A DNA stretch of 64,000 bases from Microthrixaceae bacterium (GCA_052390255.1 JBQTHC010000007.1:2745-66744), one strand, 5' to 3'; shown: positions 1 through 64,000, counted from the first letter of the stretch. Made by a program: numbers and translations. Notes: generated from the sequence alone by a model not told the origin.

Positions 1-1574
1 CCGACGAGATCGTTGTTCGCGCCAGTGGAGATCACACCGAACACGAGCTCCTCTGCGATCCGCCCGCCCATCCGGACCACGAGGCTGTCCTCGATGTAGT
101 TCTGCCGGTAGATGTGCTTCTCGTCGACGGGGAGCTGCTGCGTGACGCCGAGCGCCATCCCCATCGGCAGGATCGTGACCTTGTGGACCGGATCGGCGTG
201 GGGGAGCACGGCCGCCGCGACCGCGTGGCCGGCCTCGTGGTACGCGACCGCCTCCTTCTCGTCGTCGGCGAGCGCCATCGACTCACGACGCTGACCCATC
301 AGCACGCGATCGCGGGCCATCTCGAAGTTGCGCATGAAGATCTGGTCCTCGCCTGCGCGCACCGCGAACAAGGCGGCCTCGTTCACGAGGTTCGACAGGT
401 CCGCGCCGGACATCCCGGGCGTGCCGCGCGCCACGACCGCGAGGTCGACGTCGTCGGCGAGGCGCTTGGACTTCGCGTGCACCCGCAGGATCGCCTCGCG
501 CTCGGAGAGCTCCGGCAGCGGCACGACGACCTGCCGGTCGAAGCGGCCGGGGCGCAGGAGCGCGGGATCGAGGATGTCGGGCCGGTTCGTGGCGGCCATC
601 ATCACGATGCCCTCCGTGGCCTCGAAGCCGTCCATCTCGGAGAGCATCTGGTTGAGGGTTTGCTCACGCTCGTCGTGCCCACCGCCGAGTCCTGCGCCGC
701 GCTTGCGGCCGATGGAGTCGAGCTCGTCGACGAAGATGATCGCCCGACCCATCTTGCGGGCGCTGGCGAACAGGTCGCGCACCCGGCTCGCGCCGACACC
801 GACGAACATCTCCATGAAGTCCGAGCCCGTCACCGACAGGAAGGGCACGCCTGCCTCGCCGGCCACGGCACGGGCGATCAGCGTCTTGCCGGTGCCTGGC
901 GGCCCCACGAGCAGGACACCCTTCGGGATCCGAGCGCCGATCTCACGGAAGCGCTCGGGCGTCTTCAGGAAGTCGACGACCTCTTTGATGTCCTGCTTCA
1001 CGCCCTCGTAGCCGGCGACGTCGGCGAACGTGGTGCCTGGACGCTCCGTGGAGTACGTCTTCGCGCGGGATCGGCCGATCGACATGATCCCGCCCATCTG
1101 GCTCTGCGCGCGGCGCTGCATGAACCAGAAGAACGCGACGAAGATCCCGACCGGGATGAGGAACGGCAGGAGGCTCGCGAGCAGACCCGGTTGTGGCGTC
1201 TTGTACTCGACCTTGACGCCCTCCTTCCCGAGGAGCTCGAGGTCGGCGTCGGGGATGCCGCCGTTCAGCGGACCCGTGGTGCGGAACTCTGCACCACTGT
1301 CGAGCTTGCCGGTGATCGCGCCGTCGGTGTTGTTGATCTGGACGCTGACGACCTTGCCGCTGCGGACCTGTCCGAGGAAGTCGGAGTAGGAGACCTTCTC
1401 CTTCGCGGACCCCGTGGCGAGGCTGGAGGAGAGCACGATCGCCAGGGTGAGCCCGACGAGGGCCCAGATGCCCCACTTGGGCAGCGACTGGCCGCTGAGG
1501 CTCGGCCGGCGCGCCCCGCCACCCGGCTCGCGCGGCGGGGGAGGTGGGGGAGGCGGCAGTCCCTCGGGGCTCAT
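1..1574 (-). CDS. ftsH: ATP-dependent zinc metalloprotease FtsH (3' end runs off window)
   Basis: Manual minus-strand translation from ATG at 1574: Pro-rich N-terminus, two TM segments, Walker A GPPGTGKT, Walker B IFVDELD, second region of homology [17 protein letters not shown] zinc motif near 226-240. Confidence 0.93.
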
Positions 1575-1666
1575 CACGCCAGGATACGGGTCGCCCCCCG
1601 CGATCGACAGGCATGCGGCCCCGGCCATCCGCTCGCGTGCTCGGGCGCGTGGATAGCGTGTCGCCG

Positions 1667-1900
1667 ATGAGCAGCCGCACCTGCGCCAAGCCCAGCTGCA
1701 ACGCCAGCGCCACGTCAACGCTCACGTACGACTACGCGGGCCGCACGGCCTGGGTCGAGCCCCTCGACAGCGAGCCGCATCCGATGGCCTACGACCTGTG
1801 TGGCAGCCACGCGGACACGCTGAAGGTCCCCAACGGGTGGGCCCTCGCCGACCGTCGTGTCCGGTATCCCGCGGCCCTCTCCCACGCGATCGCGTCCTGA
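1667..1900 (+). CDS. DUF3499 family protein
   Basis: MSSRTCAKPSC...TLTYDY...YDLC..HA....P.GW pattern; usual actinobacterial neighbour of manB. Confidence 0.85.
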   Translation: MSSRTCAKPSCNASATSTLTYDYAGRTAWVEPLDSEPHPMAYDLCGSHADTLKVPNGWALADRRVRYPAALSHAIAS

Positions 1901-1943
1901 CCCTGACCGCCAGACACCCCGCGGTCACCAATAGCCTGCACGG

Positions 1944-2684
1944 GTGACCGAGGCAGCACCGGTGCTCGCTGACGAGCCGACGCAGCCCCGTCGTTGGGGG
2001 CTGGGCGACGTGGCGCTGGGGTTGGCGATCGGACTGGTCGGCTCCCAGCTCGCGCTCGCGGCGATCCTCGCTGCGAGCGGACGCACGGTCGACCAGATCG
2101 ACGAGCTCCCGCTTGCGCTGGCTGCGCTCGCGCAGGTGGGGCTCTGGTTCGGCCTCCTGGGCGCGCCGCTGGTCGCCACGCGCACGAAGGGCAACGGGCT
2201 CGTCGCGGATCTCAACCTCCGCGCGCGCGTCGCGGACGTGTGGCGCGGTGGCATCGTCGGCGTCCTCTTGCAGCTCGTCGCGCTCCCGCTCCTCTATTGG
2301 CCCATCCTCGAGCTGCTCAACAAGCGCGCGTCGGATCTCGAAGGCCCGGCTCGCAGCCTCACGGAGCGCGCGACCGGGCCAGTGAGCACCGTGCTGCTGA
2401 TCCTCATCGTCGGGATCGGGGCGCCCGTCATCGAGGAGATCTTCTACCGAGGCCTGTTCCAGGGCGCGTTGCTGAAGCGCGGCATGGCCCCCGCGCCGGC
2501 GATCGCGATCAGCTCGGTCGTGTTCGGCGTCACCCACAAGCAGTCGCTGCAGCTTCCCGCCCTGGTCCTGTTCGGGGCGGTCGCCGGGATCCTGGCCCAC
2601 CGCGCGGGACGGCTCGGTCCCGCGATCGCCGCGCACGTGGCCTTCAACATGGTCACCGTCCTCGCCCTCCTGCTGGCAGGGTGA
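1944..2684 (+). CDS. CPBP (Abi/CAAX-like) intramembrane glutamic endopeptidase
   Basis: Multi-TM protein with EEIFYRG, FGVTH and AHVAFN motifs. Confidence 0.9.
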   Translation: MTEAAPVLADEPTQPRRWGLGDVALGLAIGLVGSQLALAAILAASGRTVDQIDELPLALAALAQVGLWFGLLGAPLVATRTKGNGLVADLNLRARVADVWRGGIVGVLLQLVALPLLYWPILELLNKRASDLEGPARSLTERATGPVSTVLLILIVGIGAPVIEEIFYRGLFQGALLKRGMAPAPAIAISSVVFGVTHKQSLQLPALVLFGAVAGILAHRAGRLGPAIAAHVAFNMVTVLALLLAG

Positions 2685-2712
2685 CGGCCCTGGCACCCGG
2701 ATCGGCGCGACG

Positions 2713-5460
2713 ATGACTGACGCCATGTACGGACGCACCTCGCCCGACGCGGACCTCCTCGACCCTTGGCCCGACGGGCTCGACGACGACGGTGACGAGC
2801 GTCTCGAGGGCGACGACGGCGACGGCGCGCCGCCCGCGGATCCGGCCGCCCGCGCGCAGCGGGATCGGGTCGTCCGCCTCGTCCTCGACGCACTGGTGAT
2901 CACCGTCGCGTCGGTGGTCGTCTTCGCGAGCATCCACCCCGCCGACATCCTGTCCAGCGCTGTGCCGGCGGGGGGCGACATGGGCGCGCACGTGTGGGGA
3001 CCCGCCTTCCTGCGCGACCACCTGCTCCCCGAGTGGCGCCTGTCGGGATGGACGCCCGACTGGTACGCCGGGTTCCCCGCCTACCAGTTCTACATGGTGC
3101 TCCCGTCGCTCCTGATCGTGGCGCTCGACGTGGGGTTCTTCGGCGGTTGGACGATGGTCGTCCCGCTGGCGGGAGCAGGACTGCTCGCGCGAACCGCATG
3201 GCGCCGCGGCGCGGGCTGGGCGCGACGCGGCTACGTCACCGCCGCGGTCGTCGTCGCGCTGCTCGGCGTCGAGCTCCCGTACGGCACCGCGTTCAAGCTG
3301 GTCACGATCCTCGGGCTCGTCACGCTCCCGGTCGCGGCGTACGCCTTCGGTCGCCTCGCCGATCTCCCGTTCCCCGGCCCCGCGATGCTCGCCATCGCCA
3401 CGGTGCCGTTCCTCTTCGACCGGAACTTCACGATCTACGGCGGCAACGTCGCCTCCACCCTCGCGGGCGAGTTCGCGTTCTCCATCAGCTTGTCGCTGTG
3501 CGTCCTCTTTCTCGGTGTCGTCGTGCGCGGGTTGCGCACCGGGCGCCACCGCGCGCTCGCCGCCGTGCTGCTCGCGCTCACCGGGCTCAACCACCTGATC
3601 CCGGCCTTCTACGCGATCGCGGGCACCGCGGTGATCGCGCTGTTCGCGCTCACCGGCCCCGCGCTGTCGGTCGCCCGGAACCTGCTCATCGAGGCTTGGG
3701 CGCCGATCCACGACGCGGCCCGGGAGCGCCACGGCGAACGAAGGTCCAGCCTGTTCGGCCGCGTCGTCGCTCTCGCCGTGTTGACGGGCCGCGTCGTTTG
3801 GTCGTTGCGGTGGCTCGACACGATCTGGCGACTCCTCGTCGCGCCGCTGAGGTTCACCGTCCGGTTCTGGCGCGCGGCGCCGGCGGCGCGCTGGCTCGCC
3901 ACGGTCATGCCCGTGGGCGGGCTGATCTCCGCGTTCTGGGTCCTGCCGTTCTTCTGGCAGCGCGCCTACGTCAACGACATGGGCTGGGAGAAGCTCCCGT
4001 ACCTCAACGAGACGATCTGGAAGTACCTCGTCCCGCGTCGTCCCGACATGGTCCAGGACATCCGGTGGGTCCTGACGCTCGCGCTCGTTGGACTCGTGCT
4101 GTCGCTCGCCTTCCGCGTGCGCCTCGGGTGGATCCTCGCTGGGATCGTGATCATCTCGGCGGTCGCGTTCGCGGTCATGCCACAGGGTCGACTCTGGAAC
4201 GCACGCGTGCTCCCGCTCTACTACCTCGGGCTGTACCTGCTCGCCGCGATCGGCGTGTCGGAGCTGGGACGCACGATCGCGGTCCTCGCCGCCCGCGACC
4301 CGGAGCGGCCCGGCCTGCTCGCGCCCGTCGCCACCACGGTGGCCGCGGTGCTCGGAAGCCTCGTCCTCGTCGGCATGCCGCTGCGGAGCCTGCCCTTCGG
4401 CTCGACCCGCGCCGACGGCAGCTACTCGTTCCTCGGGCTGTCGAGCGGTGTGAACGACGCGAGCTTCGTCCGCTCCTGGGCCCGGTGGAACTACACGGGA
4501 TACGTCGGCAAGGACGCGTACGCCGAGTACCGCGCGCTGGTGACGACCATGGAGCGAGTCGGGCGCGAGCACGGATGTGGTCGCTCGTTCTGGGAGTACG
4601 AGAAGGAGCTCAACCGCTACGGCACCCCGATGGCGCTCATGCTCCTGCCGCACTGGTCCGACGGCTGCATCGGCTCGATGGAGGGGCTCTTCTTCGAAGC
4701 GTCGGCCACCACCCCCTTCCACTTCCTGACGCAGGTGGAGCTGAGCGCCGCACCCAGCGCCGCCCAGCGTGACCTCCCGTATGACGGGTTCGACCTCTCG
4801 AAGGGGATCGAGCACCTCCAGCTGATGGGTGTGCGCTACTACCTCGCCTCCTCGGTCCAGGCCACCACGGCGGCGCGCGCGGACTCCGATCTCACCGAGA
4901 TCGCCACCTCGGGCCCGTGGGTGATCTTCCAGGTGGCGGACAGCCCGCTCGTCGAGCCGCTCGCCAACGAGCCAGCGGTGCTCGACGGAGTCGACGACGC
5001 ACAGCACGACTGGATCTGTCGAACGAAGGACGACCGGGGTCGCTGCAACGGCCCGGCCGTCGCGTGGTTCAAGGATGCGGCCCGCTGGGACGTGTACCTC
5101 GCGTCGTCAGGTCCGCGCGACTGGCAGCGTGTCTCGGTGGAGGATCCGCGGCCGCGTCAGCGCGCGGCGCCGAGCGCGCGCGTCACGAACATCGAGACCA
5201 CGACCGATCGCATCTCGTTCGACGTCGACCGGCTGGGAACACCCGTGCTGGTGAAGGCGTCCTACTTCCCGAACTGGCACGCGAAGGGCGCTGACGGTCC
5301 GTACCGGGTGGCTCCGAACCTCATGGTCGTGGTGCCCAGCGAGCGCCACGTCGATCTCCGCTACGGGCGCGAACCCGTCGAATGGATCGGCTACGCCCTC
5401 ACGGCGCTCGGCATCGCGCTCGCCGCCCTGCTCGCGTCCCGACGCGTCGCGCGTGACTGA
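2713..5460 (+). CDS. Large polytopic membrane protein, 'PTPS-related'/YfhO-like, probable GT-C glycosyltransferase
   Basis: 915 aa; GGDMGAH...GWTPDWYAGFPAYQFY loop after first TM, many TM helices, C-terminal SYFPNW segment typical of YfhO-like proteins. Confidence 0.7.
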   Translation: MTDAMYGRTSPDADLLDPWPDGLDDDGDERLEGDDGDGAPPADPAARAQRDRVVRLVLDALVITVASVVVFASIHPADILSSAVPAGGDMGAHVWGPAFLRDHLLPEWRLSGWTPDWYAGFPAYQFYMVLPSLLIVALDVGFFGGWTMVVPLAGAGLLARTAWRRGAGWARRGYVTAAVVVALLGVELPYGTAFKLVTILGLVTLPVAAYAFGRLADLPFPGPAMLAIATVPFLFDRNFTIYGGNVASTLAGEFAFSISLSLCVLFLGVVVRGLRTGRHRALAAVLLALTGLNHLIPAFYAIAGTAVIALFALTGPALSVARNLLIEAWAPIHDAARERHGERRSSLFGRVVALAVLTGRVVWSLRWLDTIWRLLVAPLRFTVRFWRAAPAARWLATVMPVGGLISAFWVLPFFWQRAYVNDMGWEKLPYLNETIWKYLVPRRPDMVQDIRWVLTLALVGLVLSLAFRVRLGWILAGIVIISAVAFAVMPQGRLWNARVLPLYYLGLYLLAAIGVSELGRTIAVLAARDPERPGLLAPVATTVAAVLGSLVLVGMPLRSLPFGSTRADGSYSFLGLSSGVNDASFVRSWARWNYTGYVGKDAYAEYRALVTTMERVGREHGCGRSFWEYEKELNRYGTPMALMLLPHWSDGCIGSMEGLFFEASATTPFHFLTQVELSAAPSAAQRDLPYDGFDLSKGIEHLQLMGVRYYLASSVQATTAARADSDLTEIATSGPWVIFQVADSPLVEPLANEPAVLDGVDDAQHDWICRTKDDRGRCNGPAVAWFKDAARWDVYLASSGPRDWQRVSVEDPRPRQRAAPSARVTNIETTTDRISFDVDRLGTPVLVKASYFPNWHAKGADGPYRVAPNLMVVVPSERHVDLRYGREPVEWIGYALTALGIALAALLASRRVARD

Positions 5461-6628
5461 TCGGATCCGGCGCGCGGCCCTCGTCGCGATCGTTCCGACG
5501 GTCATCGACGTCGCACTGCTCCTGTTCCTACGGCAGCGGCTCGGCTGGGTCCTCGTGGCGGCGGACGCCGTGGCGATCCTGGTCGCCTCGGCGACGTCCT
5601 ACGTGCTGCACCGCTCGGTCACCTTCCGCTCAGACCCCTACGTGCGCTGGGTGCGGATGCCGCTCGCGTTCGTCACGGTCGCGTCGCTCGCGGGCATCAC
5701 CGACGTGGTGGTGCTCCGCGCGACCTTCGCCGCGTGGGGGTTCACGTCGTGGCAGGGCCTCCTCCTCGCGAAGGCCGTCGCCCTCGCCGTCGCCGCACTC
5801 GTACGGCTGGGGCTCTACCGAGCCGTGCTCCTCAGCGCTGTTCGCCGCTCGATCCACGAGCGTGCGCGACGTGGGCCGGCGCCGGGCATGCTCCGCGCAT
5901 CGGTCGTCATCCCCGCCTTCAACGAGGTCGAACGCATCGCGGCGACGGTCAGCGCGCTGCGCGAGTCGCTGTCGGATCTCCACGCCGATGGTGGCGTCGA
6001 GCTCGTCGTGGTCGACGACGGATCTGCTGACGGCACGGGTGACGCGGCCTTGGCGGCTGGCGCGGACCAGGTGGTGCTGCTGCCCCGGAACCGCGGCAAG
6101 GGCGCTGCCGTTCGAGCGGGAGTCTGCGCCGCGCGCGGGCGCACGGTTGCGTTCACCGACGCCGACCTGTCGTACTCACCCGATCAGGTGCAGCTCGTCA
6201 TCGAACAGGTCGAGCAGGGTTGGGACGTGGTCATCGGCAACCGGCGGCACCCCGACGCAACCACGCTTCGACGCGCTGGGCTCGTGCGGGAGCTGGGCAG
6301 CCGCGTGATCAACCTCGTCACGATGGGGGTCCTGCTCAGCCACCCCCGCGACAGCCAATGCGGTCTCAAGGCCTTCCGATCGGATGCCGCCGCGCTCGTC
6401 TTCGACCTCTGCCAGATCGACGGGTTCGCGTTCGACATCGAGGTGCTGCACCTCGTCGAACGGCACGAGCTGAGCCTCGCCGAGGTGCCAGTGCAGCTGC
6501 GGAGCAGCGGCCGGTCGAGCGTGCGGGCCGTGCGAGACGGCGTCCGGCTCCTCCGTGACGTCGCGCACATCCGTCGCCTGGCGGCCGAGGGGGCCTACGA
6601 GGTCGCGTCGCAGCGACCACTAGGGTGA
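5453..6628 (+). CDS. GtrA-like flippase domain fused to polyprenol-phosphate glycosyltransferase (GT2)
   Basis: N-terminal 4-TM GtrA-like segment (SYVLHRSVTFR), then VVIPAFNE, VDDGSAD, NRGKGAAV, FTDADLS, DSQCGLK, GFAFDIE. Confidence 0.85.
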   Translation: MTDRIRRAALVAIVPTVIDVALLLFLRQRLGWVLVAADAVAILVASATSYVLHRSVTFRSDPYVRWVRMPLAFVTVASLAGITDVVVLRATFAAWGFTSWQGLLLAKAVALAVAALVRLGLYRAVLLSAVRRSIHERARRGPAPGMLRASVVIPAFNEVERIAATVSALRESLSDLHADGGVELVVVDDGSADGTGDAALAAGADQVVLLPRNRGKGAAVRAGVCAARGRTVAFTDADLSYSPDQVQLVIEQVEQGWDVVIGNRRHPDATTLRRAGLVRELGSRVINLVTMGVLLSHPRDSQCGLKAFRSDAAALVFDLCQIDGFAFDIEVLHLVERHELSLAEVPVQLRSSGRSSVRAVRDGVRLLRDVAHIRRLAAEGAYEVASQRPLG

Positions 6629-7995
6629 ACCCCCTGGTGGCTGACCTCGACGCGATCTTCAAGGCCTACGACATCCGCGGCACCACTCCCGATCAGCTCG
6701 ACGCGCCGCTGGCCGAAGCGATCGGTGCCGCCTTCGCGCGGTTCGTCGCGGCACAGGTCGGCGGCGCCTCGCGGGTGCTGATCGCGCGCGACATGCGAGC
6801 ATCCGGCGTGGAGCTGTCGGCCGCGTTCGCGCGCGGCGTGCAGCAGCAGGGGATCGACGTCGTCGACCTCGGACTCGCCTCCACCGACCTCTTGTACTTC
6901 GCGTCGGGCAAGCTCGACGCACCGGGCATGATGCTCACCGCCTCGCACAACCCCGCGCAGTACAACGGCATGAAGATGTGCCTGCCCGGGGCTCGCCCGA
7001 TCGGCGTGGAGTCCGGTCTGCTCGAGATCAAGGCGATGGCAGCGTCGGGCGTTCCCGTCGTCGAGGGTCCACAGGGCGGCTTCGAGCGGCTCGACCTGCT
7101 GCGCGACTTCGGGGCACACGTGCGCTCCTTCGTCGACGAAGCGGCGCTGCGCCCTCTGAAGGTGGTGGCCGACACCGCGAACGGCATGGGCGGCCTGGTG
7201 GTGCCGGTCGTGTTCGAGGGTCTGCCGATCTCGCTGGAGATCCTCTACGGCGAGCTCGACGGATCGTTCCCGAACCACCCGGCCGACCCGATCCAAGCAG
7301 CGAACCTGCTCGACCTGCAGGCACGCGTGCGCGAGGTGGGCGCCGACGTCGGTCTCGCCTTCGACGGCGATGCCGATCGCGTGTTCCTCGTCGACGATCA
7401 GGGCGAGCCGCTGTCCGGGTCGCTCACCACAGCGATCGTCGCGGCGGGCGTGCTGGAGAAGCATCCAGGCGCCACGATCCTGCACAACTGCATCTGCTCG
7501 AAGGCGGTCCCGGAGGTGATCCGGGAGCGCGGTGGTCACCCGATCCGGACCCGCGTCGGGCACAGCTTCATCAAGGCGGTGATGGCCGAGACGGGCGCGG
7601 CGTTCGGCGGCGAGCACTCAGCGCACTACTACTTCGCCGACAACTGGCGCGCCGACTCCGGGTCCATCGCCGCGCTCGTGGTGCTCGAGCAGATCTCCAA
7701 GGCAGGCGTCCCGCTCTCCGAGCTCCGCCGCCCGTTCGACCGGTACGCCGCGTCGGGCGAGATCAACAGCCGCGTCGCGGACCCGGCCGCGGTCATCGCC
7801 GCCGTCGCAGCCGCGTACCCGACCGACGCGCAGGATCATCTCGACGGCCTCACGGTCGACCTCGGCACCTGGTGGTTCAACCTGCGTGCCTCCAACACCG
7901 AGCCGCTGCTGCGGCTCAACCTCGAAGCCGCCGACGTCACGGCGTGCGAGGCCCGCGTGCGCGAGGTGCGGGCACTCATCGACGCCGCCGGCTGA
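6625..7995 (+). CDS. manB: Phosphomannomutase/phosphoglucomutase
   Basis: FKAYDIRG, TASHNP phosphoserine loop, FDGDADR metal loop, GEHSAH, RASNTEP. Confidence 0.93.
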   Translation: MNPLVADLDAIFKAYDIRGTTPDQLDAPLAEAIGAAFARFVAAQVGGASRVLIARDMRASGVELSAAFARGVQQQGIDVVDLGLASTDLLYFASGKLDAPGMMLTASHNPAQYNGMKMCLPGARPIGVESGLLEIKAMAASGVPVVEGPQGGFERLDLLRDFGAHVRSFVDEAALRPLKVVADTANGMGGLVVPVVFEGLPISLEILYGELDGSFPNHPADPIQAANLLDLQARVREVGADVGLAFDGDADRVFLVDDQGEPLSGSLTTAIVAAGVLEKHPGATILHNCICSKAVPEVIRERGGHPIRTRVGHSFIKAVMAETGAAFGGEHSAHYYFADNWRADSGSIAALVVLEQISKAGVPLSELRRPFDRYAASGEINSRVADPAAVIAAVAAAYPTDAQDHLDGLTVDLGTWWFNLRASNTEPLLRLNLEAADVTACEARVREVRALIDAAG

Positions 7996-8024
7996 CCCAC
8001 CCACACCCTCCACAAGGAGTCACC

Positions 8025-8261
8025 ATGCCCCTCGACCCACAGCTCCTCGAGATCCTCGCCTGTCCCGACGACAAGGGTCCGCTCCTGTACTTCGCAGACG
8101 AGGACTCGCTCTACAACCCGCGCCTCAAGCGCCGGTACGCGATCCGGGAGGACATCCCGATCATGCTCATCGACGAGGCGGAGTCGGTCGACGACGCCGA
8201 ACACGACCGGCTCCTCGCGAAGGCCGCCGCCGAGGGCATCGCTCCCACCTTCGAGGCATAG
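8025..8261 (+). CDS. Trm112 family protein
   Basis: AAGGAG RBS; LLEILACPDDKGPL...YAIREDIPIML pattern. Confidence 0.9.
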   Translation: MPLDPQLLEILACPDDKGPLLYFADEDSLYNPRLKRRYAIREDIPIMLIDEAESVDDAEHDRLLAKAAAEGIAPTFEA

Positions 8262-9293
8262 GTGAGCGGAGTCCTCGACACGGTCGGCATGTTCGACCTC
8301 GCGGCCGCGCTTCCCGAACAGGTGCGGGACGCGGCGCGCCTCGTCGACCAGCTCGATGCAGCCCTTCCCGACCACGACGACATCGAGAACGTCGTGGTGC
8401 TCGGGATGGGAGGCAGCGGCATCGCCGGTGACATCGTCGCCGCGGTGGCCGCGCCGTTCATGTCGGTGCCCGTGGTGGTGGCCAAGGGCTACGAGGCCCC
8501 CTCGTTCGTGGGTCCGGGCACCCTCTGCTTCGCCGTGTCGTACTCGGGCAACACGGAAGAGACCGTCGAGGCCGCGCAGGTCGCGGCCGAGGCGGGCGCC
8601 CGCCTCGTGGTGCTCTCCACCGGCGGCGAGCTCGGAGCGCTCGCCGCCGCAACGGGCGCGCCGCACATCGAGCTGCCCGACATCCCGATGCCGCGCGCCG
8701 GTGTGGGCGCCGTCAGCATCCCGGTGCTCAGCGTGCTCGAACGAGTCGGGCTCTTCCCCGGGGCGAAGAACTACATCGCCGAAGCCGTCGCGCAGCTCGC
8801 TCGCCGACGCGATGCGCTCATCCAGGACGGGAGCACCGCGCAGCGCCTCGCGCGGGAGATCGGTCGCACGATCCCCGTGATCTACGGCGGCGACGCGCTC
8901 GGCGCGGTCGCTGCGTACCGCTTCAAGTCACAGGTGAACGAGAACGCGAAGGCACCCGCGTTCTGGGGGGTCGTCCCCGAGATGTGCCACAACGAGATCT
9001 GCGGATGGGGACAGCACGGCGACGTCACCCGGCAGGTGGTGAGCGTCGTGCGGTTCCGGCACGACTTCGAGCACCCCCAGGTGTCGCGGCGCTTCGAGCT
9101 GACCGCCGACATCATCGACGAGGTCGTCCACACGACCGCCGACATCACGGCGGTCGGCGACGGTGCGCTCGCGCAGCTCTTCGACCTCATCATCCAGGGC
9201 GACTTCACGAGTCTCCACATGGCGGCCGAGGCCGGGGTCGACCCCGGGCCCATCCCGGTCCTGCTCGACCTCAAGGAGGCCCTGGCGCGGTAA
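8262..9293 (+). CDS. Bifunctional phosphoglucose/phosphomannose isomerase (SIS fold)
   Basis: GMGGSGI, SYSGNTEET, MPRA, QVNENAK, PEMCHNEI motifs. Confidence 0.9.
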   Translation: MSGVLDTVGMFDLAAALPEQVRDAARLVDQLDAALPDHDDIENVVVLGMGGSGIAGDIVAAVAAPFMSVPVVVAKGYEAPSFVGPGTLCFAVSYSGNTEETVEAAQVAAEAGARLVVLSTGGELGALAAATGAPHIELPDIPMPRAGVGAVSIPVLSVLERVGLFPGAKNYIAEAVAQLARRRDALIQDGSTAQRLAREIGRTIPVIYGGDALGAVAAYRFKSQVNENAKAPAFWGVVPEMCHNEICGWGQHGDVTRQVVSVVRFRHDFEHPQVSRRFELTADIIDEVVHTTADITAVGDGALAQLFDLIIQGDFTSLHMAAEAGVDPGPIPVLLDLKEALAR

Positions 9294-9334
9294 GAAGATG
9301 CGCGGACAGGGAGGCCGTCGCCGGGTCCCGCGAC

Positions 9335-9436
9335 TACGCTCGTCCCCCGGGCTGATCAGGGTGCTGCTCGGTGCAGCCAGCCCTCCACACCCCACAACCG
9401 CAGGCGTGCTGCTTCGGCGCGGCTGCAGGAGGAACC
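9335..9436 (+). promoter_or_regulatory. Putative -10 (TACGCT) and structured 5' leader of ahcY
   Basis: TACGCT 9335-9340; nested stem GGGCTG/CAGCCC enclosing GCTGC/GCAGC; UUCG hairpin 9400-9426 abutting AGGAGG 9427-9432. Confidence 0.5.
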
Positions 9437-10885
9437 ATGCACACCAACCCTGATCAGGACTTCAAGGTCGCCGACCTCACCCTCGCCCCGTGGGGGCGCA
9501 AGGAGATCGAGCTCGCCGAGGTCGAGATGCCAGGCCTCATGGCGCTGCGCGCCGAGTTCACCGACTCCCAACCCCTCAAGGGCGCCCGGATCACCGGCTC
9601 GCTCCACATGACGATCCAGACCGCCGTGCTCATCGAGACGCTCACCGCGCTCGGGGCGCAGGTCCGCTGGGTGAGCTGCAACATCTTCTCCACGCAGGAT
9701 CACGCGGCCGCCGCGGTCGCGGTCGGTCCCGAGGGCACGGTCGCGGAGCCCAAGGGCGTGCCGGTCTACGCCTGGAAGGGCGAGACGCTCGAGGAGTACT
9801 GGTGGTGCACCGAGCAGGTGCTCCAGTGGCCCGACGGCGGCGGGCCGAACATGATCCTCGACGACGGCGGCGACGCCACGCTGCTCGTGCACAAGGGCGT
9901 GGAGTTCGAGAAGGCCGGTGCCGTCCCCGACGCCACCGACGACGATCCGGAGGAGTGGGGCGTCATCATCGACACGCTCAAGCGGTCGCTCGCCGAGGAC
10001 CCGAACCGCTGGACCACGATCGCGAGCGGCATCAAGGGCGTCACCGAAGAGACCACCACGGGCGTGCACCGCCTGTACCAGATGTTCGAGGCAGGCCAGC
10101 TCCTGTTCCCGGCCATCAACGTCAACGACTCGGTCACCAAGTCGAAGTTCGACAACCTCTACGGGTGCCGGCACAGCCTCATCGACGGCATCAACCGCGG
10201 CGTCGACCTGATGCTCGGTGGCAAGGTCGCCGTGGTGTGCGGCTACGGCGAGGTGGGCAAGGGCTCCGCGCAGTCCCTGCGCGGCCAGGGCTGCCGCGTG
10301 ATCATCACCGAGGTCGACCCGATCTGCGCGCTGCAGGCGGCGATGGAGGGCTTCGAGGTGAACACCCTCGAGTCCGTGATCGACAAGGCCGACATCTTCA
10401 TCACGGCCACCGGCAACAAGGCGATCATCTCCGCCGAGCACATGGCGAGGATGAAGCACAACGCGATCGTCGGCAACATCGGTCACTTCGACAACGAGAT
10501 CGACATGGCCGGCCTGGCTCGCCAGAGCGACGTGCGCAAGGTCGAGATCAAGCCGCAGGTCCACGAGTTCGTGTTCCCCGACGGTCACTCGATCATCGTG
10601 CTGTCGGAGGGGCGGCTCCTGAACCTCGGCAACGCGACGGGTCACCCGAGCTTCGTGATGTCGATGAGCTTCACCAACCAGGTGCTGGCGCAGATCGAGC
10701 TCTTCACGAAGACCGCCGACTACCCGCTCGGTGTGTACGTGCTGCCGAAGCTCCTCGACGAGCGCGTTGCGCGGCTGCACCTCGACGCGCTCGGCGTGAA
10801 GCTCACCTCGCTGTCAACCGAGCAAGCCGACTACCTCGGCATCCCGGCGGGCGGTCCCTACAAGCACGACCACTACCGCTACTAG
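9437..10885 (+). CDS. ahcY: Adenosylhomocysteinase (SAH hydrolase)
   Basis: [64 protein letters not shown]; start reset to ATG after AGGAGG. Confidence 0.97.
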
Positions 10886-10909
10886 GAACCTCCTCGCGCC
10901 TCCCGGTCG

Positions 10910-11443
10910 TCAGCGCGCTGAGCGAACGGCCCGCGAGCGGAGCCGGGCGGCTCCGAGCGTGGCGCCACCGAGCAGCAGCACCGCGATCGCGGCCTGCGTG
11001 GCCGCCACCGCTCCGGACGAGCCGGTGCGGGGAAGGTTCCCCGCACCGACGGCGACCGTCGTGGTGGTGGCCACGGTGGTCGTCGTCGCGGCGGCGCCGG
11101 TCGTGTCGAGCGTGATGCTCATGACCGCCCCGCTGTCGTGACAGTTGACGAGCAGGGTGATGACGCCTGACACGGCCCCGGGGATCAGGGCCGTGAAGCT
11201 GAACGCGCCGGATCCGTCAGCGGTTCCGGAGCCGACGGTGGCGAGGCCCTCGATGTCCGCGGTGACCGGCCCGTTGGGAAGTGCCCCCGTCCCGGTGACC
11301 GTGATCGTGTCGCCGGGCGACGGGGTCGTGTCGGAGACGACCGCTTGGCAGCCGCCGTAGGCCTGGCCGCTGGCGCTCGGCGCAGGTGCGAGACCGACGA
11401 TCGCGATGGCGGCTGCGGTGATGAACAAGATCGGGCGGAACAT
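10910..11443 (-). CDS. Secreted Thr-rich surface protein with LPxTG-type sorting signal
   Basis: Signal peptide, beta-rich core with 2 Cys, TTTTV repeats, LPRTG followed by TM and basic tail. Confidence 0.7.
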   Translation of the reverse strand: MFRPILFITAAAIAIVGLAPAPSASGQAYGGCQAVVSDTTPSPGDTITVTGTGALPNGPVTADIEGLATVGSGTADGSGAFSFTALIPGAVSGVITLLVNCHDSGAVMSITLDTTGAAATTTTVATTTTVAVGAGNLPRTGSSGAVAATQAAIAVLLLGGATLGAARLRSRAVRSAR

Positions 11444-11619
11444 CTCGTGGGTCCTCCGTGCGCCGGCCACTCCACCTGAAGTGGGAAACGGTCCGGAGTC
11501 TCGCGATTGCGCTCCGACACGTCCATGGCCCGTTGGCGCATCACCGGACGCCGAGGATCATTCCGATCATCCGTCGTTGATCGGGCGAATCGAGAGATCT
11601 CCCTCGACGCCAGCTCGCG

Positions 11620-14078
11620 TCAGGTCCCGAGCACCTCGACGGGGGTCCGGCTGGCTGCGAGGCTCACGACTCCCAGCTGACTCCATTCGTTGTTGCCCCA
11701 GCACCGGACAGCACCCGCGAGGGTCGTTGCGCAGGTGTGCTCATCGCCCCCGCGGATCGACGTTGCGTCGGTGAGCCCTGCGATCGAAACGGGGGTGTAT
11801 GCGCTTGTGGCGGTGTTGTTGCCGAGCTGCCCGTAGGTGTTGCGGCCCCAGCACCACCCCGCGCCGCTGCTCACGAGCGCGCACGTGTGGTCGGCGCCGG
11901 TCGTCACAGCGGTGGCGCCCGCCACACCCGCGGCGACCGGGGTGACCGAGCTTGTGGCGGTGCCGTCGCCGAGGGCGCCGTGGTAGTTGCGGCCCCAGCA
12001 GGAGACGCCGCCCGTCGTCCGCAAGGCGCAGCTGTGGTTGGCGCCGGTCGCGATCGAGATCGCATCGTTGAGGCCGGTGACCAAGACGGGGGCGTACGCG
12101 ACGGACGGGGTGCCGCCGAGCTGCCCGAAGAGGTTGTAGCCCCAGCACGTGACCGTGCCGCCCGCGAGGAGCGCGCACGTATGGGAGCCGCCGGCAGCGA
12201 GCTGCGTGGCGCCGGTCACCCCAGCCACGGTCACCGGTGTCGGCGAGGTCGTCGGTGTGGCGCTTCCGCTTCCCAGCTGGCCGGCCCAGTTGTGGCCCCA
12301 GCACTTGATGCTGCCGCCGCTGACCAGCGCACAGGAGTGTTCGCTGCCAGCGGCCACCGCGGTGGCCCCCGAGACGCCCGTGACGGTCACGGCGCCCATC
12401 GGGGTGTTGAACCGCCCCGTCCCGAGCTGCCCATACCCGTTGCTGCCCCAGCACTTGACGGTGCCAGCGCTGAGCAGCGCACAGGTGTGGTACCCGCCGG
12501 CCGCGAGCTCGGTGGCGTCCGTGACTGCGAGGACGTCCACGCCACCAGAGGAGCTGGTGGTCGTCCGGTCGCCGAGCTGCCGAGCGCCGTTGTTGCCCCA
12601 GCACCGAGCCGAGCCTCCCGTCTGGAGGGCGCACGTGTGGTTGCCGCCGGTTCTGAGGCTGGCCACGGAGCCGGTCGCGGCGGCGGCCACCAGCGGTTGC
12701 AGGGCGTGGCCGACGCCCCCGTTTCCGAGCTGCCCGAAGCTGTTGGCGCCCCAGCAGGCGACCCCCCGGTCGCTCGCAGCGCACACGAGTGCGTCCACCC
12801 AGCCACCACGGCGGTCGCCCCCGACACGCCGGTGACACCCACGGGAGTCGGGGAGGCGAGGGTGCCGCCGTTTCCGAGCTGCCCGGACTCGTTCGCGCCC
12901 CAGCAGGTGACGGTCCCGCCCGCGAGCAGTGCGCAGGTGTGGGCCTGCCCGGCCTCGAGCAGGGTCGCTCCCGTGATCCCGGACACCGCCGCGGGAGTGG
13001 ACGACGCCGTGTACGTGCCGTTTCCGAGCTGCCCGCCGGCGTTGTAGCCCCAGCACTTGACACCCGAGCCTCCCGTCACCGCGCAGGAGTGGAGAGCGCC
13101 CGCCGCCAGCGCCGTGACCCCGCTGAGGCCGCTGACGACCGTCGGGACGGATGAGCCCGTCGTGGTTCCGTTCCCCAGCTGTCCGTTGCCGTTGCCGCCC
13201 CAACACCTGACCGTCGTGTCGGCGAGCTCCGCGCAGGTGTGGAAGTCCCCCGCCACCACCGAGATCGCTCCCGTGATGCCGGTGACGTCGACAGGAGCGC
13301 TCGAGTCGGTCGTGGTTCCGTTGCCGAGCTGTCCGTAGACGTTGTAGCCCCAGCACTTGATGGTCCCGCCCGCGAGCAGCGCGCACGTGTGGTTGCCCGA
13401 CGAGGAGACCGCGGTCGCTCCTGCGATGCCTGCGATCTGGACTGGAGCAGCGCTGCTGGTTCCGCTGACGCGCCAGCACCACACCGTTCCGTCGCTCAGG
13501 AGGGCGCAGCTCTCGAATCGGCCGGCGGCGAGCATCGTGGCTCCGGTGATCCCGGATACGACCAGTGGACTGGAGGAGTCGACCGTTGTGCCGTCGCCGA
13601 GCTGCCCGTTGTCGTTGCGGCCCCAGCACCTGACGGTGCCACCGCTGAGCAAGCAGGAGTGGTGCGTGCCAGCGACCAGCGCGGCAGGGGCAGGTGCAGT
13701 CGGAGTGACCGGATTCGAGGCCTCCGACCAGGCGGAGTCCTGGCCGGTCCAGCTGATGGCACGCACGTAGAAGGTGTAGGTCACTCCCTTGGCGAGTCCA
13801 GTCACCGTCTGCGTGGTGGCCAGCGAGTCGAAGCGAACGATGCCTGCGAGCGTGGCTCCGACGAAGATCTTGACCTCGTACGCGGAGAGCGTCGCGGGGA
13901 TGGACGCCAGCGGCGCGTCCCACGAGACCGTGGCCTCGCCGCTGCCCGCCATGGCACTGACGTTGAGCGGTGGTGGATCTGCGACACAGGACGCCAACGA
14001 CATGAGCCCGACCACGGATAGCGCCACGACGAGCAGCCGGCCCGACCCGCCAGCCCCGAACCATCGACGCACCCGCAT
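11620..14078 (-). pseudogene. Lipoprotein with FN3 domain and long RCC1/BLIP-II repeat array, split by a 1-nt frameshift near 12762-12767
   Basis: Lipobox LASC, FN3 motif, repeated HTCAL..GG.V.CWG.N..GQLG units continuing in another frame; G6 tract where G7 would restore the frame. Confidence 0.8.
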
Positions 14079-14201
14079 CCCGCCCCCCGCGCTCGACGGA
14101 TCCCGAAGGGTAGCTCGCTGGGTTGCCAGGCTGAGCCGGGGCTCCGACTTCGACCGATCTGCGACTCTTGCCGCTGCCGGAGGTCCGAGGCGGACCTCGG
14201 G

Positions 14202-15053
14202 TCAGCCGAAGTGCACGCGGATGACGGTGGCGGCCACGGCCGAGCCGTCGTTCGCGCTCGGCTCCACGAGCACGAGCACCCCGTGCTGCGCGCCGGCCGG
14301 AAGGGTGAACGTCAGCTCGCCGCTGAAGTCACCCATCGCATCCATGCGTCCGGTCACGAACGTCTCCGCGACAGGTTCGAGGGCGCCGTCGACGTAGAGC
14401 CGCACCGCGACGTGGCCCTCGAACGCCTGGGCCGCGCCGGCGAGCGCCTGCGGTGAGGCGATCGTCGCGCCCGCTGCGGGCGTGTCGAGACGGATCGACG
14501 CGGCGACGGCACCGATCACGAACCACGTGTCGTCCTCGAGCTGGCGCACGAGCACCGTGGTGGGCTGACCCTGCGCAAAGGCCCGAACCTCGACCTCGCC
14601 GGAGCGGTTGTCGCCTCGTGCGAAGGATCCGAGGACGGGGTCCGAGAACCCGACCATGTCGACGGCGAACGCGCGGGCAGCCGCGACCGGGTCGTCGAAG
14701 CGGCGCGACGAGGCGGGATCCGGGAAGACGGGGGTCGCGGGGTCGACCGTCGGCGGAAGTGCGCTCGTGGTGGTCGTCGACGAGGTGGTGGTCGTCGACG
14801 AGGTGGTCCCCTCGGTGGTGGAGGTTGTGCCCGCTGTGCGGATCTTGTCGTCGTCGCGAGTGATCGCGAGCACGCCGACCACCACGGCGACGGCCGCGGC
14901 CGCGGCAGCGACGCCGAGGATCAACCGGTTGCGCTGGACAGAGCGTTGGGCATCCATGAGCTTCTCCTCGATGTGTCGGAGGCCTTCGGCGGAGGGCTCC
15001 ACCGAGGTCGTTCGTGCGGTGATGGCGGCTCGCAGCCGATCTTCAGGGGTCAT
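14202..15053 (-). CDS. Membrane-anchored Gmad2 Ig-like domain protein, probable anti-sigma factor
   Basis: EDRLRAA N-terminus, single TM, Thr/Ser linker, C-terminal G.A.AFEG.V pattern; ATGA overlap with sigma gene. Confidence 0.7.
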   Translation of the reverse strand: MTPEDRLRAAITARTTSVEPSAEGLRHIEEKLMDAQRSVQRNRLILGVAAAAAAVAVVVGVLAITRDDDKIRTAGTTSTTEGTTSSTTTTSSTTTTSALPPTVDPATPVFPDPASSRRFDDPVAAARAFAVDMVGFSDPVLGSFARGDNRSGEVEVRAFAQGQPTTVLVRQLEDDTWFVIGAVAASIRLDTPAAGATIASPQALAGAAQAFEGHVAVRLYVDGALEPVAETFVTGRMDAMGDFSGELTFTLPAGAQHGVLVLVEPSANDGSAVAATVIRVHFG

Positions 15054-15583
15054 CGGAGGTCCTCCAAGCGCTCGGCGAGGCTCGCCAGCCCACGATGCGC
15101 GTGGGTCTTGACGGATCCGCGGGAGATCCCGAGCGTCTTCGCGATGTCGGACTCGGAGAGGTCGAGGTAGTAGCGCAGCGCGAGCACCTCGCGCTGGCGC
15201 TCCGGGAGCGCGCGCAGCGCGTCGAGCACCGCTCGCGCTGGTTCCTCCGCGAGCGCGCTCGTCTCTGCGGCTGGGGCGGTGCCGGGAACGACGTTCAGGT
15301 GACGGCGGCGCACGATGCGTCGGCGAACCTGCGACCGCGCCCCGTTGAGGACGGCACTGCGGAGGTAGGCGGGGAGGCGATCCGGCTCGCGCATGGCGGG
15401 CCCACGGGTCCACACCCGGACGAAGGCGTCCTGCACGATCTCCTCACAGGTGCCGACGTCGTCGATCAGCAGCGACGCCAGCCGGACGAGCGAGCGGTAC
15501 TCCGCGCGGTAGACCGACTCGAGGTCGGCCACACCCGCAACGGCGGGCCCGGGCTCATGATCGGCGGCGATGGAGGCCATCAT
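15050..15583 (-). CDS. ECF RNA polymerase sigma factor (SigE-like family)
   Basis: LVRLASLL..D....EEIVQDAF; LPERQREVLALRYYLDLSE..IA..LGIS.GSVK. Confidence 0.9.
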   Translation of the reverse strand: MMASIAADHEPGPAVAGVADLESVYRAEYRSLVRLASLLIDDVGTCEEIVQDAFVRVWTRGPAMREPDRLPAYLRSAVLNGARSQVRRRIVRRRHLNVVPGTAPAAETSALAEEPARAVLDALRALPERQREVLALRYYLDLSESDIAKTLGISRGSVKTHAHRGLASLAERLEDLR

Positions 15584-15649
15584 CACCCCGACAGACGCCC
15601 GAGGGGTACATCTGGTTGACCTGTCAGCGCGGGTTCGTAGCGTTCGGGC

Positions 15650-16222
15650 GTGCTCCTGACCCCGACCTGTGCGCTGTGCGGCCACGGTGGGCAGGCGGTG
15701 TGCCCCGCATGCGCCGCCGCGCTCGCCCCGGCTCGCCCGCTGCCGGCGCCTCTCGGGGTCGACTCCTGTGTCGCGCTGCTCGACTACTCCTCCGCGCGGC
15801 CGCTCGTGACCGCGCTCAAGAACGGCGACCGGCGCGATCTCGTGAGCTGGTGCGCGACCGGTCTCGCCGCAGCCGCCGAGCCCCGCAACCTCGAGGTCGT
15901 CACCTGGGCGCCCACCGGCCGCGCTCGGCGAATGCGTCGCGGCTATGACCACGCGGAGCTCCTCGCGCGCGCCTTGGCGAGGCGATGGGGGCTGCGCTGC
16001 GTCAGCCTGCTCGAACGTGCGCCCGGCCCCGCGCAGGCGGGCCGCTCCGCGGGACAGCGCCGCACCAACCCCGTCTTCAGCGCTCGCCGCACCGCGCCGC
16101 GAGCGGTCGTGGTGGTCGACGATGTCGTCACGACCGGAGCCACCCTCGCCGCGGCGGCACGTGCCTTGCGCAGCAATGGGGCCGAGGCGGTGCGCGCGGT
16201 GGTCGTCGCTCGGCGCCCCTGA
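15650..16222 (+). CDS. ComF family protein (PRTase-like)
   Basis: CxxC...CxxC, RRGYDHA, VVVDDVVTTGATL; position upstream of hpf. Confidence 0.88.
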   Translation: MLLTPTCALCGHGGQAVCPACAAALAPARPLPAPLGVDSCVALLDYSSARPLVTALKNGDRRDLVSWCATGLAAAAEPRNLEVVTWAPTGRARRMRRGYDHAELLARALARRWGLRCVSLLERAPGPAQAGRSAGQRRTNPVFSARRTAPRAVVVVDDVVTTGATLAAAARALRSNGAEAVRAVVVARRP

Positions 16223-16308
16223 CCTCTTCGGTGTGCCCGAGCGGCGGGTGCGGGGCGACCTGCGTAGGATGCGAGTGCAACGCACCAGACCCGGGAGGTT
16301 CCTCGTTC

Positions 16309-16644
16309 GTGGACATCACCGTCAGTGCCCGGCACATCGAGATCTCAACTGCACTGCGAGCGGCGGCCGAAGAGAAGATCGGCCGCCTCGGTCGTTTTCT
16401 GGACGGGATGCTCCGTGCGGAGGTGCACTTCTCCGAAGAGCGCAACCCACGGATAGCGGACAAAGAGGTCTGCGAGGTCTCGATGGAGGGCGGCGGCCAC
16501 CACGTGCGGTGCAAGGTCGCAGCCGCTGACCCGTTCGCGGCGATCGACCTCGCGGTCGCCAAGCTCGAGCACCAGCTGCACAAGCTGAAGACGAAGCAGG
16601 TCCTGCGCACGCACAACGGGCCCCGCAGCGTCATGGGCGCGTAG
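16309..16644 (+). CDS. hpf: Ribosome hibernation factor HPF/RaiA (short form)
   Basis: GGAGG RBS; DITVSARHIEIS...DPFAAIDLAVAKLEHQLHKLK. Confidence 0.88.
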   Translation: MDITVSARHIEISTALRAAAEEKIGRLGRFLDGMLRAEVHFSEERNPRIADKEVCEVSMEGGGHHVRCKVAAADPFAAIDLAVAKLEHQLHKLKTKQVLRTHNGPRSVMGA

Positions 16645-16707
16645 CCCGTCCGGGCTACGCTTGCGTGGCTAGTTCGGCGCGGCTGTCGCCGGGAGTCGAG
16701 GAGGGAC

Positions 16708-17412
16708 ATGACCGACGCCAACGCGCCGGATCAAGCGGAGCCAACTGCTGGCGACGCGATACGGGTGATGATCTGTGACGATCACGCCCTTTTCCGACGC
16801 GGGCTCGTCATGGTCCTCGAGTCAGAAGACGGCATCGAGGTGGTCGGCGAAGCCGAAGACGGCCAGGAGGCGATCGCCACCGTCGCAGACCTCGCGCCCG
16901 ACGTGGTGCTCATGGACGTCCGCATGCCTCGGGTCAGCGGCATCGAGGCCACCCGGACCATCGCCGAGCTGGTCCCGTCCGCGAAGATCCTCATGCTCAC
17001 CGTGAGCGACGAGGAAGAGGATCTGTACGGCGCGATCAAGGCGGGCGCCACCGGCTACCTCCTGAAGGAGATCTCGATCGAGGAGGTGGCCACCGCGATC
17101 CGGGCGGTCGTCGGCGGCCAGAGCCTGATCTCACCGTCGATGGCCTCCAAGCTGCTCTCCGAGTTCACGAACCTCTCCAAGAAGGCCGACGAGCGGCAGT
17201 CCGTCCCGTCGCCTCGCCTCACCGACCGCGAGCTCGAGGTCCTCAAGCTCGTCGCAGAGGGCATGAGCAACAAGGAGATCGCCGGCGAGCTGTTCATCTC
17301 CGAGAACACCGTGAAGAACCACGTCCGGAACATCCTCGAGAAGCTCCACCTGCACTCCCGCATGGAGGCAGTCGTGTACGCGGTGCGCGAGAAGCTGCTC
17401 GACATCCGCTGA
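16708..17412 (+). CDS. NarL/LuxR-family response regulator
   Basis: REC (DDH, LMDVRMP) plus LTDRELEVLKL...SNKEIA HTH. Confidence 0.93.
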   Translation: MTDANAPDQAEPTAGDAIRVMICDDHALFRRGLVMVLESEDGIEVVGEAEDGQEAIATVADLAPDVVLMDVRMPRVSGIEATRTIAELVPSAKILMLTVSDEEEDLYGAIKAGATGYLLKEISIEEVATAIRAVVGGQSLISPSMASKLLSEFTNLSKKADERQSVPSPRLTDRELEVLKLVAEGMSNKEIAGELFISENTVKNHVRNILEKLHLHSRMEAVVYAVREKLLDIR

Positions 17413-17499
17413 GCGCCGGCTGTCCAGCGCGCGCTTCCCAAGCGGGGCCATGCGGGCGTACGGTCGGAGTGACGGGCCTTGGATCGGAAGGGGGCTCGC

Positions 17500-17922
17500 A
17501 TGCCTCGCTACCTCATCATCGCCCACCGCACGCTCGGTGGACCGCACCTGATGGAGCACGTCCGCAGGCTGCGTGAGGAGGGGCCTTGCCGCTTCCACCT
17601 GCTGGTCCCGGTCGAGCACCCGATGGGTGCCTGGAGCGACGGGCAGGTCCAGGCCGCCGCGAAGCGGACGCTGCAGGAGGGCCTCGATCGCTTCCACGAC
17701 GAGCGCATCATCGCGGACGGAGAGATCGGCGATGCCAACCCGGTCTATGCGGCCGGGGTCGTCCTGCGGCGTGAGGGCGACGGCGCGTTCACGGGCATCA
17801 TCCTCTCCACCCTGCCTCCCGGACCGTCCCGTTGGCTGCACCTCGACGTGCCGTCGCGCATGCGCAAGGAGTTCCCGAAGGTCCCCGTGACCCACCTCGT
17901 CGCGGAGCCCGCCCACGCCTGA
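17500..17922 (+). CDS. Hypothetical protein, USP-like fold
   Basis: YLIIAHRTLGG...FHLLVP...GEIGDANP...IILSTLP..SRWL pattern of actinobacterial USP-like proteins. Confidence 0.6.
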   Translation: MPRYLIIAHRTLGGPHLMEHVRRLREEGPCRFHLLVPVEHPMGAWSDGQVQAAAKRTLQEGLDRFHDERIIADGEIGDANPVYAAGVVLRREGDGAFTGIILSTLPPGPSRWLHLDVPSRMRKEFPKVPVTHLVAEPAHA

Positions 17923-17974
17923 CCAGCGGGTCGAAGCAGTGCGCTAGGGGGCCGTCGGTAGACTCATCTCCCTC

Positions 17975-20707
<2,733 letters not shown>

Positions 20708-20708
20708 G

Positions 20709-21821
20709 GTGCGCGACTTCTCCGACCGGCTGGTCGAGACGCGCAAGCGCATCGCCGACGCCGAGGTGTACCTGCGGATCGCCGACCTGCGGTCCCGTCG
20801 ACCGCTCCTCGAGACCGAGGCGTCGCGCCCGGACCTGTGGGACGACGCGGAGGTCGCCAAGCGGATCACCGGTGAGCTGAGCGTGGTGCTCGGTGACATC
20901 GAGCAGTACGAGCGGCTCGTGGCGGAGCTCGACGACGCGGCGACGCTGCACGAGCTCGCCCGTGAGGTCGACGACGCCACCCAGGAGCCGGAGATCGAGG
21001 CCGCGCTCGTCTCGCTCGACGTCGAGCTGCGGGGGCTCGAGCTGCGCTCGATGTTCTCCGGCGATCATGACGAGCGCGACGCGCTGTGCACGATCCAGGC
21101 GGGCGAGGGTGGTGCCGACGCGCAGGACTGGGCGGAGATGCTCTACCGGATGTACGTCCGCTGGGCGGAGCGGCGCGGCTTCGAGGTGGAGGAGGAGGGC
21201 TCGACACCCGGTTCGGAGGCGGGCCTCTCGTCGGTCGAGTTCTTGGTGAAGGGGCGCTACGCGTACGGCTACCTGCAGGCCGAGCGCGGCGTGCATCGCC
21301 TCGTGCGGATGAGCCCGTTCAACGCTCAGGGGAAGCGGCAGACCGCGTTCGCGGCGCTCGACGTGGTCCCGGTGCTCCACGACGACGAGGTGCACGTCAC
21401 GATCGACGAGACCGACCTCAAGATGGACGTCTTCCGTGCGTCGGGCGCCGGCGGTCAGCACATCAACAAGACCTCGTCCGCGGTGCGGCTCACCCATCTC
21501 CCCACCGGGCTCGTGGTGTCGTGCCAGGTCGAGCGGTCGCAGTTCCAGAACCGCGATCGCGCGATGGCGATGCTCAAGGTCAAGCTCGCCGACCTCGAGC
21601 GTCAGAAGCGCGACGCCGAGCTGTCTGACATCCGTGGCGAGCAGCAGCGCGTCGGGTTCGGCAGCCAGATCCGCAGCTACGTGCTCCAGCCGTACCAGAT
21701 GGTGAAGGACCTGCGCACCGAGCACGAGGCCGGCAACGTGCAGGGCGTGCTCGACGGGGACCTGGACCCCTTCATGGAGGCGTACCTGCAATGGCGCCGA
21801 GCCACCTCGACGCCCAACTAA
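20709..21821 (+). CDS. prfB: Peptide chain release factor 2
   Basis: SPF recognition loop, GAGGQHINKT; continuous ORF. Confidence 0.96.
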   Translation: MRDFSDRLVETRKRIADAEVYLRIADLRSRRPLLETEASRPDLWDDAEVAKRITGELSVVLGDIEQYERLVAELDDAATLHELAREVDDATQEPEIEAALVSLDVELRGLELRSMFSGDHDERDALCTIQAGEGGADAQDWAEMLYRMYVRWAERRGFEVEEEGSTPGSEAGLSSVEFLVKGRYAYGYLQAERGVHRLVRMSPFNAQGKRQTAFAALDVVPVLHDDEVHVTIDETDLKMDVFRASGAGGQHINKTSSAVRLTHLPTGLVVSCQVERSQFQNRDRAMAMLKVKLADLERQKRDAELSDIRGEQQRVGFGSQIRSYVLQPYQMVKDLRTEHEAGNVQGVLDGDLDPFMEAYLQWRRATSTPN

Positions 21822-21836
21822 CCTCGCTCACACCCC

Positions 21837-22514
21837 ATGATCAAGCTCGAGAACGTCACCAAGGTCTACAAGGGCGAGGTCGTCGCGCTGTCGGAGGCGT
21901 CCGTCGAGGTGAACCGGGGTGAGTTCGTCTTCCTCGTTGGCGCCTCCGGCTCCGGGAAGTCCACCTTCTTGCGCCTCGTCAACAAGGAGGAGCAGCCCGA
22001 GCAGGGCAAGATCTTCGTCGCCGGCAAGGACATCGGCGCGCTCCCTTCGTGGAAGGTACCGCACCTCCGCCGGAACATCGGCAGCGTCTTCCAGGACTTC
22101 AAGCTGCTCACGAACAAGACGGTCTACGAGAACGTCGCGTTCGCGCTCGAGGTGATCGGTCGACCCCGCCAGGTCGTGCGCACCCAGGTGCCGGCGATCC
22201 TCGAGCTCGTGGGCCTCGCCAAGAAGGTGAACAACTTCCCCAACGAGCTCTCCGGCGGCGAGCAGCAGCGCGTGTCGATCGCCCGAGCGTTCGTCAACCG
22301 CCCGCTGATCCTCCTCGCCGACGAGCCCACCGGGAACCTCGACCCGGCCACCTCGGTCGGGATCATGCGCCTCCTCGACCGCATCAACCGCACGGGCACC
22401 ACCGTCCTGATGGCCACCCACGACCGCTCGATCGTCGACACGATGCGCCGCCGCGTGATCGAGCTCGATCGCGGGTCGATCATCCGGGACCAGAGCCGCG
22501 GCGTCTACGAGTGA
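21837..22514 (+). CDS. ftsE: Cell division ATP-binding protein FtsE
   Basis: [34 protein letters not shown]; follows prfB. Confidence 0.95.
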
Positions 22515-22528
22515 CGCACCCCTGACCC

Positions 22529-23425
22529 ATGGCCATCAAGCTCGACTACGTCGCCCGCGAGACCGCGAGCAACCTGTTCCGGAACGTCACGCTCACGCTG
22601 GCGTCGGTGCTCACCGTGGTGGTGTCGCTCACCCTGTTCGGGTCTGCGCTCCTGCTCCGGCAGGGCGTCGAGAACGCGAACGACCGCTTCAAGGGCGGCA
22701 TCGAGTTCATCGTCTACCTCCAGCCGAAGATCGGCGACGAGCAGAAGGCCTCGATCCAGCGAGACCTCGAGGCGAACCCCGACGTGAAAACGGCGACCTA
22801 CGTCAACCAGGACCAGACCTACGAGGAGTTCAAGCGCCTGTTCGCGAGCTCGCCCCAGCTGCTCGACACGGTCACGCCGGAGGCCCTGCCGCCCTCGTTC
22901 CGGGTGGCGCCGCGCATCCAGGATCCCGAGGTCGTGAAGGCGCTCGGCGACCAGTTCACCGGCAAGCCCGGCGTCTACGAGGTGGTGTTCGCGTTCGAGG
23001 TCGTGCAGCGGATCCAGGAGACCTTCAACAAGATCGGCGTCCGGTTCCTGCTCGCGGCGGTGCTGCTCCTCGTCGCTGCGCTCATGCTGATCCTGAACAC
23101 GATCCGCGTCGCGATGTTCGCCCGCCGGCGAGAGATCGAGGTGATGAAGCTCGTCGGGGCGACGAACTGGTTCATCCGCGTGCCGTTCATCGTGGAGGGC
23201 ATCATCCAGACGCTCCTGGGTGCGGCGGTCGCCGTCGGCTTCATGACGTTCCTCGTGCGCCCGTTCATCGACGAGCTCTCACGTGACCGCGTGCTGCCGA
23301 TCTTCCAGGGCTTCGTCGTCACCGACTCGAACCTCATCTACACGAACGTGTTCGTGGTCGGCGTCGCCGTGCTGATCGGGGCGATCGGATCCGCGGTCGC
23401 GGTGTCCCGCTTCCTCGACGTCTGA
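22529..23425 (+). CDS. ftsX: Cell division permease FtsX
   Basis: NTIRVAMFARRREIEVMKLVGATNWFIRVPF motif. Confidence 0.95.
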   Translation: MAIKLDYVARETASNLFRNVTLTLASVLTVVVSLTLFGSALLLRQGVENANDRFKGGIEFIVYLQPKIGDEQKASIQRDLEANPDVKTATYVNQDQTYEEFKRLFASSPQLLDTVTPEALPPSFRVAPRIQDPEVVKALGDQFTGKPGVYEVVFAFEVVQRIQETFNKIGVRFLLAAVLLLVAALMLILNTIRVAMFARRREIEVMKLVGATNWFIRVPFIVEGIIQTLLGAAVAVGFMTFLVRPFIDELSRDRVLPIFQGFVVTDSNLIYTNVFVVGVAVLIGAIGSAVAVSRFLDV

Positions 23426-23434
23426 GTCGCCGCG

Positions 23435-24340
23435 TCAGCCTGGGGAGATCGCGAGCGGGCTCGGCGGGTAGCCGGCGCCGGCCATCACCTGTCGCGACAT
23501 CGGCGTGAGCAGGTCGATGAGCTCTTCGAAGTCCTCACCCAAGGCAGCGATCGCGGGTGCCATCTGTGCGTCGGTCGCGAGCTCCACCGCCTCGCGCGCG
23601 GCGCGTCCCTCGGCGGTGACCGCGCCGTCGTCGTCGAGGAGCCCGGCCGAGCGCAGCCGCTCCTCGGCTGCGTCGAGCTGCGCGTCGCTCCACGCCCGCG
23701 TGCGGATGTACGTGCGTGACGGGATGCCCCAGTACGGCTCCGTGAGCAGCCCGATCTCCACGGCGTCGAAGCCCGCGGCCACCCAGACCGCGATGTGGCT
23801 GTCGCCGCGGAACTCGCGGAGGCGATCGCCGAGGCGGAACAGGTCGCCGAGCGGCGTCCCGGGGAGCGGCTGTGACAGGGTGCCGGCGAACAGCGCCCGG
23901 CCCCACGGCTCGAGCGGCGCGGTGGCCCGAGCGAGGAGCTCGGCGGTGCGCTCGACGCCCTCCGGGCGCTCGCCGAGCAGCCGCGCGAGCTGCTCGACGG
24001 CACCGAAGAGCCGCTCGTCGGCGATCGTGGCGGCGTCGGTGAGCGTCCAGCCGTACGAGACCGCGGGGACCACGACCTCGGGGTTGAACACGCCGAACGC
24101 GGCGGCGACCAGCTCCCCGGGCGCCTGTCCGAGCGCGGACCCTCGGCTCGTGAAGTATGCGGGCCCGTCGGGGAAGGCCACACCATCGCGGCTGCTCCCC
24201 GGGCTCGCGCCGAAGCCGAGCGCGGCATAGCGCTCGTGGCACTCGGGCGCGAAGAACACCTGGCCGACGACTGGCTCGATCGCCCGCGCCAGCGCCCGGG
24301 CGGCGTCGCGAACGTGGTCCGTGGCTGGTGCGGTCGGCAT
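23435..24340 (-). CDS. SCO6745/HTH_67-like conserved actinobacterial protein
   Basis: YFTSRGSALG...AAFGVFNP, LREFRGDSHIA, R.W..A..RL...G motifs. Confidence 0.75.
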   Translation of the reverse strand: MPTAPATDHVRDAARALARAIEPVVGQVFFAPECHERYAALGFGASPGSSRDGVAFPDGPAYFTSRGSALGQAPGELVAAAFGVFNPEVVVPAVSYGWTLTDAATIADERLFGAVEQLARLLGERPEGVERTAELLARATAPLEPWGRALFAGTLSQPLPGTPLGDLFRLGDRLREFRGDSHIAVWVAAGFDAVEIGLLTEPYWGIPSRTYIRTRAWSDAQLDAAEERLRSAGLLDDDGAVTAEGRAAREAVELATDAQMAPAIAALGEDFEELIDLLTPMSRQVMAGAGYPPSPLAISPG

Positions 24341-24361
24341 CCGTGGGACCCTACTGCTGCC

Positions 24362-25300
24362 ATGAGCAGCCCCGACCCGGCCGGCCGAGCGCGCGGCGCG
24401 TCCTCTCTCGACTTCGCGCTGCTCGCGGTCGCGATCGTGGCCGTGTCGACCTCCGCGCCGCTCATCCGTGGTGCGGCCGGACCTGCGCTCGCGATCGCCT
24501 TCTGGCGGAACGCGCTGTCGGTTCCCGTGGTCGGCGGGTGGGTGGCGCTGCGGGCACCCGAGCGCGTTGCTCGTGCGAGCCGCACGGCCGAGGAGCGACG
24601 GCTGAGCCGGATCTCGGGCGCGCTGCTCGCCGCGCACTTCGCCACCTGGATCCCCAGCCTCTCGTACACCTCCGTCGCCTCGTCGGTCGCCCTCGTGGCA
24701 ACCCAACCCGTGTGGGCGGCACTGATCGCGCGCCAGCGTGGCCACCGAGTGGCACCGGGCACCTGGCTCGGCATCGGACTCGCGTTGGTCGGCGCGCTCG
24801 TGCTCACCGGCATCGACGTGTCGATCTCCACTCGAGCGCTCGCCGGCGACGCGCTCGCCATCGCCGGCGGTGTGCTCGCGGCGGCGTACGTCACGGTGGG
24901 AGCCGAGGTGCGCCGCACGGTGTCGACGGGTGTGTACGCGCTTTCTTGCTATTCGACCGCGGCGGTCCTCCTGCTCGTCGTGTGCCTGATCGGACGTCAG
25001 CCACTGTGGGGATACGGCGCGGACACCTGGTGGGCGATCGTGGGCCTCGTTGTCGGGGCCCAGCTGCTCGGCCACACGCTCGTCAACCGGGTGTTGCGCT
25101 CGATCAGCCCCACCATCGTGTCGGTGGCGATCCTCTTCGAGATCCTCGGCGCGACGCTCCTCGCACGCGTGGCGTTCGACGAGACGCCACCCGCGGGCGC
25201 ATGGCCCGCCGCGCTCCTCATCGCCGCGGGAGTGGTGGCGGTGGTCCGATCCGACCAAGATGCGGCCGACCTCGTCGAGCCTGGAGGCGTCATCACATGA
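24362..25300 (+). CDS. DMT/EamA family transporter
   Basis: About 10 TM; HFATWIPSLSYTSVASS, QLLGHTL. Confidence 0.88.
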   Translation: MSSPDPAGRARGASSLDFALLAVAIVAVSTSAPLIRGAAGPALAIAFWRNALSVPVVGGWVALRAPERVARASRTAEERRLSRISGALLAAHFATWIPSLSYTSVASSVALVATQPVWAALIARQRGHRVAPGTWLGIGLALVGALVLTGIDVSISTRALAGDALAIAGGVLAAAYVTVGAEVRRTVSTGVYALSCYSTAAVLLLVVCLIGRQPLWGYGADTWWAIVGLVVGAQLLGHTLVNRVLRSISPTIVSVAILFEILGATLLARVAFDETPPAGAWPAALLIAAGVVAVVRSDQDAADLVEPGGVIT

Positions 25301-26106
25301 GCGACCCGAGCACCGCTCGCTTCGTGCCGGTCCTGGAGCTGCCCGACGACTGGAGCGGCGCGGTCACCGTCGTGGTGCAGCAGGGTCAGGTCCTCGTGGT
25401 CGACGAGCATCCCGACGACATCGCGCCCGGCGTGCCGTCGATCGTGCTCGGAACGCTCGACGGCGCCGGCTGCTGGGCGGTCGACCTCGACGGCGACGGC
25501 GTGCCGGACCTCGCGATCGACGGCCTCGTGCCGCTCATGGGCCTCTACGGCCGCGTCGACGACGTCCGCTGGACGCTGGCGGGCCGCGCCGTGCAGCTCG
25601 TGGAGTGGGAGCGCACCACGCAGTTCTGCGGACGCTGCGCCACGCCCACCGAACCAGCGCCGGGGGAGCGGGCTCGGCGCTGCCCGAGCTGTGGGCTGTT
25701 GGCCTTCCCGCGCCTCGCGCCGGCCGTGATCACGCTCATCGAGCGCGACGGTGAGGCGCTCCTGGCCCGCGGGCGGACGTTCCCCCTGCCGATGTACAGC
25801 TGCGTGGCCGGGTTCGTCGAGCCGGGCGAGACACTCGAGGAGGCCGTGCGGCGCGAGGTGCGCGAGGAGGTCGGTGTGACGCTCGCCGACGTTCGCTACA
25901 CCGCGAGCCAGCCCTGGCCGTTCCCGCACTCGCTGATGATCGGGTTCGAGGCCACGTGGGCGTCGGGCGACATCGAGATCGATGAGCGCGAGATCGTGGA
26001 CGCGCAGTGGTTCAGGCCCGACGACCTCCCGATGATCCCGCCGGGGATGAGCATCGCCCGCACGTTGATCGACCGCTGGCTCGACCGCGCTGGCCGCCCG
26101 CTCTGA
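25297..26106 (+). CDS. nudC: NAD(H) diphosphatase NudC
   Basis: FCGRC...CPSC zinc ribbon, Nudix box GFVEPGETLEEAVRREVREEVG, SQPWPFPHS. Confidence 0.93.
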   Translation: MSDPSTARFVPVLELPDDWSGAVTVVVQQGQVLVVDEHPDDIAPGVPSIVLGTLDGAGCWAVDLDGDGVPDLAIDGLVPLMGLYGRVDDVRWTLAGRAVQLVEWERTTQFCGRCATPTEPAPGERARRCPSCGLLAFPRLAPAVITLIERDGEALLARGRTFPLPMYSCVAGFVEPGETLEEAVRREVREEVGVTLADVRYTASQPWPFPHSLMIGFEATWASGDIEIDEREIVDAQWFRPDDLPMIPPGMSIARTLIDRWLDRAGRPL

Positions 26107-26113
26107 GCGGTCA

Positions 26114-26791
26114 TCAGTCGCGCTCGAGGCGCCACCCGTCGGGCAGCATCCACAGGCGGTGGCGCGGCCCGGAGATGTTCGGGTTGTTCGCGTCGTAGCC
26201 GGCGTCGCCCGCCCAGAGCGCCACGGCACCACCGTCGATCACGCCCCAGCGGGTCGCGTAGCGGGGCACGGGCCGCCGGGCCGACGCACCGGCGAGGGCG
26301 GCGTCGACGTCGTCGTGCGCGGCGAGATCGGCGAGCGTGACGTACGTCGGGGGTGCAAGGTCGACCTCGCCGCGCTCCCGACGTTCCAGCACCTCGCCCG
26401 GCGGGAGCCATGCGTGATCGCGGATCTCGCCGCCGTCGACGAGCACGTCGCCCTCGGTTGCGCGCGCCACGAAGAACCAGGTGGCGTAGCGCCTCGGCGT
26501 CTCGATCGGCGGGGTCCAGTGCGAGAACGCGACGAGCTCGCTCGTGGCGATGTGCAGTCCGCACTCCTCAGCCGCCTCACGAGCCGCGGCACGGCGCGCA
26601 GCGTCCTCGTCGTCGGCGTCGTCGGCTCGACGGTCACCGTCGTCGACGCGACCACCCGGGAACACCCACATGCCGCCGAACGCGACCGCTGACGTGCGAT
26701 GCAGCATCAGCGTCTCGAGTCCCCCGGGCGCGTCCCGCAGCAGGATCACGGTTGCGGCCGGGATCGCGGGAGGCAGGTCGGCGTCGCTCAC
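26114..26791 (-). CDS. NUDIX hydrolase (NUDT19-like)
   Basis: PAATVILLRD, VFPGGRVD...REAAEECG, HWTPP...RRYATWFF. Confidence 0.85.
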   Translation of the reverse strand: MSDADLPPAIPAATVILLRDAPGGLETLMLHRTSAVAFGGMWVFPGGRVDDGDRRADDADDEDAARRAAAREAAEECGLHIATSELVAFSHWTPPIETPRRYATWFFVARATEGDVLVDGGEIRDHAWLPPGEVLERRERGEVDLAPPTYVTLADLAAHDDVDAALAGASARRPVPRYATRWGVIDGGAVALWAGDAGYDANNPNISGPRHRLWMLPDGWRLERD

Positions 26792-26812
26792 CGGGGCATG
26801 CTCCCACGCGCC

Positions 26813-27301
26813 TCACGCATCAGGACCCCACTGCCGGCGAGCGTCCTCGAGCCAGGCCGGCAGGTCGATGGGTGGGTCCGGGAGCTCGCGCACGCCGCGC
26901 GCTGCGCGGAGCGCGTCGACGAGCTCGGGCTGATCACCCCACGATCGCGGGTCGCCGAGCATCACCTCGAACATCGTCACGCCGTCGGGTCCGGCGAGGA
27001 AGGGACCGAACGCAGCGCCCTGCGGCAGCTCGATGTGGGTTCCGGCCTGGCAGTCGACGTCACCGCAGCGGATCGACCCCGCGATCACGAACACCACGTG
27101 TGGGCTCCGGTGACCGTGACGCCGCACGATCATCCCGGGGTCGTACCGCGCGTAGAGCGACAGGTAAGGCGGGTCGGCGTTGAAGGCGAGCCACTTCTCC
27201 CAGACCGACGAGGTGGACCCGTCCGCGTTCTGCTGCCGCTTCACCTCCTGCCACGGCACGTCAGGGTCGTCGAGGTGCCGGAAGGTGGGAAGCGGCGTCA
27301 C
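26813..27301 (-). CDS. Cupin-fold hypothetical protein
   Basis: HGHRSPHVVFVIAG...AGTHIELPQG...GP cupin-like pattern. Confidence 0.65.
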   Translation of the reverse strand: MTPLPTFRHLDDPDVPWQEVKRQQNADGSTSSVWEKWLAFNADPPYLSLYARYDPGMIVRRHGHRSPHVVFVIAGSIRCGDVDCQAGTHIELPQGAAFGPFLAGPDGVTMFEVMLGDPRSWGDQPELVDALRAARGVRELPDPPIDLPAWLEDARRQWGPDA

Positions 27302-27352
27302 ACGGCGAAGGTAGCCCTCGCCGCGGGCAGCTCGGCGTGCGAGCGCTGCTCG

Positions 27353-28288
27353 CTAGCGGGCGACCCAGTGGCTCGCGCAGTACGCGTTGCGTGCGGCGGC
27401 CGTGCCGTTGGTGATGCCGTTGTAGAGGTAGCTCTGCCGGAGCGTGAGGGCCGTGTAGGCCGCGGCATCCTCGATCTCCTGCGCGACCTGCGCCCGCTGG
27501 GCGTCCGACGTGGCCATGGCGAGCCGCTCGGCGTTGCGCCACGCAGCTTCGCGCCAGCTCACGAGGAGCTGCACCATCGCCGAGTTGTCCATCGACGTGC
27601 CCGGGACGTCACCGTCGTCGATCGTCGGGTCGAGGTACTTCGCTGCCTCGGTGAGCAGGTACTTGTTCACCGCGTTGAGGAAGTCGTTGACCCGGTCATG
27701 GTCCGGCTTGCGGCTCGAGCCGTCCGGCTTGACGAGTCCGATGGCGTTCAGCACGAACGGGAGGTCGCGGTTCACGTGGGCGTTCATGCCGAGCAGCACG
27801 TTGCCCATGCCGGTGATCTCCTGGCGGTCCGCCGCCTGGAACGCGATGCGCCATGCCGGCGGGACGTCGGCCACGTCGCCGTGCTTCCAGGCGTCGTAGG
27901 CGCGGAAGTAGAAGTCGCCGAAGACGGCATCCTGATGGTTCACGAACGCGTTGTCCTCGAAGAAGCTCGGGTCCGTGACGGCCTTGCGGTACTCCTGGGT
28001 GGTCACGAGATAGGTGAACGCGAACATCGAGCTCTGATCGCACCCGAGCCGGTTGTAGCGCCGCGTCATCTCCCGGATCACGTTGTCGACGCACTTCGTG
28101 CTGCCCTTCGGGCAGTCGTTCTCCGTGCTCGAGGTGAAGTCGGAGGCGACGCTCGGCAGGAAGGTCGACCAGCCGAGGAAGAACGGGTCGTCATAGGAGC
28201 CCGCGACGGCGGGCGCCGCGCTCGCGATCAGGCCGCCGATCACCAGCCCGGTGAGTCCGATCAGCGTTCGAGTCCGCCCTGCGCCCAT
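27353..28288 (-). CDS. Secreted DUF5995-like protein
   Basis: Signal peptide; PPAWRIAF, LGMNAHVNRDLP, DHDRVN; GGAGG RBS. Confidence 0.75.
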   Translation of the reverse strand: MGAGRTRTLIGLTGLVIGGLIASAAPAVAGSYDDPFFLGWSTFLPSVASDFTSSTENDCPKGSTKCVDNVIREMTRRYNRLGCDQSSMFAFTYLVTTQEYRKAVTDPSFFEDNAFVNHQDAVFGDFYFRAYDAWKHGDVADVPPAWRIAFQAADRQEITGMGNVLLGMNAHVNRDLPFVLNAIGLVKPDGSSRKPDHDRVNDFLNAVNKYLLTEAAKYLDPTIDDGDVPGTSMDNSAMVQLLVSWREAAWRNAERLAMATSDAQRAQVAQEIEDAAAYTALTLRQSYLYNGITNGTAAARNAYCASHWVAR

Positions 28289-28422
28289 TGATCCCTCCAA
28301 GTGGCTCCCCTCCCACCGAATGTGACAGGTGAGCCATGGACTGTGAATCACCCGACCGGGTGGTTTTCCTCTAGTCAGATCGAGGCCCGTGACAGTCGGC
28401 GAGATCGAACTACCGTCGCTCC

Positions 28423-29940
28423 GTGCCCGCACCCGCTGCAGCTTCCGTCGACCGCGCCCTCGAGGTGCTGCTCGATCCCGACCTCGACGCGATCGTCGAC
28501 GCGGTCATGCGGCAGGTCGGCGACGACACCTACGAGGTGTGCGCCGCCGACGGGACCGCACGCGTGCGGCGCATGCCTGAAGGCGCATCGTGGCACTTCG
28601 AGGTCGACGTGCTCGAGGGCAACAACCCCTTCGAGGACCGCTCCACCGATCGCTTCGCCGGCCTGCACGCCGAGCTCGACCAGCGTCACCCGCATCGTCG
28701 CGACAACGCGTACCCGTTCGCCTACCACCAGCTCGCGCAGCTGTGGGACTCGCCGTGCGCACCCGACCTCGCGGTGCTGCACAGCGCGTCGCACAACTGG
28801 GAGGACCAGGGTGGTCATCTCGGTGAGCACGGCTCGATCGGGGTGGTGCAGGCGCGTGCTCCGTTCATCATCGGTGGCGCCGGCGTGCGCGCGCTCGGTC
28901 GCGTCGACCGGTCGTGTCGGCTCATCGACGTCGCACCGACCGTGCTCGCGCTCCTCGGCGTCGCGGAGCGCGACGGCGTCGGCGAGAACGGGCTGCCCCG
29001 AGCGGCGCGGTTGGCTCGTCAGGACGGCGAGGTGATCGCTGACCTGCTCGACGGGCGCGAGCCCGAGCACGTCGTCGGCTTCCTGATGGACGGCACCAAC
29101 CCGAACGTGCTCCACGACGCCATCGACCGGAGAGAGGCACCGAACCTCGCGCGCATCGCGGCGATGGGGACCACGATGGGTCACGGCGCGATGGCGTCGT
29201 TCCCCACGGTCACGCTCGCGAACCACACGAGCATCCTCACGGGATGCCACCCTGGCCATCACGGCGTGCTGCACAACGCGTGGTACGACCGAGCGCTCGG
29301 TCAGCAGGTGATCACGAACTCGCCCGACACGTGGGCCACGTCGATGCAGTGGCTCCGTCCCGACGTCGAGACGATCCACCAGGCGTTGCACCGTCGCGAG
29401 CCGCAGTCGTTCACCGCGTCCGTGAACGAGATGTGCGACGTCGGCGCCGACTTCTCCACCTTCGATCTCATGCGTCGCCGCGCCCGCCTGGCATTCCCGA
29501 AGCAGCCCGAGGGGCTGCCGAACAGCACGGAGCGGTTCGTGCGGCCGCACAAGGACTACGCCTGGTTCACGCAGGTCGACCACCACGGCATGCAGCAGGC
29601 CGTGGGGATCTGGCAGGGCGCGTTCCTTGACGTGGAGTACCCGCTGCCACGCTTCATGTGGGTGAACTTCTCGCTCACCGACACTGCGTTCCACCACGGG
29701 GGTCCGCACTCCGAGATCGCCCGTGCGTCGATCGCCGACACCGATGCCCGCATCGGCGAGGTGCTGGCCGCGGTCGAGGCCGCAGGCCGCTTCGACGAGA
29801 CCGCGTTCTTCGTCGTGGCCGATCACGGCATGGAGGAGAGCAACCCGGCCGTCACCGGCGACTGGGGCGTGTCGCTGCGCACCGCGGGCCTCGAGTTCCG
29901 CGACGAGGCCTACGGCTTCCTCTACCTCGACGTCACCTGA
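28423..29940 (+). CDS. Alkaline phosphatase superfamily (NPP/phosphonoacetate hydrolase-like) enzyme, circularly permuted
   Basis: MDG, FPTVTLANH, DTAFH, DHG, GEHG and DVAPT motifs, with GEHG/DVAPT placed N-terminally. Confidence 0.82.
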   Translation: MPAPAAASVDRALEVLLDPDLDAIVDAVMRQVGDDTYEVCAADGTARVRRMPEGASWHFEVDVLEGNNPFEDRSTDRFAGLHAELDQRHPHRRDNAYPFAYHQLAQLWDSPCAPDLAVLHSASHNWEDQGGHLGEHGSIGVVQARAPFIIGGAGVRALGRVDRSCRLIDVAPTVLALLGVAERDGVGENGLPRAARLARQDGEVIADLLDGREPEHVVGFLMDGTNPNVLHDAIDRREAPNLARIAAMGTTMGHGAMASFPTVTLANHTSILTGCHPGHHGVLHNAWYDRALGQQVITNSPDTWATSMQWLRPDVETIHQALHRREPQSFTASVNEMCDVGADFSTFDLMRRRARLAFPKQPEGLPNSTERFVRPHKDYAWFTQVDHHGMQQAVGIWQGAFLDVEYPLPRFMWVNFSLTDTAFHHGGPHSEIARASIADTDARIGEVLAAVEAAGRFDETAFFVVADHGMEESNPAVTGDWGVSLRTAGLEFRDEAYGFLYLDVT

Positions 29941-29981
29941 TCGCCCGACCCCGGATCACATCGACCGGTACGGTGGCGCCG

Positions 29982-30248
29982 GTGGGCAGCACGCGAGTAC
30001 CCGGTGGTGTGGTGCACAAGCTCCCCGGTGACCTGCGCGACGCGCTGGTCACCAACCCCGTGGCGCTCGCCGCGTGGAGGGACGTCACCCCACTGGCGCG
30101 CAACGAGTTCATCTGCTGGGTCGAGGACGCCAAGCAGGAGGCCACTCGGCTGCGGCGCATTCGCCGGACCCAGGAGGAGCTCGAAGAGGGTCAGCGGCGG
30201 CCGTGCTGCTGGCCGGGGTGCAAGCACCGCGAGCGCACCGGCAGGTAG
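29982..30248 (+). CDS. YdeI/OmpD-associated family small protein
   Basis: LPGDLRDAL...W..VTPLARNEFICWVEDAKQ..TR.RRI; C-terminal RPCCWPGC. Confidence 0.82.
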   Translation: MGSTRVPGGVVHKLPGDLRDALVTNPVALAAWRDVTPLARNEFICWVEDAKQEATRLRRIRRTQEELEEGQRRPCCWPGCKHRERTGR

Positions 30249-30327
30249 TCGCCGCACCGGTCCGTTCAGCCGGAGACCGTGATGCGCGGCACCCGCTCGC
30301 GAGGTCGTCGAGCGCGCCCCGCCGGGC

Positions 30328-31275
30328 TCAGCCGTAGCGCTCGACGAGCGCACTGCCGATCGATGCGAGGTGGTCGCGCACCCCTTGCGGGCCGGTGATC
30401 TCGAGCCATTCGACGAGCCCGGCAAGCTCGCCGGCGAGGGCGTACTCGTCGTGGCCGCGGATCACGACTTCGATCCGGCCGTCGGGCGTGGCACCACCAA
30501 CTTCGAGGCGGCCGCCGAGGATCATCCGGAGCAGGCCGATCCCGTCGGGCGCGCACACGGCCTGGGCCTCGAGCGGTGTGCGCGTTCGGTCGACCTCGTC
30601 GGCGATCTCGCGCCAGCTCTCGGCAAGGTCAAACCCCTCGGGCCGTAGCGCAGGATCGTCGGTCAGCTCGAGCGAGGAGACACGGTCGATCCGGAACGTG
30701 CGTCGACCGGCGTCCGTGTCAGAGACCAGGTACCAGGTCGGGCCCTTGGCGACGAGACCCAGTGGGTGGACGGTCCGCTCGGTCTCGGAGCCCTTTCGGT
30801 CGACGTAGCCGAGCCGCACCTGGACGCCACGGATCACTGCCTCTTGGAGCTCGTCGAGGAATCGGGGTGGTCGGTGCTCGACCTGGCTCGATCCCCAGTG
30901 TCGAGGGTCGACGACCACCGATGTCGCGGCTGCCTCGGCCTGTTCCCGGAAGGGTTCGGGCAGGGCGCGCACGAGCTTGCGGAGCGCGGCCTTCACAGCC
31001 GGGGTTGCGGTCGAGGCTGGTCCGGCTACCAGGAACAGGGCGCGGGCCTCGCTCGCGGTCAATCCCGACAGGTCGGTGCGAGCGCCCCCCAGGAGGCGCC
31101 ACCCGCCTCTTCGGCCCTGCATGGAGTACACGGGCACGCCAGCCACAGCCAGCGCGTCGAGGTCGCGGCGCGCGGTGCGCTCGGAGACCTCCAGCTCCAC
31201 GGCGACCTCTGCGGCGGTCACCTGCTCGCGCTGTTGCAGCAGCAAGAGGAGGGCCAACAGGCGGTCAGCTCGCAT
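30328..31275 (-). CDS. YafY-type HTH-WYL transcriptional regulator
   Basis: MRADRLL...EVSERTARRD HTH; HPLGLVAKGPTWYL; RTFRIDR. Confidence 0.93.
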   Translation of the reverse strand: MRADRLLALLLLLQQREQVTAAEVAVELEVSERTARRDLDALAVAGVPVYSMQGRRGGWRLLGGARTDLSGLTASEARALFLVAGPASTATPAVKAALRKLVRALPEPFREQAEAAATSVVVDPRHWGSSQVEHRPPRFLDELQEAVIRGVQVRLGYVDRKGSETERTVHPLGLVAKGPTWYLVSDTDAGRRTFRIDRVSSLELTDDPALRPEGFDLAESWREIADEVDRTRTPLEAQAVCAPDGIGLLRMILGGRLEVGGATPDGRIEVVIRGHDEYALAGELAGLVEWLEITGPQGVRDHLASIGSALVERYG

Positions 31276-31293
31276 CCGACGACACTTTCACAT

Positions 31294-31320
31294 CAAACCG
31301 GTCATGACGTGACCGGTTTG
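31294..31320. promoter_or_regulatory. Perfect 11-bp inverted repeat, probable WYL-regulator operator
   Basis: CAAACCGGTCA-N5-TGACCGGTTTG in the 63-bp gap between divergent genes. Confidence 0.75.
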
Positions 31321-31338
31321 GTTCGGCACGATGGCGGC

Positions 31339-31980
31339 ATGACCAACTCGACCAGCGCAACCACGAACCACGTCGTCGACCCCCGACCGCTCCTCGACCG
31401 TGCCATCGCCACCGGCGGGGCCGTGATCGCGGGCGTCCGGTCCGACCAGCTCACCGCACCGACGCCGTGCCCCGAGATGGACGTGCGCGCGATGCTCGGC
31501 CACCTCGTCGTCGTGCTGGACCGCATCGCCGCGCTCGGCAACGGCGAAGACCCCTTCTCCGTGATCGAAGGCACCGCATCCGGCGACGACTGGTCCGACG
31601 CGTGGGCAACCGCGGGCGCGCACGCAGCCGATGCGTGGCGCGACGACGCCGTGCTGGAACGACCCATGGCACTGCCCTGGATCCAGGGGAGCGGCGCGGA
31701 GCTGCTGACGTCCTACCTCTCCGAGCTGACCGTCCACACGTGGGACCTCGCGACCGCGACCGGCCAGCAGCCCGAGTGGGACGACACCGTCGTCACCGCG
31801 GCGCTCGAGGCGCGCCCGATCCTGCCGGCGGAGAACCGCCGGGCGCTCTTCGAGGAGATCTCGGCCGCCATGGGCCTCGACGAGGTGGCCATCCCGTTCG
31901 CCGAGGCGGTCCCCGTCCCCGACGACGCCACCGCGATCGACCGCCTCGTCGCGTGGAACGGCCGGGACCCCCGGGGGTAA
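31339..31980 (+). CDS. TIGR03086 family / MDMPI-N (DinB-like) metal-binding protein
   Basis: PTPCPEMDVRAMLGHL, ELTVHTWDLATATGQ, DRLVAWNGRDP. Confidence 0.88.
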   Translation: MTNSTSATTNHVVDPRPLLDRAIATGGAVIAGVRSDQLTAPTPCPEMDVRAMLGHLVVVLDRIAALGNGEDPFSVIEGTASGDDWSDAWATAGAHAADAWRDDAVLERPMALPWIQGSGAELLTSYLSELTVHTWDLATATGQQPEWDDTVVTAALEARPILPAENRRALFEEISAAMGLDEVAIPFAEAVPVPDDATAIDRLVAWNGRDPRG

Positions 31981-32246
31981 TGCCGGCTCAACGGCGCGGC
32001 TGTCCCGAGATCGGTCACAGTCCAGAGCGCGTTGGAGGCGATGTCACCCGGCGCCGACATCGGGACATCTGCCAGCCCGTGCGCTCGACTCAACCAGGAT
32101 CCCGCTGAGAGGCCGAAACCTCTGCGCCGGTGCGGCGGAGGTGACGACCGTGAGGCCCTTCCGCGGATGTCCCTCACCGGGCAGTGAGGACGCATCCCCT
32201 TAAGGCCGAGGGTAGGTTCTCGCCTTCGCAACAGTGGGGGGAAGTG

Positions 32247-32849
32247 ATGTTCACTCGACGCAACAAGGAGACGGGCGCCGCACAGCGACTCTCGAACAAT
32301 CAAAGGCTGATCGATCGACGGAGTCTGCTGGGCCTCGGGGGGGTGGCCGCGGCGACGGCCGTCGCCGGCGTGGTCGGAGCACCACCCGCCGGGGCAGCAG
32401 CAGGGGACAACATGATCGTTGGGGCTCCGAACGACGGTGGAGCCGCCACAACGGCTCTCTCCTCCGCTGCCACTGCCGGCGCACTCGACGTCTCAAGCAG
32501 CTCCATCGGTCCTGCCGTGAAGGCCACCGGGCGCCCGGTGCCTGCCGGCGGTGCGGTCGCGCTGGCTGGCAACGGCCCCGCTCTCTCAGTCCGCGGTATC
32601 GCCTCATTCACCCGAAGCGGCCGGTTCACGTTCCCGGTGGGTGCGCAGACGTTCTCCGTCGACGTTCCAGGCGGCGTGACGGCCAAGAGCATCGTTCTGG
32701 CAACCCTCCAGAACGTCTCCACGGGCGCCACCATCAAGACGGCGTCGCGCAACGCCTCGACGGGAAAGATCACGGTGACCCTCCTGAGTCCCGCCCCACC
32801 CTTCCCGTACACGCCCATCGTGGGCTGGCTGGTCGTCGACCTTCCCTGA
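32247..32849 (+). CDS. Tat-exported hypothetical protein
   Basis: DRRSLL twin-arginine signal with AxA site; Gly/Ala/Thr-rich beta-type body. Confidence 0.65.
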   Translation: MFTRRNKETGAAQRLSNNQRLIDRRSLLGLGGVAAATAVAGVVGAPPAGAAAGDNMIVGAPNDGGAATTALSSAATAGALDVSSSSIGPAVKATGRPVPAGGAVALAGNGPALSVRGIASFTRSGRFTFPVGAQTFSVDVPGGVTAKSIVLATLQNVSTGATIKTASRNASTGKITVTLLSPAPPFPYTPIVGWLVVDLP

Positions 32850-32934
32850 CCCCTGTGGCCGGGACGGCATAGCTGTCTGAGTGGTGCTCGCACCGGGTCG
32901 GTGTCCCGGGCGGCAGGGGACGCGCAGTTGGAGG

Positions 32935-33720
32935 TCAGGACAGGATCGTGCGGGTGTCGCTGATGAGGGTGACGAGTCCGATGACGGCGACGCTCAACCA
33001 CGCGCCCCGGACGAGGAAACCGAAGACCGGGTTGTCGCGGACCGGCGCGGGCGAGGGCGTCTGCCGGACGGCGGCCGCCACCCACCTCAGCGCCGCCACG
33101 ATCGCAACCATGATCACCATCGGTGGGGCGGCGAGGATGGTCACGATCGGCACGACCCAGCCTCGGCGGCCGCGGTTCACCCAGGCGTCTGGCCTGGCGA
33201 GGGCTTTCTCGAACGGCCCGATGAAGAACCCAAACACCGCTGGGATGAGGACGAAGAACGCAACGGCGAGCCACAGCGGCCGCAGGAGCTCGAAGTCGAC
33301 GCCGCCGGTGTGCACGAGCATCGACCCGACGACCGCACCCGCCCCGAGGGCGGAGGTGAGCCGCCGGAACCAGCCCGGGCCGAGCAGCCAGTGCTCGACC
33401 CAGCGGTAGGCGCACGCCCCGAGGAGGCCGAACAGCCCGGCGAAGGCGACGAGGCTGTGGGTGCCGCCCAAGGTCACCTGGCCGATGACGAACCCATCGT
33501 CACTGACGACACCGTTCACGTTGTCGGGCGACAGGAGCCGCAGGATCAGCATCGCCAAGCGTCCGCCCACGCCGCCGACGAGCGCCCCCAACCAGATCCC
33601 CGCCAGCACCGTGGCCCGGATCTCCACGATCGTCGAGCGCTCCCACGACCCGCTCGGCGCCATGGCGCTGATCCGGGCGCGTGGGCTGAGACGAGCGGAT
33701 CGATGTGCAGGGTCAGTCAT
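32935..33720 (-). CDS. Hypothetical multi-pass membrane protein (start uncertain)
   Basis: GALVGGVGGRLAMLILR, SDDGFVIG, DFELLRP; about 6 TM. Confidence 0.65.
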   Translation of the reverse strand: MTDPAHRSARLSPRARISAMAPSGSWERSTIVEIRATVLAGIWLGALVGGVGGRLAMLILRLLSPDNVNGVVSDDGFVIGQVTLGGTHSLVAFAGLFGLLGACAYRWVEHWLLGPGWFRRLTSALGAGAVVGSMLVHTGGVDFELLRPLWLAVAFFVLIPAVFGFFIGPFEKALARPDAWVNRGRRGWVVPIVTILAAPPMVIMVAIVAALRWVAAAVRQTPSPAPVRDNPVFGFLVRGAWLSVAVIGLVTLISDTRTILS

Positions 33721-33834
33721 CGCGACCTGCAGCTCTGATGCGTTCGGTGACCACGTGGAAGGGCTGGCATGGCTGGCGTGGTGTTGATGCGGGCCACCCA
33801 GGGAGGGTGGCCCGCATCGTGATCCGGTGGCGCC

Positions 33835-34359
33835 TCAGAACTCCACGGGCAGGCACGCCCACCGCGGTCCCGCAGCGCCCGTCACCTGGTCGGTGTGCTG
33901 GGCGTGGATGACGACCGAGCCGGCCGCCCCGGACGGGACGGTGAAGGGGACCGTCGCGACGGCGCTGCCGGTGCCGTTCGCCTTGACGGTGAAGTCAAGC
34001 CACACCTCGGTCTCGTCGGAGATGCCGCCACCGGCGTTGTAGTGGGGCCCAGCGGCGGCGCCATCGCCGGCGATGCAGCTCCCGACGTGGACGTGAGCCC
34101 CGAGCACCGTTCCGGCGGAGGCATGGTCGAGCCCCTGCACCTTGAGCGTGACGGTCGTCTGGCCGCCGGCTTCCACCGCAGTGACCTGAGCGGTGCCGTG
34201 ATCGGTGGGTTGCGTGGTGGCCGGCAGGAGATCGCGGAGCTCCCCGGCCCCCCTTGCCCTCGTGGGAGCGGTAGCCCCGGACGCCGAGGCAGTGAGGAGC
34301 AGGGCGGCCAGACCGCCTGCAATGGCGAAGAGCGGTCGAGTCGTGGTCCTTGCAGTCAT
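33835..34359 (-). CDS. Secreted Cu/Zn superoxide dismutase-like protein
   Basis: Signal peptide; GAHVHVGSC, AGPHYN, SVVIHA, G.R.AC; GGAG RBS. Confidence 0.8.
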   Translation of the reverse strand: MTARTTTRPLFAIAGGLAALLLTASASGATAPTRARGAGELRDLLPATTQPTDHGTAQVTAVEAGGQTTVTLKVQGLDHASAGTVLGAHVHVGSCIAGDGAAAGPHYNAGGGISDETEVWLDFTVKANGTGSAVATVPFTVPSGAAGSVVIHAQHTDQVTGAAGPRWACLPVEF

Positions 34360-34545
34360 GGTCGTCTCCATCTGGTGGGGGTCGGCGCCCATCATCCGAC
34401 CCGACCGTTACGGAAACGTCCCGGTTCGAGTCCGGAGCATCTCTGAGACGCGCACCCCGAAGGCCCTCCCTGCGTCGGGCCCTCTGGGGAGCTCGCTGTC
34501 CCACATCCGCGGAACACGACCGCACCACGGCGGGCAGGATGCCGC

Positions 34546-34935
34546 ATGGCCTTTCGACTGTCGGGAGCTGCTTTGGCGTTGGCCGCGATCTGGCTCGCCG
34601 GGTGCGGCTCGGACTCCGGGCCCTCGGGTGCCGCGTCGACGACCAGCACCGAATGTGCCAGCACGCTCGACACCACCAAGGTGCCGGTTCTCGTCATCGC
34701 GGACGACATCACGGCCGGAACAACCGCGGAGGATGCGATCGCCCGCGGCTCGTTGGTCGAGAAGGAGATCGCCGCGGGGTACCGACCAGCAACGGCCGTT
34801 GACTCGCTGGACGACATGACAGGAGGCGTCGCGATCGCGGACCTCGCCCCAAACCAGATCGTCGTCGTGAACCAGTGGGGGCTTCCAGCAGACGTCGCTG
34901 TAGGAAAGCCGCCGCAGTCGCTCTGCCCGCGTTGA
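34546..34935 (+). CDS. Lipoprotein with SAF (CpaB-like) domain
   Basis: Lipobox LAGC; VLVIADDITAGT...A..DLAPNQIV. Confidence 0.6.
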   Translation: MAFRLSGAALALAAIWLAGCGSDSGPSGAASTTSTECASTLDTTKVPVLVIADDITAGTTAEDAIARGSLVEKEIAAGYRPATAVDSLDDMTGGVAIADLAPNQIVVVNQWGLPADVAVGKPPQSLCPR

Positions 34936-34987
34936 GCCCCTCCGAACCGGTTCGACCGCTGCTGACCATGCGTGGCGCGAGCATTGG

Positions 34988-35746
34988 GTGATGGAGGAGA
35001 TCGAGCTGCAGGCTGGCCCGCACCGACCGGTGCATCGCGTCGGCGACACGGTCCGGCGACAGCCTGGCTGGTGGACGCCGGCGGTGTACGACCTACTTCG
35101 GTACCTGAGCGAAAGCGGGTTCGGGCTTTCGCCGGCGCCACTGGGCACCGACGAACAGGGCCGCGAGGTCCTGTCGTACATCGAGGGCGAGTCGGGTCGG
35201 GGCACGTGGCGCCTCATCGTCGGTGACGACGGCCTGGCCGCGTTTGCATCGACGCTCCGTTGCTTCCACGACGCCGTCGCTGGCTACCGACCCCCAGCGA
35301 GCGCCGAATGGGCCTACGGGCGGCTGCCCCTGGGACCGGGTGAGGTCATCTGCCATGGCGACTTCGGTCCCTGGAACCTCGTCTGGCGCGATGGCGTTCC
35401 TGTCGGGATCCTGGACTGGGATCTCGCCTACCCCGGCCCTGCGCTCGACGACGTCGCCTACGCCCTCGTGTACAGCACACCGTTCCGTGACGACGACCAC
35501 GCCGTCCGATGGCAGGCCTACCCGGAGCCACCCGACCGCCACCACCGGATCGAAGTCTTCGCCGAGGCCTACGGAATCCCGACCGGCGGCCTCGTTGACG
35601 CCGTAGTTGCCCGGCAGCGCAAGACCGCCGACCACACCCGCGTCCTCAAGGCGCGCGGTCTCATCGCACCATGGACCACCACCGCCTCCGTCGCACAGAA
35701 CGACCTACTCGCCGACTGGTCCGACACCCATCGACACCTCTTCTGA
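34988..35746 (+). CDS. Aminoglycoside-phosphotransferase-like kinase
   Basis: VGDTVRR, ICHGDFGPWN, ILDWD. Confidence 0.85.
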   Translation: MMEEIELQAGPHRPVHRVGDTVRRQPGWWTPAVYDLLRYLSESGFGLSPAPLGTDEQGREVLSYIEGESGRGTWRLIVGDDGLAAFASTLRCFHDAVAGYRPPASAEWAYGRLPLGPGEVICHGDFGPWNLVWRDGVPVGILDWDLAYPGPALDDVAYALVYSTPFRDDDHAVRWQAYPEPPDRHHRIEVFAEAYGIPTGGLVDAVVARQRKTADHTRVLKARGLIAPWTTTASVAQNDLLADWSDTHRHLF

Positions 35747-35895
35747 AGGCCATTGGTGGGTGTCGTGCCGCCTAGCGCGCAGCGCCGGGGCGGCAGAGGT
35801 CGGGCGCAGTCGAGTGAGTTGGATGCTGATTGGCTGCCGCGCTCGCTGCCCGCAGGACGCGGCCTGTCGTAGCCGGGTATTGACCGGCGTCGCTG

Positions 35896-36441
35896 TTGGC
35901 GCTCCAGCTGCGCGTCGGCCAGGCTCGACGAGTGCGTCGGAGCCCAGGACTCGCAATTGCGGTGGCGGGGTGCATCACGATCGCCGCGTGTAGCGGCGGC
36001 AACGACGACGGCAGCGCCACGACGACGAGCTTCGAGTCGTACGTCCCACCCGCCGGACCCTCCCTCGGCGAGTGGCAGGCGCAGACGATCGCTGTGTGTG
36101 AAGAGTATGAGCCCCAACAGGACGCGATCGTGGCTGCCCACGGCGACGTCTCATCGCTGGATGACATCGTGGCCCTGATCGACGAGTTGGAGCCGGTGGT
36201 CAGCGCGTACATCACCGAGCTGAACGGCATCCCGGTGCCTGCCGCGCGACGGTCCGACGTCGAACGCACCTACGAGCTCAACTCCCTCAACGGGGCGGCG
36301 GCTCAGCAGCTTCGAGCGGCTGCGGCAGCAGGCGACGAGAGCGGCGCGCGCGCTGCATCAGGCGCGCTCAACAGCCAGAGCGCCCAACTCAAGGCGCTGC
36401 TGCTCGACCTCGAGGTCGACGCCTGCGCCGATGCCGACTAG
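35896..36441 (+). CDS. Hypothetical lipoprotein (start uncertain)
   Basis: Hydrophobic stretch and IAAC lipobox; helical body with a Cys pair. Confidence 0.6.
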   Translation: MALQLRVGQARRVRRSPGLAIAVAGCITIAACSGGNDDGSATTTSFESYVPPAGPSLGEWQAQTIAVCEEYEPQQDAIVAAHGDVSSLDDIVALIDELEPVVSAYITELNGIPVPAARRSDVERTYELNSLNGAAAQQLRAAAAAGDESGARAASGALNSQSAQLKALLLDLEVDACADAD

Positions 36442-36542
36442 CGGTCTCTGCTGCCCGGCGCTCGCCCACACGTCCGCGGGTGTTCCGTCGACCGTGCGCC
36501 TGAATCGCGGCAGCAGGGGTGCGCTTAGGACAGAGTTGGTGA

Positions 36543-36701
36543 ATGAAGCTCCCCACGAACCGTTACGACGAAGGAACCTCCGAACGGGAGGTCCTTCTGG
36601 CCATCTTCGAGGAGCTCCGGGCGATCAAGGTCGCCATCGTCCTCGGCACGATCGTCGCGGTCCCTCTGATGCTGTTGGGCATCCTCGAGCTGCTCTCGTA
36701 A
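36543..36701 (+). CDS. 52-aa single-TM small protein (absent from ORF track)
   Basis: MKLPTNRYDEGTSEREVLLAIFEELRAIKVAIVLGTIVAVPLMLLGILELLS*; GC-rich third positions. Confidence 0.5.
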   Translation: MKLPTNRYDEGTSEREVLLAIFEELRAIKVAIVLGTIVAVPLMLLGILELLS

Positions 36702-36719
36702 GCCACCAACCCCTCGCCG

Positions 36720-37367
36720 ATGGTGGGGAAACCAGTGAGCCCGGGACAGGTGACTGACGGCATGGTCGGCGACGATCGCGCGGCGGTGGTGTGGGCGGTC
36801 TTCGGTGCGCAGACGCCCACGGGGATGCTCGTGACGGAACGGATGAGCCGGGACGAGGAGCCCACGGTGACCGATGAGCTCCTCGTCGCCATCCGCGCGG
36901 AGTGGGAGGCGGCCGGCCGGCCGATGGTGCGGCCCCATGCCCACCGCGACGAGGTGACCTTCGCCGATGGCACCACGGTTGTCGGCGTCCGGTTTCTCGT
37001 CGACAACCCCTACAAGCGCGACCATGCGCCAACGTTCGGGCTCTACTTCGATCAGCGCTGGGCGCCGCCATGGGACCACGCCCATCTGCCGTGGGCCGAC
37101 TTCGGCGTGCCCGACGCCATCGAGCTGCGCGTCGCGCTCGAGGACGTGCTGGATCGCTCGCGTCGCGGTGAGCACGTCGAGGTGGGTTGCCTCGGAGGAC
37201 ACGGGCGCACGGGCACCGCTCTGGCGTGCCTCGCTGTGCTGACTGGAACACCCGCCGGCGAGGCGGTCGCGTGGGTTCGCGCCACCTACTGCGAGAAGGC
37301 GGTCGAGACCGACGAGCAGCAGGCGTTCGTCGCCGCGTTCCATCGGGAACCCAACAGCGACCGATAG
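36720..37367 (+). CDS. Protein-tyrosine/dual-specificity phosphatase family (start uncertain)
   Basis: WADFGVP acid loop; CLGGHGRTG CX5R motif; AVET..Q. Confidence 0.85.
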   Translation: MVGKPVSPGQVTDGMVGDDRAAVVWAVFGAQTPTGMLVTERMSRDEEPTVTDELLVAIRAEWEAAGRPMVRPHAHRDEVTFADGTTVVGVRFLVDNPYKRDHAPTFGLYFDQRWAPPWDHAHLPWADFGVPDAIELRVALEDVLDRSRRGEHVEVGCLGGHGRTGTALACLAVLTGTPAGEAVAWVRATYCEKAVETDEQQAFVAAFHREPNSDR

Positions 37368-37406
37368 CGCGCAGCTCTTCCGCTGCCGACCCTGAGGGGG
37401 CACAGT

Positions 37407-37868
37407 GTGTCGATGGGCCTCGTGGCGGACCCGGCTGTTGAAGCGCGTTCGGTGTGGCTCGTCCCGCTGCTGGCCCTGCTGACGGGTGCGGTAGCGGTGC
37501 TTGCCCTGGGACGAGCAGAGTTCACCGCACACCCGACCGTCGAGCTGTACACGACCGAAGGCTTGATGCCGGGCGTCTTGGTCGAGCAGGTGAACGTTCG
37601 ATGCTCGGGATTGTTCGGATCGCGGCCAAGCGCGGGGTTCGTGTCCGACTCCGGCGAGACGTTGTTCTTCAACGAGGCGAGTCCGACCTATCCCGACGCG
37701 GAGGTCCTCTGCAGCGACGCTCTCGGCGGCCGCTGGCGGCGCCTTCTCGTCGTCGGCCTGTTCACAACCTTCATTGCAGGTGGCGCGACCGCGATCCAGC
37801 TGGTGCGCCGCCGGCGGCACGATTGGGCGCCGGGCAGCTCGAACAATGCTCACGCCGAGGCGGAGTGA
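37407..37868 (+). CDS. Hypothetical 2-TM membrane protein
   Basis: Two hydrophobic helices flanking a loop with two Cys. Confidence 0.5.
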   Translation: MSMGLVADPAVEARSVWLVPLLALLTGAVAVLALGRAEFTAHPTVELYTTEGLMPGVLVEQVNVRCSGLFGSRPSAGFVSDSGETLFFNEASPTYPDAEVLCSDALGGRWRRLLVVGLFTTFIAGGATAIQLVRRRRHDWAPGSSNNAHAEAE

Positions 37869-37875
37869 GCACTCG

Positions 37876-38262
37876 TGGAGCTGGAGGGAATCGAACCCTC
37901 GTCCGCCAAGCGGTCGACGTCCGCGCTACGACCATTCCCGAGATCACGCCACTACGGCTGGCGCACCGCCGGGTCGGGGGAGCACGCAAGGTGCTCGCCG
38001 CCGAGTCTTTCCTCGATGCCAGCGGTCTTTCCCGCCGTCAGTGGTCTCTCCCTCCCGTCCGCCGCTGCTTCTGTTGCCGGGCTGCAGCGACCTGGCCCCG
38101 TGTGCCGTCACCGGTCACTGGTGCTCTCCACGACCTAGTCGGAACTAGGCAGCGAGGGCGTACTGCTCGTTGGCAGTTGTTGTTGTGCCCCGATTAACGA
38201 GTCTGAGCAACTCGAGTCGCACGAATCGCCGAGCAGTCTCAACGTCGAAACCGATCAGCCCC
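37876..38262 (-). ncRNA. ssrA: tmRNA, tag peptide (A)ANEQYALAA
   Basis: 5' GGGGCTGATCGGTTTCGAC; 3' GGTTCGATTCCCTCCAGCTCCA; tag ORF GCC AAC GAG CAG TAC GCC CTC GCT GCC TAG; adjacent to smpB. Confidence 0.96.
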
Positions 38263-38340
38263 TGGAAAGGGTGTTCTCAAGGATCTCCCCGATCACTCGG
38301 GGCATCCCAGGGTACCGGGCCGTCGTGACCGACACCTCGT

Positions 38341-38811
38341 TCAATCCCCGCGGTCGCCTCGTTTGGCGCGGGCGACGTCGAGCGCCGCGTCGCGCTCGGC
38401 GATCACCTGGCGCTTGTCGTAGGTGCGTCGACCCTTGGCGAGACCGAGCTCCACCTTGGCCCTGCCGTCCTTGAAGTAGATCGACAGCGGGATGAGCGAC
38501 AGGTGCTCGGGATCGACGCGCGCCTTGAGCCGCATGATCTCGTGGTGGTGCAGGAGCAGCTTTCGCTTCTGGTCGGGGTCGTGCCCGGTGTGCGACTGCG
38601 AGTACAGCCACGGCGCGATGTGCAGCTGGTGCAGCCACACCTCGTTTCCGTCGATGCGCGCGAACGCGTCGGTGATCTGCACCTTCGCGTCGCGCAGCGA
38701 CTTGACCTCGCTCCCGCGCAGCACGATGCCGGCCTCGATCGTCTCGAGAATCTCGTAGTTGCGGCGAGCTTGCCGGTTGCTCGCGATCGGCTTGGTCCCG
38801 GTCGGCTTCAT
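38341..38811 (-). CDS. smpB: SsrA-binding protein
   Basis: NRQARRNY, EAGIVLRGSEVKSLR, RKLLLH, KGRRTYDKR. Confidence 0.96.
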   Translation of the reverse strand: MKPTGTKPIASNRQARRNYEILETIEAGIVLRGSEVKSLRDAKVQITDAFARIDGNEVWLHQLHIAPWLYSQSHTGHDPDQKRKLLLHHHEIMRLKARVDPEHLSLIPLSIYFKDGRAKVELGLAKGRRTYDKRQVIAERDAALDVARAKRGDRGD

Positions 38812-38869
38812 GGGGTCGCTCAGGCTACCGGTCGAGGCGCGGCGCAGAGCCGCCGGTACCCTTCCGCCC

Positions 38870-39277
38870 GTGCTGCTGCTGACGGACGCCACGTGGGCTC
38901 AGATGGTGGGGCACGCCTACGACGGGCTCCCCGATGAGGCGTGCGGACTGCTCGCCGGTCCGCCGGGCACGAGCCGGTGCACTGCGTTCTACCGCTGCCG
39001 CAACGCGGCCGAGTCGAGCCGCGTCTACACGATCGATCCGAAGGACCACCTGCGCGCCGACCGGGACGCCGAGGCGCGGGGTCTCGAGATCATCGGAGTC
39101 ATGCACTCCCACACCCACACCGACGCGTACCCGTCGCCCACCGACGTGGCGCAGGCGCCCGATCCGGGCTGGCACTACGTGATCGTGTCGCTGCGCGACG
39201 AGGCGCCGATGCTGCACTCGTACCGCATCGTCGACGCCCAGATCGCCGAGGAGGCGGTGTCCCGGATCGGCGGCTGA
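38870..39277 (+). CDS. mec: JAB/M67 metallopeptidase (Mec-like)
   Basis: PDEACGLL, HSHTHTDAYPSPTD JAMM motif; precedes cysM. Confidence 0.85.
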   Translation: MLLLTDATWAQMVGHAYDGLPDEACGLLAGPPGTSRCTAFYRCRNAAESSRVYTIDPKDHLRADRDAEARGLEIIGVMHSHTHTDAYPSPTDVAQAPDPGWHYVIVSLRDEAPMLHSYRIVDAQIAEEAVSRIGG

Positions 39278-39353
39278 CCCGCCGAGGGTGGTTTCCCGGG
39301 GCGAGTCACGTAGAATCCTGAGTGAACGAGTCGACTTTCCCTCCGGAGCACCC

Positions 39354-40307
39354 GTGGCCGTCTACGAATCAGCGCTCGATCTCATCGGCAACACGCCCGT
39401 CGTCGACATCTCCCAGCTGAGCCCGAACCCGAACGTCCGCATCCTCGCCAAGCTCGAGGGGCAGAACCCTGGCGGATCGGTGAAGGACCGGGCGGCCAAG
39501 CAGATGATCGTCGACGCGGAAAAGGACGGGATCCTCACGCCCGGCTCCGGGCAGGTGATCCTCGAGTCGTCCTCGGGCAACACCGGCATCGCGCTCGCGA
39601 TGATCTCCAAGGTCCAGGGCTATGCGCTCAAGGTCGTGCTGCCCGACAACGTGTCCACCGAGCGCCGCCAGCTCCTCGAGTCCTGGGGCGCGGAGATCAT
39701 CGACAGCCCGGGCGCCGAGGGTTCCAACGGCGCGATGCGCCGGGCGACGGCGATGGCGGCCGAGCACCCCGACTGGTGGTTCCCGTTCCAGTACGGCAAC
39801 CCGTCGAACCCCAAGGCGCACTACGAGGGAACCGGCCCAGAGATCTGGCGTGACGTCCCCGAGCTCACGCACTTCATCGCGGGCCTCGGCACGGCGGGCA
39901 CGCTGATGGGCGTAGGTCGGTTCCTCAAGGAGCAGAACCCCGACGTGCAGCTCTGGGCCATCGAGCCGCCCGCGGGGGAGATGGTCGACGGGCTCAAGAA
40001 CTTCGACGAGGGCTACGTGCCGCCCGTGTTCGTCGACAACGACGGCTACGACATGCTCAACCGTCGTCTCATCGTGCGCCCGCGTGAGTCGATCGAGTGG
40101 ACCCGTCGCCTGACCGAGGTCGGGATCTTCGCGGGCATCTCGTCAGGCGCGATCCTCGCCGGTGCGGTGAAGGCCGCGGGCCTCATCGAAGAGGGCACGA
40201 TCGTGATGATCGTGTGCGACGGCGGCTGGAAGTACCTCTCGGCCGGCGTGTGGACCGACGACATCGACGTCGTCGAAGCCCGCGCGAAGGCCACGATCTA
40301 CTTCTGA
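39354..40307 (+). CDS. cysM: PLP-dependent cysteine synthase (CysM-type)
   Basis: KLEGQNPGGSVKDR, SSGNTG, GLGTAGT, DGGWKYLS. Confidence 0.88.
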   Translation: MAVYESALDLIGNTPVVDISQLSPNPNVRILAKLEGQNPGGSVKDRAAKQMIVDAEKDGILTPGSGQVILESSSGNTGIALAMISKVQGYALKVVLPDNVSTERRQLLESWGAEIIDSPGAEGSNGAMRRATAMAAEHPDWWFPFQYGNPSNPKAHYEGTGPEIWRDVPELTHFIAGLGTAGTLMGVGRFLKEQNPDVQLWAIEPPAGEMVDGLKNFDEGYVPPVFVDNDGYDMLNRRLIVRPRESIEWTRRLTEVGIFAGISSGAILAGAVKAAGLIEEGTIVMIVCDGGWKYLSAGVWTDDIDVVEARAKATIYF

Positions 40308-40316
40308 GGCGCGTCG

Positions 40317-40670
40317 CTACAAGAGCGCCTCGACCGCTTCGGGCGGTCGGCCCAGCACCGCGCGCCCATCGGCGGTGACCAGGATGGGCCGCTCGATGAG
40401 CACCGGGTTCGCCACCATCAGCTCGATCCAGCGCGCGCGGTCGTGTGGCTCGTCGCGGAGCTTCAGCTGCTTGGCGATGTCCTCACCCATCCGCGCGATG
40501 TCCCAGGGCTCCTTGCCGAGGGCCGTCAGCACCGCGTCGAACTCCGCGGCCGTGGGCGGGTCATCGAGGTAGCGCCGTTCGGTGAACGCGACGCCTGCAG
40601 CTTCGAGGATCTCTCGCGCGCCGCGGCTCTTGGAGCAGCGCTGGTTGTGCCACAGGGTGAGGTCGGCCAT
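40317..40670 (-). CDS. ArsC/Spx family protein
   Basis: HNQRCSKSR, NPVLIERPI, LGRPPE. Confidence 0.88.
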   Translation of the reverse strand: MADLTLWHNQRCSKSRGAREILEAAGVAFTERRYLDDPPTAAEFDAVLTALGKEPWDIARMGEDIAKQLKLRDEPHDRARWIELMVANPVLIERPILVTADGRAVLGRPPEAVEALL

Positions 40671-40707
40671 GGGCCGATCGTACGCGCCCGCGCCGTAACC
40701 TCCGACC

Positions 40708-41514
40708 GTGGACGACCGGCCGATCGGCATGTTCGACAGCGGCTTCGGTGGCCTCACCGTGGCCCGCGCGCTGATCGATCTGCTGCCCGCCGAGCACCTC
40801 GTGTACGTCGGAGACACGGGTCGCTACCCGTACGGGCCGCGCCCGCTCGCCGAGGTGCGTCGCTTCGCTGAGCAGATCACCGACGTGCTGGTGGGGGAGC
40901 ACGGCGTGAAGCTCGTCATCGTCGCCTGCAACACCGCCGCGGCCGCCGGCCTCACGGCGCTGCAGGCGCGCGTCGACGTGCCCGTGGTGGGCGTGATCGA
41001 GCCGGGCGTTCGAAGCTTGGCGCGCGCCACACGCAGCGGGCGCGTCGGCGTGATCGGCACAGTGGGCACGATCGGCTCGGGTGCGTACCAGCGCGCCGCG
41101 GCCGCGTTCGCGCCGGAGCTCGTGCTCACGTGCGCCGCGTGCCCCGGGTTCGTCGAGTTCGTCGAGCGTGGGGACACGCGCAGCGACCAGGTCACGGTGC
41201 TCGCCGAACGGCTCCTCGCGCCCGTGCGCGACGCCAAGGTCGACGCGCTGCTCCTCGGCTGCACCCACTATCCGTTCCTCGCACGCACGATCAGCGACGT
41301 GATGGGGCGCGACGTCGTGCTCGTCGACTCGGCCGACGAGACCGCCTTCGAGGTGCGGCGCCTCCTCGCCGGGACCGCACTTGCCCGCGACCCGGGCGGA
41401 AGCCCGGTGCAGCACCGCTGGCTGTCCTCGGGAGACGTCGGCTGGTTCCGGGAGCTCGGCCGGCGGCTCCTCGGGCCTGAGCTCGACGAGGCCGAATCGA
41501 TCACCTGGGACTGA
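40708..41514 (+). CDS. murI: Glutamate racemase
   Basis: FDSGFGGLTV, ACNTA, LGCTHYP. Confidence 0.95.
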   Translation: MDDRPIGMFDSGFGGLTVARALIDLLPAEHLVYVGDTGRYPYGPRPLAEVRRFAEQITDVLVGEHGVKLVIVACNTAAAAGLTALQARVDVPVVGVIEPGVRSLARATRSGRVGVIGTVGTIGSGAYQRAAAAFAPELVLTCAACPGFVEFVERGDTRSDQVTVLAERLLAPVRDAKVDALLLGCTHYPFLARTISDVMGRDVVLVDSADETAFEVRRLLAGTALARDPGGSPVQHRWLSSGDVGWFRELGRRLLGPELDEAESITWD

Positions 41515-41608
41515 ATCGGCGAACTGCCGCGCTCCGCGACGGTGCAGGCGCTCCGCGTGGCCGCTACGTTCTGCGGTTGCAGCCGCGCGCGGGACAAGGA
41601 GCCACACC

Positions 41609-43306
41609 ATGCGCCAGATCATCCGGGCCCTCTTCGTCGTCGCCCTCGCGGTCCCCCTGATCGGATCCCCCGCGAGCGCGAGCCCGCCGTCGTCGGTGGA
41701 CAGGCAGGCGAACGCCCCGCAGGTGAGCGGTGATGCCACCTCCGATGCCACCGCGGTGTTCCCCACGAACAAGCAGAACGAGCCCACGATCGCGGTCAAC
41801 CCGCTCGACAGCTCGCGCCTGATCGCCGGCTCGAACGACGAGCAGCGCCAACCGCGATGCGGACCCGGACCCGTGCGCGGCTCCGACGCCGAGCCGTCTG
41901 ACTGCTCCTTCTTCCCCAACGTCGGCACCTCAGGCATCTACACGTCCTCCGACGGCGGTCTCACCTGGACGAACCACGGGCTCCTCGACGACCAGGCGTC
42001 CTGGAGCAGCCTGCCGACGGGACGCCGGCTCGTGTCCGACGGCGACCCCGTGATCGTGTACGGACCCCGGCCCGATGGCGCCGGCGGCTACTCGTACGCG
42101 CAGGGCGCCCGCGCCTACTACGCGACGCTCGCCAGCTACTACGACAACGCGGGCCCGTACCCCGCAGGGAAGGCGCCGGAGTTCCTCGCCGTCAGCTACA
42201 GCGACGACAACGGGGTCACCTGGTCTGCCCCGGTCCTCGCGACCACGAAGAACAACCCGAACGACTTCAACGACAAGGAGTCGATCTGGGTCGACGACCT
42301 CGCGTCGAGCCCGTACTTCGGGCGCGTGTACGTGAGCTGGACCGAGTTCCGCGCCCTGGGCACGTCCGAACCTGTGATGGTGTCGGTGTCGCGCGACGGT
42401 GGTGCGACCTTCTCCAGCCCGAACCAGCTGTCGCCCGCCGGCAACAACGGCACCGGCAACGGTCGGCAGGGTTCGATGGTCCGAACCGGGCCCGACGGCA
42501 CGGCCTACGTGGCCTGGGAGCAGGGCCGGTCGCAGATCGTCTCGACGAGTCGTGACGGCGGGGTGAAGTGGTCGACCCCGCGCACGATCGGGGCCGTCGT
42601 CGATCTGCCCGATCCGCTGCCGGGCTCGAACTTCCGCACCAACAGCTTCCTCAGCATCGCGCCTGACCCGCGTTCGGGCAGCACGCGGGTGTGGGCGTCG
42701 TGGGCGAACGCCACCGCGTCGGGCACGCGCGTCGTCGTCACCTCGAGCAACGACCGTGGGCTCACCTGGGCTGCGCCCACCACGGTCAGCAGCGCGGCGC
42801 AGGGCGACGCGTTCTACCAGGGCCTCGATGTCGCCCCCAACGGTCGTGTGGATCTCGCCTACCAGGCGCAGCGAGCGATCGACCGCACCACGTTCGGCAC
42901 CGGGAACGCCACGATCGACTCCTGGTACCGCGCGAAGCCGGTGGGCGGCGCCTGGTCGACCGCGGTGAAGGTGTCGTCTGCGAGCACCGACCCGGCGGCG
43001 TCGGCACAGAACAACCTTCAGCGGCAGTTCATGGGTGACTACAACACCCTCGTGTCCACGAACGATCGCGTGTGGTTCATCTGGACCGACACCCGCACGG
43101 GTGCGGGCTGCCCGGCGGTCGACGCCTACCAGCACTACCTGGTCGACAACGGCCTCGTGCGCCGGGGCGACATGGGGGACCGCCTCACCACCCGCGTCGG
43201 GGGCGACCCGTACGCCGGCGATCCCAGCGTGAAGCCGGCTCCGCCCGTCGACTGCCCGAGCGCCTTCGGCAACAGCGACGCGGTCGCGGCGCGGATCACC
43301 CCGTGA
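41609..43306 (+). CDS. Secreted sialidase-fold/BNR (Asp-box) repeat protein
   Basis: Signal peptide; repeated S.D.G.TW Asp boxes; NEP, GDP, DKE and GDY motifs. Confidence 0.82.
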   Translation: MRQIIRALFVVALAVPLIGSPASASPPSSVDRQANAPQVSGDATSDATAVFPTNKQNEPTIAVNPLDSSRLIAGSNDEQRQPRCGPGPVRGSDAEPSDCSFFPNVGTSGIYTSSDGGLTWTNHGLLDDQASWSSLPTGRRLVSDGDPVIVYGPRPDGAGGYSYAQGARAYYATLASYYDNAGPYPAGKAPEFLAVSYSDDNGVTWSAPVLATTKNNPNDFNDKESIWVDDLASSPYFGRVYVSWTEFRALGTSEPVMVSVSRDGGATFSSPNQLSPAGNNGTGNGRQGSMVRTGPDGTAYVAWEQGRSQIVSTSRDGGVKWSTPRTIGAVVDLPDPLPGSNFRTNSFLSIAPDPRSGSTRVWASWANATASGTRVVVTSSNDRGLTWAAPTTVSSAAQGDAFYQGLDVAPNGRVDLAYQAQRAIDRTTFGTGNATIDSWYRAKPVGGAWSTAVKVSSASTDPAASAQNNLQRQFMGDYNTLVSTNDRVWFIWTDTRTGAGCPAVDAYQHYLVDNGLVRRGDMGDRLTTRVGGDPYAGDPSVKPAPPVDCPSAFGNSDAVAARITP

Positions 43307-43363
43307 GCTGATCCGGCCGTCGCGAGTTCGGACGACAACCCGAGACGATGCGAGGATGCGGGC

Positions 43364-44098
43364 ATGACCCGCCCCGACGGCCGCGCGCCCGACCAGCTCC
43401 GCCCCATCACCTTCGAGCGCGACTTCACGCGCATGTCCGCGGGCTCGTGCCTCGTGAGCTTCGGCGAGACGCGGGTGCTGTGCACCGCCTCGGTCGACGA
43501 GGACGTCCCGCGCTGGATGAAGGGGAAGGGCAAGGGGTGGGTCACGGCCGAGTACTCGATGCTGCCCGGGTCCTCCCCCGAGCGGATCCGTCGCGAGGTG
43601 AAGGACGGCAAGCCGTCCGGGCGCACGCAGGAGATCCAGCGGCTCATCGGTCGCTCACTGCGCGCGGTGTGCAACATGCGGGCGCTGGGCGAGCGCCAGG
43701 TGATCGTCGACTGCGACGTGCTCCAAGCCGACGGCGGCACCAGAACCGCGTCGATCTGCGGCGGCTACCTCGCCCTCCACGACGCGCTGACGCGGCTCGT
43801 CCAATCAGGGGCCATCGCGTCGCACCCGCTCACGGCACGCTGCGCCGCGGTGAGCGTGGGCATCGTCGGCGGAACGCCCGTGCTCGACCTGCCCTACGTC
43901 GAGGACTCGACGGCGGAGGTCGACATGAACGTGGTGATGACGTCGCTCGGCGGCTTCGTCGAGGTGCAGGGAACCGCCGAGGGCGCGCCGTACAGCCGCG
44001 ATGAGCTCGACACGATGCTCCGCCTCGCCGAGGGCGGCATCGCCGAGCTCATCGCGCTCCAGGAGGAGATGGTGAGCGAGCCTCCCGCGCCACGCTGA
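43364..44098 (+). CDS. rph: Ribonuclease PH
   Basis: [43 protein letters not shown]. Confidence 0.97.
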
Positions 44099-44649
44099 TG
44101 CGAGTGCTCCTCGCCACGGGCAACGCGCACAAGGTCGACGAGGTCCGGCACATCCTCGGCGCAGGGTTCGAGATCGTCGGCCAGGACTCGGGGGCGGAGG
44201 AGACCGGCGTCACCTTCGAGGACAACGCGCTGCTCAAGGCGCGTGCACTGTGCGTGCAGATGGGCGAGCTCGCGCTCGCCGACGACTCGGGCATCGAGAT
44301 CGATCACCTCGGCGGCGCGCCCGGCGTGCAGTCAGCGCGCTGGACCCACGAAGGCGACTGGATCCCGCGCGTCCTGCGCGAGCTCGAGGGCGTGCCGCCC
44401 GAGCGGCGCGGGTGCCGATACGTGTGCGCGGCCGCCGCGGTGTGGCCGGACGGGCGCGAGGTCGTGGTGCGCGGGGTGGTCGAGGGTGCGATCGTCGACG
44501 CACCGCGCGGCGATGGCGGCTTCGGCTACGACCCGCTCGTCGCACCGCTCGAGGGTGACGGTCGCACGTTCGCGGAGATGTCGCCTGAGGAGAAGCACGC
44601 GATCAGCCATCGCGCCCGCGCGTTTGTCCACATCAAACAACGTCTGTGA
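44098..44649 (+). CDS. rdgB: Non-canonical purine NTP pyrophosphatase
   Basis: ATGNAHK, ETG.TF..NA..KA, DDSG, GFGYDP, SHR. Confidence 0.95.
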   Translation: MRVLLATGNAHKVDEVRHILGAGFEIVGQDSGAEETGVTFEDNALLKARALCVQMGELALADDSGIEIDHLGGAPGVQSARWTHEGDWIPRVLRELEGVPPERRGCRYVCAAAAVWPDGREVVVRGVVEGAIVDAPRGDGGFGYDPLVAPLEGDGRTFAEMSPEEKHAISHRARAFVHIKQRL

Positions 44650-44693
44650 ACCGCCACGGTCGCCATGCGGACGTGAGGGTTCACAGACGTTGT
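44637..44693. repeat. Palindromic element with perfect 16-bp arms (REP-like and/or bidirectional terminator)
   Basis: ACAACGTCTGTGAACC (44637-44652) and GGTTCACAGACGTTGT (44678-44693) between convergent genes. Confidence 0.8.
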
Positions 44694-44699
44694 GCAACC

Positions 44700-45704
44700 T
44701 CACCAGCCGCGGAGGTCGACGTCCCACACCTCCACCACCTCGTCGCCGTCGACGACGTGCAGGCGCTCGTGCTGGGACACGGTGGGGTCGACGTGGGCGG
44801 GCAGCACGCGCACCTTGTCGCCCACCTTCACCGAGGCGCCCTCGCGCACGCCGAAGGTGAGGTGCTCGTCGGACACGAACCAGCAGTCGCCCACCTCGAG
44901 CACCGTGGGGTCGCCGTGGTCCATGGCGAACGCCTTGAGGCCTGCGTCGAGCACGCCCCAGCCCTTGGGTGACAGCGAGATCACCGTGGCCCACATGTGC
45001 AGCGCGTTCTCGAAGCTGCCTGCGTGCTCGGTGTACTCCGTGTCCATCAAGCAGTACGAGCCGGCCTGCAGCTCGCTCACCCAGGTGTTGACCTCCCAGG
45101 TGCCGGTGCCGCCGCCCGACACCACGTCGCCCCCGACGGCAGCGTGCGCCTCCAGCAGGAGGGCCATCGACCGCTCGACGAGGTCCGCCTTCGTGTCGCC
45201 CGGCTTGCGCATGAGGTGCCCCTCGTAACCCATGACGCCGCGGACCACGAGGCCCTGCGCACGCGCGAGCTCCGCCAGCCGGCCCGCGTCGTCTGGCTCG
45301 CAGCCGCACCGCGGCATGCCGACATCGACGTCGATCAGCACCTCGGGGATGCCCGCACGTGCTGCCGCGTCGATCGTCTCGTCGGAGTCCACCGCCACCG
45401 TCACCCGCGCAGCCCCCGACTGGATCACCGGGGTGAGCCGACTGAGGTCGAGGCACTCGTTGGCGAGCAGCAGGTCGTCTCCGAGCCCCGCGGCTGCCAT
45501 GCCCAGCATCTCGCGCACCGTCGCGCAGCAGAACCCGCGGTGGCCCGCCTCCGCCAGCCGCGCAGCGAGCGCCGTGGACTTGAACGCCTTCACGTGTGGC
45601 CGCAGCGACGTCCCTGGCCAGCGATCCGCCATCGTCGCGACGTTGCGGTCGAACGCGTGGATGTCGACGAGCAGCGCAGGCGTGGCGAGGTCGTGCACGT
45701 TCAC
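44700..45704 (-). CDS. Fold-type III PLP enzyme (D-threonine aldolase/DSD1-like)
   Basis: TPALLVD, LRPHVKAFKS, MPRCG, MGYEGH, GGGTGT, QAGSY, SDEH. Confidence 0.85.
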   Translation of the reverse strand: MNVHDLATPALLVDIHAFDRNVATMADRWPGTSLRPHVKAFKSTALAARLAEAGHRGFCCATVREMLGMAAAGLGDDLLLANECLDLSRLTPVIQSGAARVTVAVDSDETIDAAARAGIPEVLIDVDVGMPRCGCEPDDAGRLAELARAQGLVVRGVMGYEGHLMRKPGDTKADLVERSMALLLEAHAAVGGDVVSGGGTGTWEVNTWVSELQAGSYCLMDTEYTEHAGSFENALHMWATVISLSPKGWGVLDAGLKAFAMDHGDPTVLEVGDCWFVSDEHLTFGVREGASVKVGDKVRVLPAHVDPTVSQHERLHVVDGDEVVEVWDVDLRGW

Positions 45705-45732
45705 GGCGGGGGACGCTATCGGTCTGCGGATG

Positions 45733-45805
45733 TGCCGGCGGCGGGAGTCGAACCCACACTGCACGCGACCTAAACGCGTTGCCTCTGCCATTGGGCTACG
45801 CCGGC
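45733..45805 (-). tRNA. tRNA-Leu(TAG), short variable loop
   Basis: GCCGGCG/CGCCGGC acceptor; ACGCG-TTTAGGT-CGCGT anticodon arm; GTGGG-TTCGACT-CCCGC T arm; A73. Confidence 0.9.
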
Positions 45806-45864
45806 GAGATCGCCAGGGTAGGCCGCGCCGGGTGCGCGCCGGGCCCCGCTAGCCTCCATCCTCG

Positions 45865-46467
45865 ATGAGCCAGACCACCTACCCGATGCCCTTTGCCCAG
45901 GCCCCGATGGGCAACCCGACCTCCGAGATCTTCAACCGGTTGCTGAAGGACCGGATCATCATCCTCGGCACCGACGTCAACGACGACATCGCGAACATCG
46001 TCTGCGCCCAGATGCTCTTCCTCGAGGGTGAGGACGACAAGGACATCTGGCTCTACATCAACAGCCCGGGTGGGTCGGTCACCGCTGGGATGGCGATCTA
46101 CGACACGATGCAGTTCGTGCAGCCCGACGTCGCCACGATCTGCATGGGACTCGCCGCGTCGATGGGGCAGTTCCTGCTCGCGGCGGGCGCCCCCGGCAAG
46201 CGCTTCGCGCTCCCGCACGCACGGATCATGATGCACCAGCCGTCCGGCGGCGTGCGCGGCCAGGCGAGCGACATCGCGATCCAGGCCGAGCAGCTGATCT
46301 ACATCAAGAAGCTGATGGCCGAGCGCACCGCACACCACACGGGCCAGACCGTCGAGCAGGTCCAGGCCGACAGCGAGCGCGACCGCTGGTTCACGGCCGA
46401 GCAGGCCAAGGAGTACGGGATCATCGACCACGTGCGCGAGAAGCGCGCACAGGTACCTGCCTCCTGA
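45865..46467 (+). CDS. clpP: ATP-dependent Clp protease proteolytic subunit (ClpP1-type)
   Basis: [30 protein letters not shown]. Confidence 0.95.
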
Positions 46468-46872
46468 TCAGCCTGAGCCGCACTGCTCCTTCGTGAACGC
46501 GTCGAGGGTGGCTGCGGCCTCGGTCACCGTCGGGTGGTCGGCGGTCACCTGGCGCACGACCTCCACGGCACGCGCCGCGTCCGAGCCGTCGAGCGGTGCG
46601 AGCCCGTCGATCAGCGCCTGGATGTAGGCGATCTCCACACCAAGCTCGTCTCGCACCTCCTTGGGGGCTGCGTCGCGCAGCTCACCGAGGGTGACCCGCG
46701 CCGAGCGGAGCTGCTCGAGCGCTCGCTCCGTGTCGCTCGGGTCGAACCCCGAGAACACGGCGGCGGAGCTCCCATTGGCGCGGACCGCGGTGCAGAGCTC
46801 CTTCACGCTGCCGCCACCACCGCCGCAGCCGAGGAGCGTCACCGTGGCGAGCACGGCCGCGGCGCGTCGCAC
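46468..46872 (-). CDS. Hypothetical lipoprotein
   Basis: LLGC lipobox; helical body with terminal Cys pair; directly downstream of rpe. Confidence 0.6.
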   Translation of the reverse strand: MRRAAAVLATVTLLGCGGGGGSVKELCTAVRANGSSAAVFSGFDPSDTERALEQLRSARVTLGELRDAAPKEVRDELGVEIAYIQALIDGLAPLDGSDAARAVEVVRQVTADHPTVTEAAATLDAFTKEQCGSG

Positions 46873-46874
46873 GC

Positions 46875-47570
46875 TCAGCCCCGCGCCGCTTCGGCGAGCC
46901 CCCGCAGCTCGGACACCGCGTGCTCGAGCCCCTCGGGATCGCGGTAGAGCGACGACCCTGCCACGAGAACGTTCGCTCCGGCGCTGACCGCACCTTGGAT
47001 GGTGGCTGGTCCGATCCCACCGTCGACCTCGAGGTCCACGTCGGCGCCGCGCTCCTGGATCAGACGACGCATCTCCGTGATCTTCGGCTCCATCGACGCG
47101 ATGTAGGCCTGTCCGCCGAAGCCGGGGTTCACCGTCATCACGAGCACGAGGTCGACCAGGTCGAGGACGTGCTCGACGGCATCGGCGGGTGTCGCCGGGT
47201 TCAGTGCGACGCCCGCCTTCGCGCCCAGGTCGCGGATGAGGCCGACGCTGCGGTGCAGGTGGCGGCTGGCTTCGGCGTGGACGATGAGGAGCTCGCATCC
47301 GGCCTCGACGTAGCGCGCCGCGAGGTCGTCGGGGGCCTCCACCATGAGGTGGGCCTCGAAGGGCAGCGTCGTGTGAGTGCGGCAGGCGCTGATCACGTCG
47401 GGACCGAACGTGAGGTTGGGCACGAAGCGGCCGTCCATCACGTCCCACTGGATGCGGTCGACGCCTGCCGCCTCGAGCAAGGCGACCTCGTCGCCGAGGC
47501 GAGAGAAGTCCGCCGGTAGCACCGACGGCGCGATCTGGATCCGGCGGTCAGTCCCGGGACGGTCGCTCAT
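46875..47570 (-). CDS. rpe: Ribulose-phosphate 3-epimerase
   Basis: IAPSVL.ADF, DVMDGRFVPNLTFG, MTVNPGFGGQ, EVDGGI. Confidence 0.95.
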   Translation of the reverse strand: MSDRPGTDRRIQIAPSVLPADFSRLGDEVALLEAAGVDRIQWDVMDGRFVPNLTFGPDVISACRTHTTLPFEAHLMVEAPDDLAARYVEAGCELLIVHAEASRHLHRSVGLIRDLGAKAGVALNPATPADAVEHVLDLVDLVLVMTVNPGFGGQAYIASMEPKITEMRRLIQERGADVDLEVDGGIGPATIQGAVSAGANVLVAGSSLYRDPEGLEHAVSELRGLAEAARG

Positions 47571-47620
47571 GCACCGATCCTCCCACGGGGCGGGCCCAGT
47601 GCGCGCGTACGCTGCGCGCA

Positions 47621-48802
47621 GTGGACGCCATCACCGTCGAGGTCACCCGCATTGTGGCCGGCGGTGATGGCCTGGCCCGCGATGAGGCTGGTCGCGTTGT
47701 CTTCGTCGCTGGCGGCCTTCCGGGCGAGTCGATCCTGGCCGAGGTCCGCGAGCAACGCCGTGACTTCTCGAAGGCGACCGTCCGCGAGGTGCTCCGCGCC
47801 GCGCCGGTCCGAGTCAGCCCACCATGCCGGTTCGTGGCGGACGGCTGCGGCGGGTGCGACTGGCAGCACATCGCCGCCAGCGCCCAGCGCCGACTCAAGG
47901 CTGACATCGTGCAGGACGCGCTGCGGCGCCAGGCGCGCGTGGAGATCCAGGTCGGCGTCGGACCCGACCTGCCTGACGTGGGCTACCGCACGACGGTGCG
48001 CGGCACCGCGGCCGACGGTCGCTTCGCGTTCCGACACGCGGGGAGCCACGAGCTCGTGCCGGTGGGGCCGTGCCTCGTCGCGCACCCGCTGCTCGACGAG
48101 CTCATCACCGATGGGCGCTATCCCGACGGTGAGGTGATCTTGCGCGCCGGCGCACGGACGGGGGAGCGCCTGGCGATCGTGGCCAGCCCGGACCGCGTCG
48201 AGGTGCCCGAGGGGGTGCGCGTGGTGACCGCGGTGTCGCTCGCCGGGGGTTCGCGCGCCTGGTTCCACGAGGAGGTCGCCGGGCGTCGATGGCGGATCTC
48301 GGCCCGTTCGTTCTTCCAGGCCCGGCCCGATGGCGCCGAGGCGTTGGTCGCGTGCGTCGCCGACGCACTCGACGGAGCGGTCGGCCCGGACGCGCACCTC
48401 GTCGACCTGTACGCGGGTGTCGGCTTGTTCGCGGGTGCGCTGCCGGCGGTGGCCGAGGTGACCGTGGTGGAGTCCGGTGCCTCCTCGGTGGCCGACGCCC
48501 GCGTGAACCTCGCCGATCGTCAGGTGCGCATCCTCAAGTCCGACGTCGCCCGGTGGCGTCCGGCGCGCGCCGACGCCGTCGTCGCAGACCCGCCGCGCAC
48601 CGGGCTGGGCGCGTCCGGTGTCGCCGCGATCGCTGCGACGCACGCGCCCCGGTTGGCCCTCGTGAGCTGCGATCCCGCCGCGCTCGGCCGCGACACCAAG
48701 CTGCTCGCTGCGGCCGGCTACGCGCTGCGGTCCTGCACCCTGGTCGACCTGTTCCCGCACACCTCCCACGTGGAGGCGGTGTCGAGGTTCGACCTCGCAT
48801 GA
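47621..48802 (+). CDS. TRAM-domain RNA (uracil-5)-methyltransferase, RlmD/TrmA family
   Basis: CGGC, SFFQ, DLYAGVG, DPPRTG, SCDP, DLFPHTSHVE. Confidence 0.9.
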   Translation: MDAITVEVTRIVAGGDGLARDEAGRVVFVAGGLPGESILAEVREQRRDFSKATVREVLRAAPVRVSPPCRFVADGCGGCDWQHIAASAQRRLKADIVQDALRRQARVEIQVGVGPDLPDVGYRTTVRGTAADGRFAFRHAGSHELVPVGPCLVAHPLLDELITDGRYPDGEVILRAGARTGERLAIVASPDRVEVPEGVRVVTAVSLAGGSRAWFHEEVAGRRWRISARSFFQARPDGAEALVACVADALDGAVGPDAHLVDLYAGVGLFAGALPAVAEVTVVESGASSVADARVNLADRQVRILKSDVARWRPARADAVVADPPRTGLGASGVAAIAATHAPRLALVSCDPAALGRDTKLLAAAGYALRSCTLVDLFPHTSHVEAVSRFDLA

Positions 48803-48860
48803 CCTCCTTCGGCGACGCTCGTCATCCAGGCGGCCGCCCCGCGCCGAATCACCTGCAGCC

Positions 48861-49448
48861 ATGACCACGAGCGACGACCTCGATCTCACCGCCGCGAGCG
48901 ACGCCGTGCTCGTCGTGGCCATCAGCCGCTATCGCCAGGAAGCGCTGGCCGAGGTCTACCGGCGCCACGCCGGAGCGGTGTTCGCGCTCGCGCGACGCTT
49001 GCTCGGCGACCGGGCGCTCGCGGAGGAGATCGTGCAGGAGGTGTTCCTGCGGATCTGGAACAGCCCGGAGAAGTTCGATCACGAGCGCGGCAGCTTGCGG
49101 TCGTACCTGCTCGCCCAGTGCCACGGCCGCTCGGTCGACCTGCTGCGGTCGGAGACGTCGCGGCGCCTCCGCGAGGAGCGAGACCTCCGACGCACCGCGG
49201 AGTCGGGGTACGACCTCGCGCACGAGGTCGTCGACCTGGCGGTCGCGGAGCGCGTGCAGGAGGCGTTGCACACGCTGCCCCAAGGCGAGCGCGACGCCAT
49301 CGCCTTGGCCTACTTCGGTGGCCACACCTACCGTGAGGTGGCCGAGATGCTCGAAGAGCCCGAGGGGACCGTGAAGAGCAGGATCCGAGCTGGTCTCAAG
49401 CGATTGCGGAGCGAGCTCGTGGGCGCCGGGCTCGGGGGCGATCTGTGA
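48861..49448 (+). CDS. ECF sigma factor (SigK-like)
   Basis: AEEIVQEVF; LAYFGGHTYREVA..L..P.GTVKSRIRAGL. Confidence 0.9.
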   Translation: MTTSDDLDLTAASDAVLVVAISRYRQEALAEVYRRHAGAVFALARRLLGDRALAEEIVQEVFLRIWNSPEKFDHERGSLRSYLLAQCHGRSVDLLRSETSRRLREERDLRRTAESGYDLAHEVVDLAVAERVQEALHTLPQGERDAIALAYFGGHTYREVAEMLEEPEGTVKSRIRAGLKRLRSELVGAGLGGDL

Positions 49449-50209
49449 CCCCGCTCACCCACGACGAGGCCGCGGAGCTGCTGGGCGCGTACGCGCTGCA
49501 TGCGGTGGAACCCGCGGAGCGCGCGCTCGTGGAGGCCCATCTCGATGCGTGCCCTCGGTGTCGCGACGAGCTGCGCGGCCACGTCGGGGTGGCGGCGATG
49601 CTCGGCAACAGCGGCGGCGACGCGCCCGACGGGGTCTGGGACCGGATCGTCGGGAGCCTCGAGGAGGTCCCGCCGCCGTTGCGCCTGTCGTTGTCCGACG
49701 ACGCCACGGTCGTTCCCCTCGCGGCTCGTCGACGGGAGCGCGGCGGTCGAGTGGCGATCGCCGTGGCCGGGGCTGCCGCCGCGGTGACGATCGGCGTGCT
49801 CGGGGTCAAGGTCGTGCAGCAGGGCGACGAGATCGATCGCGTCCGCTCGGCGCTCGGCAACGACGCGATGCTCGCGGCCGCCAACCTCGCGCTGGTGGAC
49901 CCGCGCGCGATCGAGACTGAGCTGGTCTCGCCGGACGGGTCGGTCACCGCATCCGCGGTCGTGCTGCCCGACGGCACCGGGTACCTCCTTGCCCGAGACC
50001 TCCCGGGACTTCCGCCAGACCGCACGTACCAGCTCTGGGGGCAGACGTCGGGCGGCTTGATCTCGCTCGGCGTGCTCGGGTCCTCGCCCGGTCAGGTCGT
50101 CGCGTTCCGGGCGAGCGGCGACGTCGCGGCGCTCGCAATCACCGACGAGGTCGCCGGTGGGGTGTCGCAGTCGAAGAACGCGCCCGCGCTCATCGGTCGG
50201 TTCGACTGA
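49445..50209 (+). CDS. Anti-sigma factor (zf-HC2 plus RskA-like)
   Basis: HLDACPRC, TM, YQLW...SLG...AIT.E..GG; GTGA overlap with sigma gene. Confidence 0.88.
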   Translation: MTPLTHDEAAELLGAYALHAVEPAERALVEAHLDACPRCRDELRGHVGVAAMLGNSGGDAPDGVWDRIVGSLEEVPPPLRLSLSDDATVVPLAARRRERGGRVAIAVAGAAAAVTIGVLGVKVVQQGDEIDRVRSALGNDAMLAAANLALVDPRAIETELVSPDGSVTASAVVLPDGTGYLLARDLPGLPPDRTYQLWGQTSGGLISLGVLGSSPGQVVAFRASGDVAALAITDEVAGGVSQSKNAPALIGRFD

Positions 50210-50210
50210 C

Positions 50211-50954
50211 TCAGGAACCGGTGCGGGCGTGGGAGCCCGGTCCGGTTCCGACCCAGCTCGAGGTCCACGACAGCGAGCTCCCGGCGCAGGGGGGCAATCC
50301 GTGCGACGGGTCGTTCACACCGGAGAAGGCACGGGACACGCAGTCGGCCCACGCCTCTTCCGGTCGGTTGCTGTAGGCGGGCCAGCCCTCAGGCGCCGCG
50401 CCGTTGAAGGCCTGCGACCCGTAGCGGAATGCGATCAGGTGGCCGAACTCGTGCGCCACCGTCGCGCGGAGTGCGGCGTCGCTGCCGTTCGCGTGCGCCG
50501 AGCCGATCTGGATCGTGCCGTCGTGTGCCGCCCACGACGTGTTGCCCTCGATGAGCTGGAAGCGGACCGAGATGGCGGACCGCCAGGCCGCGGGGACCGA
50601 CCGCTCGTACGCCGCCTGGACGCGCACTGCAGGGTCGACCGGAGGCGGCGGCGGGGGAGGTGGGGGTGCGGGCGCGGGGGCCGGTGCCGGGCGCGGTGCG
50701 GGCGCGGGCGCCACCGTGGTGGGGGGCGCAGGGACGGTGGTGGGAGGAGCGGTCGTCTCGGGCGCAGCGACGGGGAGCGCCACCTCGGCCACGGCACCCT
50801 CGAGCGCCTGCGCGGTGACCCGGTCGACGGCCGGAGACTGCGCCGCGGAGCGGCCGGCGGTCTCTGCGATCGCTGCGGCGGCCCCGAGCTGCAACCCCAG
50901 GATCGCGAGGCACAGCACGCGGACTGGGCGAGAGATCCGGTCGGGGCGAGCCAT
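50211..50954 (-). CDS. Secreted Pro/Thr-linker protein with HExxH zincin domain
   Basis: Signal peptide, PAPAP linker, VAHEFGH ... EEAWADC. Confidence 0.7.
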   Translation of the reverse strand: MARPDRISRPVRVLCLAILGLQLGAAAAIAETAGRSAAQSPAVDRVTAQALEGAVAEVALPVAAPETTAPPTTVPAPPTTVAPAPAPRPAPAPAPAPPPPPPPPPVDPAVRVQAAYERSVPAAWRSAISVRFQLIEGNTSWAAHDGTIQIGSAHANGSDAALRATVAHEFGHLIAFRYGSQAFNGAAPEGWPAYSNRPEEAWADCVSRAFSGVNDPSHGLPPCAGSSLSWTSSWVGTGPGSHARTGS

Positions 50955-51165
50955 GCCCAAGACGTCGACCCACCGGCACGGCGGGCCGCAGAGGGCCCTG
51001 CACCCCATCGGCAGGCCGATCGCGCCTCGTTGCTGGTCTCAGCGCACTAGGCCGAATGGACCAATCCCAGCGGGTCTCGCTGAACCCCTCCTAAAGGTGC
51101 ATGTCGATCAGGACGAATGCATCGATGTGACGTTTTGAGGGAAACGTCCCCTGGAGGAGTGTGAG

Positions 51166-51870
51166 ATGCAAGGACCCACCACCACAGCGAGGATCACCGT
51201 GCTCGTGATCGACGACCACGAGCTGCTGAGCACGGCCCTGGGGGCCGCGTTCCATCAAGACGGACGCACGACGGTGACCGGCACCGCCTCGACGATCGCG
51301 GAGGGTGTCGACGCCGCCCGTCGGCTCCTGCCGGACGTGATCCTCACGGATCGCCGCCTGCCCGACGGTGACATGGACGAGCGCATCGACGAGCTCCGCG
51401 CAGCGAGCCCGAGCTCGCGCATCGTGCTGATGACGGGGTGGCCCACGCAGCGGTCGTGCCTCGCGGCACTCGATGCCGGCGTCCAGGGCATCATCTCGAA
51501 GGCGCAGCCCGTCTCCCAGATCCTCGACACGGTCGCTCGCGTGGTGGCAGGCGATCTCGTTGTCCCGGCGACGCTGACCCCGGTGCTCCTCGCGCGCACC
51601 GGTCGGTCAGACGTCGCGCGGCCGAACGACCTCTCGCGCCGCGAGCTCGACGTGCTCGAAGCGCTCGCGTGCGGGGAGTCGACCTTGGCGGCAGCGCGTC
51701 GCCTCTGCATCAGCAACAACACCGTTCGCAACCATCTCGCGCGAGCGATGCTCAAGCTCGGCGTGCACGACCGCCTCTCCGCGGTCTCCGAGGCCATCCG
51801 TCTCGGCCTCGTCGCGCCCCGCCTGCCCGGTTCCACCCAGGGATCCGAGCGCGAGGCGGCGTGCTGGTGA
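51166..51870 (+). CDS. NarL/LuxR-family response regulator
   Basis: GGAGGAG RBS; DDH, phosphoacceptor Asp in ILTDRRLPDGD; LSRRELDVL HTH. Confidence 0.9.
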   Translation: MQGPTTTARITVLVIDDHELLSTALGAAFHQDGRTTVTGTASTIAEGVDAARRLLPDVILTDRRLPDGDMDERIDELRAASPSSRIVLMTGWPTQRSCLAALDAGVQGIISKAQPVSQILDTVARVVAGDLVVPATLTPVLLARTGRSDVARPNDLSRRELDVLEALACGESTLAAARRLCISNNTVRNHLARAMLKLGVHDRLSAVSEAIRLGLVAPRLPGSTQGSEREAACW

Positions 51871-54209
51871 CTGCCATCGACGCCTCGGTGGACCTCACCG
51901 CCGATCTGCTGCTCGCGGTCGAGCGTGACGAGGTGCGTGTCCACTACCTCCCGATCGTCGGGCTGACCAACGGGCTCGTGGTCGGCGTCGAGGCGCTCGC
52001 CCGGTGGCATCGCGCTGATCGCGTGCTCGACACGCAGGTGTTCCTCGGGCTTGCCGAGCGCACCGGGAGCATCGTGGACATCGGGCATCGCGTGATGGAG
52101 CGCGCGTTCGCCGACGTGATGCGGTGGAACACGCGCAACCCGGCCCGTTCGCCGCTTCGGCTGTCCGTGAACCTGTCGCTGCGCCAGCTCGAGCATCCCG
52201 ACTTCGTCAACCGTCTCCACGGCCTGCTTGACGCGACGGGGTTCGACGCGTCGAGCCTCTGGTTGGAGGTCGGCGAGGACTCGTTGCACGCGCTCGGTCA
52301 TGCGGTGGGACCAATCCTCCTGTCGCTGCAGGAGCGCGGCATCCGGCTGTCCGTCGACGACTTCGGCACGGGTGCGTCGTCGCTCGTCGCGTTGCAGCGC
52401 TATCACCTCGACGAGCTGAAGATCGATCGCTCGTTCGTCGCGCAGATGGACGCCGATGGTGACGCCGCCACGATCGTGCGCGGCGTCGTCCGCCTTGCCC
52501 AGTCGCTCGGTCTCGACACTGTCGCTGAGGGCGTCGAGCGGCCGGTGCAGGAGCAGATGCTTCGCTCGCTCGGCTGCGAGCTCGCGCAGGGCTGGCTCTA
52601 TGCGAGGCCCGGTGAGGACCTCGATGCCACGATCGCGACGGCGGACCGAGCGGCGAACGACTCGCTCGATCGTCGCCCCGCCGAGAACCAGGAGCTCTGG
52701 GAGGGCTCGCCGTCGGCGCTGAGCGCCACCCGCTTCGTGGAGGCTGTGTTCGAGAGCGCGCCGATCGGGATGGTCCTCATCGACGAGGCCGGTCGACATC
52801 TCGCAGCCAACCCAGCCGTGGCTCGTCTGCTCGGACGCGAGGTCGACGAGCTCCTCGACATGACCTGCTGGGAAGCCGTGCACCCTGAGGACCTCCGCGA
52901 GGATCTCGCTGGGATGGACGCGCTCCTGCGTGGTGAGTGCCCCACCTACGTCGTCGAAGAGCGTGTCGTGGGCCGTGACGGTCTGCCGCGCTGGGTCGAG
53001 GTGACGGTCACCGGTGTGCCCGGGGACCACCAGGCGAACGGCACCCACGCTCGCCTGTTGCGGCAGGTGCGCAGCATCGAGGAGACGCGGCGCGCGAGCG
53101 AAGACGCGGCGGTGCTCCGCAGCGTCGTTGCTGCGTCACCCGATGCGCTCGTCATCACCGACGAGCTCGGTCGGTGCACGCTGTGGAACCCAGCAGCCGA
53201 ACGCCTCTTCGGCTGGACGGAGAAGGAGATGCTCGGCTCGACGCTCACCCGGCTCGTCGACGCGCGGTCGCAGCTGTTCCTCGCGCGCACGGTCGGCGAC
53301 GCCACGGCGGGCGCCGCGGTGCGCTGGCCCGACGCAACCTGGCTTAGCTCGACCGGCGAGGAGCGCGCCGTCGACGTGACGTTCGGTCCGATCGTCGACG
53401 CGAGCGGCACGCGGATGGGTCTCGTCGTGCTCGCGCGCGACGTGAGCGAGCAACGAGCCGCAGCCGCAGAGCTCGCGTTGGCGCACGAGGCACTCGGGCT
53501 GCACGCGGCCGACGTGGCAGCGGCCAACGTGCGCCTCGAGACCTTCGCCAGCACCTTGTCGCACGACCTCATGCAGCCGGTCGTCGCCCTCGACGGGTTC
53601 CTCTCGCTCCTCCGGGAGGAGGCGACCGAGCTCGACGACGAGCATCGCGAGTGGCTCGCCGGCGCCCTGCGCGGCAAGGACCGAGTGTCGGCCGCGATCG
53701 ACGCGCTCTATCGCAACGCCGTCGACGAGGAGCTCAGCCTCGTGCCGGTCGACATGGCCCGTCTCGTGTCGGATCTCGTGCCCGGCTTGATCGCCGAGAT
53801 CGGCGGCGCCGAGGTGATCGTGGGCGACCTGCCCACCGTGGCGGCCGACTGGGGTCTCGTCACGCAGATCCTCGCCAACCTGATCCAGAACGCCGGCCGC
53901 TACCGCCACGAGGAGCGACCGCTCGTGGTCGACCTTCAGGCACGCACCGATGGTGCTGACGCGTGGGTCATCGTTGTGGCCGACACCGGCAAGGGCATCA
54001 GCACCGACGAGCTCGAGGCCGTGTTCCAGCCTGGCCGGCGTGGCCGCTCCGCGGACGGGGTCGGCGGCACGGGGACCGGTCTGGCGACCGTGCGTACGCT
54101 CATGCAGCGCATGGGTGGCGAGGCGTGGGCCGAGCCCGAGCCCTCCGGCGGCGTGCGCATGTGCCTTCGCTTCCAAGGGGCCCTCGTCACCGCCCCCACC
54201 GCACACTGA
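51867..54209 (+). CDS. EAL-PAS-PAS-HisKA-HATPase hybrid sensor protein
   Basis: EALARW, NLS, DDFGTG, KIDRSF, AEGVE, QGW; two PAS (NPA, HPED; WNPAAERLFGW); SHDL H-box, N-box, DTGKG, GTGL. Confidence 0.88.
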   Translation: MTAIDASVDLTADLLLAVERDEVRVHYLPIVGLTNGLVVGVEALARWHRADRVLDTQVFLGLAERTGSIVDIGHRVMERAFADVMRWNTRNPARSPLRLSVNLSLRQLEHPDFVNRLHGLLDATGFDASSLWLEVGEDSLHALGHAVGPILLSLQERGIRLSVDDFGTGASSLVALQRYHLDELKIDRSFVAQMDADGDAATIVRGVVRLAQSLGLDTVAEGVERPVQEQMLRSLGCELAQGWLYARPGEDLDATIATADRAANDSLDRRPAENQELWEGSPSALSATRFVEAVFESAPIGMVLIDEAGRHLAANPAVARLLGREVDELLDMTCWEAVHPEDLREDLAGMDALLRGECPTYVVEERVVGRDGLPRWVEVTVTGVPGDHQANGTHARLLRQVRSIEETRRASEDAAVLRSVVAASPDALVITDELGRCTLWNPAAERLFGWTEKEMLGSTLTRLVDARSQLFLARTVGDATAGAAVRWPDATWLSSTGEERAVDVTFGPIVDASGTRMGLVVLARDVSEQRAAAAELALAHEALGLHAADVAAANVRLETFASTLSHDLMQPVVALDGFLSLLREEATELDDEHREWLAGALRGKDRVSAAIDALYRNAVDEELSLVPVDMARLVSDLVPGLIAEIGGAEVIVGDLPTVAADWGLVTQILANLIQNAGRYRHEERPLVVDLQARTDGADAWVIVVADTGKGISTDELEAVFQPGRRGRSADGVGGTGTGLATVRTLMQRMGGEAWAEPEPSGGVRMCLRFQGALVTAPTAH

Positions 54210-54229
54210 CCAGGCTCGCGGTCGGAGTG

Positions 54230-54505
54230 CTAGGTGCGCCGCGACGGGGGAGCGACGCGCACGGGTTCCGAGTCCGTCGAGCACGAGGGTTCGGTGCTGC
54301 GGCGACGTACGCCGAGGTACGCCGCTCCGGCAAGCATGGCCACCGCGATCCCGGCCGCTCCGACGAAGAGGCTGCCGATCGTCCCGACGACGCTCAGCCC
54401 GCCGAGGACGGCGAGGATCGGCCCGGCACAGCACGCGGCACACGCAGCGATGCCGATGCCGACGACGCGGAACGGCTCCTTCTTCGTCGTGGTGGGCTCG
54501 GTCAT
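54230..54505 (-). CDS. Small Cys-rich 2-TM protein (mercury-transporter-like)
   Basis: ACAACCAGP in first TM; coupled to MerR gene. Confidence 0.6.
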   Translation of the reverse strand: MTEPTTTKKEPFRVVGIGIAACAACCAGPILAVLGGLSVVGTIGSLFVGAAGIAVAMLAGAAYLGVRRRSTEPSCSTDSEPVRVAPPSRRT

Positions 54506-55248
54506 GCCGCCTCTCCGAACAGCGCAGTGACGATCTCATCGGCACCGTCCGGGGCTCGCACTTCGAGTCCGACCCCGCGTTGGTCCACGGTGATGGTGAA
54601 CGCGAAGAACGCGCAGCACGCCTGCTCCGCGCTGACGAGCCTTGCGAGCTCCGCCCACGACACATCTGCGGCGAACCCGAGCCGCAACGCGCCGTCGGCG
54701 GTTCGCCCGCGTGTCTCAGCTTGGTCGAGGAGCGTCTGCCACTTCGCGAGCCGGTCGGGCATCGCCGCCGCGTCGAGCGTGCACGCGATCGGAGCTTCGG
54801 CCGGCTTGGAGACGACCGACACCGCGATGCGCCTGCTCGTGTGACCCGAGACGCAGGCGCAGCCCTCACCGCAGGGGCCATCGCTGGCCGGGCCCGAGAG
54901 CTGCCGGGCGGCAGCCTGAAGCTGCGCAGCAAAGGCGGTCAGCTCGGCGAGCTGCGCCTGCGTGGCGGCGGTGTTCGATGTCACGAGCTCGTGGAACCGT
55001 CGCACGGTCGGCCTGCATTGCTCGCCGTCCCAGATCGCGACGAGATCGACGATGTCCTCGAGCGAGCAGCCGAGCTTCTTGGCGCGCGCGATGAACGCGA
55101 GGCGCGCCAGCGCGTGGTCGTCGTAGACCCGGTACCCGCTGTCGCTGCGCGTCACCGGCGACACGAGCCCGCGGCGGTCGTAGTAGCGGAGCGCCGAGGT
55201 GGTGAAGCCGGTTCGCTGGGCAACCTCTCCGATCGTGAAGGTGCGCAT
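54502..55248 (-). CDS. MerR-family regulator with Cys-rich C-terminal extension
   Basis: TIGEVAQRTG...LRYY...SGYRVY; C-terminal CGEGCAC, IACTL and EQACCAFF. Confidence 0.9.
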   Translation of the reverse strand: MRTFTIGEVAQRTGFTTSALRYYDRRGLVSPVTRSDSGYRVYDDHALARLAFIARAKKLGCSLEDIVDLVAIWDGEQCRPTVRRFHELVTSNTAATQAQLAELTAFAAQLQAAARQLSGPASDGPCGEGCACVSGHTSRRIAVSVVSKPAEAPIACTLDAAAMPDRLAKWQTLLDQAETRGRTADGALRLGFAADVSWAELARLVSAEQACCAFFAFTITVDQRGVGLEVRAPDGADEIVTALFGEAA

Positions 55249-55254
55249 GCGCCC

Positions 55255-55286
55255 AACCTACGGGTTCGACCCGGGTTGAAGGTCAA
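55255..55286 (-). promoter_or_regulatory. MerR-type promoter/operator
   Basis: TTGACC - 20 bp - TAGGTT; dyad TTCAACCC/GGGTCGAA in the spacer; ATG 6 nt after -10 (leaderless). Confidence 0.8.
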
Positions 55287-55439
55287 GGGCGCTGTCGGTC
55301 GCGAGGCGCAGCATCGCAAGCAGGCTCGTCACGGCGATGCCGCCGCCGACCGGGCTCGTGGCTGGGTCAGCGCCCATCATGACCGATCGGACTGACTCGA
55401 CGGCGACGTGGGCCGCGAGCGCAAGGAAGGAGACGGCGA

Positions 55440-55802
55440 TCAGGATGCGGCGCCGAGCGCGCTCGCCAGATCGTCAGGGATCGGTGCCGACTGGCGGAGC
55501 GGTACCCGTGCGCGCCCGTTGTTGCCGGTCGGGGTCGCGCCCCGGAGGGAGGCAGGCCCGGCGACGACGATGCGGACGACTTGGCCGACGACTTCCCGGC
55601 GATCCCGTTCGCGCACCCCGAGGCGCAGCATCGCGACGTGCGAGCCGACGTGGGCGACGGCGAACGCTTGGGAGAGGATGTGTGCGCGCTCGAGATGCCG
55701 CCATGCGCGCTCAAGCTCGCCGGCGCGCTCGGCCTCGGCCGCGCGAGCGCGTTCGCGGCGGTAGTGCCCATGGACCGTGGCGGGCATCCTCAGTCGGCTC
55801 AT
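55440..55802 (-). CDS. DUF3703 family protein
   Basis: AWRHLERAHILSQ...H...H..ML...E..GQ..R...P.GN.G. Confidence 0.85.
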   Translation of the reverse strand: MSRLRMPATVHGHYRRERARAAEAERAGELERAWRHLERAHILSQAFAVAHVGSHVAMLRLGVRERDRREVVGQVVRIVVAGPASLRGATPTGNNGRARVPLRQSAPIPDDLASALGAAS

Positions 55803-56107
55803 CGATCCTCCTCAGGGCAGTAGGGCGAGACGACGAGACCGGCGAGGTCGGTCAGCGCGCTGGCCAGTCGATCGTCGGCGAGCTCGTAGAGAACCTTGCG
55901 GCCCTGGTGGGTACCTCGCACGAGCCCGCAGTCGCGCAGACAGGCGAGATGGTTCGACACGTTCGCCTTGGTCGTCCCGAGCGCCTCGGCAAGGTCGGAC
56001 GGATAGGCGGACCCAGCAAGCAGCTCCATGAGGAGGCGCCTGCGAGTGTCGTCGGCGAGCGCACGTCCGACGCGGGCAAGCGCTTCGAGGTTGATCGTTT
56101 CGAGCAT
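55799..56107 (-). CDS. ArsR/SmtB metalloregulator (CmtR-like)
   Basis: ALADDTRRRLL, NVSNHLACLRDCGLV, C-terminal Cys; start may be 56116. Confidence 0.85.
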   Translation of the reverse strand: MLETINLEALARVGRALADDTRRRLLMELLAGSAYPSDLAEALGTTKANVSNHLACLRDCGLVRGTHQGRKVLYELADDRLASALTDLAGLVVSPYCPEEDR

Positions 56108-56205
56108 CACCGGCATCGCGTGATAATACACCGGTGGCTGAACATTACATCAGGGGCTGAAGCATTCTGAGGCCGATCGCCCCGACCGTGCCCGAAACGG
56201 CACGA

Positions 56206-56236
56206 GACCAGGGTTCCTCGACGGAGTGCCCTGGTC
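56206..56236 (-). terminator. Hairpin downstream of tRNA-Lys
   Basis: GACCAGGG...CCCTGGTC 8-bp arms. Confidence 0.5.
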
Positions 56237-56245
56237 CCTGTGTCG

Positions 56246-56319
56246 TACCCCCCCTGGGACTCGAACCCAGAACCTGCGGATTAAGAGTCCGACGCTCTGA
56301 CCAATTGAGCTAGAGGGGC
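56246..56319 (-). tRNA. tRNA-Lys(CTT)
   Basis: GCCCCTCTAGCTCAATTGG...GGACTCTTAATCC...GGTTCGAGTCC cloverleaf. Confidence 0.95.
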
Positions 56320-56395
56320 GTGTGGACCTCGCAGCCTAGGCGCTCGCGCGCCTGGCTACGAAGGCCTACTGGTCGTGTGGTCGAACGGTGCTGCT

Positions 56396-56473
56396 TGGGG
56401 TGACAGAGGGGACTTGAACCGCCGGCCTCCAGGGCCACAACCTGGCGCTCTAACCACCTGAGCTACGGCCACC
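56396..56473 (-). tRNA. tRNA-His(GTG) with G-1, C73 and encoded CCA; two stem mismatches
   Basis: CCAGG-TTGTGGC-CCTGG anticodon arm; C6xU67 and C51xC63 mismatches. Confidence 0.88.
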
Positions 56474-56560
56474 ATGGGAGCGGTCAGCATAGGTCAGCAC
56501 GGGCATCGCTCATCAACCGTGAACGAGCGCTCGAGGTCTGACGCCTACGCTTCGAAGCGG

Positions 56561-56634
56561 GCCTCCGTAGCTCAGATGGACAGAGCAGCGGACTTCTAAT
56601 CCGACGGTCGCACGTTCGAGTCGTGCCGGAGGCG
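56561..56634 (+). tRNA. tRNA-Arg(TCT)
   Basis: GCCTCCG/CGGAGGC acceptor; CTTCTAA loop; GCACG-TTCGAGT-CGTGC T arm. Confidence 0.95.
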
Positions 56635-56650
56635 CTCGAGTGCCCGTCCC

Positions 56651-57010
56651 TCAGGCGACCGGGCGCACGACCCGACGCAACCCCAAGCCGAGGCCGAGCA
56701 GCCCGAGCCCGACGCCCAGCATCGACTCCATGCCGGTCTGCGCAACGCCGTCGACCCCGCCCGTGGGTGGCGTCGAGGTCCCGAGACCGCTGCCTTCGAT
56801 CGCCGGCGTCGGCGCGTCGCCCATGGTCGAGGTGGTCGTGGCTGGCACGGTCGTGGAAGTGGTCGTCGAGGTCGTGCTGGTGGCCGCGGCGGGTGCGGCC
56901 GAGTCGCGCCCGCCGAGGTCCCCAGGCCGCGCGATCGCGAGCGCGCTGCCTACGGCGAAGAGCAGCGCGGCGGCACTCAGGACGAGCTTCTCGGGGGGGT
57001 TCAGGGTCAT
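56651..57010 (-). CDS. Small Thr-rich exported protein with C-terminal (V)AQTG-TM-basic tail
   Basis: N-terminal TM, poly-Thr/Ser tract, VAQTG, hydrophobic segment, RR. Confidence 0.55.
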   Translation of the reverse strand: MTLNPPEKLVLSAAALLFAVGSALAIARPGDLGGRDSAAPAAATSTTSTTTSTTVPATTTSTMGDAPTPAIEGSGLGTSTPPTGGVDGVAQTGMESMLGVGLGLLGLGLGLRRVVRPVA

Positions 57011-57027
57011 GCACCTCGACTGCGGAC

Positions 57028-57102
57028 TGGAGCGGGCGACGGGAATCGAACCCGCACCACCAGCTTGGAAGGCTGGGGCTCTAGCCGTTGAGCTACGCCC
57101 GC
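57028..57102 (-). tRNA. tRNA-Gly(TCC)
   Basis: GCGGGCGTAGCTCA...CCAGCCTTCCAAGCTGG...GGTTCGATTCCCGTCGCCCGCTCCA. Confidence 0.96.
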
Positions 57103-57260
57103 CAGATGACGGCGACCGTAGTGCCGTGCGCCCGCGCACCTCCAACGCTTCCCCAGCATCGACCCATCATGGTCGGCGTGCGGCGCAGGACGGCGGACTT
57201 GACGCCACGCCGGTGGCGTGCGATATCTGAGCACCTGCTGGACCTGTGGCTGGAGCACCC

Positions 57261-58172
57261 GTGAGCGGCGACCACGGTCACCACCACGGCCCGATCCGGG
57301 CCGGCGAACGGCACAGGGCGCCCCTCGCGGTGGCGTTCGGGCTGCTGGCCGTGTTCATGGTGGTGGAGGTCGTCGCGGGCCTTGCCACGCGCTCGCTCGC
57401 GCTGCTCTCCGACGCCGGCCACATGCTCACCGACGTGCTGGGTCTCGGGATGTCGCTCGCCGCGATCCAGCTCGCGAGTCGCGGCTCGGACCGTCGGCAC
57501 CACACGTTCGGGCTCTACCGGCTCGAGATCCTCGCCGCGCTCGCCAACGCCGTGCTGCTCATCGGAGTGGCGATCTACGTCCTCGTGGAGGCGGTCAGCC
57601 GGTTCAACGACCCGCCGGACGTGCTCGGCGCGCCGATGCTCGTCGTCGCATCGCTCGGGCTCGTCGCGAACCTCGTCGCGTTCGCGCTGCTGCGCTCGGG
57701 CTCCAAGGAGTCGCTCAACGTGGAGGGCGCGTACCTCGAGGTGGTCGCCGACACGGTGGGCTCGGTGGGCGTCATCGTGGCGGCGGTCATCATCCAGGTC
57801 ACCGGCTCGACATGGGTCGATCCGGCGGTGGGCATCGCGATCGGCTTGTGGATCGTTCCGCGCACGTTGCGTCTCGCCAGCCGAGCGGTGCGGATCCTCG
57901 TCCAGGCCGCGCCACCAGGCACCGATCTCGACGCCATTGAAGCAGCGCTCGCGGGCCTCGACGGCGTGGTCGACGTGCACGACCTGCACATCTGGACGCT
58001 CACGTCGGAGATGGACGTCGCGTCCGCACATCTGATGGTGCGCGCTGGGACCGACACCCACTCGGTCCTCGACCAGGCCCGGGTGCTGCTGCGCGACGTC
58101 CATCGGATCGACCACGCCACCCTCCAGATCGAGCCCGACACCCACACCGGCTGCGACGAGGTCGCCTGGTGA
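57261..58172 (+). CDS. Cation diffusion facilitator (CzcD/ZitB-like) metal exporter
   Basis: His-rich N-terminus, SLALLSDAGHMLTD, TFGLYRLE, HDLHIW, HATLQIE. Confidence 0.92.
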   Translation: MSGDHGHHHGPIRAGERHRAPLAVAFGLLAVFMVVEVVAGLATRSLALLSDAGHMLTDVLGLGMSLAAIQLASRGSDRRHHTFGLYRLEILAALANAVLLIGVAIYVLVEAVSRFNDPPDVLGAPMLVVASLGLVANLVAFALLRSGSKESLNVEGAYLEVVADTVGSVGVIVAAVIIQVTGSTWVDPAVGIAIGLWIVPRTLRLASRAVRILVQAAPPGTDLDAIEAALAGLDGVVDVHDLHIWTLTSEMDVASAHLMVRAGTDTHSVLDQARVLLRDVHRIDHATLQIEPDTHTGCDEVAW

Positions 58173-58191
58173 GCCTCTCGGCGCGCAGCCC

Positions 58192-58869
58192 TCAGCTCGG
58201 TGCGGTGACGTGCCGGTCGGGATCCTCCGCGAACGCTGCTACGCAGCCGAGGCTGCAGAACCAGTAGTCCCGGTCGTGGTGGCGCAGCCGTCCGGCGGCT
58301 TCGGCACGGGCCACCTGCATCCGGCACACCGGATCGATCGCGGTCCCCGCGGCGGCGGGGCACACCTCGAGCTCGAAGAGCTCGACGGGTTGCGCCAGGT
58401 TGCGCAGCTCGAACGCACCGAGGTCCACGACGGTCACGCCGGCGCGGCGGGCCGCCTCGGCCACCTCGTCCGTGGCGAGCACCTGGCCACCGTGGGCCTG
58501 TCCCGCCACGCGGGCCGCGAGGTTCACGCTCCCGCCGAGGTAGTCGCCGGATCGTGCGATCGCCGCGCCGTGGTGGAGCCCCGCGCGCAGGACCGGCAGA
58601 CCCGGTTCGGCGCTGGCGGTGGTGAAGAGCCGGGTGAGCGCCGAGATCGCAGCGGAGGGATCGGCGAACACGACCATGACGGCGTCGCCGATCGTCTTCA
58701 CGAGGCGATCGCCAACGCCGAGTGCCTCTGTCGTGATCGCCTCGAACCGATCGACGAGCGTCACCGCCTCGCTGTCACCGTGGACCTCGGTGAGCGCCGT
58801 GAACCCGGCCAGGTCGACGAACCCGAACGTCGCCTCGATCTCTCCAGCACGAGCATCGGCGTCAGCCAT
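58192..58869 (-). CDS. Class III adenylate cyclase fused to C-terminal YHS domain
   Basis: FVDLAGFT, VKTIGDAVM, DYLGGSVNLAARV; IDPVCRM...YWFCSLGC. Confidence 0.87.
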   Translation of the reverse strand: MADADARAGEIEATFGFVDLAGFTALTEVHGDSEAVTLVDRFEAITTEALGVGDRLVKTIGDAVMVVFADPSAAISALTRLFTTASAEPGLPVLRAGLHHGAAIARSGDYLGGSVNLAARVAGQAHGGQVLATDEVAEAARRAGVTVVDLGAFELRNLAQPVELFELEVCPAAAGTAIDPVCRMQVARAEAAGRLRHHDRDYWFCSLGCVAAFAEDPDRHVTAPS

Positions 58870-58889
58870 CCCGCGCAGCCTCCCAGAGA

Positions 58890-58964
58890 TGGTCGGGGAG
58901 GGGGGATTCGAACCCCCGACCTCCTGCTCCCAAAGCAGGTGCGCTACCACTGCGCCACTCCCCG
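58890..58964 (-). tRNA. tRNA-Pro(TGG)
   Basis: CGGGGAGTGGCGCAG...CCTGCTTTGGGAGCAGG...GGTTCGAATCC...CCGACCA. Confidence 0.96.
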
Positions 58965-59054
58965 TGGACGGCGCCGAGCGTAGTTGCGGCCCTTCCGCGG
59001 CCCTGAAACGGCGTGCCGGGTCGACACACCCCCACCGATACACTCGCCCCTCGC

Positions 59055-60443
59055 ATGAGATCCACCGTCGAACCCCTCGAGGGCAACAAGGTCAAGCTGT
59101 GCGTCGAGGTCGACGCCGGTGAGTTCGAGGAGGCCGTGAACGCGGCCTTCAAGAAGATCGCCAAGGAGGTCCGGATCCCGGGCTTCCGGCCCGGCAAGGC
59201 CCCCCGCAAGATCCTCGAGACCCGATTCGGTCCGATGATCGGTCGTGAGCAGGCGCTCCAGGACTCCCTGCCCGAGTACTACTCGGCGGCCGTCATCGAG
59301 CACGACGTCGACGTGATCGCACCGCCCGAGATCGACATCACCGGCGGCCAGGAGGCGGGCGACGTCGCCTTCGACGCGGTGGTCGAGGTACGGCCCACGA
59401 TCGAGGTGCCCGGCTACGGCTCGCTCACCGTCACGCTCGAGCGTCCCAGCGTCGACGAGGACGCGCTCGACGCACAGATCGACCGGATGCGAGGCCTCGA
59501 CAGCACGCTCGTGGAGGTCCACCGCCCGGCCCAGGAAGGCGACACCGTCACCATCGACGTCGCCGGCACGCTCGACGGTGAGCCCCAGGCCGGCCTCACC
59601 GCCGACGACTACAGCTACACGGTCGGATCGGGCGTCATCACCCCGGAGGTCGACGAGCACCTCGTGGGGGCGAAGGCGGGCGACACCCTGAGCTTTGACG
59701 CCACCCACCCGGATCCCGACGAGACCGGTCAGCTCCACTTCGAGATCGTCGTGCAGGACGTGAAGGAGAAGGTCCTGCCCGAGGCCACCGACGAATGGGC
59801 CGCGGAGGCGTCGGAGTTCGAGACCCTCGGCGAGCTGCGCGCCAGCCTCGCTGAGCGCATGATCCGCGTCCGCAAGGTGCAGGCCCAGATGGCGCTGCGC
59901 GAGAAGGTCGGCGAGGCGCTCGCCGCCCTCGTCACGCAAGACCTCCCCGATGCCCTCATCAGCCACGAGATGCAGGACCGTCTGCAGGACCTGGCGCTGC
60001 GGCTCCAGGCGCAGGGGATGCAGCTCGAGCAGTACCTCGCCATGACCGGCGCCGACCCCGAGACCTTCAGCACCGAGCTGCGCGAAACCGCCACCTCGGG
60101 TGTCAAGGTCGACCTCGCGCTGCGGGCAGTCGCCGACGCGGAGGGCATCGACTGCACCGACGACGAGCTCGACGACGAGATCCAGAGCGTGGCCGCCCGC
60201 GTCGACCAGACGCCGGAGGAGGTCCGGGCCCGGTTCGAGCGCGTCGGCCAACTGTCGGCGGTACGATCCGACATCAGGAAGCGCAAGGCGCTCGAGTGGC
60301 TCTTGGAGCGGGCCGAGGTGCTCGACCCCGAGGGTGCGGTGATCGACCGCAGCGAGCTCGAGCTCCCGGTGGAGAGTGACGACACGGACGACGCCGAGGA
60401 CACCGCGACCGAGGTCGCCGACGAAACGGAAGACGACGAGTGA
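59055..60443 (+). CDS. tig: Trigger factor
   Basis: [10 protein letters not shown] ribosome-binding motif; FKBP-like middle domain; position before clpP-clpX. Confidence 0.95.
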
Positions 60444-61099
60444 TGGATGTGATCGGCCAGCACGAGCACGTGGTCCGCAACTACCTGGTGCCGACCGTCG
60501 TCGAGTCCACGAACCGAGGTGAGCGTGCGTACGACCTGTACTCGCGCCTGCTCAAGGAGCACATCATCTTCTTGGGCACCCCGATCGACGACACGATCGC
60601 CAACCTCATCTGCGCGCAGCTCCTCCACCTCGAGTCGGAGAACGCGGATCGCGACATCAACATCTACATCAACAGCCCCGGCGGCGACATCACGGCGCTG
60701 TTCGCGATCTACGACACGATGAGCTTCGTGAAGCCCGACATCTCGACGATCTGCTTCGGGCAAGCTGCGTCGGCCGCCGCGGTCCTCCTCGCCGCTGGCA
60801 CCAAGGGCAAGCGCCTCGCGCTGCCGCACGCTCGCGTGCTGCTGCACCAGCCGTGGGGCCAGGCAGGCGGCCAGGCCACCGACGTCGAGCTCGCGGCCCG
60901 TGAGATCCTGCGCATGCGGGTCCAGCTCGACGATCTCCTCGCCCACCACACGGGACAGGAAGCCGACAAGATCCACACGGACACAGAGCGCGACTTCGTG
61001 ATGTCCGCGGAAGAAGCGCGCGAATACGGCATCATCGACGAGGTCATCACGGCCCGCACGCTGGCCGACAAGAGCGGCCCGATCACGCGAGCAAGCTGA
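60443..61099 (+). CDS. clpP: ATP-dependent Clp protease proteolytic subunit (ClpP2-type)
   Basis: [43 protein letters not shown]. Confidence 0.95.
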
Positions 61100-61132
61100 C
61101 CGGCACGACGAAGGGATTCGGGGGACGACGAC

Positions 61133-62403
<1,271 letters not shown>

Positions 62404-62407
<4 letters not shown>

Positions 62408-63693
62408 ACCTGGCGGAGTCGCTGGCCTGGCTGGGCCAGCACATCAACCTCGAGACGAGCACCGCCGTGGCCGGCAAGGTCGTGGGCCTCAAGCTCGACA
62501 ACATGCGCGAGCTGTGCGGAGTGCTCGGCGACCCGCAGCGCCACCAGCCGACGATCCACGTCACCGGGACCAACGGCAAGGGGTCGGTGGCACGGATCGT
62601 CACGGCGCTCATCGGCGCGCACGACCTGTCCGTGGGCACCTACACGAGCCCGCACCTCGAGACCATCAACGAGCGCCTGTCGCGCAACGGCGAGTCGATC
62701 ACCGACGCGGCGCTCGCGGCGCTGCTCACCGACCTCGCCGCGATCGAGACGCTGCTGACGCACACGCCGTCGTACTTCGAGCTGCTCACCGCCGCCGCGT
62801 TCCGCTGGTTCTCCGACGAGGCCGTCGCGGCGGCTGTGGTCGAGGTGGGCCTGCTCGGGCGCTGGGACGCCACCAACGTGGTCGACGGCGTCGTCGCGGT
62901 GCTCACCAACGTCGGTCACGACCACACCGATGGGCTCGGCGACTGGCGGGCGCGCATCGCCCAGGAGAAGGCAGGGATCGTCAAGGAGGGGGCAACCTTC
63001 GTGCTCGGCGAGCGCGATCCCGCGCTCGAGCCGATCTTCCAGGCCACGCCGGCCGAGGCGATCTGGCGGCGCGACGAAGACTTCGGGTTCTCCACCAACC
63101 GTCTCGCCGTCGGTGGCCGCGTGCTCGACCTGCGTACGCCGGGCGCGGCGTACGACGACGTGATGCTTCCGCTGCACGGGGAGCACCAGGGTGACAACGC
63201 CGCGATCGCGCTTGCTGCCGCGGAGGCGTTCTTCGGCCGTCCGCTGGAGGACGCGCTCGTTCGTGAGGCGTTCGCCGCGGTGCGCAACCCTGGTCGCTTC
63301 GAGATCGTGCAGCGGGATCCGCTGCTGATCCTCGACGGCGCACACAACCCCGAAGGTGCACGCGCGCTCGCGCACACGCTCGATGAGGGGTTCTCCGTGC
63401 GCGGCGATCGGCGGCTGGTCGTGGGCATGCTCGACGGTCGCGATCCGGCCGAGGTGCTCGCCGCGCTCGGCGCCGCTGACGCGGCCGAGGTCGTGTGCTG
63501 CACGCCCGACTCGCCGCGCGCGCTCCCGGCCGAGGTGCTCGCCGCGCACGTTCGTGCCGCAGGCGGCGTCGCGCGCGTCGTGGCCGAGGTCCGCGCCGCG
63601 GTCCACGCCGCGCTCGACGCCTCGTCGCCCGACGACGCGGTGGTGGTGACGGGCAGCCTCTACACGGTCGGCGCGGCGCGAAGCAGTCGATAG
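62404..63693 (+). CDS. folC: Folylpolyglutamate/dihydrofolate synthase (start probably CTG 62404; first canonical GTG 62467)
   Basis: [38 protein letters not shown]. Confidence 0.93.
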
Positions 63694-63703
63694 CCTGCCG
63701 GCC

Positions 63704-64000
63704 ATGAACCGGACCTTTGTGATGTGCAAGCCCGACGCCGTGGAGCGAGGCCTCGTCGGTGAGATCGTCGGCCGACTGGAGCGCAAGGGCTTCACGCTCG
63801 TCGCCGCCGAGATGCGCACGGTCGACAAGGCGCTCGCCGAGGAGCACTACGCCGAGCTCGCCGACCAACCCTTCTACGGCGAGCTGGTGGCCTTCATCAC
63901 GCGGGCGCCCGTGCTGGCGATGATCGTGGAGGGCCCGGCCGACAACACGTTCTCGCTCATCCGCAAGGTCGTCGGTGCCACCAAGGTCGACGACGCCGAG
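63704..64000 (+). CDS. ndk: Nucleoside-diphosphate kinase (partial)
   Basis: MNRTFVMCKPDAVERGLVGEI...EHY...PFY. Confidence 0.93.
   Translation, partial: MNRTFVMCKPDAVERGLVGEIVGRLERKGFTLVAAEMRTVDKALAEEHYAELADQPFYGELVAFITRAPVLAMIVEGPADNTFSLIRKVVGATKVDDAE

Follow-up and report, generated by a model that had tools for sequence, protein, structure and literature searches.

The locus lies in a 64-kb stretch of DNA, hereafter the window, and consists of two genes on the plus strand between positions 51,166 and 54,209: a response regulator gene followed by the gene of a 780-aa histidine kinase. The first (51,166–51,870, + strand, ATG start) encodes a NarL/FixJ-type regulator of 234 aa, made of a REC domain and a GerE helix-turn-helix. 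The second (51,867–54,209, + strand, GTG start, no internal stops) encodes a soluble protein with the domain order EAL-PAS-PAS-HisKA-HATPase_c. The two genes meet at a GTGA junction, where the GTG start of the kinase gene overlaps the TGA stop of the regulator gene, as a preliminary description of this DNA had reported. The locus is a predicted translationally coupled two-gene operon that is conserved in uncultured Acidimicrobiia.

An inverted repeat or hairpin (51,129–51,149, no strand assigned), with 7-nt arms and a 6-nt loop or spacer containing GAGGG, lies 17 nt upstream of the regulator ATG. The repeat is conserved 5′ of the regulator in four closely related loci (L001–L004), and one arm position varies on both sides in three of the five sequences (UA in two, CG in two, AU in one). 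The repeat could be an operator or a 5′-UTR stem-loop. The region upstream of the regulator had no match in Rfam at E ≤ 1; a search of the whole window at Rfam gathering scores returned one tmRNA and six tRNAs only. A scan of positions 50,900–54,700 gave no sigma-70 promoter and no terminator, a result that is uninformative for an actinobacterium of 70% GC. Besides the EAL-kinase gene, the window contains no GGDEF, PilZ or other c-di-GMP gene. The supply of c-di-GMP in the host cell we infer from GGDEF-EAL proteins of related bins only.

The kinase gene had been described as one ORF without stop or frameshift. A scan of GC by codon position gave a third-position GC of 0.81–0.94 in a single frame from 51,950 to 54,200; since this value stays high in one frame throughout, the gene carries no frameshift. 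On the opposite strand, the same gene is overlapped by two ORFs of 597 and 598 aa. At 70% GC, long ORFs arise by chance, and the reality of the kinase gene thus rests not on ORF length but on its domain scores and on 64 homologous clusters (see below).

The domain order of the 780-aa protein is that of the preliminary description, and Pfam agrees with it also in finding no GGDEF domain. All features lie on the plus strand. The EAL domain (residues 13–248; 51,903–52,610) scored 212.9 bits with PF00563 against a cut-off of 31.3, over profile positions 3–236 of 236, and is also recognized by its fold. It is followed by a helix (residues 252–267) and a low-confidence linker (268–283; together 52,611–52,715), both defined from the AlphaFold model and the identity profile. 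PAS domain 1 spans residues 284–404 including an N-cap helix (52,716–53,078; the Pfam stretch covers ~300–389), and PAS domain 2 spans residues 417–530 (53,115–53,456); the boundaries of both were drawn from Pfam and AlphaFold. From the same two sources, the DHp/HisKA helical hairpin occupies residues 527–620 (53,445–53,726); its HisKA match is marginal (PF00512, residues 557–614, 28.3 bits against a cut-off of 26.9). The HATPase_c domain (PF02518, 73.1 bits; residues 665–769; 53,859–54,173) has the N, G1 (DxGxG) and G2 (GxGxG) boxes. In a comparison with solved structures, the DHp region matched bacteriophytochrome kinases. Residues C334, W335, H339, D342 and D346 of PAS1 are invariant. No membrane helix is evident in the protein: the 19-residue Kyte-Doolittle mean peaks at 1.49, in a strand of the EAL domain, so the soluble character first proposed stands.

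The EAL domain appears to be catalytically competent. Its motifs, already noted as retained in the preliminary description, lie at residues 42 (EAL), 102 (N), 134–137 (ExxE), 164–169 (DDFGTG), 185 (K), 221 (E) and 241 (Q). The residues required of an active EAL domain, a list taken from the accessible part of PMC7290235 and from general knowledge, are all present (E42, R46, N102, E134, E137, D164, D165, K185, E221 and Q241) and align with the same residues of BifA (8arv), MucR (5m1t) and TBD1265 (2r6o). Across the family alignment, none of 64 aligned sequences departs from E42, R46, N102, E137, D164 or D165, and none of 65 from K185 or Q241. The position of E134 holds Glu in 62 sequences and Asp in 2, and that of E221 holds Glu in 63 and Ala in 2; the two Ala sequences, P0055 and P0058, lack PAS domains and keep the remaining metal and substrate residues. 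The model of the window EAL superimposes on 8arv and 5m1t with TM-scores of 0.93–0.95 (normalized to target length) and rmsd of 1.5–1.9. The domain holds every residue needed for binding and hydrolysis of c-di-GMP and is predicted to be active. Loop 6 departs from the consensus: in the window it reads DDFGTGASS, with the Tyr of DFG(T/A)GYSS replaced by Ala and the rest of the motif kept. This position is Ala in 51 sequences, Ser in 6, Met in 3, Val in 2 and Thr in 2, and Tyr or Phe in 0 of 64; Tyr is found in all three solved EAL domains compared (8arv, 5m1t and 2r6o). In the accessible part of PMC7290235, loop 6 is described as essential for EAL dimerization.

The kinase core and the regulator are also intact. 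The phospho-acceptor H566 lies within SHDL (565–568) and is His in 65 of 65 sequences, as conserved as D706, G708, G710, G734, G736 and G738 (each 65/65); N675 of the N box is present in 64 of 65, with one gap. In the regulator, Pfam identified Response_reg (PF00072, residues 12–123, 56.5 bits) and GerE (PF00196, residues 156–208, 52.9 bits), and D16, D17, D62 and K112 align with the acidic pocket, phospho-acceptor Asp and Lys of NarL (1a04), in keeping with the intact regulator first reported. Against the NCBIfam NarL equivalog the regulator scored 105 bits, below the cut-off of 250, which places it at family level only and rejects it as a NarL orthologue. We also compared the pair with FixL/FixJ. 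The C-terminal 500 residues of the kinase have the PAS-PAS-HisKA-HATPase_c order and the partner is a REC-GerE regulator; the NCBIfam FixL model aligns with residues 297–765, the FixJ model matches the regulator, and the ESM Atlas neighbours include a cluster called 'Sensor protein FixL'. However, the FixL score (NF041777) is 79.8 bits against an equivalog cut-off of 850, and the FixJ score 49.5 against 255, so that the kinase is rejected as a FixL orthologue. FixL is not known to carry an EAL domain.

We wondered how widely the fusion occurs. EAL and HATPase_c were found together in 65 of the 120 matches listed, that is, in the window protein and 64 other clusters formed at 90% identity. The EAL domain lies N-terminal to the kinase core in at least these 64 other clusters, all of them from Acidimicrobiia or Actinomycetota metagenome bins, and identity within the family falls to 43% (43–45% for the most distant clade). 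At 50% clustering, the family shrinks to a handful (P0043, P0055, P0056, P0061, P0063 and P0068), the other matches among the best 150 being long multi-PAS proteins; the EAL-kinase combination was present in none of the five of these that were scanned (P0245, P0252, P0255, P0371 and P0376). The ESM Atlas neighbour clusters listed are of the PAS-histidine-kinase type, and EAL is among the top families of none.

These matches bear on whether the gene might be an artefact of this contig, either an assembly chimera or two genes joined by a frameshift. The general risk of metagenome assembly and the ease with which chance ORFs arise at 70% GC are all that speak for it. Against it, the 64 other clusters, among the matches listed, have the same architecture on separate contigs, four genome-bin loci encode the fusion at 76–81% identity over residues 1–772, codon-position GC is continuous in one frame, and AlphaFold was confident in every domain (mean pLDDT 86.8). 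GC continuity, the clusters and the four related loci refute this explanation, whose probability we regard as negligible; the fusion is neither a chimera nor a singleton, two of the ways in which the preliminary description could have failed.

Conservation of the regulator, a further check raised at the outset, was found in all four close loci (L001–L004), where the regulator lies directly upstream of the kinase. The junction, in the five sequences including the window, is a 4-nt overlap in three, a 1-nt overlap in one and a gap of ~7 nt in one. Beyond these loci, we scored regulator homologues whose longest contig has a size identical to that of a kinase contig, as a proxy for a shared contig. 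Such a homologue exists for 18 of the 64 other kinase clusters, a proxy that undercounts (L001 and L003 possess the regulator yet lack a match in the regulator table). The size-matched pairs include the GGDEF-bearing P0032, P0033 and P0035, as well as P0043, and the PAS-less P0055 with P0173; a contig of 3.16 Mb encodes both P0027 and P0163. The evidence for a link to the regulator comes from clades other than the most distant one (43–45% identity). From the GTGA overlap and the conserved adjacency only, we infer that the regulator is the predicted cognate partner of the kinase.

The relatives differ in what accompanies the EAL domain and the kinase core. On a tree built from the EAL and DHp-CA alignment columns, PAS-less forms (524–549 aa) fall into two separate clades, P0061/62/64/65 and P0055/58, and one-PAS forms arise at a third place. 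The tree thus indicates that PAS domains were lost at least twice. Relatives of ~940 aa carry a degenerate GGDEF domain ahead of the EAL domain (GGDTF, GGDAF, ASNTF or AGNTF; 59 bits in Pfam). The motif is degenerate in all six recognizable cases among the seven long, N-extended relatives inspected, which rejects an active cyclase in these proteins; in the seventh, P0043, Pfam recognized no GGDEF in the N-terminal extension. Because PAS domains were lost repeatedly and the degenerate GGDEF is found only in some members, the EAL domain and the kinase core form the constant unit.

The predicted structures bear on how the two parts of this unit might communicate. The model of the window protein had a pTM of only 0.50 and that of the PAS-less relative P0061 a pTM of 0.56, so that the arrangement of the domains is not predicted. 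Continuous helices connect PAS1, PAS2 and DHp: a single helix, residues 527–585, runs from PAS2 into the DHp hairpin, modelled as 527–585/591–619. The EAL domain, on the contrary, is tethered by its helix and a low-confidence linker of ~16–18 residues, with no continuous signalling helix. The linker has pLDDT values of ~50–56 at residues 271–290 and below 50 at 275–281; in P0061, residues 274–286 are below 50. Mean pairwise identity in the family is 0.42 for the helix and 0.49 for the linker, versus 0.63 for the EAL domain and 0.64 for PAS1. With continuous helices on the PAS side and a low-confidence linker on the EAL side, the obvious route for a signal to DHp starts at PAS and not at EAL. 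A docking prediction of two DHp-CA cores (residues 535–775) with one EAL domain (8–262), run without controls, scored 0.00 and 0.00 and argues neither for nor against docking.

The helical spine is what a dual-output sensor would use. The PAS domains would then be the sole sensors and would govern two outputs, the kinase at the C-terminus by way of the spine and the EAL phosphodiesterase at the N-terminus; one stimulus would change transcription and the c-di-GMP level together, with no information passing from EAL to the kinase. The EAL catalytic set, conserved as in working enzymes, agrees with this arrangement, PAS1 is as conserved as EAL, and the structures and sequences matched include EAL enzymes under PAS control, DosP among them. 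However, the PAS-less relatives, of two independent origins, retain EAL and kinase without any sensor, the EAL-PAS1 connection is a low-confidence linker, and the matched solved PAS-regulated EAL proteins carry their sensor N-terminal to the EAL domain. We know of no precedent for a C-terminal sensor that controls an EAL domain. On balance, we consider a dual output unlikely, at something like one chance among several.

The flexible linkers of both models would also suit a phosphodiesterase that is simply tethered, without allostery. The fusion would merely dimerize the EAL enzyme and co-localize it with the two-component system: DHp dimerization would make the EAL domain constitutively active, the operon would ensure co-expression, and the activities would otherwise be independent. 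Such a protein may be a relic, left when the gene of a PAS kinase became fused to that of a degenerate-GGDEF-EAL enzyme; the ~940-aa relatives, with a degenerate GGDEF before the EAL domain, have the layout of ordinary GGDEF-EAL phosphodiesterases. Loss of the loop-6 Tyr in 64 of 64 sequences could reflect dimerization that is now provided by DHp. Yet the fusion was kept in sequences as divergent as 43% identity, even after the domains in between had been lost more than once, and this persistence speaks for selection acting on the physical connection. As enzymes, moreover, the E221A forms would serve no purpose. We consider a mere tether unlikely, somewhat more so than a dual output.

We then compared the system with those described. 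Full-text literature searches found no characterized EAL-first kinase. A comparative-genomics study, in its accessible part, records rare co-occurrence of EAL with HisKA and HATPase_c in Alphaproteobacteria and gives neither function nor domain order, and 'EAL' occurs 0 times in the accessible part of a 2021 review of kinase sensing (PMC8534201). Within the scope of these searches, the suggestion that the system is undescribed stands. The principles behind it are established: neither c-di-GMP control of kinases nor an active EAL domain acting as a sensor is new in itself. According to the accessible parts of these sources, c-di-GMP controls the kinases CckA, ShkA and RavS via other domains (PMC8534201), further papers describe a direct link of c-di-GMP to kinase or phosphatase output (PMC6707612, PMC7010744, PMC12282275), and PdeR and PdeL, EAL proteins with enzymatic activity, sense c-di-GMP (PMC5052742). 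The last source sets out the concept of a trigger phosphodiesterase, an active EAL enzyme whose binding and turnover of c-di-GMP control a specific macromolecular target; the word 'kinase' occurs 0 times in its available text.

PdeR and PdeL resemble the window protein in having an enzymatically competent EAL domain as a possible c-di-GMP sensor, fused in PdeL to a regulatory output (PMC5052742, accessible part); PdeL/YahA structures match the window EAL at E ~1e-23 to 5e-24. PdeL, however, carries as its output a LuxR-type DNA-binding domain that precedes the EAL domain, and the target of PdeR is a separate protein. In the window system the EAL domain is followed by a histidine kinase as presumed output, and the LuxR-type domain sits on a separate, phospho-accepting regulator. 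CckA, ShkA, RavS and MtrB share the direct link from c-di-GMP to kinase or phosphatase output, and the 'domain liberation' of ShkA offers a model of how a flexible tether could allow coupling. These proteins, as far as the accessible sources describe them, bind c-di-GMP at a CA, PAS or pseudo-receiver domain, and none hydrolyses it; the accessible part of PMC8534201 gives an EAL domain to none. RocS1/RocR, VieS/VieA and PvrS/PvrR likewise join a histidine kinase, a receiver and an EAL domain in one pathway, and the matches of the window EAL include RocR (3sy8) and the PvrR model of NCBIfam. There, the kinase phosphorylates a REC-EAL protein and EAL is the output; here, the EAL domain is on the kinase itself, upstream of its core, and the receiver bears the DNA-binding output. 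Residues 7–263 are matched best, in sequence and in fold, by the ordinary PAS-GGDEF-EAL phosphodiesterases DosP, MucR, BifA and TBD1265, in which the EAL domain is C-terminal, whereas the window EAL precedes ~530 residues of PAS-PAS-kinase and lacks the loop-6 Tyr.

Taken together, these results suggest a putative direct link from c-di-GMP to phosphotransfer, as the preliminary description had proposed. The reading we prefer, to which we give a probability of roughly 40%, is that the protein is a kinase of the trigger phosphodiesterase kind, whose output would be set jointly by PAS signals and by the binding and hydrolysis of c-di-GMP at its EAL domain. Of this concept, the sequence shows a competent EAL domain and its covalent attachment to the kinase. 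The DHp dimer would bring two EAL domains close to each other, and occupancy and turnover of c-di-GMP would alter their pairing or docking. The state of the EAL domains, plus whatever both PAS domains sense, would shift the balance of kinase and phosphatase activities; that balance would set phosphorylation of the regulator and hence transcription of its targets. Hydrolysis would reset the sensor and lower c-di-GMP locally. Because the EAL domain is on a flexible tether, coupling would need domain pairing, docking or release, as in ShkA, and not a coiled-coil piston.

Several observations count for a trigger enzyme. In the PAS-less forms, no domain other than EAL precedes the kinase, where an input domain usually sits; the pairing with the regulator is conserved and the EAL and kinase residues are intact. 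The E221A substitution of P0055 and P0058, with the other residues kept, is expected if binding alone suffices for the function of these proteins. Other observations count against it: the helix is poorly conserved and the linker of low confidence in both the window protein and P0061, the almost complete conservation of the catalytic residues is just as compatible with an enzymatic output, and the 64-kb window holds no c-di-GMP gene besides the EAL-kinase. The stronger form of the trigger reading, in which EAL is the primary input domain and the kinase reads c-di-GMP by binding and hydrolysing it and signals to the NarL/FixJ-type factor, we put forward as a tentative possibility. If it is true, the protein would represent a fourth, enzymatic route of c-di-GMP control of kinases, after the CA-domain, PAS and pseudo-receiver sites, and the first case of a trigger phosphodiesterase built into a two-component system, with the PAS-less 525-aa relatives as the minimal form.

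The two largest signalling systems of bacteria are the networks built on c-di-GMP and the two-component systems. The known links between them mostly run from a kinase to REC-GGDEF or REC-EAL outputs, or consist of c-di-GMP binding to a few kinases at sites without enzymatic activity. Should its domains turn out to act independently, the protein would be one more shuffled signalling protein only. A kinase with a working phosphodiesterase in front would be a compact, self-resetting circuit in which the signal is consumed while it is read, and the trigger-enzyme idea would reach beyond E. coli. The family offers a natural series of variants (degenerate GGDEF, EAL, two PAS and kinase; EAL, two PAS and kinase; EAL, one PAS and kinase; EAL and kinase; EAL with Glu replaced by Ala), ready-made constructs for how an EAL domain may talk to a kinase core. 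Acidimicrobiia are a class known almost only from metagenomes, and the system would give a first handle on their c-di-GMP signalling.

We examined the two genes of the operon. The regulator gene (51166-51870, +) starts with ATG and encodes 234 aa; the kinase gene (51867-54209, +) starts with GTG and encodes 780 aa without an internal stop, and its GTG overlaps the TGA of the regulator gene as GTGA. Third-position GC was evenly high in a single frame (0.81–0.94 across 51950-54200), showing that the kinase gene contains no hidden frameshift. Because chance ORFs are also long in the window DNA (70% GC), the reality of the kinase gene rests on its domains and homologues and not on ORF size. Two antisense ORFs overlap it (51255-53048 and 53136-54932, both on the − strand; 597 and 598 aa), and their codon-position GC was not gene-like when compared to the + frame. 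They are by-products of the 70% GC, not genes.

Pfam scans found an EAL domain (residues 13-248; 212.9 bits, cut-off 31.3, whole profile covered), two PAS stretches (about 300-389 and 417-530), a marginal HisKA (557-614; 28.3 bits, cut-off 26.9) and a HATPase_c (665-769; 73.1 bits, cut-off 26.4) in the 780-aa protein, and no GGDEF match. A membrane helix was not evident: the hydropathy maximum over 19 residues was 1.49, inside an EAL strand. The regulator carries Response_reg (12-123) and GerE (156-208) domains, and its D16, D17, D62 and K112 align with the acidic pocket, phospho-acceptor Asp and Lys of NarL (1a04). The preliminary description had proposed an uninterrupted frame for a protein with this domain order, no GGDEF and no transmembrane segment, linked by GTGA to an intact response regulator, and all of this was borne out. 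The NCBIfam equivalog scores were well under the cut-offs for both the kinase (DibA, DosP, FixL, AtoS) and the regulator (NarL, FixJ); thus, the two proteins are placed at family level only.

The catalytic residues also agree with that description, which had read a complete EAL set and a HisKA SHDL box with a full HATPase. Aligned to three solved EAL domains (BifA 8arv, MucR 5m1t and TBD1265 2r6o), the window EAL keeps the Glu of EAL, the Arg of EALxR, the Asn, ExxE, DD, the Lys, the Glu of EGVE and the Gln. The kinase core keeps the SHDL His box and the N, G1 and G2 boxes in sequence alignment.

We searched 5.8 billion protein clusters with the window protein and examined the best 120 matches. 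EAL and HATPase_c occurred together in 65 of the matches listed, the window protein and 64 other 90%-identity clusters (42–81% identity), so the fusion is neither an assembly chimera nor a singleton. Below match 65, the alignments covered only the EAL third of the window protein, and the matches were ordinary PAS-GGDEF-EAL proteins. A second search with P0061, a cluster lacking PAS domains, recovered the same family (both domains in 58 of the 120 matches listed). Both searches reach relatives of this family, and EAL-kinase fusions that arose separately in other phyla lie outside their reach. In the 50%-identity library the family shrinks to a few clusters, and the EAL-kinase combination was found in 0/5 other high-scoring proteins scanned from it. 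The members come from Acidimicrobiales, Microthrixaceae or Actinomycetota bins, where the sources call them 'EAL domain-containing protein' or 'PAS domain S-box-containing protein'; no functional name appeared among the named members in the matches listed. Fold matches to the window protein were PAS kinases (NifL, LOV kinases) or lone EAL domains, with no solved structure containing both EAL and kinase modules among them. Among the open-access papers searched, and judged by title and abstract, none was found to describe an EAL-bearing histidine kinase. A few alphaproteobacterial EAL proteins, 1–2 per order, are recorded as also carrying HisKA, HATPase_c, Hpt or HAMP, in an entry that comes without function or domain order in the available text of that source (PMC9756655). 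The P0061 search also returned a different fusion, P0395 (803 aa; PAS, GGDEF at 160 bits, EAL and HATPase_c, with no HisKA match), in which ~55 residues separate EAL from the ATPase; going by its sequence, a GHKL ATPase seems to follow the EAL domain with no DHp domain present.

We aligned the window protein with the 64 other clusters, P0005-P0068 (n = 65). E42, R46, N102, E137, D164 and D165 were identical in all 64 sequences aligned there, and K185, Q241, H566, D706, G708, G710, G734, G736 and G738 in 65/65. At position 134, 62 sequences have E and 2 have D; at position 221, 63 have E, and 2, both of them PAS-less (P0055 and P0058), have A. The commonest architecture is EAL-PAS-PAS-kinase. 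Six members (524–549 aa) lack both PAS domains, three (646–649 aa) have one, and seven (P0031-P0035, P0038 and P0043; about 930–943 aa) carry an N-terminal extension of about 155–169 aa. In six of these seven the extension is a GGDEF domain with a degenerate signature (GGDTF, GGDAF, ASNTF or AGNTF; 59 Pfam bits in P0031), and in P0043 the Pfam scan no longer recognises it. We then placed these forms on a midpoint-rooted FastTree built from the EAL columns and those of the kinase core (DHp-CA, the DHp hairpin with phospho-acceptor H566 plus the catalytic domain), omitting only the N-terminally truncated P0052. The PAS-less members occupy two separate clades, the one-PAS members sit inside a distant clade, and the GGDEF-bearing members form a grade. 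The 47 two-PAS forms had a mean pairwise identity of 0.63 for EAL, 0.64 for PAS1, 0.55 for PAS2, 0.61 for DHp and 0.56 for CA, versus 0.42 for the post-EAL helix and 0.49 for the linker. In these sequences, EAL and DHp-CA are the constant core, with the domains ahead of and between them gained or lost. The degenerate GGDEF of the longer relatives suggests that the family originated when an ordinary degenerate-GGDEF-EAL phosphodiesterase (PDE) was fused to a FixL-like PAS kinase, and we infer that the lineage of the window protein later lost the GGDEF domain.

We wondered whether the regulator is kept with the kinase. A genome-bin scan gave 13 loci, four of which (L001-L004; Acidimicrobiales, Microthrixaceae and Actinomycetota bins) encode close kinase relatives (76–81% identity over residues 1-772) and nine of which match PAS or kinase parts only. 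A regulator 84–87% identical to that of the window sits directly upstream of the kinase in 4/4, an adjacency that reflects inheritance more than selection because these are close relatives. The two genes meet as GTGA in the window, L001 and L002, overlap by 1 nt in L004 and stand about 7 nt apart in L003. To reach deeper relatives, we took exact equality of longest-contig size between clusters of the kinase and regulator searches as a proxy. This proxy overlooks true pairs (L001 and L003 have the regulator yet score no match), and roughly one match is expected by chance. It paired 18 of the 64 non-window kinase clusters, including the long forms P0032, P0033, P0035 and P0043 and the PAS-less P0055, whose partner P0173 is 67% identical to the regulator. 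The pairing is well supported in the main clade; in the most distant clade (P0053-P0068) the proxy gave no regulator match except for P0055.

The operon sits in a housekeeping chromosomal region, with no other GGDEF, EAL or PilZ gene within the 64-kb window. Seventeen nt before the regulator ATG lies an inverted repeat (51129-51149; 7-nt arms, 6-nt GAGGG-containing spacer) that is kept in 5/5 upstream regions (window and L001-L004); in 3 of them, one arm position has changed in both arms. The repeat might serve as an operator for autoregulation or form a hairpin in the 5'-UTR. Nearby, at about 51090-51120, is a second block of conservation, and Rfam gave no match for the conserved upstream region. 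Upstream are rpe, a TRAM methyltransferase, a SigK-like ECF sigma with an RskA-type anti-sigma, and a divergent ORF without a Pfam match (50211-51008, −; 265 aa). Near the N-terminus of its product is a hydrophobic segment (KD 2.06 at residue 29), a long stretch is rich in Pro and Ala, and the C-terminal region includes an HExxH motif, so this might be a zinc peptidase, either secreted or anchored; homologues adjoin the operon in L001 and L004 (72–74% identity), and L002 and L003 carry fragments at their contig ends. The sigma ORF and the zf-HC2-containing anti-sigma ORF that follows it (48861-50209, +; best NCBIfam model for the sigma factor SigK, 156.7 bits, under cut-off) overlap each other and stand two genes ahead of the operon; this pair was found in L001 and not detected in L004. 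Downstream are a convergent MerR-family regulator, five tRNA genes, a cation-efflux gene and tig-clpP-clpP-clpX. The MerR-family protein (54502-55248, −; 248 aa) resembles CueR/ZntR metal sensors over its first 120 residues (82 bits, under cut-off), and no family matched the C-terminal half, which is about 125 residues long. The tRNA genes comprise Lys-CTT, His-GTG, Arg-TCT and Gly-TCC (56245-57102), then Pro-TGG (58890-58964). A stop-to-stop ORF (58195-59091, −) unusually pairs an adenylate/guanylate cyclase catalytic domain with a C-terminal YHS domain; its 5' end as drawn overlaps tRNA-Pro, so the real start lies further in. Elsewhere in the window, a tmRNA (37875-38262, tag ANEQYALAA) adjoins smpB (38344-38898), and a second NarL/GerE-type response regulator (16645-17412, +; REC 98.5 bits, GerE 85.6 bits) showed no adjacent kinase gene among the ORFs scanned.

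How might the protein work? We favour, with a probability of roughly 40%, a trigger-PDE kinase, built from the parts observed here and wired as we infer: the apparently c-di-GMP-competent EAL domain would act as a sensor that sets the output of the attached kinase. This reading is favoured because the EAL-kinase link outlasts repeated loss of all else, because EAL is the only candidate input in the PAS-less forms, and because one PAS-less clade gave up the catalytic Glu and kept the binding residues. A dual-output sensor taking its input through the PAS domains is rather doubtful.

AlphaFold models bear on the wiring. In the window protein (43-row alignment, mean pLDDT 86.8, pTM 0.50), a confident EAL barrel and a helix (252-267) precede a low-confidence stretch (pLDDT below 50 at 275-281; ten-residue blocks at 271-290 average 50–56), followed by PAS1, a linking helix (405-423), PAS2, a continuous helix (527-585) into DHp, and CA. 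The PAS-less P0061 (40 rows, pLDDT 87.3, pTM 0.56) showed a post-EAL helix (253-268), disorder (274-286) and a DHp helix (287-336). The helix-joined domains and the low-confidence stretch argue for a predicted rigid signaling spine, PAS1-PAS2-DHp, that excludes the tethered EAL. With such a flexible tether, any coupling must use EAL pairing, docking or release, a plausible route by analogy to ShkA, which works by domain liberation.

The sole departure of the window EAL from the three solved domains lies in loop 6, where Ala replaces the Tyr present in 3/3. Across the family this position is A in 51, S in 6, M in 3, V in 2 and T in 2, and never Y or F. According to one paper, dimerisation requires loop 6 (consensus DFG(T/A)GYSS), as does the binding of Mg and c-di-GMP (PMC7290235). 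A tethered PDE that is allosterically independent of the kinase and gains its dimerisation from the DHp would also account for the altered loop; we consider it improbable. The trigger-PDE kinase has precedents in Hengge's concept of an active EAL enzyme serving as sensor (PMC5052742) and in CckA, ShkA and RavS, kinases whose output is set by c-di-GMP (PMC8534201). Taken together, the EAL-first kinase is real, conserved and uncharacterised as an architecture, built from familiar components on a familiar general logic.
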